Source: Somniosus microcephalus
Lineage: Eukaryota
Length of the DNA: 64,000 nt
Direction of reading: 5' to 3'
Assembly (NCBI GenBank): GCA_052327205.1
Contig: CM126228.1
Span: 45,446,001 to 45,510,000 of the forward strand
Shown here: positions 1-64,000 of the stretch, one piece after another
How the letters are laid out: each line of letters starts with the position of its first letter
Numbering within the stretch: the stretch's first letter is position 1
Notes under the pieces: generated by a model
Databases searched by the model: none
Told to the model about the DNA's origin: nothing
What the model saw: the letters and a program-made list of their open reading frames with translations, nothing else
Translations under genes and position numbers: made by a program

Positions 1-660
1 TTGGGGAATATTTGCAGTGAGGATACCCATGGAGAATGGTTCTTGAAATGCAGAACCTCACTGCAGTGCTTAATCTGTCAGTAACACAGCCTGGACCGTG
101 CAGCACTTCAAGATACACGGCCCACTATCCCTCCTGAATACATATTGAGCAGAGATTGTGCCTGGAGTTCACGACTGTGTGAAATGTCACAATTGTATTG
201 CGTATCTCATTCTGAATTTATACTGCAGCCTCAGTCTCTCACCAACAGCTGCAGCGTCAAATACAGACAGACAAGACCCTGTTTACACTCTGAACAGTCA
301 GCTCAGGACAGAGTTCTGTGCACGCCTGGTTAGGTATGTGCAAAGATTCTCTCCTAGCGGTTCAATATAAAAAAGCTTAACAATTGTGGATGGCAAGCTC
401 TGCGCTGTCTAAACATTTAAATGCATCACAGGTTGGTTTAAAAAGTATCCTTGGACACTTAGTGCGGCTCTGGTCAGGTGTCAAACCATGTGCAGCATCA
501 AAACATAGCAGTGTCAGCATCTCCTCCTCCAGGACGTCCCACACCACTTTACTCCGAGTCAGAACAGGTCCTTGTCTGGCTTTACAAAACAACTTTAACA
601 TCAGTGCTAAGTGGGAGCCATTACTACTGTGTACCTAGTTAGAAACCATTAGCAGACCAA

Positions 661-743
661 TGGTGTCAGCTGTGGCTCAATCAGCAGCACACTTGCCTCT
701 GAGTCAGAAGGTTGTGTAGTTCAAGTCCCACTCCAAAGACTTA
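661..743 (+). mobile_element. tRNA-derived SINE head fragment (SacSINE1/DeuSINE-like)
   Basis: GTCAGCTGTGGCTCA...GAGTCAGAAGGTTG...TTCAAGTCCCACTCC matches the heads at 6849 and 23033(-). Confidence 0.75.
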
Positions 744-894
744 TACCTAGTTATAAACTATTAGTACATTATACCTAGCTATTAACCATTAGTACTGTGT
801 ACCTAGCTATAAACTATTGGTACTGGATGAGTAGAACTTTCCTCCACCTGAACATTTGGAAGACAGAAGCCATTGTCTCTGGTCCTGCCATAAA

Positions 895-1476
895 CTCTGT
901 TCCCTGGCCACTGACTCCACCCCTCTTGCTGGCAATTGTCTGAGGTTGACCCAGATAGTTTGCAAACCTTGGTGTTGTATTTCACCCTGAGCTGAGCTTC
1001 TGACCACATATCCACTCCATCACCAAGACCACCTCTGTAACATTGCCCGTCTCCGCCCCTGCCTCAGCCCACCTGCTGCTGAAACCCTCAGCCATGCCTC
1101 TGTTACCTTTAACCTTGACTATTCCAATGATCACCTGGCTGGCCTCCCACCCTACATAAACTTGAGCTCGTCCAAAACTCTGCTGCCTGTATCCTACCTT
1201 GCACCAAGTCCCGTTCGCCCATCACCCCTGTGCTCGCTGACCTACATTGGTTCCCAGTCTGGCAGCCATCATATCTCTGTGATTTCCTGCAACCCTCCGA
1301 GATCTCTGTGCTCCTCCAATTCTGGCATCCTGCACATCCTCGATTTTAATCACTTCACCATTGGTAGCCGTGCCTTCTGTTGCCTCGGCCAAACATTTGC
1401 TTCCTATCGCACATGTGAAGCGGCTTGGGACGTTTTACTACGTTAAAGGCTCTATATAAATACAAGTTGTTGTTGT
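895..1476 (+). mobile_element. L2 LINE 3' fragment, degraded
   Basis: L2-like C-terminal remnants and a TATAAATACAAGTTGTTGTTG tail; homologous to 13655-14760(-) and 16350-16857(+). Confidence 0.7.
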
Positions 1477-2026
1477 GAACCCAACTATAAACAATTAGTA
1501 CGGTGCACCTGAGTATTGAGCAACATGCATCAATAGGCTGCAACTAGGAATATACCATTAGTACTGTGCACTTACTGAAAGGCCGTTAATGCTGTGTTTT
1601 TCTTCAATCAGTCATGGGATATGGGCCTCACTAGCAAACCCAGCATTTATTGCCAATCCCTAGTTGCTTTTAAGAAGGTGATAGTGAGCTGCCTTCTTGA
1701 ACTGCTGCAGTCCGTGTGGTGAAGTACTCCCCACCGTGCTGCTAGGTATAGAGTTCCAGGATTTTGTCTCAGTGATGATGAAGGAATGTTGATATATGTG
1801 CAGGTCAGGATGGTGTGTGACTTGTAGGGGAACTTGGAGGTGGTGGTGTTCCCATGAGTCTGCTGCCCTTGTCCTTCTAGGTGGTGAAGGTTGCAGGTTT
1901 GGAAGGTGCTGTTGAAGAAGCCTTGGCCAGTTGCTGCAGTGCATCCTATAGATAGCACATATTGCAGCCACGGTGTGCTGGTGGTAGAGGGAGTGAATGT
2001 TTAAGATGGTGGGTGGGCTGCCGATT

Positions 2027-4938
2027 GAATTTTTTGCATCTGTGTTCACTATGGAGAAGGACGATGTGGACATAGAAATCGGGCAGGGGGACTGTGATAT
2101 ACTTGAACATATTAGCTTTGAGAGGGAGGAGGTACTAGTGGTTTTAGCAGGTTTAAAAGTGGATAAATCCCCAGGCCCGGACAAGATGTATCCCAGGCTG
2201 CTGTGTGAGGCAAAGGAGGAGATTGCAGGGGCTCTGACACAAATTTTCAGAACCTCTCTGGCCACAGGGGATGTGCCAGAGGACTGGAGAACAGCTAACA
2301 TAGTACCATTATTCAAGAAGGGTAGTAGGGATAAACCAGGGAATTACAGGCCAGTGAGCCTAACATCAGTGGTAGGGAAATTATTGGAAAAAATTCTGAG
2401 GGACAGAATTAGTCTCCACTTGGAGAGGCAAGGATTAATCAGGGATAGCCAGCATGGCTTTGTCAAGGGAAGATCATGTCTGACCAATTTGATTGAATTT
2501 TTCGAGAGGGTGACTAGGTGTGTGGATGAGGGTAGTGCAGTGGATGTGGTTTACATGGATTTCAGTAAGGCTTTTGATAAAGTCCCGCATAGGAGACTGA
2601 TCAGGAAGGTAAGAGCCCATGGGATCCAGGGTGCCTTGGCACATTGGATCCAAAACTGGCTTAGTGGCAGAAGGCAGAGGGTGATGGTGGAAGATTGCTT
2701 TTGTGACTGGAAGCCTGTGTCCAGTGGGGTACCGCAGGGATCAGTGCTGGGTCCCTTGCTGTTTGTGGTCTACATTAATGATTTGGATGTGAATGTAAAA
2801 GGTATGATCAGCAAGTTCGCAGATGACACGAAAATTGGTGGGGTGGTAAATAGCGAGGAGGGAAGCCTCAGTCTACAGGACGATATAGATGGGTTGGTCA
2901 GATGGGCGGAACAGTGGCAAATGGAATTTAACCCTGAAAAGTGTGAGGTGATGTATTTTGGAGGGACTAACAAGGCAAGGGAATACACAATGAATGGTAA
3001 GACCCTAGGAAAGACAGAGGATCAGAGGGACCTTGGTGTGCATGTACATAGATCCCTGAAGGCAGCAGAACAGGTGGATAAGGTGGTTAAAAATGCATAT
3101 GGGATACTTGCCTTCATTAGCTGAGGCATAGAATATAAGAGCAGGGAGGTTATGGTGGAGCTGTACAAAATGCTGGTAAGGCCACAGCTGGAGTACTGTG
3201 TGCAGTTCTGGTTGCCACACTATAGGAAGGATGTGATTGCTTTGGAGAGGGTGCAGAGGAGATTTACCAAGATGTTACCTGGGCTGGAGCACTTCAGCTA
3301 TGAAGAAAGACTGGACAGGCTGGGGTTGTTTTCCTTGGAGCAGAGAAGGCTGAGGGGGGACCTGATTGAGGTGTACAAAATTATGAGGGGCATAGATAGG
3401 GTAGATAGAAAGGAACTTTTCCCCTTAGTAGAGGGGTCAATAACAAGGGGGCATAGATTCAAGGTAAGGGGCAGGAGGTTTAGAGGGGATTTGAGGAAAA
3501 ACTTTTTCACCCAGAGGGCACTGAATCACCTCGATGGTAAGGAGACCTACATCAGAATGTTGTTTATGGACTACAGCTCAGCATTCAACACTATCGTCCC
3601 CAACAAGCTGGCCACCAAACTCCAAACTCTTGGCCTGAACACTTCCCTCTGCAACTGGACCCTTGACTTCCTAACAAGCAGACCCCAGTCTGTCAAATTA
3701 GGTAACCACACCTCCCCCCCCCCTGACCCTGAACACAGGGGCCCCACAAGGATGTGTGCTGAGCCCCCTCCTTTACTCCCTCTTCACCCACGACTGTGTG
3801 GCTGTTAATGGTTCCAACACCATCATCAAGTTCGCCGATGACACCACGGTAGTAGGCCAGATCACCAACAACCATGAGTCAGCCTACAGGGAGGAGGTCC
3901 AGCATCTCGTGAAGTGGTGCGCCGACAACAACCTGGCCCTTAACACCAAGAAAACAAAGGAAATAATCGTGGACTTCAGGAAGTCCAAAGGCGGAAGTCA
4001 CACCCCCATCCACATCAATGGGGCGGAGGTGGAAAGGGTGGCCAGCTTTAAGTTCCTCGGAGTCCACATCACGGAAGACCTCTCCTGGTCCCTCAACACC
4101 TCCTCTCTGGTGAAGAAGGCCCAGCAGCGCCTATATTTCTTGAGGAGGCTGAAGGGATGTAATCTGTCACCCCCGATCCTCTCTAACTTCTACCGCTGCA
4201 CTATAGAGAGCATCCTGACAAACTGTATCACGGTATGGTACAGCAGCTGTAGCTCCCATGACTGGAAAGCCCTGCAGCGGGTAGTCAAAACTGCCCAACG
4301 CATCACCGGCACCCGGCTACCGACCATAGAACATATATATCAGAAACGCTGCCTACGGAGGGCACGGTCCATCATCAAAGACCCTACCCACCCCAGCCAC
4401 AGTCTGTTCGCCCTCCTACCATCTGGAAGACGTTACAGATGCATTCGCACCCGTACGACCAGATTTAGGAACAGCTTCTTTCCCAGGGCTGTCATCCTAC
4501 TGAACTCCACAAATAAACACGAAAGCCTGCACATCTGCCGATGCACTTTATTATGGTCATATTTATGCTAATATATATGTACAAATGTATGTTGAAATGT
4601 TTAAGTGTCCTAATCCAAATTGCACACTCTCGGGAGCCGCAAGCCTACATTTCGTTGTACTGCACTTGTGCACCAACAATGACAATAAAAGTTGATTTGA
4701 TTTGATTTGATTTGATTTGAATCTGGAACTCACTGCCTGAAAGGATGGTAGAGGCAGGAACCCTCACAACATTCAAGAAGCATTTGGATGAGCACTTGGA
4801 ATGCCATAGCATACAAGGCTACGGACCAAATGCTGGAAAATGGGATTAGATTAGACAGGGCTTGATGGCCGGCATGGACGCGATGGGCCGAAGGGCCTCT
4901 TTCTGTGCTGTATAACTCTATGACTCTATGACTCTATG
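2027..4938 (+). mobile_element. CR1 LINE, 5'-truncated, interrupted by Rex1
   Basis: ORF2 RT motifs [30 protein letters not shown] and KFADDTK; one stop at 3122-3124; (ATGACTCT)n tail; very similar to 34730-38128(-). Confidence 0.95.
3518..4719 (+). mobile_element. Rex1/Babar-type non-LTR retrotransposon, 5'-truncated
   Basis: [52 protein letters not shown]; frameshift at poly-C ~3714-3723; AATAAA followed by a (TTTGA)n tail. Confidence 0.85.
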
Positions 4939-5951
4939 AATGGATTGCTTCTTGAGTGTTGTTGCAGCTGCACCCATCCAGGCAAGTGAAGAGTATTCCA
5001 TCAAACTCCTGAATTGTGCCTTATAGGTGATGGAGAGGCTTTGGTGAGTGAGGAGGTGAGACACTCTCTACAGAATACCCAGCGTCTGACCTGCTCTAGT
5101 GCCACAGTATTCATGTGGCTGGTCCAGTTGAGTTTCTGGTCAATGGTGACCTCCAGGATGTTGATAGTGGGGGATTCAGTGATGGTAATGCCATTGAATG
5201 TCACGGGGCGGTGGTTAGACACTCTCTTGTTGGAGATGGTCACTGCCTGGCACTTCTGCGAATATTACTTGCCACTTATCAGGCTAAGCCTGGATGTTGT
5301 CCACATCCTGTTGCATGTGGTAACGGACTGCTTCATTATCTGAAGAATTGCGAATGGAATTCAACATTGTGTAATCATCAGTGACCAGCCCCATTTCTGA
5401 CCTTATGATGGAGCAAAGGACATTGATGAAGCAGCTGAAGATAGTTGGGACTAAGATGCTGCCCTGAGGCACTCCTGCAGCGATGTCCTGGGGCTGAGAT
5501 GATTGGCATCCAACAACCACAATCACCTTCCTTTGTACTAGATATGACTCCAGCCAGTGGAGCGTATTCCCCCTGATCCCCAATGACTTCAATTTTACTC
5601 GGGCTCGTTAATACCACATTTGGTCGAATGCTGCCTTGATATCAAGGGCAGTCACTTTCACCTCACCAATGGCATTCAGCTCGTTTGTCTATATTTGGAC
5701 CTGTAAGGCTGTAATGAGTGAGATCTGAAGCCAAGTGCTCCTGATGGAACCCAAACTAAGCATCAGTGAGCAAGTTATTGGTGAGTAAGTGTTGCTTCAT
5801 AGCACTGTTGATGGCTTTTTACATCAGTTTGCTGATGATTGAGAATAGGCTGATAGGATGATAATTGGTAGGGTTTGATTTGTCCTGCTTTGTACTTAAC
5901 TATGTACCATTAGTGCTGTGTACGTAGCTACATACTATTAGTATACCTACT

Positions 5952-6510
5952 CCATTTAGTCTCTTATTTTCCAAGGGTATGTGGCCTCCTTATTCTTCCT
6001 ATCAAAATGCACCACCTTGTTCATATCTATATTTAAATTCATTTGCCAATTACACACCCATTCTGCAAGTTTATTAATATCTTCTTGTATTTTGTCTTGT
6101 ATTCCTCAGTATTAACTACACCCCCCAATTTGTTGTCATCTGCAAATTTTGAAATTGTACTTCTGGTTCCTGAGTCCAAATCATTGATGTAAATTGTGAA
6201 CAGCAGTGGTCCCAGCACCGATCCTTGTGGAACACCACTTCCCATCTTTTGCCAGTCTGTGTAACTACCCTTAACCCCTACTCCAAAAGCAAAATACTGC
6301 GGATGCTGTAAATCTGAAATAAAAACAGAAAATGCTGGAAATACTCAGCAGGTTAGGCAGCATCTGTGGAGAGAGAAACAGAGTTAATGTTTCAGGTCGA
6401 TGACCTTATTTCTTAACTCCTACTCTCTGTTTACTGTTTTGTAGCCACCTTGCTATCCATTCTGCTACTTATCCCTGACTCCACGTGCTCTGACCTTAGT
6501 CATGAGTCTA
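5952..6510 (-). mobile_element. Old CR1 RT fragment
   Basis: [22 protein letters not shown]...KFADD on the minus strand. Confidence 0.85.
6284..6411 (-). mobile_element. Penelope-like element terminal fragment with a 14-bp flanking duplication
   Basis: Matches ~23607-23729; flanked by CTTAACCCCTACTC (6270-6283) and CTTAACTCCTACTC (6412-6425). Confidence 0.7.
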
Positions 6511-6954
6511 CTACATACCATTAGTGCTGTCTACTTAACTACGTACTACGTGCTTTATCGAAGTTTTGAAGATCATTTTCTTTTCCCCTCAAAAGTGTAG
6601 TTTTTCAAACACTTCACTGTGGATTGAATGGAATCGTGAATTCCGATTCTACCTCAGTGAAACTTTGCTCAGCAGTCATGCCAACCCTATTTCCCATTAA
6701 ACCATATCCATGTGGCAGTATTTCCCACACAAATCAGTACGTGACATATGCAAAGTGGGATATTGCACTTTACTCCCCCCACCCATTGCCTTGGGTGTTG
6801 TTGTACCCCGGGAAATAATTATATGTTAACCTTAAATAATAATTTGATGTCAGCCGTGGCTCAGTAGTAGCACGCTCATCTCAGAGTCAGAAGGTTGTGG
6901 GTTCAAGTCCCACTCCAGAGTCTTGAACACAAAATCTAGGCTGACACTCAAGTG

Positions 6955-7381
6955 CAGTACTGAGGGAGTGCTGCACTGTCGGAGGGGCAGTGCTGAGGGA
7001 GTGCCGCACTGTCAGAGGGGCAGTACTGAGGGAGTGCTGCACTGTCAGAGGGGCAGTACTGAGGGAGCGCCGCACTGTCGGAGGGGCAGTACTGAGGGAG
7101 TGCCGCACTGTCAGAGGGGCAGTACTGAGGGAGTGCTGCACTGTCGGAGGGGCAGTACTGAGGGAGTGCTGCACTATCAGAGGGGCAGTACTGAGGGAGC
7201 GCCGCACTGTCGGAGGGGCAGTACTGAGGGAGTGCCGCACTGTCGGAGGGGCAGTACTGAGGGAGTGCCACACTGTTGGAGGGGCAGTACTGAGGGAGTG
7301 CCGCACTGTCGGAGGGGCAGTACTGAGGGAGCGCCGCACTGTCGGAGGGGCAGTACTGAGGGAGTGCTGCACTGCCGGAGG
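6955..7381. repeat. 33-bp minisatellite, 13 copies (CAGTACTGAGGGAGTGCYGCACTGTCRGAGGGG)
   Basis: Direct count; 11-aa periodicity in the overlapping spurious ORFs. Confidence 0.95.
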
Positions 7382-7450
7382 TGCCGTCTTTCAGGTGAGA
7401 ATTTAAACCCAGGCCCCGTCTGCCCTCTCAGGTGGATGTGAAAGATCCCA

Positions 7451-8059
7451 CAGTGGAAGTTCTGTTCCAGTTATATAAAGTTCTGGTCAGACCCCATTTA
7501 AAGTACTGTGTTCAGTCCTGGGCACCACACCTCAGGAAGGATATATTGGTCTTGGCGGGGCGGGGTGGGGGGTGGAGGAGGGGGTGCAGTGCAGATTCAC
7601 CAGAATGCTACCAGGGCTAAAATGGCTAAATTATGAGGACAGGTTGCACAGACTGGGCTTGTACTCCCTCGAGTATAGAAGGTCGAGGGGTGATCTGATC
7701 GAGGTGTTTAAGATGATTAAAGGAGTTGATGGGGTAGATAGAGAGAAACTATTTCCTCTGGTGGGGGGAGTCCAGAACAAGGGGGCAGAACCTTAAAATT
7801 AGAGCCAGGCCGTTCAGGGGTGATGTCAGGAAGCACTTCTTCACACAAAGGGTGGTGGAAATCTGGAACTCTCTCCCGCAGAAAGCTATTGAGGCTGGGG
7901 GATCAATTGAAAATGTCAAAACTGAGATGATAGATTTTTGTTAGGCAAGGGTATTCAGGGTTACAGAACCAAGGCGGGTAGATGGAGTTAAGATCCAGAT
8001 CAGCCCTGATCCAATTGAATGGCGGACTGAATGGCCTCCTCCTGTTCATATGTTCCTAT
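7451..8059 (+). mobile_element. CR1 3' end inserted in the SINE
   Basis: [24 protein letters not shown] and FFTQRVV motifs, then a CR1 3' UTR with a TGTTCCTA-type tail. Confidence 0.9.
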
Positions 8060-8415
8060 TCAAAGAAGAGCAGGGGATTTCTCCCAGTGTCATTGCTGTT
8101 TGTGGGAGCTTGCTGTGCGCAAATTATCGGCAGTGTTTGCTACATTACAGCAGTGACTACACTTCAAAAGTAATTAATTGGCTGTAAAACGTTTTGGGAC
8201 GTCCTGAGGTCCCGCGAATTGCGTTCTATAAATGCAAGTCTTTCTCGCACCCAACATTGACTTGCTGTTGACTGTCCTTACACTGCAGCACTGCCAGTGA
8301 GAGCGCGGTGTTGCTAATTGTACCTGCCTTGTTTTTCGAGGAATGAGTGAAGTTTGGAGTCGCACTCAGTTGCTGGCAGCCTGCACGGTGAGCGCCTTCT
8401 CCCTGAAGCCGATCC

Positions 8416-8440
8416 ATTGGATTGAATGCAAATGACGTCA
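8416..8440. promoter_or_regulatory. Candidate promoter cluster: inverted CCAAT (ATTGG), octamer ATGCAAAT overlapping a full CRE TGACGTCA
   Basis: ATTGG 8416-8420, ATGCAAAT 8426-8433 and TGACGTCA 8433-8440, in unique CpG-containing DNA ~510 bp upstream of the MINAR1 ATG. Confidence 0.4.
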
Positions 8441-8947
8441 CGCTGGAGAGAAACAATGTGATTGCTGATCTTTCAGCACCACCAGCTTGTGGACAGCTCC
8501 CTCCAGCAAACACCCAAGTGACCGGCGCTGGGTGCTCAGCAAGGCTCGGCATCTTCAGTGTCGCTCACGGTGGACTTCAGCGTCCGGAGTTGAAGAAAAT
8601 AACAGGAGGAGTGTCGGCAAACTGGCTCTTGGGGAGTTATCGATCTGTTCCTATTATTGGTTGCGAATGAATTGTGAAGCCGGACTCCGGGCAGCTGAGC
8701 CACCTGCACACGGTGTGTGGAGGGCTGTGCAATCCTGGGCAGCTCGCTTCCAGAGGTAGAGGACGCTTCAGTCTCCCAGACCGTTTGGGGGAGTTTAAAG
8801 AGAAGATAAATTGCTTCAAAGGGTGTTTTGCCAAAAGCAGACGAGCTGGAGATAAGCCGGAGTGACACGGGAGAATTAGACGGCTACTTGGCTGAAGGGC
8901 GGGTGGAAATCAATTGCTTTTCAATCGATAGCATCGCGGGCGGGAAG

Positions 8948-11107
8948 ATGGAAGCTGCCCCGGAATACTCGCTTTTTCTGGTCCGGATCTTGGAGGAATT
9001 GGACGCGAATCACGGCACGGTTTCCTATCAGGATCTGTGCAAATTGCTTTGTGCTCGCTTTGATCTAACTCATTTGGCGAAGCTGAGGAGCCTTCTGTTT
9101 TACACCGCCTGCCTGGACCCGAATTTCCCAGCCACTCTTTTCAAAGAGAAATTGCGGTGCAACGCGGACAGCCCCCAGTCCAAGAAGATCATGATCGCCG
9201 CCGACATCGTCACCATGTTTAACCTGATTCAGATGAACGGCGGGGTCGCGAAGGAGAAGCTGCCCCATCGACACCAGCACAAGGTTAGGAAGAATGAATC
9301 TTTTGAATCCTGTCGATCAGACACTGAAATCTCTCGGATTCGCTCTCCGACTTATGCATCGAGCCACGACTCGATGGAGAGGGACGGCTGCAGTGAGCAC
9401 TCGGTGCCCAGAGCTGCCGATACATGTCCCGCATCCGACTGCAAAGACTGCCAGCGTCTCATTTGCACTTCCGACCCCAATGTTTTCCTCGGGATCAGGA
9501 ATGAGGGGCCAGAGGAGAGTAAAAGCAGGGCGGCCTCACTTGACCGACTGCAAGGTTCCCCAACTTTCAACGGCATCGACCCTCAGGCGTGTGTCATGCA
9601 GACCACCTATTTCCCCATGGATCCAGAGGAGGAATCAAACTCAGACCAAGACTCCCCGAGCAGGAAAACGGACAGGAGTGGGGAATTGGATTCGAGCGAC
9701 GAGGCGTTCACGATCAGCCCCTGTGTCCAGGGCAGACCTGTGTTCAATGGAGAACTTCAGGACATGCTCCCTTGTGTGGCCAAGCTGGTGCCAATGGACA
9801 AAGAGTCAGAAGATGAGGACCACGGCTCAGACATTCAAAAGAATGGGCCACGCTTCTCAACCTTTTTCAGTAACAGTTTTGAGATGCCCTATAGCAATCC
9901 TTACTGTGATTCCATACCATCGACAAGTCAAGAAAAAAGATACGTCAAGCATGAAAGTTTGGATGACCTTCAAGGAACCACCTATTTTGGCCCAAGTACC
10001 ATCTCACAGGAGCCCCGCAAACTCGCCGCCAAACACAACAAGCCGGCGCCTTGGCTGCTGAAGAGCTGGAGCCTGAACAACGACCAAGTCGAGGACTGTG
10101 AGAAGTATTTTTCCGCCGGGAAACCCACGGGCCACAGCCAGCGGTATCCGAGCAGTGTCAAGGAGGAGATGCTGGCCGAGGCTCGCCAGAGGCAGGCGGC
10201 GGCGGCGGCCGAGGCCATCAGCACCATGGACAGGGCGCAGAGCTACTTCAGCCAGGCTGGCGAGGGCTCGCTGGGCCGCCAGGTCAGCCCGTTCAACATC
10301 AAGGCCGAGCCGGCCGGCCAGAGCCAGCTGAGGAAGCTGAAAGATAAAAGTGCGGCGCAGCTGCTGAGCTTCGACCAGACGGCGAGTGTGGGCACCCAGA
10401 CCGAGCAGGCGGTGCGGGGCAAGTGCAAGGAGAGTGCCCAGGGGCATCACCCCAAGAGGATGCCCATCAAACAGTCGGATGAGGAGTCCGAGGGTCTCAG
10501 TGATGATATCAGTGACATTTTCAGGTTTCTGGATGACATGAGTGTGAGCGGTTCCACCGGCCTCTTGCAATCCTGCTACAACAGCACTGGTTCCCTGTCC
10601 CGCCTGCCCAAATCAGACGGTGGGAGCCCCGAGCCGACCCCGGCGAAAGCCAGCGCCCCCCACAAGGATCTGGGCAAGGGGCTTCGCCTCCACCAGTCCG
10701 GGGACGAAGAGCTCAAGATGAGCGTCTGCAAGCTGGTGCTGAGGATCGGCGAGATCGAGAAGAAGCTGGAGACTCTGTCCGGGGTCCGGGATGAGATCTC
10801 CCAAGTTCTGACCAAACTCACCAAATTGGATCAGAAGATCCAGGAGCCGGCGGCGGAGAATGTCTCTCCCGTCAGCAACAACGAGAGTCTCCGCGTCAAA
10901 GCCCTGAGAAAAAGTTTGTTTGTCCGCAGATCTTCCAGGTCCTTAACGGAGGAGAACAGCGCCACCGAGTCCAAGATCGCCAGCATCTCCAACTCGCCCC
11001 GGGACTGGAGGGCGGTGGGCTACAGCACCGAGCCGGGCATCACCCTGGGGGAGGCCAAGCACCAGGTGCCAACCGACAGCAAGGATTGGCAGCGCCAGTC
11101 CAGCGAG
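8948..11107 (+). CDS. MINAR1: MINAR1/KIAA1024/UBTOR-family protein, large first coding exon (720 codons)
   Basis: SLFLVRILEELD..TVSYQDLCK.LCARFDL..LAKLRSLLFYTACLDPNFPATLFK, KHESLDDLQ, SDDISDIFRFLDDMS, VCKLVLRIGEIE and SRSLTEENSATESKIASISNSPRDW match recalled human MINAR1. Strong Kozak context (AAGATGG). Phase-0 donor GAG|GTATTG sits where similarity ends. Could be a paralog. Confidence 0.92.
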
Positions 11108-12344
11108 GTATTGGCCTTACTTTCTGCTAAATTCTCATGTCTTTCCCACCTTGTTTCCTGGAGAATGGCTTCACGTGAAGGCTGCCTCGTGAATGGCACA
11201 TCGGCCACCGATAGCCAAACAACCGCGTGTGCAGGAAAACTCCCACTGGCAAGTATTAGAGAATTGGAAGTGCTTAGTGTGTGTAAACCAACCTAATCTG
11301 AATGGATCAGATGTAAGTACAGCCGGCGGCACTGTTCCAGTGATGAATCATTGTTTAGTTATCCTGCCTACTTATAACCGACAAATCAATGGCCTTTCAC
11401 TTCAAGATGTTGTACAGTGAGAGAGGTGCCCCTGGCATTGCTCAAGGCGAGTGGAGGAATTGATGTTTTAAAATAGGCATGTTACCAACAAAGTGACAGG
11501 GAAAGCGTGACACTTACAGCAAGTGCAAAAAATATATAATAATATAACTGCAGCTCAATCCAGAATCGGGGCCAATACCGCGCAGAGCACGAGTCTCCTG
11601 CAAGTGTCACACTTCACATCACACTTTCGCTGACATCTTTTTTGCTGACATGACATCCCAGTTAGAATACAGCGACCCTCCCACTCTCACTGAGCAATGC
11701 CATGGGTGGTCTGTATAACCACACAGGACTGTCCAACAGGCTGCAATGGGTGGCGGTTGACACCAGAGCCAAGGGTGATTTGCTGTCAGCTGCTAAATAT
11801 CTTTTGTGTAATTCAGAAGTTAGGGTTCCATCTGACTCAAGAGGGAAGCAGAGTCTCATTTAACTTTTCTCCTAGCGAGGTTGGATCTTAACTCTTGATT
11901 TACACCTCACACATTTAATATCTGGGTCCACGTTACAGACGTTAAACTTGCAGTAAATGCACCCTGAGAGAATGAAGGTCACTGTCAATCTTCCAAGGTT
12001 AATAAATTTAAGCCTGCAGTTATACTGCAGGTAATGTTTGAGAAATGCACCAGGTTCATCAGTGTTGGGCTAACCTAAATACACGGGCAAAACATTGTTC
12101 CTATTGTGAGTGAATTGTTTAATGTTAGAAATGAATTAATGACACATTCATCTCTTTCCTAATATTAGCAGCTTAGAGATGTTCAGCAGACCATCAAACT
12201 ATCTATAAACTTTAGTTTTAAGGTTGAACAAGTTGGCGTTGAACCAACTGTAGTTATATTGCAATCAGTGTGAAGATGAATCAGCATTAGACTCCCTCTT
12301 CAAGGTGCTATCACACTTGACACCAAATACAGTGTTGCAAATCA

Positions 12345-12545
12345 GCCATTGAATGGCGGAACAGGCTCGAGGGGCTGAATGGCCTCCTCCTGTTCCTATG
12401 TTCCTATGTTGAAGGCCAGCAGCAGATGGTAGGGCCTTTTCTGGTTGGAGATGGTCCTTGCCAGCCCATGTGTGGATGTTATCCAGGTCCTGCTGCAGCT
12501 GGCATGGGCTGTTTGATTATTGGAGGAGATGTGATTTTTAACAAA
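12345..12545. mobile_element. CR1 3' tail (+) next to a LINE family B fragment (-)
   Basis: GAATGGCGGAACAGGCTCGAGGGGCTGAATGGCCT...(TGTTCCTA)n, followed by similarity to ~53355-53480. Confidence 0.6.
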
Positions 12546-13269
12546 TATATTTTATTCTTGGGATGTGGGTGACTGTCAGGGCCCATAGTTTTTGCAGTGT
12601 CACTTCTTAATGTCATGCGGAGTGAAGTGAATTGGGTGGGCACTGGTATTTATTAAGATGGGGACTTTGAGAGGAGACTGAGCAGGAATGTCTACTCTGC
12701 ATTTTTGGCTAAAGATATAAAACTAATTTATTGTAAGGTGATAAAATGGTAATTATGTTCGTGAAGCAGGCAACAGCAAATTTGCCCGTTTAATTTAAAC
12801 TCTTATCATTGTTTGGAGCTAAAGTTTACACTAGCCCTGTGTTTTCCTTGGTGCGTATGGGGATTGTGCAAGTTCCTGAGCTTGCTCCCTTCCCACCATT
12901 GACTGCTGTGCTGTAATTCCTGGTACTGCTTCCCTGACAGTAGTGCAAGTTCTTGCACCGAGTGTGTGCTGACTTTGATTACCAGTGCAAAATGCTAATG
13001 CATGCTATGTAAAAGGGAAGACTGCAGTATTCCTGTTGCCACACACAGCACATGCAGTGCACTAGTCTAGTCCATTTTACAAAAGCCTTTCCGGTCAGTT
13101 AGATTCTCACATGTCGGGAACTGAAATATTGCTGCCTTGTCTTTGTGAGCTGTGGGAATTGTTTCAGCATTCTATGCTGCTGGATTTAATTGACAAGGAT
13201 GAAGAGATACAAAGAAGGGATACCCGGGATATCAGATGGCATTAGAAACAGACTTGCCTATATGCTACT

Positions 13270-13445
13270 AATTGTGTCTATAGGTCCAGGCACAGCTACC
13301 TGGCAATGATGGAGTCACACTGCCTCCACAGGTTTAGCTTCAGCAGGGAGGCAGTTACGGAGCTGTGCCATTTGCTTTAAGGCCACCTATAGCCAACCTC
13401 CACCATAGGAATGGCCTTAGCGACATAACTCAAACTGTTGCTGCT
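13270..13445 (+). mobile_element. Harbinger transposase N-terminal fossil
   Basis: SYLAM..C..RFSFSREAVTELCHLL*GHL, similar to 41790-41910 and 62520-62700. Confidence 0.5.
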
Positions 13446-13654
13446 TTTCCAGTTCAGCAGTCTCTCATCTTTGCAGTTCTGCCACTAACTCCATTTTTGC
13501 AAGACTCCAACAGTGCTTGAATGTCCCTCTCTTTCCAGGTTCCGCTGCTCTATCCTCACTTTTTGACAAAGACTTATTGTGGCCTTTCTGTCCTTCACTG
13601 TTGCTGTTTGCGTTGCCTTTTTGTTGTAAGTTGCTGCAACAACAACTCGCCTTA

Positions 13655-14760
13655 ATATCGAACTTCAACGCAGCAAAACTTCCCAGGTGTTGCACAAAGA
13701 AAATTTGGACAAAATGGGTGCTGAGCCAGTAAAGGAGGTGTTAGAGCAGGTGACCAAAGCTTGGTCAAAGAGGTAGGATTGAAGGAGGGTCTTAAAGGAG
13801 GAGGGAGAGGTGGAGAGCGAAAAGATTTAGGGAGGGAATTTGCGATGATATGGCTTACATGGCTGAAGGCACGGCCGCCAGTGGTGGGGTGAAGGGAAGG
13901 GGGCAGAATTGGACAAGAAGCCAGAATTGGTGGAATGTAGAGTTCTAGGCAGTTTTAGGGCTGAATCAGGTTACAGAGATAAGGAGGGGCCAGGCCATGA
14001 AGGGATTTAAACATGAGGATAAGAATTTTAAATTGGAGGTGTTCGGGACCGGGAACCGATGTAGGCCAGTGAGTACTGAGCTGATGGGTGAGCATGTGTG
14101 GGATAGGATAGGAGCAGCAATGTTTTGATTGAGCTGAAGTTTGTGGAGGGTGGACAATGGGAGGTCGGCCAGGAGAGCATTAAATCGTCAAGTCTGGAGG
14201 TGACAAAAGCGTGGATAAGGGTTTCAGTAGATGAGTTGAGGCAATGGCATCGACTGATGATGTCCACTGAGGTGGAAATAGGTGGTCTTGGTGATGGAGT
14301 GGATATGAGGTCTGAAGCTCAGCTTGATGCTGAAGCTATGAACAGTCTGGTTCAACCTGAGCTCGTGGTCAGGGAGGGGGGTTGGAATCGGTGGCGAGGG
14401 TACGGCGTTTGTGGCGGGAACCGGAGGTGATGGCTTCGGTCTTCCCAATGGTTACCTGTAAGAAACTGCAGCTCATGCAAGACTGGATTGTGGACAAGCA
14501 GTCTGACATCACAGGCAGTGGAGGGGTCAAGAGAGGTGGTGGAAGGGTGGTCATGGCATCATCAGCGTACATGTGGAAATTGACACCTTTTATTTGGCTG
14601 ATGTCGTCAAAGGGCCACCTGTAGACAAGGAAGAGGAAGGGCCAAGGATAGATCCATGGGGGACGCCAGAGGTAATGGCATGGGGTGGGAAGAGAAGCCA
14701 TTGCTGTTGAGGCTCTGGCTATGATTGGATAGGGAAGAGTGGAACCAAGCAAGGGCACAG
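13655..14760 (-). mobile_element. L2 LINE 3' fragment
   Basis: FHMYADD and TETLIHAFVTSRLD; CAACAACAAC tail on the + strand. Confidence 0.8.
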
Positions 14761-16349
14761 AAATGCACACAAACTCCTTACCTGAGCTCTGCTTAGATTC
14801 TGAATTAACTAAAGATTTATTTATCCCAACAGAACAGTCCAAATTGATGCACAATGGCAGCAGTAAATGGCCAAACCTGACATCAGCAAAAGTCAGCCGT
14901 CCATTTAACAACAATCTGTGAGAAGCTGCCGAACCTGCTTTTGATTCAGTTTCCCTCACCTCTGTTCCCACGACATTCTTAGTTCAGCCTTGCTCGCTCC
15001 CTAGTCTCTCAGGCTTAAATGTTCCATTCTCCTTTGAGATGCCCATACTCCTCAGCAAATTCAGGGCAAGGGTCAAACAATGCATCAAGAAATTCAACCA
15101 ATTCCAGGTTGAATGATCCACAAGGGAGTTTGGTTGGCAAATTAGATTTTCCTGATTAAATAATTTACGAATGCTTCACATAGAAGCTAAAGCACAGAAC
15201 CAGGCCGTTCGGCCCAGCTGGCCTATGCCTGTGTGTATACTTTACATGAGCCTCCTCCCACACTAATTACCTTGTTCCACCCTGCCCCATATTCCTCTGT
15301 TCCCTTTTCCCTCATATAGGCATTAAGCACATCCTTCAATTCAGATATGCTGAAGCCATTTTACATCTTGCCCACGCTCAGTTTTAATTTTCTGCACAGC
15401 ATGATATATGAATTTATATTTATAGACACAGCTAGTTCTTCCACTATCTATAAACAGTGATGTGCCTTGGGATTTCCCACAGATGCTGCTGATTAGAGTT
15501 GGTGGTGATGTAAACCATGGCAGTGTCTAGGCTGCCTTGTGGCTGGGTGATGACTGATGGAGTTGGGCCTCTCCTCCCATCATAAGTAAAATGTTGCCAA
15601 AAGAGTGAGAAGAAGCATCACTTTGCCAAAAGTGCAAATTTAAAATGAAACAAAGGCCTGGATTGTGATTAAGAAGACCAGCTGTTTTTGGATGGTGTCG
15701 CGGTGATCTGGCAATGTCCACTGCCGAATCTGGAGCGGTCCACTGCCAAAACTCTCCTTCTAAAAATGGCCACTGTGATTTCCCTCCTGCGACCCCATCG
15801 TGACCTTGATCCATCTGCTGGAAGCTTGCCCTGCCACAATTAGGTGATGCAGGGGCGTGGCCAAGTGTCCCCCAAGATTTCCCGGTGCTTCCATCCACAT
15901 ACCGCCCTAAAAAATGATCAGCCAATTCGAAAATCACTGCGATGTGGTTTCAACTGGGAGTCACTTCCATTACTTTGGAGCTGCTGTTCCTGAGTATTTA
16001 AAGGTGCTTTGTGAAAATTGCCGAGAGTTTAAAGGGAGTGATGTGTAGTGAAATCGCAGGTTTCCCTATGGGGAGTCCATTTTTCCTGTGCTTTGAGGAA
16101 GCGGATGATGAGGACATGGAGGAGGAAAGGTTGGAAACTGGGAGAGTGCGGCATTACACACGCAGGCAACACCTGACCCCCAGGTATCTGCACCTCAGGG
16201 TTTACAGATCACAGAACGCCTATCTAGGTTTTTCCCACAGGCAGTGTCTGAGAAGGCTGTGTTTTCCCTTGACATCGCCAGTTCTTGGATCCTGATTTGC
16301 AGCCTCTTTCCACTAGCGGCAATGCCTCATCTGTGGCTGAGAAGCTGAC

Positions 16350-16857
16350 AACAGCACAAATTTTATTCATCCAGATGCTTTCATTCAGGTTCCACATATA
16401 TGCTGACAACACCCAGCTCTACCTCACCCCAACCTCCATTAACCCCTTCACTGTCTCTGATTTGTCACGCTGCTTTTCCGACATCCAATATCAGAGGAGC
16501 AGAAATTTCCTCCAGCTAAATATTGGGAAGACCAAAGGTCTTTGGTTCCCCGCTACAAACTTCATTCCCTAGCCACCTACTCCATCCCTCTCCCTGGCAA
16601 CTGTTGTGAGGCTAATCCAAACCGTTCGTAACCCTGGTGTCTGTGCGTAGGCCCTAAGCTCTGGAATTCCCTCCCTAAACCTCGCTGCCTCGCCACCTCT
16701 CTCTTCCTTTTAGACACTCCTTAAAACCGACCTCTGTGACCGAGCTCCTCTCCTAATATGTGGCTTGGTGTCAAATGTTGTTTGATAACGCTCTTGTGAA
16801 GCACCTTGGGACGTTTTACTGTGTTAAAGGCACTATATAAATGCAAGTTGTTGTTGT
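16350..16857 (+). mobile_element. L2 LINE fragment with internal deletion
   Basis: FHIYADNTQLYL, NFLQLNIGKT and a TATAAATGCAAGTTGTTGTTG tail. Confidence 0.8.
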
Positions 16858-16897
16858 AGCTTCCAGGTGGCCTTCGTCACATCGGCCAGTCAGTAGT

Positions 16898-19800
16898 TCA
16901 ATTCAATTCAATTCAATTCAAATCGCTTTATTGGCATGACAAGGTACATCTTATGTTGCCAAAGCATCGAAAAACATTTATGGTTGAACACAGAAACGCA
17001 GATCTATCCATACAGTGTATAAACAGATATATCCCTGAGTGTATAAATATACATTCATATAATTTGTATATACTCTTTTTTTAGATTTAATGGTTGTCCC
17101 TCTGTTTATGGCAAGCTGTAACATAGTGTGCCGCTAAGGTTACACAATTTCTCTGTTCTCCTAGTAGGTATGGGAGTTTTTGGTCGTCATTCAAATTTCT
17201 GAATTCAGGGCATATTTTTGTGAATTTTGGGTAGAAATTCTCCCTGATGCCCTGATATTTTCCACAAGCTATGAGGAAGTGCATCTCTGTCTCCACCACT
17301 CCCTGACTGCAGTGAGAGCATATCCTGTCCTCTCTTGGCAGCCGGGTCTGCCTGTGTCTGCCTTTTTCGATGGCCAGGCTATGTTCACTAAGTCTGTACA
17401 TTGTCAAGGTTTTTCTCAATTTGCTATCCTTTATCATGGTCAGGTATTCAGCCATGTTGTATTGTCTGTTTAGGGCCAAGTAGCAATTGAGTTTGTTTTG
17501 GGTTTTTGTTGTTTCTGCCCAATATGACAGATATTTTTCCTTTTGCTTAGTGACAATTGTGTTGGGTCGAGTTCTCTGTGCTACGATGTCACTGTCCTGG
17601 GGCTGGTTATTGTGATTTAAAAATTTTGAGCCAAATGCTAATTGGAATTTCTATTTGGATTGATTTTTTAATGGCATAGAAAGCCCTTCTTGCTTTCTCT
17701 TTCAGTTCATTCACAGCCAGATGAAAATTTCCCGTAGAACTGATTTTTAAGCCCAAGTATGTGTAGTTAGTGGTTTGTTCAATTTTAGTTGTTCCTAGTG
17801 TGAAATTTATTCTGGGTCCCTGATGTCTGGATCTTTGCTGGAACACAAGGACTTTGGTTTTTTGGAGGTTTATTGTCAGGGCCCAGGTCTGACAGAATGA
17901 CTCTAGCAGATCCAGGTTCTGCTGTAGACCCTCCTCAGTTGGTGACAGCAGAACCAGGTCATCTGCATAGAGGAGGAATTTAACCTTGGATTCATATAGG
18001 GCGAGGCCGGGTGCTGTAGATTGTTCAAGTAGTTTTGCCAATTCATTTATGTAAATATTAAAGAGTGTCGGTGAGATGGACGAGCCCTGCGTCACACCAC
18101 GCCCCTGTGGGAAGTATTTTGTTTGTTTGTCTCCAATTTTAACTGCACATTTATTGTTTGTATACATTGATTTAATTACATCATATGTTTTTCCCCCTAT
18201 ACCACTTTCAATAAGTTTCAAGAATAGACCATCATGCCAGATGGAATCGAAAGCCTTCTGGAAATCTATAAAGCAGGCAAAAATTTTGCTTTTGTTTTGA
18301 TGAACATGTTTGTCAATTAGGGTCTGCAGGGTGAAGATATGATCTGATGTTCTATAGTTTGGTAGGAATCCAATTTGGCTTTTACTCAAGACATTGTGCT
18401 CCTCAAGGAAGTTTATAAGTCTTTTGTTTATGATACTACAGAAAACCTTCCCCAGGTTACTGTTTACACAGATGCCTCGATAGTTATTTGGGTCAACTTT
18501 GTCTCCACTTTTGTATATGGGCGTTATGAGTCCTTTGTTCCAGATATCGGGGAAATAACCGACACTCAGAACCAAGTTGAAGAGTTTCAGGATAGCCCAT
18601 TTCATTTTATCGTCCGTGTGTTTAATCATCTCGCTTAGGATGCCGTCTGCACCGCAAGCTTTTCCTGGTCGCAGGTCCTTGAGTTTTTCAAATAGCTCTT
18701 TTTCAGATATTATGGGGTCTAGCGGGTTTTGGTTATCTTTTATGGCAAATTCGAGCTTTTCCAGTTTTTCGCATATTTGGTATTGCTCTGGGCTTAGTGT
18801 GTTTTTCTGGTATAATTTTTCAAAATGGTTTTCCCATGTGTCTCCATTTTGAATGGCCAATTCGTCATGTTGTTTTTTGTGTAATGTATTCCAGTTGTCC
18901 CAGAAACAATTGGAATCAATGGATTCCTCAATGGAGCTGAGTTTATTCTTAATATACTGCTCTTTCTTGGTTCTGAGTGTGTTTTTGTATTGTGTTAGTG
19001 CCTGACAATAAGTAAGGCGTAATTCCTCATTTTCTGGTTGTCTGTGTTTTTGGTTTGATATTTTTCTGAGTTTTTTCCTCATGTTCTGGCAATCAGAGTC
19101 AAACCATTTTTCATAGTTTTTTGTTTTGGGTTTATTCTTGCGAACTTTCAAGTTTGACATTGATGCCAAATTATCAAAAATATTATTTAGGTTATTCACT
19201 GCCCGGTTTACGCCTTCTTTATTGTGTGTGTATGTATTTTCCAGAAAGGTGTCCAAGTATTTCTGGTATTTTTCCGTGCTGTTTTTGGCCCATCTGTAGG
19301 ATTTTTTAATGTTGTACAGCTTACTGGGTTGTGTTTCTGTGTTGGTTGTTTCTGTCCTTTTAAGATATGCAGTAATTTGACTGTGATCTGACAGTGTTGT
19401 TTGTGGTTTGACTGAATGCTCTGAAAGAGGATGGGTCCAGATCCATAATCATATAGTCTATGGTGCTGAAGCCAAGAGGTGAGCAATAGGTGGATCTTCC
19501 TAGGTAGTCTCCCATGAACCTACCATTGACAATGTACAGACCCAGGCTTCAACAGAGCTGCAGGAGCTGTTTTCCGTTAGCATTTGTCTGTTTGTCGCAG
19601 TTATGCCTGTGTGGATGGGAAGGGAGATCAAAGTGGTTATTCCCAAATATGTAATTATTCCCCTGATTATTGGTGAAGTCTGGTTCTTCGCCAGTTCTTG
19701 AGTTGAGGTCACCACAGATCAACACATTTCCCTGGGCCTGGAATTGGATAATCTCCCTCTCTATGTTGGAGAAGGTGTCCTCTTTGAAGTACGGGGATTC

Positions 19801-20758
19801 TGTCGGGGGGATATAGAGTGTGCAAATGAAAACATCTTTCATGCTAGAGATGATGCCCCTCTTAATTTTGAGCCATAAGTGGTTTTCGCCCTTTTTTATA
19901 AATTTAATGTAATTCCTAAGCTCTGCTTTAAGCCAAATCAGTATGGCTCCAGAGTCTCTGCCCTGGGTTACTCCTGGCAATTTATTGGAGGGGACCACCA
20001 GCTCTGTGTACCCATGGGGACAGCCAGTGTGCCCTTCTCCTCTACACCAGGTTTCCTGTAAAAAGATAATATCTAGATCTTTAATTTCATCTAGGACCTC
20101 TGGGGTCCCACTCTTCATGCCAAGCATAGAAGAGCGTAGACCTTGGATATTCCAGGTTGAGATATATAAGGATTTCATGCTAAAATTGATCTTTTACTGT
20201 GATGGGTTAAAATATGATAAATAGTGATATGTGTTTGTTGTGTCTAAATGGGGAAAAAAGAACATTTCAATTGTCTATAAATGCTGAGGATAATTGGTTA
20301 CAACTCTTTCTAACAACTAGTCCTTATTTTTTTCTGATCCATAAGGCGGGAGTAGATGCTGCTGATCGCCTGCATTATGTCTTTTAATGGATTGTCTCTG
20401 CCTGTGGTATTGCGTACGCCCTGAGCACCTCTCCCTCTGCCTGGCTGGGGGTGGTCCTGTTCCCCTGTAGGACAGGAGTGGTGCAGGTCCGACATTGTTG
20501 TTGTGCGTGGGGATCCTCTCTGGTCCCGGTTGGTGTGGTGGTGGTCTCTGTAGTAGTGGTCTCTGTAGTAGTCCTGGTCTGTATCCCGTTGGTCTTTGGT
20601 GATCGGGGGGGGGGGTCCTCTTGGAATCTGGGTGTGGACCCGGTTAAAAGCCTTCACAAAGACGTCCTTCAGGGCCTTCGCAAAGACCGACATTCGCTTC
20701 CTGTGGATATGGACTTGGTCGTAAAGACATTCCACATCGAGGGTGGGGTGTTGGGTAT
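16898..20758 (-). mobile_element. RTEX (RTE-X)-like non-LTR retrotransposon, 5'-truncated, with ORF1 remnant and broken ORF2 (APE + RT + C-terminal CCHC-type motif)
   Basis: APE: TWNIQGL, FLQETW, GDLNSRTG. RT: NYRGICVNS, FIDFQKAFDSIW, LYADDLVLLS. C-terminus: YRLSEHSLAIEKGR..C..C..ETEMHFL..C. AATAAA followed by a (TTGAA)n tail. Clade assigned from memory. Confidence 0.8.
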
Positions 20759-20835
20759 CGCTGCATTAGACAGGTCACGGATGCCTGTTCAGGCACAGCT
20801 TTGAGTTTATTCAGTTCCACATGGACCCAGCAAAG

Positions 20836-20903
20836 CAGAGAGAGGCGAGACAGAGAGAGGAGAGAGGGGAGAGGGAGAGAGAATGAGAGAGGAGAGAGAG
20901 AGA
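20836..20903. repeat. Imperfect (GA)n microsatellite inside the Harbinger fossil
   Basis: Visible directly. Confidence 0.85.
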
Positions 20904-22585
20904 TTCATTATCAGTTTCGTCTAAGCGGTTGGATTCCCAAAAGAGCAGGGTGCCATTGATGCCGCCCATGTGGCTACACGGGCTCCGTCTAAAAGTCCCA
21001 TCAACTTCGTCAACAGCAAGGGATTTCATTTCCTGAATGTCCAGATAGCGAGTGATGTCACATCATCCAGCATGTCAGTGCATCTAACCTGGGAGTTGCC
21101 ATGATTCATTTATTCTCGATAGCTGCGCTGCTCAGCCAGGTCACTGTGACATGGTGGCTGATGGCAGACCAGGGGCACCCTCTTTGCCCTTGGCTGATGA
21201 CACCTTCTGGGCATCTGAGGACAGAGGCCGAGAACAGCTTGAATGAGGCCTTAGGCCTTGGGCCAGGAACAAGCCATCAGAATTGAAAAGTCCTGTTTTT
21301 GGGACTTGGACAGGTCAGGAGGAGCCCTGCAGTCCAGTCTAGCAAGGGTTTCCAGAGTTGTAGTGGCTTGCTGCATCCTCCAGAAGTTGACCATTATAAG
21401 GGTGTCGGGTTTGAGACGGTGATGAGGGAGAAGGTGCTGGAGACCAATCCCCTGCTCAGGATGAAGATGCCCAGGAGAGAGGAGGTGGGCCCAGTCACCC
21501 TGCTCCCAGCAGCATGGCCACCAGGCAGAGATCAGCAACAACTCCTTCCAATAAAGGGGATGCCCTTCATCTGCATCACACAATAAAGCCCTTCATAATG
21601 TCTGATAGCCATGCAGCTAATCTGTAAGACCTCTAATAATGTGTCTGGGAGAGGGCAGTTACAAACATTAATCACCAGATAAGAGAGATAACAGAAGGCT
21701 TCCTGGAAAAAATACACAAACACACCAAATTACCTGAAAGGCACATGTTTACTGCCATCTTGTCCCTTCATTGTGCATGACTACTGCTACCTCTTATCAC
21801 CATAGGTGCCCCTTTGTGTGTAAAGCTCTTATCACACCTGGTCAGGAGGTTGTGAGGATTGTGACTGGAAGCCTCAGTGATTGAGGTGGAACTCCTCTCA
21901 GCGAAGCGGGTGTCCTTGCAGGATCTGCTTCTAGTGTCATGTCGCTTGCGTGTCCAATGCTTACTGGGCTCAGTCCAGAAGCTCCCTCCTGTGCTAGCTT
22001 TGATGTATTGATGCAGGTGCATTGTCCCTGCCATGAGAAGCAGTGACATCTGTATCCACTCCTTGCAGCCCACTCGTGTTCGGTACAGGCTCAGGTCAAA
22101 TCGTTCCAATCAAATCCTGAAAGCCCTGACCTACAGGTGCCCTTCAGGCCAGCTATGGAAGCAGCCATTGCTACTACTACTGAAGCGATAAATGCCCAGA
22201 GAGACTCAATGTCTCATGGCTGCATCGATCTCCTGAACTGCCATAGTCACCAGGGTGTTCCTCATTTCATGCCATCCCTCTTATATTGTATCTATGTGGG
22301 TTGTGGACTCCTCTAACTTTTACGCCATCTGCGGCATATGAGAGGGGACCGTCTCCACTGCCAGCGCACGAGGTTTATGCTCCTGAATCACAGATCGGTT
22401 AAAGACTGAGCCCCTGAGATCTTTGTCCTTGAGCTGAGGTTAGGTTCTGCCTCCTCTGGGGAGAGATGGCTCTTTCATCATCCCTTCCAGCTCCTCTTGC
22501 TCACTGGTACGCTGTGATTCACCCAATGATATCCCCTCGGTCTCAATAGTCCTGAGTGGGTGTATCTGGGCTTGTGCTTGAGTAA

Positions 22586-23033
22586 GTAAGAAAGAAAGAC
22601 TTGCATTTCTATAGCACCTTTCATGACCACAGGTCGTCCCAAAGCACTTTACAGCCAATGAAGTACTTGTGAAGTGTAGTCCCTGTGGTAGTGTAGAAAA
22701 GGCAGCAGCCAATTTGTGCACAGCAAGCTCCCACAAATAGCAATGTGACAATGACTGGATAATCTGTTTTTAGGTGTTGGTTGATGGCTGATATGGGATA
22801 ACTCCCCAGCTCTTCTTCAAAATAGTGCCATGGGATCTTTTATATCCACCTGAGATGACAGACAGGGCCTGGGTTTAACATCTCATCTGAAAGACGTCAC
22901 CTCCGACGGTTCAACACTCCCTCAGTACTGCACTGGAGTGTCAGCCTGGATTATCAAGTCACTGGAGTGGGGCTTGAACCCAACCTTCTGACTCAGGAGC
23001 AAGAGTGTTGCCCACGGAGCCACGGCTGACACC
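22586..23033 (-). mobile_element. SacSINE1/DeuSINE-like SINE, near full length, 7-bp TSD
   Basis: Head, core and tail all present; TGAGTAA at 22579-22585 and 23034-23040. Confidence 0.85.
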
Positions 23034-23604
23034 TGAGTAAAGTGTCATAGTGGGGTGGGTGAATTAGGTGGAGTAGAGGTTCCTGCTGGAGGTGCCAGCC
23101 TGTGCATCATGTGCTTCTTTATGGAAGCGTTCAGTACCTGAGGGACACAACCATTTAAGGAAAGTGCGAACCCGAAGATGTCACTGACCAATAGCAGGTG
23201 GCCTTTCAAGTCTTCGGAATGTCTGCAAGCTGCAAAGTCCCCTCAGTTGTGTAGGCGTTCCATGCCATTACCAACCTGAGCCTGAGTGCCCTCCACCCCC
23301 GCGCACTGCAGAGCTTCCTCCTCGTGCTGACTGAGGTTGCTGATGCTGGCCTTTTCTCCACCAAATGGCAATCCTTTGCCTCTGGTTGTGTGCATGAGCA
23401 TATGCAAAGAGCACAAAGATTTAGGCGTGGCACAGGCTGATTCACAAGGTGTTTTCACTCCGGTGTCTGGAATGTGCCTTTGGCTGAGTGCTAGCAGCCC
23501 TGCCTCTGAGTCAGAAGGTGTAGGGTTTGAGCCCCAGTACCAGGCAGTGTCAGCGAGTGGAGAGCGGAGCTCTGGCTCTGAATTCTAGGTTGAAATTTAC
23601 TAAT

Positions 23605-24140
23605 ACAAAAAGAAAATACTGCAGATGCTGGAAATCTGAAATAAAAACAGAAAATGCTGGAGATACTCAGCAGGTCAGGCAGCATCTGTGAAGAGAGAAA
23701 CAGAGTTAACGTTTCAGGTCGATTACCTTTCGTCAGAACTGGAAAAAAAGCAGGAAATGGAACAGATTTTTAAGCAAGTGTAGGGGCTGGGAAAGGGGGG
23801 AGGGGATGAAAGAACAAAAGGGAAGGTCTGTGATAGGATAGAAGGCAGGAGAGGTTAAGAGACATTAAGAGATATTCAAGGCAAGAGGAGATGGTAATGG
23901 GGCAGGTTAAGAAACAAAGGATGGCTCTAGATGAAGTGTAAATTGCGCTGGCAGAATAAAAGACAGCTGCCCTGTGGGAGAGAAGAACAGAAAACACAAA
24001 CAAACAAAAAAAAGTGTGGAAAAAAATATAATCGGGGCCGAGGTTATGATCTGAAATTGTTGAACTCTGTGTTGAGTCCAGAAGGCTGTAAAGTGCCTAA
24101 TCGAAAGATGAGGTGCTGTTCCTCGAGCTTACGTTGAGCG
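23605..24140 (-). mobile_element. Penelope-like element 3' end (GIY-YIG C-terminus and terminal repeat)
   Basis: The minus strand of ~24052-24139 reads AQRKLEEQHLIFRLGTLQPSGLNTEFNNF; the terminal part carries a hammerhead-like motif. Confidence 0.8.
23704..23740 (-). ncRNA. Minimal hammerhead ribozyme motif of Penelope type
   Basis: Minus strand AGUU-CUGACGA-A-AGGU(AAUCG)ACCU-GAAAC-GUU-AACU: core boxes, stem II, palindromic stem III (AACGUU) and a 4-bp stem I. Confidence 0.65.
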
Positions 24141-27100
24141 GAGTGGGGGGTTCGGACTCAGGGTGAAGGGGTGTCGGACTCGGGGTGGGGGTTCGGACTC
24201 GGGGTGGTGGGTCGGACTCGGGGTGGGGGGTCGGACTCGGGGTGGGGGGAATCGGACTCGGGGTGGTGGGGTCGGATTCGGGGTGGGAGGTCGGACTCGG
24301 GGTGAGGGTTCGGACTCGGGGTGGGGGGGTCGGACTCGGGGTGGGAGGTCGGACTCGGGGTGGGGGGGTCGGACTCGGGGTGAGGGGGTCGGACTCGGGG
24401 TGGGAGGTCAGACTCGGGGTGGGGGGGTCGGATTCGGGGTGGGAGGTCGGACTCGGGGTGAGGGTTCGGACTCGGGGTGAGGGTTCGGACTCGGGGTGGG
24501 GGGGTCGGACTCGGGGTGGGAGGTCGGACTCGGGGTGGGGGGGTCGGACTCGGGGTGGGAGGTCGGACTCGGGGTGGGGGGGGTCGGACTCAGGGTGGGG
24601 GTGTCGGACTCGGGGTGAGGGGGTCGGACTCGGGGTGGGAGGTCAGACTCGGGGTGGGGGTTCGGACTCGGGGTGAGGGGGTCGGACTCAGGGTGAGGGT
24701 CGGACGCGGGGTGGGGGGTTCGGACTCGGGGTGGGAGGTCGGACTCGGGGTGGGAGGTCGGACTCGGGGTGAGGGGATCGGACTCGGGTTGGGGGGGTTG
24801 GACTCGGGGTGGGAAGTCGGGCTCGGGGTGGGAGGTCGGGCTCGGGGTGGGAGGTCGGACTCGGGGTGAGGGGGTCGGACTCGGGGTGGGAGGTCGGGCT
24901 CGGGGTGGGAGGTCGGACTCGGGGTGAGGGGGTCGGACTCGGGGTGGTGGGGTCGGACTCGGGGTGAGGGGATCGGACTCGGGTTGGGGGGGTTGGACTC
25001 GGGGTGGGAGGTCAGACTCGGGGTGAGGGGGTCGGACTCGGGGTGGTGGGGTCGGACTCGGGGTGGTGGGGTCGGACTCGGGGTGGTGGGGTCGGACTCG
25101 GGGTGAGGGGGTCGGACTCGGGGTGAGGGGGTCGGACTCGGGGTGGGAGGTCGGACTCGGGGTGAGGGTTCGGACTCGGGGTGGGGGGGTCGGACTCGGG
25201 GTGGGAGGTCGGACTCGGGGTGGGGGGGTCGGATTCGGGGTGAGGGGGTCGGACTCTGGGTGGGAGGTTGGACTCGGGGTGGGGGTTCGGACTCGGGGTG
25301 AGGGGGTCGGACTCGGGGTGAGGGTCGGACTCGGGGTGGGGGGGTCGGACTCGGGGTGAGGGGGTCGGACTTGGGGTGGGAGGTCGGACTCGGGGTGGGA
25401 GGTCGGACTCGGGGTGAGGGGGTCGGACTCGGGGTGAGGGGGTCGGACTCGGGGTGAGGGGGTCGGACTCGGGGTGGGAGGTCGGACTCGGGGTGAGGGG
25501 GTCGGACTCGGGGTGGTGGGGTCGGACTCGGGGTGAGGGGATCGGACTCGGGGTGGTGGGGTCGGACTCGGGGTGAGGGGGTCGGACTCAGGGTGGTGGG
25601 GTCGGACTCGGGGTGGTGGGGTCGGACTCGGGGTGGGAGGTCGGACTCGGGGTGGTGGGGTCGGACTCGGGGTGGGGGTTCGGACTCGGGGTGGGAGGTC
25701 GGACTCGGGGTGGTGGGGTCGGACTCGGGGTGGGGGTTCGGACTCGGGGGTCGGACTCGGGGTGGTGGGGTCGGACTCGGGGTGGTGGGGTCAGACTCGG
25801 GGTGAGGGGGGTCGGACTCGGGGTGAGGGGGTCGGACTCGGGGTGGGGGTTCGGACTCGGAGAGGGTCGGACTCGGGAAGGTGGGGTCGGTCTCGGGGGG
25901 GGGTCGGACTCGGGGTGGGGGTTCGGACTCGGGGTGGGGGTACGGACGCGGGGGGGGGTCGGACTCGGGATGGTGGGGTCGGACTCGGGGGGTCGGACTC
26001 GGGGTGCGGGTTCGGACTCGGCGGGGGGGGTCGGACTCGGGGGGGGGGTCGGACTCGGGGGGGGTCGGACTCGGGGGGGGTCGGACTTGGGGGGGGGGGT
26101 CGGACTCGGGGTGGGGGTTCGGACTCGGGGTGGAGGGGTCGGATTCGGGGTGGTGGGGTCGGACTCGGGGGGGGGGGTCGGACTCGGGGTGGGGGTTCAG
26201 ACTCGGGGGGGGGTCGGACTCAGGGAGGGGGTCGGACTCGGGGGGGGGGGTCGGACTCGGGGTGGGGGTTCGGACTCGGGGTGGGGGGGGTCGGATTCGG
26301 GGTGGGGGGGTCGGACTCGGGATGGTGGGGTCAGACTCGGGGGGGGGTGTCGGACTTGGGGTGGTGGGTCAGACTCGTGGTGAGGGGCCGGACTCGTGGT
26401 GAGGGGCCGGACTCTGGGTGGGGGTGTCGGACTCGGGGTGGGGGGTCGGACTCGGAGTGGGGGGGTCAGACTCAGGGTGGCGGGGTCGGACTCGGGGTGA
26501 GGGGTCGGACTCAGGGTGAGGGGTTCGGACTTGGGGTGAGGGTTTCGGACCCGGGGTGGGGGGATCGGACTCGGGGTGAGGGGTCGGACTCGGAGTGGGG
26601 GGGTCAGACTCAGGGTGGCGGGGTCGGACTCGGGGTGAGGGGTTCGGACTCGGGGTGAGGGGTTCGGACTCGGGGTGAGGGGTTCGGACTCGGGGTGGTG
26701 GGTCGGACTCGTGGTGAGGGGCCGGACTCTGGGTGGGGGTGTCGGACTCGGGGTGGGGGGTCGGACTCGGAGTGGGGGGGTCAGACTCAGGGTGGCGGGG
26801 TCGGACTCGGGGTGAGGGGTTCGGACTCGGGGTGGGGGGGTCGGACTCAGGGTGGGGGGGTCGGACTCGGGGTGAGGGGTCGGACTCGGGGTGAGGGGTT
26901 CGGACTCGGGGTGAGGGGATCGGACTCGGGGTGAGGGGTTCGGACTCGGGGTGGGAGGTCGGACTCAGGGTGAGGGGTCGGACTCAGGGTGGGGGGGTTG
27001 GACTCGGGGTGAGGGGATCGGACTCGGGGTGAGGGGTCAGACTCAGGGTGGGGGGGTCGGACTCGGGGTGAGGGGTCGGACTCGGGGTGAGGGGTTCGGA

Positions 27101-28470
27101 CTCGGGGTGAGGGGTTCGGACTCGGGGTGAGGGGTCAGACTCGGGGTGGGGGGGTCGGACTCTGGGTGAGGGGTCGGACTCGGGGTGAGGGGTTCGGACT
27201 CGGGGTGGGGGGGTCGGACTCGGGGTGGGGGTTCGGACTCGGGGTGGGGGGTTCGGACTCGGGGTGGGGGGGTCGGACTCGGGGTGGGGGTTCGGACTCG
27301 GAGTGGGGGGGTCAGACTCAGGGTGGCGGGGTCGGACTCGGGGTGGGGGGGTCGGAATCGGGGTGGGGGGGTCGGACTCGGGGTGGGGGTTCGGACTCGG
27401 TGGGGGTTCGGACTCGGGGGGGGGTCGGACTCGGGATGGTGGGGTCGGACTCGGGGGGTCGGACTCGGGGTGGGGGTTCGGACTCGGGGGGTTTCGGACT
27501 CGGGGTGAGGGGGTCGGACTCGGGGTGAGGGGTTCGGACTCGGGGTGGGGGTTCGGACTCGGGGGGGGGTGGGGGTTTGGACTCGGGATGGTGGGGTCAG
27601 ACTCCGGGGGGGTCGGACTCGGGGTGGGGGTTCGGACTTGGGGGGGTTCGGACTCGGGGTGAGGGGGTCGGACTCGGGGTGAGTGGTCGGACTCAGGGTG
27701 GGGGGGTCGGACTCGGGGTGAGGGGTTCGGACTCGGAGTGAGGGGTCGGACTCGGGGTGGGGGGATCGGACTCGGGGTGAGGGGGGTGTCGGGCTTGGGG
27801 TGGGGGGGTCGGACTCGGTGTGGTGGGGTCGGACTCGGGGTGAGGGGTCGGACTCAGGGTGGGGGGGTTGGACTCAGGGTGGGGGGGCCGGACTCGGGGT
27901 GAGGGGTCGGACTCTGGGTGAGGGGTTTGGACTCGGGGTGGGGGGGTCGGACTCGGGGTGAGGGGTTCGGACTCGGGGTGAGGGGTCGGACTCGGGGTGA
28001 GGGGTTCGGACTCGGGGTGGGGGGGTCGGACTTGGGGTGAGGGGTTCGGACTCGGGGTGAGGGGTCGGACTCGGGGTGAGGGGTTCGGACTCAGGGTGAG
28101 GGGTCGGACTCGGCGTGGGGGAGTCGGACTCGGGGTGGGGGGATCGGACTCGGGGTGGGGGGGTTGGACTCGGGGTGGGGGGGTCGGACTTGGGGTGAGG
28201 GGTCGGACTCGGGGTGAGGGGGGTGGCGGGCTTGGGTTGAGGGGTCGGACTCGGCGTGGGGGGGTCGGACTCGGGGTGAGCGGGGTGGCGGGCTTGGGTT
28301 GAGGGGTCGGACTCGGCGTGGGGGGATCGGACTCGGGGTGGGGGGGTCGGACTTGGGGTGAGGGGTCGGACTCGGGGTGAGGGGGGTGGCAGGCTTGGGT
28401 TGAGGGGTCGGACTCGGCGTGGGGGGGTCGGACTCGGGGTGAGGGGGGTGTCGGGCTTGGGGTTGGGGGA
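24141..28470. repeat. G-rich minisatellite, ~4.3 kb, ~19-21-bp unit GTCGGACTCGGGGTG(A/G)GGG(G), roughly 200 copies
   Basis: Visible directly; copy number estimated from length divided by unit size. Confidence 0.97.
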
Positions 28471-29109
28471 TCGGTTCAATTTGCTTCAGACTCAGAGGTC
28501 AGTGCACTGCTCACTGAGACAAGCCAACACCCAGGAGTCAAATGCTGGAGATAAAACACTTTCAAACTTAAGTCACTTTAGTGACTTTGGTCCCAGTTTG
28601 ATTCAAAACTGATTTGGCATGGGTCTGGGTGGATAGATCTAAAATTGTAGCATAGCATGATTTAATTGGGGAACAAGGACTGGATTGAATAGCACTGCGC
28701 TCTGTTAGTGATGTGGCTCAGCACCACAGTCAGAACTTGTGCTCGATTGTCCGTAAAGAAACCCTTGAAATGTTATTTTTGTTTTGGAGTTTCCCCTGAG
28801 ATGGCAATCCTTTTGAAGCCCCTCACATAATGATGATCATCAACAATGTAATATTCATCAGCTTGATGTTAAATAATAATTTATTCTGAATGTCTTGTCA
28901 AAGAGCTGAATTTGTAGTTCGAGCAAGGCTAACTGATGAACTGGTGCAGGACTGTACTGGCGACTGTCAGCATGAACTCAAACCAAGGAGGCTCCTCTGG
29001 GATCGACTGTCAAAAAAATCAAACAAATGTGCCTTCGGACCGTGCAAGAATCTATTCACCTTGTGGTAGAGAGCTCGACATGAGAACAATTTGCATCTGT
29101 ATATTTTGT

Positions 29110-29282
29110 AAACACATGAGGGAGAAAGGAATAGAAAGATATGCTGACAGGGTGAGATGGGATTTAATACAGAGAAGTGTGAGGTGATACATTTTGGCAG
29201 AAGGAACAGGGAGAGGCAATATACACTTAATGGCACAGTTTTAAAGAGTGTGGAGGGACAGAGGGACCTGGGAGTTAAATCT
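29110..29282 (+). mobile_element. CR1 fragment inverted relative to 29618-29730
   Basis: FNTEKCEVIHFGRRNRERQYTLNG, nearly identical to the minus-strand copy. Confidence 0.8.
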
Positions 29283-31572
29283 CAGGCATGTTTATGTCAT
29301 AGAGTATTACAGCACAGAAGGAGGCCATTTGGCCCATCAAGTCGGTGCCGGCTCTCTGTAGAGCAATCCAGTCAGTCCCATTCCCCGCTCTATCCCCGTA
29401 GCCCTGCAAGTTTATTTCCCTCAAGTGCCTATCCAGTCTCCCCCTGAAAACATTGAGTGTCTCCGCTTCCACCACTTCCGTTGGCAGCGATTTATAAAGG
29501 TTCAGCATAGCTTCTCTACTTTTGTACTCAATACCACTATTTATGAAGCCCAAGATCCCATATGCTTTGTTAACCACTCTCTCAATATGTCCTGCCATCT
29601 TCAGGGACCTATGCACATTAACTCCCAGGTCCCTGCATACTCTTTAAAACTGTGCCATTAAGTGCATATTGCCTCTCCCAGTTCCTTCTGCCAAAATGCA
29701 TCACCTCACACTTCTCTGTATTAAATTCCATCTGCCACTTGTCTGCCCATTCTGCCAGCCTTTCTATGTCCTGTTGCAGTCGATTGGTATCATCTTCACT
29801 GTTTGCCACACCCCCAAGTTTGGTGTCATCGGCAAATTTAGAAATTCTACTCTGTATTCCAATATCCAGGTCATTTATATACATCAAAAAAAGCAGTGGC
29901 CCCAGCACTGACCCTTGGGGAACACCACTGTCTACCATCCTCCAGTCTGAAAAATAGCCATTTACCACAACTCGCTGTTTTCTGTCTTTAAGCCAATTCC
30001 TTATCCAAGCTGCCACTGACCCACCTATTCCATGAGCCTCAATTTTGTTAACCAGCCTTCTATGTGGTACTTTGTCAAATGCCTTCTGAAAATCCATGTA
30101 GACAACATCCATTGCATTCCCTTCATCAATCCTCTCTGTTACTTCATCAAAAAATTCAATTAGATTAGTCAAACACAAAATGCCTTTTACAAATCCGTGT
30201 TGGCTCTCCTTAACTAGCTTAAACCTCTCCAAGTGCCTGTTAATTTTTTCCTTGATTATTGTTTCTAAAGCTTTACCCACCACTGATGTCAAACTGTAGC
30301 ATGTAGTTACTAGGATTGTCCTTACACACTTTCATGAACAATAGTATCACATTTACCACTTTCCAATCCTCAGGCACATCCCCCTCATCTAGGGAAGAGT
30401 GGAAAATTATGGCAAACCCTTCCGCTATCTCCTCCTCCAATTCCCTTAGCAACCTGGGATGCAAGCCATCTGGACCAAGCAACTTGTCCATTCTAAGCAT
30501 ACCCAGTCTTTCTAGTACATTCTGTCTATCATCCCTTCCATTGCTTCTACCTTTTCCACTTCTACTGATATTTTGTCAGCATTCACCTCCTTATTAAACA
30601 CCGATACAAAGTACTCATTGAGTATTCTAGCTTTGCCCTGCGACCCTAAGCATATATCACCTTCTTTGTCTCTAATAGGCCCCACCCCACCTCTTACTAC
30701 CTGCTTACTGTTTACATGCTGGTGGAAGATTTTTGGGATCCTTTTTATGTTAATTGCCATTCTACTATCATATTCTCTCTTTGCCAATCTTATTTTCATC
30801 TTCACTTCCCCTCTCAACTTATTGTATTTGGACTGGTTCTCCCTTGAAGAATTTACCTGACATGCATCATACACCCTCTTTTTTTGTTTCATCACCTTCT
30901 CTATCTCCCTCGTCATCCAAGGAGCCCTTGCTTTGGTTCCCTTGCCCTTCCCCCTTGTTGGAATGTACCTAGCCTGTACTTGGAACATCGTCTCCTTAAA
31001 GATCACCCATTGTTCCGTTACAGTTTCTCCTGTCAGTTTTTGGTTCCATTTAATCCTGGCTAGATCTTTTCGCTTCCCATTGAAGTTAGCCCTATTCCAG
31101 TTTAGAAGTCCCACTGTAGATTGTTCCTTGCTCCTCTCCATTGCTAATCTAATCTTATGGTACAATGATCACTTGTACCCAAGTGTTCTCCCACAGACAC
31201 TTGGTCGACCTGGCCCACCTCATTCCCCAGCACCAGATCCAGCAAAGCCTCCTTCCTAGTTAGGCCAAGAACATATTGGTCAAGGAAATTCTCCTGAACA
31301 CATTTCAGAAATTCCTCCCCCTCCTTTCCCTTTGCCCTAGCATTATCCCAATCGATATTTGGGTAATTAAAGTCCCCCAATATCACCACTCTATAGCTCT
31401 TGCATATCTCTGCGATTTCCCTGCAGATTTTCCCCTCTACCTCCCTCTCACTATTTGGAGGCCAATAGAATACCCCCAATAGCGTGATCATACCCTTTTT
31501 GCTCCTCAACTCTAGCCAAATGGATTCTGCCCTTGTCCCCTCAAGAACATCCTCCCTTTCCAACACTACAAT

Positions 31573-32268
31573 GGCCCAGAACTTGGTGTCGGGGGCTTGC
31601 CGCGCGTGCAAGCCCCCGATGTGTCGACATCTGAAACCTGGCCCGCAGTGGATTTCCTGTCAGTGGCCCGGTTCTGATGTCAGCGCGCAGTGCTAACCTG
31701 ATCCACTAGTTAGTGCGATGTGCCGGCTGGGATCAGGTGAGCACTGTTCAGCCAATCAGGGGAGGGGAAACTTCATTCATAAGTTTGAGAGTAAGAACTG
31801 TCAAACTCATGAAAAGTACTGCACCCCAAAACACTACTTAAACTTTAAATAAAATTTTTTAAAACATCCCAATCATTAAATTAAGTATAAATAAGTTTAA
31901 AAAAATAATTTAAACAATTTTTTTTTTTGAAAAAAATAAATTTTTAATAAAAAGGGTCTAAAACTAAACTTACCTTATTGTAGATTCTTTAAAATAATAA
32001 ACCTGTGGAAAAAAAAATTCTAAATTGCACTAAAACACCACTTACCTGTAAAAATAAATACTTACGTGTGCTTTTTACAAGCGTAAAGACCGGAGGCCTT
32101 TACACATGCGCAAATCCCCCAAAACAGAGGAAATCCAAGACGCACGCGCTGCCCCCTACAGCGCACGTGCTAGCCTCTTCACCTCTTGGGTTAGAGGAGA
32201 GAAAATGCCGGTTTTCAGCGCATGCCACCCCTTCCGTACTCACGCGTTTGGGGAGGAATTACTGCCCC
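31573..32268. mobile_element. Non-autonomous Harbinger-type DNA element (MITE), 696 bp
   Basis: 3-bp TSD AAT; imperfect TIRs GGCCCAGAACTT / AATTACTGCCCC; the CR1 sequence rejoins cleanly when it is removed. Confidence 0.7.
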
Positions 32269-33415
32269 AATGTCTTCTTTAATCAGCACCTCCCTTTTTT
32301 CCTTCCCTATCTTTTCTGAACACCTTGTACCCTTAAATATTAAGTGCCCAGTCCTCACCGCTTTTAAGCCACGTTTCCGTTATTGCCATAACATCATATT
32401 GCCACACGGCTAATTGTGCTTGTAGCTCACCAACCTTATTCACCACACTTTGTGCGTTTACATACATGCATTCTAAACCAATTTTTGAATTTTTCGTAGT
32501 CTTTCTTAGTCTGCTCCTATCTAATATGGTACTGCTTCCGCCTCTAGTACTACTTTCTTCTCTAGTACTATCCAACACTCTCACTCTTTTATGAACCTCA
32601 TTTCTCTTTTCCGCTCCTATATGCTGGTGCCCATCCCCCTGCCAAGCTAGTTTAAACCCCACCCCCCCCCCCGCCCCAATAGCACTAGCAAACCTCCCTA
32701 CGAGAATATTGGTCCCGGCTCTGTTGAGGTGTAACCCGTCCGGCTTGTACAGGTCCCACTTTCCCCAGAAATGGTCCCAATGCCTCAGGAATCTAAAGCC
32801 CTCCCTCCTGCACCATCTCTCCAGCCACACATTCATCTGTTCTATCCTCCTATTCCTGTACTCACTAGCATGTGGCACCAGGAGTAATCCAGCGGTTACT
32901 ACCTTTGAGTTCCTGCTTTTTAACCTCTTTCCTAGCTCCCTAAACTCTGCCAACAGGACCTCATCCCTCTTTCTGCCCATGTAATTGGTACCGATATGGA
33001 CAACGACCTCTGGCTGTTCATCCTCCCCCCTCAGAGTGACCTGCAGCCACTCAGTGACATCCTTGATCCTGGCACCAGGGAGGCAACATACCATCATGGA
33101 GTCACGTCTGCGGCCACAGAAATGCCTGTCTGCTCCCCATACTATCGAAATCCCTATCACTATTGCTCTTCCACTCTTTTTCCTTCCCCCCGCCCCCCCC
33201 CCCCCCGCCACCACATGCAGCTGAGCCACCCGTGGTGCCGTGGACTTGGCTCTGGCTGCACTCCCCAGAGGAACCATCGCCCCCACCAGTACTCAGAACA
33301 GAATACTGGTTGGAAAGCGAGATGCACTCTTGGGACTCCTGCACTATCTGCCTGGTCCTCCTCTTCTGTTTGGCGGTCACCCATTCCCTCTCTGGCTGCA
33401 TACTCTTAAGATGCA

Positions 33416-33737
33416 GGGGGGCACGGTGGCATAGTGGTTAGCACTATTGCCTCACAGCACCAGGGACCCGGGTTCAAATCTGGCCTCGGGCGACTGTCTG
33501 TGTGGAGTTTGCACATTCTCCCTGTGTCTGCGTGGGTTTCCTCCGGGTGCTCAGGTTTCCTCCCACAGTCCAAAGATGTGCAGGTTAGGTTGATTTGGCT
33601 ATGATAAATTGACCCTTAGTGTTAGGGGATTAAATACATGGGGACGGGGATAGGGTGGGATATGTGTCGGTGCAGGCTCGATGGGCCGAAATGGCCTCTA
33701 TCTGCACTGTAGATTCTGTGAACTGTGAACTGTGAAC
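33416..33737 (+). mobile_element. HE1-type V-SINE inserted in CR1 ORF1
   Basis: tRNA head GGCACGGTGGCATAGTGGTTAGCAC, V-domain GTGGGTTTCCTCCGGGTGCTC..TTTCCTCCCACAGTCCAAAGA, CR1-like tail and (TGTGAAC)n end. Confidence 0.88.
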
Positions 33738-34429
33738 TGACCACCTCTAGAAACGTGCTATCCACGTAGCTCTCAGCCTCGCGGATGCACCGCAGTGACT
33801 CCAGCCGCCGCTCCAGCTCTGAAACACGGATCTCAAGCTGCCGCAGCTGTTGACACTTCCTGTACATGTGGTTGGTCAGGCTACGCAAAGCATCCAGGAC
33901 TTCCCACATGGCACAGGATGTGCACTCCATGGGGCTGAGCTGCCCTGACATGCCTCTATTTAATAGACTAAGAACTAACCCAGCAGAAATAAACTTAAAT
34001 GAAAAAAAAACTCACCAGCTACTCACCAATCAGCTCCTTCCCTTGTGCCGACATCACTTTTTCTACTCTGACGTCACTCTTTTGAATTTTGCTTCTGTTG
34101 AATTGCTGCCTCTCTCGATCTGCTCCCGCTCTGGTCTCGCCCAGGTCCGCTGCCTCCTCCCAAATAATTCTGCTGTCCTGTGACGTCACACCTTATTTGT
34201 TTGAACTCCTGGATTTTTTTCCTCTCTGCTCCGGCTCCCGGCTAGGTCCGCCCCTCCTCGGCTGCTCGCATGTCGCTCTGTGACCAACAGCAGATTCTGG
34301 GTTTTATGCTGAAACCCCTATTATATTGGAGCACCATTTATGTAGCAGTGAGAACAGGGACACCGAATAGTGTTGCAAAGCTCTGTGTGAGCATGCGCAA
34401 ATGATGCATGCATTGCTCCTGAACATTTG

Positions 34430-34720
34430 GGGATGTTTTTGTTAGAATAGAGGAGATTAAGGGGTGATTTGATGAAGGTTTTTAAAATTAGTAACAGAGT
34501 AGATAGAAACAGATTGGTTCAAATGGTTGAAGGGTCTAGAATGAGCAGACATAGATATAAGATTAAATGTAAGAGATTTAGGACCAAGCAGGGGAACCTT
34601 TTATTTAACAGAGGATTGTGAGGCTGTGGAATACACGACCACAGTTAATGGTTAAAGCAGAGACCATGTCAACATTTAAGAATAGGTTAGATAGGAAAGG
34701 GGGATAAAGGGATGTATGTA
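34430..34720 (+). mobile_element. Old CR1 3' fragment
   Basis: Degraded AGGAGATTAAGGGGTGATTTGAT...TTTAAAATT (RRLRGDL..VFKI) region. Confidence 0.6.
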
Positions 34721-34729
34721 AAAAGGAAG

Positions 34730-37700
34730 AGAGTCATAGAGTCATAGAGTCATAGAGTTATACAGCACGGATAGAGGCCCTTCGGCCCATCGTGTCCACG
34801 CCGGCCATCACGCCCTGTCTAATCTAATCCCATATTCCAGCATTTGGTCCGTAGCCTTGTATGCTATGGCATCTCAAGTGCTCATCCAAATGCTTCTTGA
34901 ATGTTGTGAGGGTTCCAGCTTCCACAACCCTTTCGGGCAGTGAGTTCCAGACTCCAACCACCCTCTGGGTGAAAAAGTTCTTTCTCAAATCCCCTCTAAA
35001 CCTCCCGCCCTTTACCTTGAATCTATGCCCCCTAGTTATTGACCCTTCTACTAAGGGAAAAAGCTCCTTAGTATCAATCCTCTCTATGCCCCTCATAATT
35101 TTGTACACCTCAATCATGTCCCCCCTCAGCCTCCTCTGCTCCAAGGAAAACAAACCCAATCTGCCCAGTCTCTCTTCATAGCTGAAGCGTTCCAGCCCTG
35201 GTAGCATCCTGGTGAATCTCCTCTGCACCCTCTCCAAAGCTATCACATCCTTCCTGTAGTGTGGCGACCAGAACTGCACACAGTATTCCAGCTGTGGCCT
35301 AACCAGTGTTTTATACAGCTCCATCATAACCTCCTTGCTCTTATATTCTATGCCTCGGCTAATGAAGGCAAGTATCCCATATGCCTTTTTTACCACCTTA
35401 TCCACCTGTTCCGCCGCCTTCAGGGATCTGTGTACTTGCACACCCAGATCCCTCTGACCCTCCGTCTTGCCTAGGGTCTTACCATTCATTGTGTATTCCC
35501 TTGCCTTGTTAGTCCCCCCAAAGTGCATCACCTCGCACTTTTCCGGGTTAAATTCCATTTGCCACTGTTCCGCCCATCTGACCAACCCATCGATATCATC
35601 CTGCAGACTGAGACTACCCTCCTCGCTATTTACCACCCTACCAATTTTTGTATCATCCGCGAACTTACTGATCATACCTTTTACATTCATATCCAAGTCA
35701 TTAATATAGACCACAAACAGCAAGGGACCCAGCACCGATCCCTGTGGTACCCCACTGGCCACAGGCTTCCAGTCACAAAAACAACCTTCGACCATCACCC
35801 TCTGCCTTCTGCCACTAAGCCAGTTTTTTATCCAACGTGCCAAGGCACCCTGGATTCCATGGGCTCTTACCTTCTTGACCAGTCTCCTGTGCAGGACTTT
35901 ATCGAAGGCCTTACTGAAATCCATATATACCACATCCACTGCATTGCCCTCATCCACACACCTAGTCACCCCCTCAAAAAATTCAATCAAATTAGTCAGA
36001 CATGATCTTCCCTTGACAAAGCCATGTTGACTATCCCTGATTAATCCTTGCCTCTCCAAGTGGAGACTGATTTTGTCCCTTAGAATTTTTTCCAATAATT
36101 TTCCCACCACTGATGTTAGGCTCACTGGCCTGTAGTTCCCCGGTTTTTCCCTACTCCCCTTCTTGAATAATGGAACTACATTAGCGGTTCTCCAGTCCTC
36201 TGGCACATCCCCTGTGGCCAGAGAGGTTCTGAATATGTGTGTTAGAGCCCCCGCAATCTCTTCCTTTGCCTCACACAGCAGCCTGGGATACATTTCGTCC
36301 GGGCCTGGGGATTTATCCATTTTTAGGCCTGCTAAAACCGCCAATACCTCCTCCCTCTCAATGTTAATGTGTTCGAGCATTTCACAGTCCCCCCGCCCTA
36401 TTTCTATGTCTACATCGTCCCTCTCCATAGTGAAAACAGATGCAAAAAATTCATTTAGAACCCCTCCTACATCTTCCGGCTCCACACACAGATTGCCACT
36501 TTTGTCCCTAATGGGCCCTATTTTTTCCCTAGTTATCCTCTTACCCTTAATATACTTATAAAACATCTTAGGATTTTCCTTTATTTTGCTCGCCAGTGTT
36601 ATTTCATGGCCCCTCCTTGATCTCCTAATTTCTTTTTTAAGTATCCCCCTGCACTTTTTGTACTCCTCTAGGGCTCCCTCCGTCTTTAGCCTTTTGTATC
36701 TGCCAAAAGCCCTCCTTTTTTTCCTAATCCATTCTCGTATATCCCCTGACATCCAAGGTTCCCTGTGGTTTTTGGAACCACCCTTGACCTTTACGGGAAC
36801 ATGTTGCCATTGTATGATCTCAATCTCCTTTCTGAAAGCCTCCCATTGCTCCGATGCGGATTTTCCTACAAGTAGCTGATCCCAGTCCATTTTGGCCAGA
36901 TCCTGCCTTATCCTATTAAAATCGGCCTGCCCCCAATTTAGAACCTTTATTTCCGGCCCATCCCTGTCCTTTTCCATGACCACCTTAAATCTCACCATAT
37001 TATGGTCACTGTCACCAAAGTGCTCACCTACTAGCACTTCTTCCACTTGGCCGGCCACATTCCCTAGAATTAGATCCAGTACCGCCCCCTCTCTTGTAGG
37101 ACCTTCTACATGCTGGCTCAAAAAGCTCTCCTGGATGCACTTTAAGAATTCTACACCCTCTGTGCCTTTCACACTCTGACTATCCCAGTTAATATTGGGG
37201 AAGTTGAAATCCCCCATTATTATTACCCTATTATTTGCACATTTCTCTGAGATTTGCCTACATATCTGTTCCTCTATCTCCCCCTGACTGTTTGGAGGCC
37301 TATAGTACACTCCCAGCAAAGTGCTTGCCCCCTTCTTGTTTTTAAGCTCCACCCATATGGCCTCATTAGAGGAACCTGCTAATATGTCATCCCTCCTTAC
37401 TGCAGTAATTGACTCGTAAATTAATATTGCTACACCCCCTCCTCTTTTACCCCCCCCTCTGTCTCGCCTGAAGATTCTGTACCCCGGAATATTGAGCTGC
37501 CAGTCTTACCCCTCCCTCAACCATGTCTCCGTGATAGCAACAATATCATACTCCCATGTGTTTATCAACACCTTCAGTTCATCCACCTTATTTGCAAGAC
37601 TCCTTGCATTAAAATAGATGCCATCCAGCCTTGCCCTTGTATATTTGCCCTGTCTACCAAGCTGACTTGTTTTTTTCTCGATAATTGGCAGCACATCACC

Positions 37701-38128
37701 CCCTATTTCAGCTCCCCTCTGTATCCCATCCCCCTGCCAAGTTAGTTTAAACCCCTCCCAACAGTGCTAGCAAACCTCCCCGCAAGGATATTTGTCCCGC
37801 TCTGGTTCAGGTGCAACCCGTCCGACTTGTACAAGTCCCACCTTCCCCAGAAGCAGGCCCAGTGATCCAGGAAAGTAAAACCCTCCCCCCTACACCAACT
37901 CTTTAGCCACGCATTCATCTGCTCTATCCTCCTATTGCTATACTCACTAGCACGTGGCACTGGGAGTAATCCAGAGATTACAACCTTTGAGGTCCTGCTC
38001 TTTAATCTGTTACCTAGCTCCCTAAATTCTTGATGCAGGACCTCATCCCCCTTCCTACCTATGTCATTGGTCCCAATGTGGACCACGACCTCTGCCTGCT
38101 CACCCTCCCCCTTAAGAATGCCCTGTAG
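34730..38128 (-). mobile_element. Young CR1: ORF1 esterase C-terminus (37742-38128) and near-intact ORF2 (37694-34824)
   Basis: ORF2 reads through in one frame for 957 codons except for one TAA at 37506-37508; (ATGACTCT)n tail. Confidence 0.95.
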
Positions 38129-39850
38129 CAAAAGTAAATGTTGGTCCCTTAGAGGCTGAGACAGGAGAAATTATTATGGGGAATAAGGAAATGGCAGAAA
38201 TGTTAAACAAATATTTTGTATCTGTCTTCACAGTAGAAGACACAAAAAACATACCAAAAATGGTGGGGAACCAATGGTCTAATGAGGGTGAGGAACTTAA
38301 GGTAATTAATATAAGTAGAGAAAATGTACTAGAGAAACTAATGGGACTAAAAGCTGACAAATCCCCTGGACTTGACGACCTACATCCTAGGGTTCTAAAA
38401 GAGGTGGCTGAAGAGATAGTGGGTGCATTGGTTTTGATCTTCCAAAATTCCCTAAATTCTAGAATGGTCCCAGCAGATTGGAAGGTCGCAAATGTAACAT
38501 CGCTATTCAAGAAAGGAGGGAGAGAAAAAACAGGGAATTACAGACCAGTTAGCCTGACATCAGTTGTCGGGAAAATACTGGAATCCATTGTTAAGGAAGT
38601 GGTATCAGGGCACTTAGAAAATCATAACATGATTAGGCAGAGTCAACATGGATTTATGAAAGGGAAATCATGTTTGGCAAATTTATTAGAGTTTTTTGAT
38701 GTTGTAACTAGCAGGGTAGATAAAGGGGAACCAGTGGATGTAGTATATTTGGATTTCCAAAAAGCATTCGATAAGGTGCCACATAAAAGATTATTACACA
38801 AGATTAGGGCTCATGGGGTTGGGGATAGAGGATTGGTTAATGGATAGAAAACAGAGAGTAGGGATAAACGGATCTTTTTCAGGTTGGCAGGCTGTAACTA
38901 GTGGGGTGCCGCAAGGATCAGTGTTGGGGCCTCAGCTATTTACAATCTATATTACTGACCTGGATGAAGGGACCGAGTGTAATGTGTCCAAGTTTGCTGA
39001 CGATACAAAGCTAGGTGGGACAGTAAGCTGTGAGGAGAACACAGAGTCTGCAAAGGGATATAGATAGACTGAGTGAGTGGGCAGTAAGGTGGTAGATGGA
39101 GTATAATGTAGGGAAATGTGAGGTTATTCACTTTGGTAGGAAGAATAGAAAAAAAGAATATTTTTTAAATGGTGAGAAACTTTCAAATGTTGGTGTTCAG
39201 AGAGATTTGGGTGTCCTCGTGCAAGAAACACAGAAAGCTGGCATGCAGGTTCTGCAAGCAATAAGGAAGGCAAATGGCATGTTGGCCTTTATTGCAAGGG
39301 GGTTGGAGTATAAGAGTGAGGAAGTCTTGCTACAATCGTACAGGGCCTTGGTGAGACCACACCTGGAGTACTGGGCACAGTTCTGGTCTCCTTATCTAAG
39401 GAAGGATATACTTGCCTTGGAGGCGGTGCAACAAAGGTTCACTAGATTGATTCCTGGGATGAGAGGGTTGTCCTATGAGGAGAGATTGTGTAGAATGGGC
39501 CGATACTCTCTGGAGTTTAGAAGAATGAGAGGTGATCTCATTGAAACATACAAGATTCTGAAGGGGAATAGGGTTGGACCATTTAAGACCGAGATGAGGA
39601 GGAATTTCTTCACTCAGAGGGTTGTGAATCTTTGGCGTTCTCTGCCCCGAGGGCTGTGAATGCTGAGTCTTGGAGTATATCCAAGGCTGAGATCGATAGA
39701 TTTTTGGACTTTAGGGGAATCGAGGGATATGGGGATCGGGCGGGAAAGTGGAGTAGAGGTCGATGATCAGCCATGATCTTATTGAATGGCGGAGCAGGCT
39801 CGAGGGGCCGTATGGCCTACTCCTGCTTTTATTTCTTATGTTCTTATATG
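38129..39850 (+). mobile_element. CR1 LINE of a different subfamily, 5'-truncated and frameshifted
   Basis: RT motifs in ORFs 38176-38847, 38813-39067 and 39096-39659; (TTCTTATG)n tail. Confidence 0.92.
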
Positions 39851-40224
39851 GGAACAGGGCGGGCACATGGGATTAGGACATGGCCCGTGTGGATGGTAAA
39901 AACCAACATGGACTGGTTGGGCTGAACGGCCTGTATCCGTGCTGTAATCCCTCTGTAATTCTATGTATCATTCTCTTGAGTGTGTTGATTGCAGCTCTGC
40001 ATTGGCTGAACACGTTTAGCATCAATTCAGATACCTGCTGTGGGTCACATAACTGCATAACCTTGTGCGAGATTCAAATGAGATGATGACTGTGGATTAG
40101 CTGAAGCCAAGCTTTGTAACAGAACTGAAACGACGAGGCAGCTTTGAATGAGTTATTAATAGTGTGCTGGAATTAAAACTACATTTAGTTATACTGTAGT
40201 CCTTTAAGCTTCATCCTTAATTAT

Positions 40225-40430
40225 TGTTGTGATCTGGAATGCACTGTCTGAAAGGGCGGTGGAAGCAGATTCAGTCGTAGCTTTCAAAAGGGAATTGGAT
40301 AAATATTTAAAAAGGGAAAATTTGCAGGGCTCTGGGGAAAGAGCGGGGGCAGTGGGACTAATCGGGTAGCTCTTTCAAAGAGCTGGTATGATGGGCCGAA
40401 TGGCCTCCTTCTGTGCTGTAAGATTTTATG
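40225..40430 (+). mobile_element. CR1 3' end
   Basis: TGGAATGCACTG...GATGGGCCGAATGGCCTCCTTCTGTGCTGTAA. Confidence 0.75.
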
Positions 40431-41739
40431 GAGATTCTCGCATTGAAATTGTGCTTTTTTCTGAGCCACACACCTAGGAAACTTGCAAAAGGTGGCACTG
40501 CCCCAGAAAAGCTGGCAGTTCAAAAACAAGCAATAACACAGAAAGTGCAGCGGGCTTGTAAATTACCCAACATTCCTTCACAACCTCGGAGGGAAAATAA
40601 GCATAAAAACACGAACACCTAAAGGAAATGCAAGTATTGAAGGGGCCAGTTTATTTTCTAGGAAGTGTCTCAGGGCATATAATCTACATACTGTTGTTGT
40701 ACTTTTCCAGTATTTTGGAGTTTATATGGCAGTACATTTTTTTTATTCTGAAAAGAAAAGAATATTTTTGTTGAAATCTACTCTATTTGCCGTTTGGAAA
40801 TTAATCATTTTCTTTAAAACTTATTTCACTCAGGAGCAGGGGATCCATTGCTAGATTTATTTTTAAATTGTCCGATAGAAAATAGATGTTTCAAACCCAG
40901 TCTTCTTGATGATTCCAATCAGGGCTGTAGGCAACAAATTTAGATTTGTAGACACTCCTTCCAAATGCAGTCCCACCCATCCCCTCGCATCAACTGTTGG
41001 GGTATTTCTAAGGAATCTGTGGAGCATTCTCTCCTGGAAATGTTTGGAATTTTGCATTAAAATGTCTGCATTCTGGTTAATTTTAAACTCTTTTGTACTT
41101 CACCAATAACAGATTTTTAAGGAGAAGTAAGTGACATTTGGGTTTTTGACAAAACAACCAGATCGACACATTTCCAAAATCTACCACAAGTCATTCACCA
41201 AGTACACCGACACTCTGCCCCTCCCGACCCAGTGGGCAGAGACACGGGGAGCAATTCTCACTTTTGATATGTTCTGAAAATGGACACAGAGGGGTCATAA
41301 TGGTTCACTAAATTAGACAGAAACCAAAAGGCACAGCATGTTGAAGGCCAGTTCTGGGTCAGCTGTGTTCTTTTTGTCCTGCTGGCATTACGACTCTCAT
41401 AGCCTTTGTGCCAGCTGTCCTTAATTATTTGTTTTCCCCCGGGATCATTCCTGGCACTGGCTAGTGTCACAACACGCATCTTCCGAGCTGACTTGTTGGG
41501 AAAATGAGCAGGCACTATGGAGGGCTCCAGGCAGAGCAGGCTGCCCAAGAGGTGCCCTCCTGCTGACACTGCATCTGCAGAGAGAGGGGGGAGTACCTCA
41601 CTTTGGCCAATGCGGTGGTGGCGGAGGCTTCACCTCCCACAGGAAGCCTCACCAGCAAAACCCTGGTGGAATCACTATGATACGTGACTGTCTGACTAAC
41701 GGTCATGCTGGATCATTCTTCAGCAACACCTCATTGAAA

Positions 41740-41910
41740 GCAGTGGCTCTGCACGGAAGAGGACATTCTAGAGCCAGTGTATTGTCTGATTGGCCCCTTG
41801 GCACATACCTATCTAATGACCAAGGTGACCAATCCTCTCAGGCTCTGGGTCAACAGGGAGGTGGATACAGAACTGTGCCGTCTGCTGCAAGGCCACCTGA
41901 AGACACCGTG
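41740..41910 (+). mobile_element. Harbinger transposase N-terminal fossil
   Basis: YLMT...LRL.VNREVDTELCRLLQGHL. Confidence 0.5.
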
Positions 41911-43400
41911 CAGCACAGTGATGGAGCAGGCGGGAACAGTAACTTCAGTGCACCCCTTGCTGGCACACCGCAATGCTAACGCATGGGGTTAGTGCCTCGG
42001 AGCGGCAGAGAGGGTAATGCTTTTGCAATCACCTCGAACTGCCTCACCATGACTTCCGCAACCAGAATGCGGAGAAGAGGGGTGGGCGTTGGGTGCTGGG
42101 CTGCTCTATTACACATGACTGCAAGTTCATGGCCACACCTAGGGACCCTTTTCCCTTAATGTTGTCCTGTAACTGCTGAATTCCCCTGCTTGTCCGCCGT
42201 GGCAAAGCTTGCTAATGGATCGGGACGTCTTTTGAAGTTTTCCATGGCTTTCAGAATTTTCGGCCCCCTATTGTGACACCGCCCTTTAGTTGGCTATTCC
42301 TTTAAGTTTGACAAACATGCAATTTCCCTTCCCACCACTAATGCTGCCCCTGGACCTGTCTGAGTCTGTACCTGGTGCTGTAAGTTATTATGTTAACGAG
42401 CTTGTACCAGACAATTGAGTACTGTTAGTGTTGAGTCTGTATGTTCCAGTTATGTTTAGGATTAATCACTGGACACAGACAACAAGAATAACTTTTAACA
42501 GGTCTTTACTATTCGAAGGTCAGGGCTGAACTGCCCAGCAAATCCTTGCACAACACTTATATACCGGTGTGGTCACCACCGGTATTACAGTATTACAGTA
42601 TACAGCAGCCAAGAGAAAGTAGTACACCTCTTAAGGTAGTTCTCTTTAAGGTGGAACAGGTTACATACACCACAATCCTCCCTTTTTAGCTTAACAGTTA
42701 TATCCCCATTTAACATAACATAATAACATATATATATACAACTTCATGCAAAACAGTTCAAAGATTCAGTCTCTGAGGAGGCCTCCTGATTCGAGTTGGA
42801 TAATGCCTTTCAGGGGTCTCTGATTCTCGTTGCTGGGGTGACTCATCTAGTTGGTCTCTTATGGATGGGACATCATCATCAGGTACATTCACTTCTGAGG
42901 TAGATGCTTCAGGTTCACTAACTTCTTTCACGGTTGTCTCTGCCGTAACCATGGGTTCGACCCTTGCTCTCGATTCTACCAGTTGGTCAGCATGACGCCG
43001 TATTACATTTTCACCAATATCTACCGTGTACATCAGGGGTCCTTGTCTGGCCCAAATTGTTCCAGATTGCCATTTCTCGTTTTTATAGTCCCGGGCTAAC
43101 ACTGGTTGTCCTATTTCGAAACTCCGAGTGGTCTTGTTATTTATATGCTGGAAGTGTTTGTTTTCAACTTCCCTCTGCACATTTGGTTTTAACAAGTCCA
43201 ACCTGGACCGCAACCTGCTGTTGTAGAACATCATGGCAGGACTTTGGTTTGTCACTGCATGAGTGGCGTTTCGATATGCCAGTAGGAATTTGTCCACCTT
43301 GTGTTGTAGTGGAATCTGATCTTCGCTCATGGCCTTTATTGCTTTTTTAAACGTTTATACAAATCTCTCGGCCAACCCGTTTGTAGCCGGATGATATGGG

Positions 43401-46400
43401 TGAAATAAAGAATAGATTTGCCTTTCTAATCTAGGCTTTATTAACTTAAAAATCCGGTAGCACATCTTCAACACCCAGTCCCAACTAAAGGCTGGAAAGA
43501 ACTGAATTTAAGATGGCCACCACAAATCACATGACATCAACTACCAATGAGATTACAGCATATAGCCCAAGGCAGGAAACAAACAACCAATCACAATACT
43601 TCTTACTAAACATAAAGAATAATCACCACATTCACCCCTCCTTTTAAAATATACTCCAACCTAAATAACCTTTACAATTTATAATTAATTATTTACAACT
43701 AAAACTATGCACAGACAAAATAAAACTATTCAACATGACACAATACTAAGTGAGCAACAACAAATAGTAACATTGCACATAAGTATTAAGCATCTCTCAA
43801 CTAAAACAATATAATATAATATATTTCAACAATTTTAAAACATTACTATCAATTTAAAAGTCCATTTTCAATCGGTCGACTGGATATCTTGTTCATGTTG
43901 ACCTTCTTAACCTTGGTGAAATTCCTTGCCCTCCCACACCAGGAGACACAGAAGTATCTTCTGCAGGAAGGCTATCCATATCCCGATTTTCAACGGTTTC
44001 CGGATTAGAAATCCCATCAGGAGGTAAACTGGGATGGTCATGAACATCCATCGAGGGCTGACTAATAGAAGTATAATTATCTGCAGTCGGATTGGAAATA
44101 TTCGTAGTATCTGTAACAGCATCCACATTATCTGAATCATGACTATTGTTAATATCCTCAGAAGAGGGCTGGCCACCACAAGGAGCCAAGTCTTTAATTG
44201 AAACGGTACTTTCTTTCCCATCTTGGAATCGAATATGAGCATATTGGGAATTTGCTTCCAATAGCTCCACCTCCTCCACTAAAGGATCATATTTTGACAA
44301 TCTAACATGGCGTCGAAGCAGCACAGGTCCCTGCATAGTAAGCCATGAAGGTACCGAATATCCCGTAGTAGATCTCCGTGGATAGTTAAAGAGCCTTTCA
44401 TGGGGGGTCACATTAGTAGCCGTTGAAAGCAATGATCTAATGGAATGCAGGGCATCAGGCAGTACCATTTCCCACTGTGTATTCTTAAGGTTCCGGGATG
44501 TCAAAGCCAACATAACTGCCTTCCAGATCACCCCATTGTATCATTCGCACTGTCCATTACCCTGGGGATTATACGGGATAGTTCTGCTAGTAGAAATTCC
44601 CCGACTCTGAAGGTATTTCTTCAACTGGGAAGACATAAAAGAACTTCCCTGATCCGAATGGATATACGCAGGCATCCCAAAGATGACAAAAAGTTGAGTC
44701 AGACATTTGATAACTGTAGCAGCTGATACATCTGCGCAAGGAAAAGCAAAAGGGAACCTTGAAAACTCATCCACAACAGTAAATATATATCGGTTTTGAG
44801 TAGTTGAAGGAAGAGGCCCCTTGAAATCGACGCTCAAACGTTCAAAAGGAGAAGTAGCCTTTATAAGATGAACTCGTTGAGGCTTAAAGAAATTCGGTTT
44901 ACACCGAGCACAGATAGAACATGATGAAGTCATCCGCTTGACGTCTTCAACTGAAAAGGGCAAATTCTTACTGCGTATGAAGCGTATCATCCTCATAACC
45001 CCAGGATGGCATAAGGCATTGTGAAGATTAATAAGCGTATCTCCGTGAATCACAGAACAATAAGCCCTCGACAGCGCATCAGCAGCAACATTATCCTTCC
45101 CCGGACGATAAACTATATCAAAATGGTAACATGCCAACTCAATCCTCCACCTCATTATTTTATCATAGAGTCATAGAGTTTTACAGCACAGAAAGAGGCC
45201 CTTCGGCCCATCGTGTCTGCGCCGCCCATCCATCCCTGTCCAGTCTAATCCCATTTTCCAGCATTTGGTCCATAGCCTTGTATGCAATGGCATTCCAAGT
45301 GCTCATCCAAATGCTTCTTAATCTTTCCAAAATGTTTGACATCAAACATAAAGGACACAGACTTTTGATCAGTTACCAACGTAAAATGTCGCCCCGATAA
45401 ATAATGTCTCCATTTACGCAGTGCTTCTACTATTGCATACGCCTCTTTCTCTATTGAAGAATGCCTTTTTTCACTATTGTTCAAGGTACGTGAGAAAAAG
45501 GCCACAGGTCTTCCATTTTGGTTCAGAGTAGCCCGAATTGCAAAATCAGAAGCGTCCGTCTCAATCACAAAAGGAACCTGCTCATCAATAGAATGCACAA
45601 CTGCTCCAAGGATATCCTTTTTAAAATTATCAAAACACGTCCTGGCCTCCCATGATAAAGGATATGTCGTAACCCGAATAAGAGGCTGGATCTTCTGTGA
45701 AAAATTTGCAATCCAATTAGAATAGTAAGAAAACAGTCCAACAACTCATTGCAAAGCCTTAGAATTAGTAGGACAAGGTAAATCAATCAATGGTCGCAGA
45801 CGTTCTGGGTCTGGTTTAATCTTGTTTCCCGAGATAATGTACCCCAGTAGATTTACCTCAGTGGTCGAAAAGGTACACTTCTCTTTATTGAAAGTTAAAC
45901 CAACTTTTTCCGCAGCTTGAAGGAATCTTTCTAAATTAGAATCATGCTCCACCCTTGATTTGTCACACACCGTGATGTCATCTAAATATGAAAAGGTGTC
46001 AGAGAGAGAGTTATCACTTATAAAAGCATCCATTGCCCGTTGAAAACAAGCAACACCATTAGTAACACCAAATGGTATTCGGCAAAACTGATACAGCTTT
46101 CCACCAGCCTCAAAGGCCGTATATGGTTGATCCTTCTTAACAATAGGAATCTGATGATAAGCACTCTTTAGGTCAATAGTGCTAAAAACCTTATACTGAG
46201 ATACTTTATTGATAAGCTCATCAATCTTAGGCAAAGGGTACGCATCTAATTGAGTATACCTATTAATAGTTTGGGAATAGTCTATCACCATTCGTTTCTT
46301 ATGTCTCTCGTTAGTCGTGACAACTACCTTTGCCCGCCAAGGCGAACAACTAGGTTCAATGATTCCTTCCAATAAGAGACGTTGAACTTCAGAATTAATA

Positions 46401-47266
46401 AATTCTCTATCCTGACTGCTATACCTTCTTGACTTGGTAGCAATTGGCTTACAATCCGGCATCAAATTGGAAAAAAGCGATAATGGGAGCATAAGAATCC
46501 GAACTTCTCTGAGCCACATCCAATGTAGAAGCTTGCTCAAAAGCACTCTTAAGATCCAAAGTCTTATTTTCTAACAACCGCTGATGAATTGATCTAGACA
46601 GTAATCCATTAATAAAAGCATCCCGTACCGATTCTTCCTTATATTCTTCAGCCGTCACGGCCTTATAATTACAGTTAACACTAAGGCACCGAAGTGCTTG
46701 TAAATAAGTATCCAAAGATTCTCCCACCTGCTGCCTATGGGCAGATAGAAGGTGACGTGCAAATACCTCATTCTTTGGTTTAACAAAAATCTTTTCCAAT
46801 GTAGAAATAGCCACTTCGTAAGTTTTACAGTCCAAAATATACTTATACACATCCGGAGCAATGTAGTTGATCAGCATATTCAGCTTATTTAGAGACTCTT
46901 GATGCAACACGCCCAAAAAGTTTTTAAATGTACAATACCAATGTTTCCATTTATCATCCACTCCTGCAGAATTAGGGTCAGCATTGAATCGTTCTGGTTG
47001 AAGATATCGCTCCATTCTGACATAAAGTTAATAAATTGAAATAAAGAATAGATTTGCCTTTCTAATCTAGGCTTTATTAACTTAAAAATCCGGTAGCACA
47101 TCTTCAACACCCAGTCCCAACTAAAGGCTGGAAAGAACTGAATTTAAGATGGCCACCACAAATCACATGACATCAACTACCAATGAGATTACAGCATATA
47201 TCCCAAGGCAGGAAACAAACAACCAATCACAATACTTCTTACTAAACATAAAGAATAATCACCACA
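43401..47266 (-). mobile_element. Second Ty3/Gypsy element nested in the outer integrase, internally deleted
   Basis: 230-bp LTRs 43401-43630 and 47037-47266 (1 mismatch); TSD ATGGG; PPT AAAAGGAGGGGTGAA; gag from 47015, RT (YLDD), RNase H (TDASD), integrase (SVDFKGP, HSDQG); no protease motif. Confidence 0.95.
45163..45320 (-). mobile_element. CR1 3' tail inserted in the inner Gypsy
   Basis: KKHLDEHLECHCIQGYGPNAGKWD* plus (ATGACTCT)n, lying between FGKIK and NDKIMRW. Confidence 0.9.
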
Positions 47267-49335
47267 ATGGGGCAGAGGTATAATGTTTCACCCCATTCTT
47301 CTTCATGAATCCCTGGAATTCTTCTGACATGAACTGCGGTCCGTTGTCTGAACATATTTGTTCTGGCAATCCATTTCTCGCAAATATCGTTCTTAACACC
47401 GCGATCGTCTTTTCCGAGGTAGTGGTAGTCATCTTAATCACTTCTGGCCATTTAGAATGTGCGTCCACCGCAATTAAAAACATGGAGTCCATGAAAGGAC
47501 CAGCAAAGTCAATATGTACACATTGCCATGGGGTTGAAGGCCATTCACATGGATGCAGCGGGGCAATCGGAGGTGCATTTTGCACTTTTTGACACCCTGA
47601 GCAGCTTTTCGTCAGCTCCTCTATCTGTTGGTCGATACCCGGCCACCACACATAAGCCCTAGCAAGGCTTTTCACCTTGACTCCCCCCAGATGACCTTCA
47701 TGCAGTTCCTTTAGAACTCTCTCTCTTAACTTAGGAGGAATAATCACCCTTGTTCCATACATCAATGTTCCTTGACAGACGGACAGCTGTTCTCGTCTTG
47801 CTGAGAATGCCGGTAACAGTGGATCACCATGTGCTGGCCATCCCTTCACTGTCACTTCGTAGTCCCTGGACAGTGTTGGGTCATTCCTGGTTTCTCTTTC
47901 AATACTTGCATTGGTGACTGGTAAACATTCGATGATGGTCGAGTGAAATAACGCAACAGGGTCAACCGTCGGTGCCTCGTCCTCTGTAGGTAGTGGCAGG
48001 CGCGACAGCCCATCAGCATTACCATGCTGCTTTGTACCTTTGAATTCTATCTGATATTGATGTGCCCCTAGGAAAAGGGACCATCTCTGGAGTCTCTGTG
48101 CTGTCATCACCGAAACACCCTTCTTAGGGTTAAAAATGGATACCAACGGCTGGTGGTCTGTCAGAAGCGTAAACTTTTGGCCCTGCAGGTAATGATTAAA
48201 CTTCTTTACTCCCCACACAAGGCTGAGAGCCCCCCTATCTATCTGAGCATAGTTGCGCTCAGCGGAGGTCAATGATCTGGATGCGAATGCAACTGGCCTC
48301 TCCTGGCCATTTGGCAACTTGTGTGAGAGTACTGCCCCAATACCATATGGAGAAGCATCACAAGCCAAACGAATAGGCAGCGTTGGGTTGAAGTGAGCCA
48401 ACACTTCCTCTGAGGTGATCAATGCCTTGCTTTTGCGAAAGGCCCTCTTACAGTCCTCGCTCCACTTCCATGGTACTCCCTTCTGCAAAAGAGCGTTCAG
48501 CGGGTGCAGCACCGTGGATAAATTTGGCAGAAACTTATGGTAATAGTTAATCAACCCTAGAAACGACCTCAATTGGGATACATTATCCGGAGCGGGAGCC
48601 TTCACAACAGCTTCAATCTTGTCAGGAGACTTATGAAGCCCCTCCTGGTCAATGACATGACCACAGTACGAGATCCGCTTCTGAAAGAATTCACATTTCT
48701 GGCGATTAACTCGAAGACCATATTCTTTCAATCTGGTGAGCACCAGTTCCAAGTTTGCAAGGTGTTCCTCGTCATCATCTCCTGTAATCAGAATATCATC
48801 CAGGTAACATTGTGTACCTGGAATTCCCTGTAATACCTGCTCCATGGCCCTCTGCCAAATTGCTGGAGCCGATGCCACTCCAAAAACCAGTCTATTATAC
48901 CGGTACAAGCCTCTATGCGTGTTGACCGTGAGATACTGGCGTGACTCTTCCTCAACTTCCATCTGTAAGTACGCCTGCGCCAGGTCTATCTTGGTGAAGT
49001 GTTTCCCGCCAGACAATGAAGCGAAGATATCCTCAATCCGTGGAAGTGGATACTGCACCGTGTGAAGCACCGGATTAACAGTGATCTTGAAATCACCACA
49101 GATGCGAACCTTCCCCGGTTCCCCCGGCTTGTTGCTCGATGAACGCTTCATGACTGGGACAATGGGCATGGCCCACTCACTCCAGTCTACCTTAGACAGT
49201 ACTCCTGAACGTTCTAGCCCTTCCAGCTCAGCTTCCACAGCAGGTCGTATTGCATAAGGTACCGGTCTGGCTTTGAAAAATTTTGGGTTTGCATGTTCTT
49301 CAATCTTGATGTTTGCCGTAATTCCTCTGTGTTCC
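47267..49335 (-). pseudogene. Outer Gypsy RT-RNase H-integrase; integrase resumes at 43400-42758
   Basis: RICGDFK, YLDDIL, CDASPYG, HHCC, HIDFAGP, SDNGPQF; SAP|YHPATNG is split by the inner element. Confidence 0.92.
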
Positions 49336-50580
49336 CAGTCCTTGTTGGAACACCTCTTTAGCATCGTCCAATATTCTAGACAATCGTTTAGGTTTGACAT
49401 CTTTTGTACCGGAATCTACCGTTAGTGCTTTTAAGGAATGCCAGTCCATATTTATTTTCCTAATCCACTCCCGTCCCAGTAGTGGTGGACCTCCCTCAGG
49501 TAGCACATATAAGTCCATTCCTCGGCTTTCTTTGCCCTTGTGGACCACCTTTACCTCTATCTTCCCGATGGGGTATACTCTTTGCCCCGTGTATGTTTTC
49601 AATACAATCTCCGTATCCCGTAGGGGAATATGTGGGAATAACCTTTTGTAATCTTTCTTATTCATGACCGTCAATGCCGATCCAGTGTCCAATTCCATCT
49701 TCACTTGGACTCCTGCTATCTGAAGTGTGACCCAAATTGTTTGGAGGTCTGCTTCCTTACCAACATTGTGTACTCTTAGACTACCCAGTTCATTACTGCT
49801 GGCGTCTGAATCTGACTTCTGTTCATTCGAACTGTTCTCTGTCACCTTGTGTACCTTGTTGTACTTTTCCTGCGGTGACTTTTTGTTGCTGGTCTTCTTT
49901 CCTGACCGGCATACTTTAGCTATGTGACCAAGCCTGCCACATTTTCTGCATTCCTGATTTTTGAACCAGCACTGGTTCTGATCATGTGTTGTCTTTCCAC
50001 AATGATAACATTTTACTGTACTCAAGACCATTTGATTGGTACAGAGTTCCGGTGACCGTAGCTGCATTTCCGCAGTGCCTCTTGCTGTGGCTTCTTGCGA
50101 TGCTGCAATAGTGACAGCTTTATCAAGCGTAAGATCATTCTCTTCAAGCAGTCGCTTTTGTGTTCCTTCTTTTAACAATCCACACACAAATTTATCTCTC
50201 AGCGCATCTGCTAGCCCTGTCCCAAACTGACAGTACTTCGATAGCTTACGTAGTTCAATTAAAAATTCAGCGTTGCTTTCGTCTTTCAACTGCGTTCTTC
50301 TGTAAAATTTAAATCGTTCCGCTATCATCAGCGGCGTGGGGTTTAAATGATTTTTCAGGACAGTAACAATATTCGCGAAGGTCTGATCCGCCGGTTTATT
50401 TGGTGATAGAAGGTGCTTCAATAGCCCGTATGTCTTCGCCCCCATTGAGCTTAATAAGGTTAATGCTTTCTCATCATCTGGTACCTTATTTGCTTCACAA
50501 TAAACTTCCAGGCGTTCTACATACGTGGTCCAATCTTCGACATCACTATCAAAGGTATTAATGCTCCCATGTTTAGGCAT
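49300..50580 (-). pseudogene. Outer Gypsy gag-protease (two CCHC knuckles, LDTGS protease motif)
   Basis: CYHCGKTTHDQNQC, CRKCGRLGHIAKVC, MELDTGSA; frameshift near 49330 separates it from RT. Confidence 0.9.
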
Positions 50581-51889
50581 CCTTGCAAGTTTTTAAAATT
50601 TTTTAAGTTTTTTAAAATGGCGGCTTCCCGCGCTTGTCTTCTTCCCCCGCCTACTAAAATGGCGGCTTCCTGCGTTTGGCGGTCTTTCCCGCGCTCGTCT
50701 TCTTCCCCGCCGACTACAATGGCGGATTCCCGCGTTTGCCTTCTTCCCCCGCTGGCTGCAATGGCGATTGCCTTGCTGCTGCCGTTCTCGCCTCCCCAGT
50801 GGTCCTGACTCCCCGACGCTGCTTTGCCTTGCAGCCCCGCTTGCAGCCCGGTCCTTTACACCAGCTGCGTTTGAATTCTCCGCGGCTCTCGTGCCTTAAG
50901 CTTCTCAACTCCCCGACGCTGCTTTGCCTCGCAGCCCCGCTCGCAGCCCGGTCCTGTACACCGGCTGCATTTGAGTTCTCCGTGGCTCTCGAGCCTTAAG
51001 CTGCCCCAGTCGCTGCGCCTCTCGGCCTCGATTGCAGCCCGGCCCTTTCTACCGGCCGTGGTCGAGCTCTCCGCCCTTATTCCTCCGTTTTCCCTCCCCT
51101 ACTCCACAGTCAACGCGGCCGACTTTCTGCTCGTGTCGCTGATCGGCTTACCCACCACCGTGGTAGAAGGGATGATCACTGCCTGTCGCTGATGGAGGGC
51201 TTCGTGGTCAGAATTCTTTTTCTTTTTAACCCGGGTTCTCGATGCCTCCCGTGCGATGGTGCTCAGCAGGATGATGAGGGCGGATGCCTCTTCTCGACGC
51301 CCGTTTTGAGGACGAAGCTGCCTTGGATGTAAATTTGCCGCAGGGTAAGATCGGACTCGTCGCCACTGTTGAGCCTGTATGTTCCAGTTATGTTTAGGAT
51401 TAATCACTGGACACAGACAACAAGAATAACTTTTAACAGGTCTTTACTATTCGAAGGTCAGGGCTGAACTGCCCAGCAAATCCTTGCACAACACTTATAT
51501 ACCGGTGTGGTCACCACCGGTATTACAGTATTACAGTATACAGCAGCCAAGAGAAAGTAGTACATCTCTTAAGGTAGTTCTCTTTAAGGTGGAACAGGTT
51601 ACATACACCACAGTTAGCACCTGACCTTTCAGCTGGACTTTGCAACAGATTTTATCTATCGAAAACCTACTTGCACCTGTAGGTAAAAATCAGCCCCATT
51701 CTCTCCCTCTCCAATCCTCCCAGTTCCACCTGTCACTCCCTTCCGCATTAATGCTGGCACTCTCTTCCCAACCTAACCAGAGCAATGGCGAATATCCACA
51801 GACAGTTCACTTGCACCTGGGGAAGGCAACCCAAACGTCAAACACCAAACAGTGTGCTGTACAAGCTGTCACTATGTTCACCCAACCAG

Positions 51890-53885
51890 AATACAGAGGA
51901 GAACTGGAAAAGGAAATAAGAGGGGCAAAGAGAGTGTATGAGAATAGATTAGCAGGTAACAGAAAAGGGAACACTAAAGACTTTTATAGACATATAAATA
52001 ATAAAAGGATAGTCAAAGTAAGGGTGGGGCCAATTCGGGACCAAAAAGGAGATGATCTTGTGGAGACAGAGGGCATGACTGAGGTGTTAACTGAGTACTG
52101 GGCAGTAAAGGAAGAATTTGGAAAGAAATTTGGATAGGATAAAAATGAAGAGGAGATGCTTAAAAGGCTGCCAGCACTCAAAGTAGAAGAGTTACCCAGC
52201 GGAAATCGCAGAGGCTCTGGCCACACTCTTCCAATCCAAGATATGGGAGCGCTGCCAGAGGACTGGAGAGTTCCAAATCTTACACCCCTGTTTAAAAAGA
52301 GCAGATCAATAGGGCAACCAGAGGCCAGACAGCCTAACGTCAGTGGCGGGGAATCTTTTAGAGTCCATAATCTGGGACTAAATTGATTGTCACTTGGAAA
52401 AGCATGGGTTAATAAATGACAGCCGGCACTAATTTTGAAAAGGCAAATTGTGTCTGGCAAACTTGATTGAGTTCTTTGATGAAATAACAGAGAGGATTGA
52501 CGAAGGTAGTGCAGTAGATGTTGTATATATAGAATTTCAAAAGGCGTTTAATAAAGTCCCACATAATAGACTTGTTAGCAAAAACATTTTTTTTATTAGT
52601 TTATGGGATGTGGGCGTCGCTGGCAAGGCCAGCATTTATTGCCCATCCCTAGTTGCCCTTGAGAAGGTGGTGGTGAGCTGTCTTCTTGAACCACTGCAGT
52701 CCATGTGGTGAAGGTGCTCCCACAGTGCTGTTACGGAGGGAGTTCCAGGATTTTGACCCAGCGACGATGAAGGATCGGCAATAAACTTATAAGTCAGGAT
52801 GGTGTGTGACTTGGAGGGGAATTTGGAGGTGGTGGTGTTCCCATGCGCCTGCTGCCCTTGTCCTTCTAGGTGGTAGAGGTCGCGGGTTTGGGAGATGCTG
52901 TCGAAGGAGCCTTGGCGAGTTGCTGCAGTGCATCTTGTAGATGGTACACACTGCAGCCATGGTGCGCTGGTGGTGGAGGGAGTGAATGTTTAAGGTGGTG
53001 TTTAAGGGGTGCCAATCAAGCGGGCTGCTTTGTCCTGGATGGTGTCAAGCTTCTTGAGTGTTGTTGGAGCTGCACTCATCCAGGCAAGTGAAGAGTATTC
53101 CATCACACTCCTTATGTTTCTATGTTTCTATGTTTACTTGTGCCTTGTAAATGGTGGAAGGACTTTGGGGAGTCGGGAGGTGAGTCACTCGCCGCAGAAT
53201 ACCTGACCTCTGACCTGCTCTTGTTGCCACAGTATTTATGTGGCTGGTCCAGTTAAGTTTCTGGTCAATGGTGACCCCCAGGATGTTGATGTTGGGGGAT
53301 TCAGCGATGGTAATGCCGTTGAATGTCAAGGGGAGGTGTTTAGACTCTCACTTGTTGGAGATAGTCATTGCCTGGCACTTGTGTGGTGCAAATATTACCT
53401 GCCACTTATCAGCCCAAGCTTGAACGTTGTCCAGGTCTTATTGCATATGGGCATGGACTGCTTCACTATCTGAGGAGTTGTGAATGGCGCTGAACACTGT
53501 GCAGTCATCAGCGAACATCCCCATTTCTGACCTTATGCATGTTGGGATTAAAGGGGCAGTGGCATTGTGGATACAAAATTGGCTAAGAGACAGAAAGCAG
53601 AGAGTTGTGATGATCGGTTGTTTTTCAGACTGGAGGGAAGTAAAAGGTTGTGTCCCTCAGGGGCCGAGATTAGGACCACTGCTATTTTTGATAATTATTA
53701 ATGACCTGGACTTGGGTATAAATGGCATAATTTCAAAGTTTGCAGATGACACAAGACTCGGAAATGTAGTATACAGTGAGGAGGATAAGAGCAGACTTGA
53801 GGAAGACATAGACAGACTGGTGAAATGGGCAGACACATGGCAGATGAAATTTAAGGCAGAGAAATGTGAAGTGATGCATTTTGAA
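51890..53885 (+). mobile_element. Old CR1 ORF2, split by LINE family B
   Basis: Degraded RT motifs at 51890-52585 and 53538-53885 are colinear. Confidence 0.8.
52585..53537 (-). mobile_element. LINE family B 3' part
   Basis: MTFNGITIAESPNINILGVTIDQKLNWTSHINTVATRAGQR. Confidence 0.82.
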
Positions 53886-54605
53886 AGTACCTGTGCCGGC
53901 TCTTTGAAAGAGCTCTCCAATTCGACCCATTCCCCTGCTCTATCCCTAAAGCCCAGCAAATTTTTTGTTTTGAAGTATTTAACCAACTCCATTTGAAAGT
54001 TACTGTTGAATCTGCTTCCACCGCCCTGTCAGGCAGCGCGTCCCAGATCATGACAACTCGCTGCGTAAAAAACATTCTCTTCATTCCCTTCTGGTTCTTT
54101 TGCCAATTATCTTAAATCTGTGTCCTCTGGTTACCGACCCTTCTGCCAGGGGAAAAAGTTTTAAACACCTCTATTAAATCTCCCCTTAACCTTCACTACC
54201 CTAAGGAGAACAATCCCAGTTTCTCTAGTCTCTCCACATAACTGAAGTCCCTCATCCCTGATACCATTCTGGTCAATCTTCTCCACACCCTCTCTAAAGC
54301 CTTGACATCCTTCCTAAATGTCATGACCAGAATTGAACACAATACTCCAGCTGAACCTAACCAGTGATTTATAAAAGTTTAGCATAACTTCATTGTTTTT
54401 GTACTCTATGCCTCTATTTATAAAGCCCAGAATTCTGTATGTTATTTGATAGCATCCTCGACTTGTCCTGCAGCCTTCAAAGATTTATGTATGTGAATCC
54501 CCAGGTCCCTCTGTTCCAGCAACCCCTTTAAAATTGTACCATTTTATTTATATTGCCTCTCCATATTCTCCCTTTCAACATGTATCACTTCTCTGCATTA
54601 AACTT
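53886..54605 (-). mobile_element. CR1 3' segment in inverted orientation
   Basis: FFTQRVVMIWDALP on the minus strand; begins where the + segment stops. Confidence 0.78.
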
Positions 54606-54731
54606 AATTAAACTTGTAATATAAAGACTCCCCTTGAGGTAAGTTCCTGGATCTTACAGTTGGCCAGCAGAGTTCCCAAAGGCCCTGCTGTCTGAGCTAA
54701 CACTCCTTTCGCTGAAAATCACTTACCAAAT

Positions 54732-55260
54732 ATCAGCTTGGTGCAGTTGGCACTTGATGCGCCATCAATTACTCAAAAGACTGAGGTTAAGCGAGTAACA
54801 ACCAGGCTTTTATTAACTAAAGAATGAAGGTCTAGTCTCGAGTGGTCGACCCATTCAGAATACTAAGGGACTGGGAGGTAGTCACTTATATACCTGGAAT
54901 AGTGGGAGGAGTCAGCCGAGGCATGTCCAGACCTGTACCTAGTGGAATACACATACACATACAGACAGGTATAACAGTGGTTTACCACAGCACTCTGACT
55001 TTGAGTTAGAAGGTTGTGTGTCCAAGCTCTGCTCCAGGGCTGGATCACATATTCTCTGATACTCCAGTGCAGCACTGAGGGAATGCTGCATTGTTGAAGG
55101 TGCTATCAACGCCCTACCATTCTGTCCAGTTAGATGTTAAAGATCCCGGGGCAGTTCTCGAAAAAGACAACATAGTTCTTCTGTTGTCTTGACCGACCTT
55201 CTAAGAAAAAAATAAACCAGTTACTATTCATGGTGCTTGTCTGTGGGACCTTGCTGTGCG
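54732..55260 (+). mobile_element. SacSINE1-like SINE, diverged and 3'-truncated
   Basis: GTGCAGCACTGAGGGAATGCTGCATTG, GATGTTAAAGATCCC and GTGGGACCTTGCTGTGCG. Confidence 0.7.
54755..54989 (-). mobile_element. Solo LTR (235 bp) inserted in a SINE head
   Basis: TG...CA ends, 5-bp TSD GCACT (54750-54754 and 54990-54994), TATATAA and AATAAA on the minus strand, same TGTGGT start as the other two LTR families. Confidence 0.85.
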
Positions 55261-58200
55261 GTCCCACGTCGAGGTCCTGCACAGCAACAGTAGGTAAACC
55301 ATTCTACAAACAAATTCAGGGTGGTGGGAGAGCGCTGGGGCAGGACCTCTGCCTGAAACTTTGGCCTCTCTATGACCGCTTCCCAAATTGCCACTGTGGC
55401 AGTCCAACAGAAACCTCCGCCCCATTGTGCCGCCAGTAACTGGGAGTGGCGGCCATCCTCTGCGAGGGGAGCGGCTGGCTGGGCTGCCCCATCACACACC
55501 TGCAGACTCGCAGCTGCACCCTGGGTTTCCTTTACCTTTATTTATTTTCCTTGTCACTTCTTAGCCCCTCCCCCCTTCAGCCTTGGTAAAAAGCTGCCGA
55601 TGGGCTGAGAAGGCTGGAGAATATGTGTGTGTGCCCCTATTCTGCCATTTCCTTTCTGTTGTCCTGGTCACTTTAAATTTCACCGAAACACCGTTTCCCA
55701 CTCCTTCGACTCAGAGTTGTGAATCATTATGCAAATGAGATGACCCTGCCAAATTGAATGCGATTAGCACATTACCATTCGCTCAAGAGCTGCCCTTGTT
55801 CTTAACCATTTAGAATATATTCATATCAGCACATATAATCTAGCCTCAAAATCAATAGAGTTTAGATAGAAGCTGTCTTTTCCTGTTAAACTTCAAAATG
55901 GAGTTTGGCCGTCTGTAGGAGATGGGCCAGGGCGACTGGCCTGATAAGCGAGCAGATATCTGTTGGTAGAAATTCAAATGCGCAAAGTTTTAGGCCATGG
56001 CCATGTGAGACCCAGACAGCACGTGTCAAATTGCTCATTAATATGCCGTGCAATAGTCCTTTGCATGGTGTCTTTGACTGTGGGTGAAGGAAGCCATCTT
56101 TGCATAGCCAGAACATTGTACAAGGGCTGTGCGCATCCCCTGTACTCTTTAGGTTAGTTTCAGTTGAGTCCAAGTTCACAGTTCCACTCTGTGCAATGGG
56201 TAGGAATATTGCCTCACCCATCTACAAACGGGAAGTCCAACAAAGACTGGTTTCTCCACAAGTCATGCTGATCACCAGACTTTGTTAGATTAACAGACTG
56301 CGTAAGATATATATTCTGAAGAAGATATCTTAAACCCTAGTGAACTGATTTTCTCATTATTGTTTTCTAAGTACGTGTTCTGCTTTTGTGGAACTATCTT
56401 ACATATAAATTAATTTAATTATTAGGCTTAGCCTGAGCATAGTGGACTGATATAACGGTATTTCTTGATGGTAAAGCAAATGTTCATCATTTCCACCCTT
56501 GACCAATTTTTAAGGGGAACATTGACCAGGAATTTTGTCAAAGTTGCTCCCGCTCCATCGCGGTAACTCTTTTTTTATTCATTCACGGGATGTGGGCGTC
56601 ACTGGCAAGGCCAGCATTTATTGCTCATCCCTAAATGCCCTATGGAAGATGGTGGTGAGCCGCCGCCTTGAACCGCTGCAGTCCATGAGGTGAAGGGACT
56701 CCCACAGTGCTGTTAAGTAGGCAGCTCTAGGATTTTGATCCAGCAATGACGAAGGAACAGCGATATATTTCCAAGTCAGGATGGTGTGTAACGTGGAGGG
56801 GAACTTGGAGGTGGTGGTGTTCCCCTGCGCCTGCTGCCCTTGTCCTTCTAGGTGGAAGAGGTCGTGGGTTTGGGAGGTGCTGTCGAAGAAACCTTGGTGA
56901 GTTGCTGCAGTGCATCTTGTAGATGGTACACACTGCAGCCATGGTATGCCGGTGGTGGAGGGAGTGAATGTTTAAGGTGGTGGATGGGGTATCTTTGACT
57001 GTGGGTAAGGGAACCCATCTTTGGATAGCCATAACATTGTACAAGTGCTGTGCGTATCTCCTGTACTCTTTAGGTTAATTTCAGTTGAGTGTCCTGAATG
57101 GTGTCGAGCTTCTTGAGTGCTGTTGGAGCTGCACTCATCCAGGCAAGTGGAGAGTATTCCATCGCACTCCTGACTTTTTCCTTGGAGATGATGGAAAGGC
57201 TTTGGGGAGTCAGGAGGTAAGACACTTGCCACAGAATGCCCAGCCTCTGACCTGCTATTATAGCCACAGTATTTATGTGGCTGGTCCAGTTAAGTTTCTG
57301 GTCAATGGTGACCCCCTGGATGTTGATGGTGGGGGATTCGGCGATGGTAATATCATTGAATGTCAAGGGGCGGTGGTTAGACTCTCACTTGTTGGAGATG
57401 GTAATTGCCTGGCACTTGTGTGGTGCCCTTGAGAAGTAACGACGGAAGAATATTACTTGTTACTTATCAGCCCAAGCCTGAATGTTGTCCAGGTCTTGCT
57501 GCATGCGGGCATGGACTGCTTCATTATCTGATGGGTTGTAAATGCAACTGAACACTGGGCAATCATCAGCGAACATCCCCACTTCTGAACTTATGATGGA
57601 GAGAAGGTTATTGATGAAGCAGCTGAAGATGGTTGGGCCTTGGACACTGCCCTGAGGAACTTGATTGATAGTGTGACGTAACTCACATAAATGGGCTTTC
57701 CACCGCACTTCAGATGAAGTTACAGTGGCGGAGCAACAACAGCTCCGAGGAAATTCACACACATTATCGTGCTTGAATTTCAGAGTAGACAAGACATTGC
57801 GGTGGGCATCCTATGGCATCTTGTGTGCATTATACCAAAGTACAAGTGTAACTCTCAGTGCTGCGGGACAGTATCCTGTTCAAGGTGAACATAAGGGGGT
57901 AGTTTCAGTTTATAGGAGATTTGGTCTGCCTTTGGAAACTCCCTTTATACTGTGAACACAAATTAAGAGTGTTTGCAAAATGGCCCAAACTGTAACAAGT
58001 TTAATGGCTCCATCAAAATAGCGACAGAGGCATGCCACATGTTCAGTTTTTGTCTCCTAATATTGTTGCCAGATTCAACAGTCTTCCCAGTGATCCCAGC
58101 AGGAGTTTTCAGGAATGTTTAATTGTTCGATTGGAGAACAAGCCTTACGCACCAGGGAATGCCTCCATTCTGACCACACAACATGCGGTCCCACGTCGAG

Positions 58201-61110
58201 GTCCTGCACAGCAACAGTAGGTAAACCATTCTACAAACAAATTCAGGGTGGTGGGAGAGCGCTGGGGCAGGACCTCTGCCTGAAACTTTGGCCTCTCTAT
58301 GACCGCTTCCCAAATTGCCACTGTGGCAGTCCAACAGAAACCTCCGCCCCATTGTGCCGCCAGTAACTGGGAGTGGCGGCCATCCTCTGCGAGGGGAGCG
58401 GCTGGCTGGGCTGCCCCATCACACACCTGCAGACTCGCAGCTGCACCCTGGGTTTCCTTTACCTTTATTTATTTTCCTTGTCACTTCTTAGCCCCTCCCC
58501 CCTTCAGCCTTGGTAAAAAGCTGCCGATGGGCTGAGAAGGCTGGAGAATATGTGTGTGTGCCCCTATTCTGCCATTTCCTTTCTGTTGTCCTGGTCACTT
58601 TAAATTTCACCGAAACACCGTTTCCCACTCCTTCGACTCAGAGTTGTGAATCATTATGCAAATGAGATGACCCTGCCAAATTGAATGCGATTAGCACATT
58701 ACCATTCGCTCAAGAGCTGCCCTTGTTCTTAACCATTTAGAATATATTCATATCAGCACATATAATCTAGCCTCAAAATCAATAGAGTTTAGATAGAAGC
58801 TGTCTTTTCCTGTTAAACTTCAAAATGGAGTTTGGCCGTCTGTAGGAGATGGGCCAGGGCGACTGGCCTGATAAGCGAGCAGATATCTGTTGGTAGAAAT
58901 TCAAATGCGCAAAGTTTTAGGCCATGGCCATGTGAGACCCAGACAGCACGTGTCAAATTGCTCATTAATATGCCGTGCAATAGTCCTTTGCATGGTGTCT
59001 TTGACTGTGGGTGAAGGAAGCCATCTTTGCATAGCCAGAACATTGTACAAGGGCTGTGCGCATCCCCTGTACTCTTTAGGTTAGTTTCAGTTGAGTCCAA
59101 GTTCACAGTTCCACTCTGTGCAATGGGTAGGAATATTGCCTCACCCATCTACAAACGGGAAGTCCAACAAAGACTGGTTTCTCCACAAGTCATGCTGATC
59201 ACCAGACTTTGTTAGATTAACAGACTGCGTAAGATATATATTCTGAAGAAGATATCTTAAACCCTAGTGAACTGATTTTCTCATTATTGTTTTCTAAGTA
59301 CGTGTTCTGCTTTTGTGGAACTATCTTACATATAAATTAATTTAATTATTAGGCTTAGCCTGAGCATAGTGGACTGATATAACGGTATTTCTTGATGGTA
59401 AAGCAAATGTTCATCATTTCCACCCTTGACCAATTTTTAAGGGGAACATTGACCAGGAATTTTGTCAAAGTTGCTCCCGCTCCATCGCGGTAACTCTTTT
59501 TTTATTCATTCACGGGATGTGGGCGTCACTGGCAAGGCCAGCATTTATTGCTCATCCCTAAATGCCCTATGGAAGATGGTGGTGAGCCGCCGCCTTGAAC
59601 CGCTGCAGTCCATGAGGTGAAGGGACTCCCACAGTGCTGTTAAGTAGGCAGCTCTAGGATTTTGATCCAGCAATGACGAAGGAACAGCGATATATTTCCA
59701 AGTCAGGATGGTGTGTAACGTGGAGGGGAACTTGGAGGTGGTGGTGTTCCCCTGCGCCTGCTGCCCTTGTCCTTCTAGGTGGAAGAGGTCGTGGGTTTGG
59801 GAGGTGCTGTCGAAGAAACCTTGGTGAGTTGCTGCAGTGCATCTTGTAGATGGTACACACTGCAGCCATGGTATGCCGGTGGTGGAGGGAGTGAATGTTT
59901 AAGGTGGTGGATGGGGTATCTTTGACTGTGGGTAAGGGAACCCATCTTTGGATAGCCATAACATTGTACAAGTGCTGTGCGTATCTCCTGTACTCTTTAG
60001 GTTAATTTCAGTTGAGTGTCCTGAATGGTGTCGAGCTTCTTGAGTGCTGTTGGAGCTGCACTCATCCAGGCAAGTGGAGAGTATTCCATCGCACTCCTGA
60101 CTTTTTCCTTGGAGATGATGGAAAGGCTTTGGGGAGTCAGGAGGTAAGACACTTGCCACAGAATGCCCAGCCTCTGACCTGCTATTATAGCCACAGTATT
60201 TATGTGGCTGGTCCAGTTAAGTTTCTGGTCAATGGTGACCCCCTGGATGTTGATGGTGGGGGATTCGGCGATGGTAATATCATTGAATGTCAAGGGGCGG
60301 TGGTTAGACTCTCACTTGTTGGAGATGGTAATTGCCTGGCACTTGTGTGGTGCCCTTGAGAAGTAACGACGGAAGAATATTACTTGTTACTTATCAGCCC
60401 AAGCCTGAATGTTGTCCAGGTCTTGCTGCATGCGGGCATGGACTGCTTCATTATCTGATGGGTTGTAAATGCAACTGAACACTGGGCAATCATCAGCGAA
60501 CATCCCCACTTCTGAACTTATGATGGAGAGAAGGTTATTGATGAAGCAGCTGAAGATGGTTGGGCCTTGGACACTGCCCTGAGGAACTTGATTGATAGTG
60601 TGACGTAACTCACATAAATGGGCTTTCCACCGCACTTCAGATGAAGTTACAGTGGCGGAGCAACAACAGCTCCGAGGAAATTCACACACATTATCGTGCT
60701 TGAATTTCAGAGTAGACAAGACATTGCGGTGGGCATCCTATGGCATCTTGTGTGCATTATACCAAAGTACAAGTGTAACTCTCAGTGCTGCGGGACAGTA
60801 TCCTGTTCAAGGTGAACATAAGGGGGTAGTTTCAGTTTATAGGAGATTTGGTCTGCCTTTGGAAACTCCCTTTATACTGTGAACACAAATTAAGAGTGTT
60901 TGCAAAATGGCCCAAACTGTAACAAGTTTAATGGCTCCATCAAAATAGCGACAGAGGCATGCCACATGTTCAGTTTTTGTCTCCTAATATTGTTGCCAGA
61001 TTCAACAGTCTTCCCAGTGATCCCAGCAGGAGTTTTCAGGAATGTTTAATTGTTCGATTGGAGAACAAGCCTTACGCACCAGGGAATGCCTCCATTCTGA
61101 CCACACAACA
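55257..61110. repeat. Direct tandem duplication of a 2927-bp unit (55257-58183 / 58184-61110)
   Basis: All ORFs recur at +2927 with identical translations; no differences seen by eye; TG microhomology at the junction. Confidence 0.97.
56570..57660 (-). mobile_element. LINE family B 3' part (duplicated at 59497-60587)
   Basis: VPQGSVQGPTIFSCFIN, MFADDC, IDQKLNWTSHINTV. Confidence 0.82.
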
Positions 61111-61464
61111 TGTAAGGGAACAATACGCAAGGTAAAAGTGGAAGAAAGTTGACCGCTGGGAGCACAGTCCATTACTGTAAAATTTTATTTCAGGTCAGCT
61201 CTCCATTAAGTGCTGAAATTTGGGACCTGCTAAGATCAGCTTCGAGCCCTGCAATATCCTCCGGCATTATGTGAGGCACATAATGTACCTGTACCTGAAT
61301 GTGCAATGAGTATATGGGTCGCAATCAAGCTATTATGTCTGACTTAATAGTAAAACAGATTCGTTTTTTTTTTCTGGACTTTGAGTTACCTGGGCAAAGT
61401 TCTCAAAGGTTAATCTTTCTGGATTATTCATTGAAAGCCACAACTGCGCCTAACCAAAACATTT

Positions 61465-61890
61465 AAAACATAAAATAGGAACATCGGGACAGGAGTGGGC
61501 CATTCAGCCCCTCGAGCCTGTTCAATTAGATCAGGGCTGATCTGTGCCTCTACCCCATTTACCCACCTTTGCTCCATCTCCCTCGATACCCTCACCCAGC
61601 GAAGTTCTGCCAGTCTCAGCCTTGAAAGCTCCAATTAACCCCCAGCATCCACAGCCTCTTGGGGGAGAGAATTCCAGATTTCTACCACCCTTCGTGTGAA
61701 AAAGTGCTTCCTGATTCCTTTCCTGAACGGCCTGGCTCTAATTTTAAGATTCTGTCCCCTTGTTCTGGACTCCCCCCCCCCCCCCCCCCCACCAGAGGAA
61801 ATAGTTTCTCTCGATCTACTCTAGCGAATCCTTTAATCATCTTAAATACCTCGATCAGATCACCCCTTAATCTTCTATACTCAAAGTAAT
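61465..61890 (-). mobile_element. CR1 3' end
   Basis: Reverse complement of the 7670-8059 type sequence. Confidence 0.82.
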
Positions 61891-62499
61891 AAAATCATCT
61901 AATTAATAACATACAATTCACACCAACTGAAACTGATTTCTGTGCAGATTCACACTTATCAAGTACTTATGTTTAAGGTCCCAGAAGTGGTCTTGTGAAT
62001 ATGGATTAGAAAATTCAATGAGAATATTAATTTTATTCAAAATGACAGATTTTATCACCAGCAGGATCATTCCTGCTGGTGTGATTCAAGTTTGCTGGGA
62101 TTGAAAAATCGAGCAGAATTTCCATGTTGTCAGATTCCTGCTCGGATTGACCTGCTTGGGCCTCCTAGGCTACAGTAAAATGCTCAAGAGCTTGTGTCGA
62201 GTGGCACATTTAATAGTGTTGAGGTGGAAGTGAGTGGACACGGGGTCTCCCGACCACCCCAACAGGAATGCACTGAGCTCAATCCTCCCATATCAAGTTG
62301 ACAATAAAGGCCAGTGATAATCCGGCCTTTCAGGAAGTGAATCATTAAAGCTGTATTTTTGATTGCTACGATCTAAATTCTGAATCCAGAATTTGCTGTG
62401 TGACATTCCTCTGTGGTTGAGTTTTTCTTTGGAGATGGAAGACAGACATGAATGGCAATTTTGCATACACCAGAAGTAGGCTGCCTACATCTGCCCTTA

Positions 62500-63084
62500 T
62501 CAATACAGTTATGTGTACAGACCCAAGCACACCACTTGGGAATATCCAAGGAGAAATACCTTTACTATCTCTGCTTAACTAGGGAGGCAGTGACTATACT
62601 GTGCCTCCTGTTGGAATCTGTCCTAAAGACATTGACAACAGCCACAACACTGCCAGCAGCATTGAAGGTCGCCACAGCACTGAACCTTTATGTGCCCAGC
62701 TCTTTTCAAGCTAGCTCAGGGGACTTGTGCAAGCATCAGTTAATCTGTTGTGCATAGATTATCAAGCAGGTCACTGATGTGTTGTATACCAATGCAAACA
62801 CATTCATAATTTCCCCCCCCGCAGAAATTTGACAGGAGAGGCCCTGCAGTTTTTCCTCAATGTTTCAGGCATTTTTGATGGCATCACATGGCCACCTAGG
62901 ACTCTGCATGAAACATCATGGCAGTCACAAGAGCTTCTTCTCCATCGATGTGCAGGTGGCCATCTATGATTGAAGATGCCTGTGTTCTGCTCAGTAATGA
63001 TCCTGATGGCTGCAGGGACTATGTTGCATCTGTATTCATCTGTTGCAAGGGTGTCAATAGCCAGGGCAGAAGGAGCTACCCTTG
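62500..63084 (+). mobile_element. Harbinger transposase fossil
   Basis: TREAVTILCLLL..LPAALKVATALNLY.PSSFQASSGDLC. Confidence 0.65.
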
Positions 63085-63442
63085 GGGGCAAAAATTGGGT
63101 ATCGCCCATTTTGGGGCGCTAATATTGGCCGGGCACAAAGCTTAGCGCCCGGTGTTAATTATTGCTGCCGACCGCGAAATTAATCTCCATCGCCCCTGGA
63201 GGTGATTTGAGCGCTAACTCAGGCGCTACACACCTCTCTTAGGGCGCCAATGTCGGGGAGCGGGGCGCTACCTCTGAACGCTACCCAAGCTCAGGCGATG
63301 TCAGTGACCATGGAACTCAGACAGACTGGCGCCGTTCAGTTCTTAAAGGGGAGGGTCCATCTTGCTGCACAGCCTCACCCTGCTCATTGCAGCGTTTGAC
63401 CTCGGCCTGCAAGCACCTACAAATATTGCTCCAACAATTGTG

Positions 63443-63673
63443 ATGGATACTCAGAGGCCGAGGGAGAGAGCGCAGCGCGTTAACGGCCAGGCTTTGGTGG
63501 CTCTGGTCGGCGCAGTTGATCGTCGACGGGCAGAGAGTGGCAGGAGGCCATTGCCCTGTGAGTTTACAAGAGTCTGGAGGGAGGTGGCCCAGCATGTGTC
63601 ATTGCGGAGCCTGGTGCACAGGACACATACAGAGTGTCGTAAAAAGTTCAATGACCTCACTCGGGTGGTCAGG
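63443..63673 (+). CDS. Harbinger Myb/SANT-like DNA-binding protein (NAIF1/MSANTD-like), exon 1
   Basis: W.EVA..V......RT..ECRKKFNDL motif; phase-0 donor AGG|GTGAGT. Confidence 0.72.
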
Positions 63674-63903
63674 GTGAGTACCTGCTTTTCAAAACCTCTA
63701 TATCCCACCATCTCAACCTCACTCTGTGCATAGACGGTGTAAATACCCAAATGCCCAACACTCATCCAACAACTATGGCCATCTCATATAACGCACATGC
63801 ACATCCCAGACCCTGCAGACATTAATGGCTATTCAGCTATGGTAGGCACATCTGCCAAACACATGGTTGCACACTCACTCACACGCTATCCCTTTTTGTG
63901 CAG

Positions 63904-64000
63904 GCCAAGCTTTCACATAACCTCCGAGAGACCCAGCGGACAGGAGGAGGACAAGCAGAGCTACACCTCCTCCCAGAATTGGAGGAGAGAGTCCACGGTC
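63904..64000 (+). CDS. Harbinger Myb/SANT-like protein, exon 2 (partial)
   Basis: Acceptor CCTTTTTGTGCAG|; in frame AKLSHNLRETQRTGGGQAELHLLPELEE. Confidence 0.68.

Follow-up and report, generated by a model that had tools for sequence, protein, structure and literature searches.

Tf1 of S. pombe primes reverse transcription with its own RNA, using an 11-nt primer (PMC7175516). Its RNA is described as a ‘pretzel’ of three duplexes, in which sequence lying beside the primer-binding site (PBS) pairs with the LTR downstream of the primer (PMC10085805). Taken together, the passages on priming in a set of earlier papers assign this mechanism to chromoviruses of the Tf1/sushi and Tcn1 groups, with a proposal that TAR, a Copia lineage of plants, shares it (PMC6934838, PMC6317226, PMC6238403, PMC3601003, PMC4600332, PMC8556966, PMC5341516, PMC7175516, PMC10085805, PMC5006619, PMC5445492). 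In Tf1 and Tf2, Tj1, Tosmo and the Tf1/sushi group, the PBS lies right past the 5′ LTR and complements the element’s own LTR (PMC7175516, PMC10085805, PMC4600332, PMC5341516). For the Tcn1-clade chromoviruses and the TAR (Houba/Osr-1) elements of plants, self-priming is predicted from such complementarity, and with TAR the signature has already been proposed outside the chromoviruses (PMC6317226). The fungal GalEa elements, with their ‘conserved hairpin site’ (PMC5445492), and Dictyostelium Skipper (PMC5006619) also lack a tRNA PBS, and both papers state that a complementary LTR sequence was not found. Non-chromovirus Gypsy elements of marine and aquatic invertebrates are represented by the Cigr-1 and MolGy clades (PMC6238403, PMC8556966). 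The term PBS is absent from the main texts of both papers, and the supplementary tables of PMC6238403 hold, in the rows examined, only families and accession numbers.

Here we describe a self-priming signature in a Gypsy element from a 64,000-nt stretch of Somniosus microcephalus DNA (hereafter the window; GenBank assembly GCA_052327205.1, contig CM126228.1, positions 45,446,001 to 45,510,000) and in the lineage to which this element belongs. As in the Tf1/sushi group, the PBS directly follows the 5′ LTR and complements it over a duplex of ∼11 nt, there is no tRNA site, and the domain order is that of Ty3/Gypsy. Unlike that group as described, the lineage has neither a chromodomain nor an SH3_Tf2-1 domain and forms a separate RT-RNase H (RT-RH) branch; most of its families have a primer that overlaps the poly(A) hexamer, a local hairpin stands at the predicted cut where Tf1 has the three-duplex pretzel, and its priming is predicted from sequence. 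It also differs from Tcn1 and TAR in superfamily or branch and in hosts, being a chromodomain-less Gypsy lineage of aquatic animals, and it is defined by the very LTR complement that was not found in GalEa and Skipper. We estimate a probability of about 0.85 that the element and its related families use their own RNA to prime synthesis of the minus DNA strand, in the manner of Tf1. The mechanism itself would be a known one. Within the literature searched, which left subscription papers (e.g. Butler 2001), Repbase reports and GyDB pages outside its scope, we encountered no report of a self-priming animal Gypsy clade outside the chromoviruses.

Table 1. Nested Gypsy elements of the window and the parts of the inner element, with positions counted from the first nucleotide of the window
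Feature	Positions	Strand	Basis
Outer Gypsy element, 246-nt LTRs, TGG-type PBS	42429..51612	-	Repeats, ORFs, Pfam
Inner Ty3/Gypsy element; this copy is defective, its family young and abundant	43401..47266	-	LTR pair, CCCAT target duplication; Pfam matches to RT, RNase H and integrase
5′ LTR, 230 nt, TG..CA	47037..47266	-	Repeat and sequence analysis
Predicted self-primer AAGTTAATAAA, containing AATAAA	47073..47083	-	Exact complement of PBS; register constant across families
GCCT..AGGC hairpin, starting at the first base past the primer	47056..47072	-	Predicted fold; 4-bp partner across families
One-base spacer (A) between LTR end and PBS	47036..47036	-	Sequence; spacing repeated wherever both LTRs define the end
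Primer-binding site TTTATTAACTT, complement of own LTR, no TGG	47025..47035	-	Window copy, fetched copies, family comparison
gag, N-terminal part, ATG at 47015, 21 nt past the LTR	46487..47015	-	ORFs, copy comparison
Reverse transcriptase and RNase H, interrupted by one stop (45746-45748)	45315..46456	-	ORFs, Pfam
148-nt insertion, similar to the LINE ORF of 34824-37505 at its 3′ end	45167..45314	-	Missing from other copies
Integrase, one stop at 44541-44543, no chromodomain	43893..45166	-	ORFs, Pfam
Polypurine tract AAAAGGAGGGG and short spacer ahead of the 3′ LTR	43631..43645	-	Sequence
3′ LTR, one difference from the 5′ LTR	43401..43630	-	Sequence

The inner element is inserted into the integrase of the outer one, and both lie on the minus strand (Table 1). 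Its TG..CA LTRs, 5-bp target duplication (CCCAT), polypurine tract and gag-PR-RT-RH-IN order identify it as Ty3/Gypsy; the protease is present in homologous polyproteins and deleted from the window copy. Comparison with eight fetched copies indicates that ∼690 nt, covering the gag C-terminus and the protease, are missing at 46487/46486. The gap is visible against seven of the eight, the last being itself deleted further up, and loose ends of RNA-seq reads coincide with it. Because it has no protease and carries stops, the window copy records the mechanism of its family and cannot be autonomous. The LINE-like 148-nt piece between RNase H and integrase occurs only in the window copy among the copies compared. 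The outer element has an ordinary TGG-type PBS one base past its LTR and provides an in-window contrast. Its two LTRs differ at two positions, it is flanked by a CTAAC target duplication, and its 5′ leader contains two tandem repeats with a ∼100-nt period (50613-51007). The family of the outer element is very abundant in the genome, with many long open frames.

The LTR/PBS complementarity of the inner element is exact and is not chance. The first-pass annotation, made from the window’s letters, had reported that TTTATTAACTT (47035-47025) exactly complements AAGTTAATAAA (47083-47073), and every coordinate proved right. As it had also stated, pairing stops on both sides, the gag start codon follows closely, and no TGG adjoins the LTR; the mismatches that end the pairing are T/T (47084/47024) and G/A (47072/47036). 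When the LTR was shuffled 20,000 times by dinucleotides, an 11-nt complement somewhere within the first 25 nt arose with p=0.00125, and one starting within 4 nt with p=0.0007; a match of this kind was absent from all 3,367 windows taken from the element's interior. When the RNA is folded from 47083, the predicted duplex has pair probabilities of 0.85–0.94, apart from an end pair at 0.55, and an energy of −12.8 kcal/mol. A DNA search of the 6.4-Gb genome returned 328 candidate copies, of which 40 were scored and 30 loci fetched, the window copy included. All 30 have the same primer, the same PBS and no TGG. A normal TGG site deleted in the window copy alone is rejected on these counts: since all 30 loci are alike, the absence of a tRNA-type PBS belongs to the family.

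The same arrangement recurs in related families. The gag protein has 287 homologous matches, and among the 120 listed the named hosts are hagfish, sea anemones, corals, sea cucumber and decapods, many of these homologues being single polyproteins of ∼1,200 aa. A gag alignment search gave 200 relatives in metagenome contigs, of which the best 80 were used; viral contigs scanned with gag and RT gave no matches. At loci where both LTRs fix the LTR end, the sequence past it begins CA|A-TTT and complements the element’s own LTR, starting one base past the CA. For counting, we anchored each sequence on CA[AG]T[TC]T no more than 75 nt from the gag start, a motif picked after inspection of the LTR-defined ends. 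The anchor was present in 67 of 81 sequences, window included; 14 were excluded (13 without anchor, one truncated), and one of these (L079) shows 13-nt pairing. Clustering at 80% gag identity sorted the 67 anchored sequences into 25 families, each represented by its first usable member.

In 20 of the 25 representatives the PBS pairs with its own LTR over 11–18 perfect pairs from LTR+2, whereas pairing with another family’s LTR reaches 11 nt in only 1 of 600 combinations. The five short representatives have 9, 9, 0, 0 and 0 nt; two of the zero-pair families have sister copies at 11 and 16 nt, and the third (L105/L106) has none. Covariation is visible in single cases as well: L033 and L045 differ by a single compensated pair, and in L062 and L076 AAA/TTT is replaced by AGA/TCT. 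Among 11 loci from bacterial metagenome-assembled genome (MAG) contigs, four of them without 5′ end or gag, six pair over 10–15 nt (L281, L282, L284-L286, L288). L282 keeps 15 pairs at only 48% RT-RH identity, and L283 seems, by eye, to pair with a T spacer. The presence of this animal retrotransposon lineage in bacterial MAG contigs (L281-L291) is most likely due to host contamination. The register one base past the CA of the LTR, the covariation and the missing TGG recur across the lineage.

The covariation is visible within the S. microcephalus genome as well. At primer position −10, 2,429 copies of the family combine LTR A with PBS T, and 874 have LTR G with any PBS base, C standing opposite in 30 of 30 sampled. 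Mixed copies number 28, or less than 1% (A/C 15, G/T 13), so that G-U wobble and A-C mismatch are similarly rare at this position; reversed-pattern controls for these counts were zero. This A-U/G-C switch may represent one evolutionary event. Together with the comparison among families, these 2×2 counts bear out the conservation and covariation that the self-priming reading of the first-pass annotation called for. From the few mixed copies and the rare wobble we infer that renewal of the PBS from the primer at every cycle fits better than a freely evolving hairpin. With more than 3,300 LTR-PBS junctions of one family, the genome amounts to a natural compensatory-mutation experiment. A second local family of the same lineage (L191-L210; gag identity 46%, 150 matches scored) has 13 pairs of a different sequence in 17 of 20 copies, the remaining three having 10, 7 and 0. 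Several copies of this second family have 1,242-aa open frames.

Examination of the primers highlights a conserved start-like motif and a hairpin. The set examined comprises 33 distinct primers from the best-pairing member of each family and is thus biased towards pairing. A, G and T occupy positions −11, −10 and −9 in 23, 26 and 23 of the 33, respectively; AG stands at −11 in 19 and in at most four at any position from −20 to −12. This AGT resembles the initiator motif TCAKTY named in PMC3601003 and may be an initiator-like site; transcription from its A would yield a primer of 11 nt, the length used by Tf1 (PMC7175516). A TATA box was sought ∼30 nt upstream of 47083 in the window, and none was seen. 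Pairing extends further than the start suggested by the AGT: 30 of 33 primers pair at −12 and −13, 21 at −14, 19 at −15, 13 at −16 and 4–11 beyond. The first-pass description of an 11-nt primer is therefore exact for the window copy and too strict for the lineage, where perfect pairing mostly spans 13–16 nt. Since pairing reaches −13 in nearly all primers, past the proposed start, transcription would begin at heterogeneous positions or further upstream; the extra pairs would be accounted for if starts are scattered and the longer primers have left footprints that were inherited. Two RNA-seq runs under a related species label gave 1,633 and 4,059 reads on a 1-kb stretch, many running into unrelated flanks. 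These reads form no start pile at 47083, in a library type that does not map caps, and the loose ends listed include no poly(A) ends, with 83 and 18 further ends beyond those listed.

Directly past the primer, 21 of 24 families have RCC, and 18 of these 21 have a 4-bp hairpin partner N′GGY downstream, compared with 2.3 expected. The fourth pair of the stem is T-A in 14, A-T in three and G-C in one, mismatched in two and absent in one. Family-by-family tests of this U5 stem are mostly non-significant (p 0.04–0.98), significance coming from the pooled motif test alone. The pattern is that of a covarying RCCN..N′GGY hairpin at the predicted cut, where it would stand instead of the Tf1 pretzel. 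The three-duplex pretzel was itself sought in the 24 families and not found: the leader-U5 helix measured 4.5 nt against 4.2 in shuffled sequence, and the LTR-end helix 3.5 against 3.75. In four local chromovirus copies used as a control, the leader duplex reached 7.5 nt against 5.2 shuffled and the LTR end 4.5 against 4.5, so that as a control these copies validate the search for one duplex, that of the leader. The conserved AGT as an initiator-like site and the covarying hairpin appear to be new here.

The primer ends in AATAAA or ATTAAA in 16 of 24 families. The first-pass annotation had proposed that the fold would mask the 5′ poly(A) signal, and the predicted duplex does cover the AATAAA. 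As a purpose, masking is weak: pairing is kept in eight of 24 families without either hexamer at the primer end, two of them with TGAAGA or GATAGA, so masking may be a side effect but cannot be the reason for the pairing. We regard it as at most secondary.

Because the PBS pairs perfectly with its own LTR and covaries with it across a chromodomain-less lineage, self-priming is likely, and a series of steps can be proposed. The RNA start near 47083 inferred in the first-pass annotation is plausible. Transcription would start at the A of the initiator-like AGT (47083 here) or a few bases before it, and the first 11–13 nt of the RNA would fold onto the PBS. The RNA would then be cut after ...AAA (47073), at the foot of the RCC..GGY hairpin, probably by the element’s RNase H if the analogy with Tf1 holds. 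The RT would extend the new 3′ end through U5, and the strand jump would use a short R of roughly 15–25 nt. Probably, every cycle writes the primer sequence back into the PBS, and this would account for the strict Watson-Crick covariation. In Tf1, the primer is reported to stay on the cDNA.

Several other explanations of the pairing were weighed. A variant that still belongs to the self-priming reading places the transcription start well upstream in the LTR, so that cutting after ...AAA would release a long 5′ piece, the final 11–16 nt of which prime. The missing TATA at −30, the pairing past −11 and a duplex that folds equally well or better with RNA starts at 47100 or 47140 speak for it. However, the conserved AGT lies exactly 11 nt from the end of the primer, in both local subfamilies the pairing stops at the first A past a T run, and the duplex probability is halved when the RNA is folded from 47200; we consider such an internal primer unlikely. 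It is considerably less probable that the pairing is a regulatory hairpin which only hides the 5′ poly(A) signal while priming takes another route. The frequent hexamer at the primer end and its coverage by the fold are what this explanation would predict, but the pairing survives loss of the canonical hexamer, in two families by TGAAGA/TCTTCA and GATAGA/TCTATC exchange; its partner occupies the PBS position in a fixed register, and no other primer site was seen. Nor would a mere RNA hairpin require G-U to be as rare as A-C (13 and 15 copies).

A half or fragment of a host tRNA might instead act as the primer, the LTR match being a by-product. The half-tRNA primers described for Copia lineages in PMC6317226 would be a precedent, and the tRNA loci obtained from the host form a narrow set (29 tRNA-Cys and one tRNA-Lys). 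Against this, the PBS varies by family and tracks each family’s own LTR, also within one genome, and a TGG lies within 20 nt of the LTR in just three of 24 families, always in the ATGG start context at +16/17; we regard a tRNA fragment as very improbable. A chance match in AT-rich sequence draws on the composition of the duplex, in which one of 11 pairs is G-C. The shuffle p values, the 20 of 25 pairing families and the within-genome counts all oppose it, the cross-family control (1/600) refutes it, and its remaining probability is negligible. Self-priming from the element’s own RNA thus remains our preferred reading.

The relationship of the lineage to the chromoviruses bears on the origin of this mechanism. 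The first-pass annotation had seen no chromodomain, and a Pfam search finds the C-terminus of the window integrase clean. Chromo or SH3_Tf2-1 occurs in none of 16 full polyproteins of the lineage, and no chromodomain is found among the precomputed domains of 120 listed homologues (of 287). To place the RT we reduced 395 RT-RH stretches to 106 representatives and then to 57 tree rows, consisting of 12 chosen lineage rows, every other representative with 340 aa or more, and four added local rows. In the resulting tree, built under LG+G4 with no mixture model and with Tf1, Ty3, fungal elements, Cigr-1 and MolGy absent, the lineage (100/100) and the chromoviruses of animals, algae and plants (100/99) lie on separate branches. 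The nearest outside row to the lineage is an RT of the microsporidian Pancytospora philotis (P0189; 82/96), an element whose mode of priming would matter for the question of origin. Grouping with the sushi-like elements of this genome is rejected by an AU test (p=7.9e-6), as is, by the same test, nesting within them. A sister position of the lineage to all chromoviruses gives p=0.22, or p=0.47 with the microsporidian row; these tests were chosen after the tree had been inspected. Chromodomain, branch and AU test agree with the first-pass view that this is not a sushi-type chromovirus. By three features, the missing chromodomain, the separate RT-RH branch and the missing pretzel, the lineage lies outside Tf1/sushi, and that it acts like Tf1 is our inference. 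It may well belong to Cigr-1 or a MolGy clade, both of which were compared by description; cluster look-ups returned no name for the clade. A single ORF of ∼1,200 aa and short LTRs are traits that would fit Cigr-1.

The genome also holds many chromodomain-bearing Gypsy elements. In 12 fetched regions, four contain a perfect 11-nt self-PBS (L144, L148, L150, L152) and three one of 8–9 nt, and five have no usable LTR pair; two unrelated self-priming signatures therefore coexist in this genome. The local chromoviruses share the one-base spacer, but their primer lies ∼150–160 nt from the LTR end, whereas in the families of the lineage it ends 23–75 nt from it. The window RT is 30–33% identical to the local chromoviruses and 29–33% to the outer family. 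Scores against the Ty3 RT fall from 267 bits (356 aa) for a local chromovirus to 204 (403 aa) for a lineage member and 184 (329 aa) for the outer element.

We lean towards an origin of self-priming independent of the chromoviruses. Inheritance from an ancestor common to both, an alternative that concerns origin only, has a lesser though substantial chance. It is consistent with the unrejected sister position (p=0.22, and p=0.47 with the microsporidian RT), with the one-base spacer and ∼11-nt duplex of the local chromoviruses, and with the ancestral hairpin priming speculated upon in PMC3601003. On the other hand, the window RT is no closer to the local chromoviruses than to the tRNA-primed outer family, the lineage scores below a chromovirus against the Ty3 RT, neither characteristic domain occurs in its 16 full polyproteins, and its RNA architecture differs. 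Plant chromoviruses besides Tcn1 are moreover given as tRNA-primed in PMC6317226, so that common ancestry would need extra reversals. The independent self-priming lineage suggested by the first-pass annotation is thus upheld as a branch apart from the chromoviruses, while the sister position, which is not rejected, makes its independent origin tentative. We conjecture, at somewhat less than even odds, that self-priming arose separately from Tf1/sushi in a compact chromodomain-less Gypsy lineage whose hosts range from cnidarians to vertebrates, that an 11-nt cassette there serves as AGT initiator, primer and poly(A) signal, and that a hairpin, in place of the pretzel, marks the cut. If this is true, such elements would be free of host tRNAs and beyond tRNA-fragment silencing at the PBS.

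In aquatic animals, dozens of families related to this element carry the signature. That a second animal lineage, itself widespread, combines it with another RNA architecture would mean either that loss of the tRNA primer was repeated in Gypsy or that self-priming is older than the chromoviruses; both options bear on whether hairpin or tRNA priming came first, a question raised in PMC3601003. Self-priming would also explain why such elements would be annotated without a PBS, and it allows them to be searched for by sequence, as LTR..CA followed by a single base and by the complement of a stretch of the LTR that ends before RCC. To the base, the model predicts where transcription starts and where the RNA is cut, together with a very short R.

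Some loci depart from the simple arrangement of a single element. L011 and L027 have a polypurine-tract-like sequence and no target site ahead of the 5′ LTR, which suggests tandem elements sharing an LTR. In L228, L229 and L216 the sequence past the PBS leaves gag within a few bases, and these are possibly non-autonomous derivatives with a common LTR and PBS. Elsewhere in this genome, tRNA-Cys genes form a tandem array with ∼1.6-kb spacing at C24:42.9-43.1 Mb (L252-L280).
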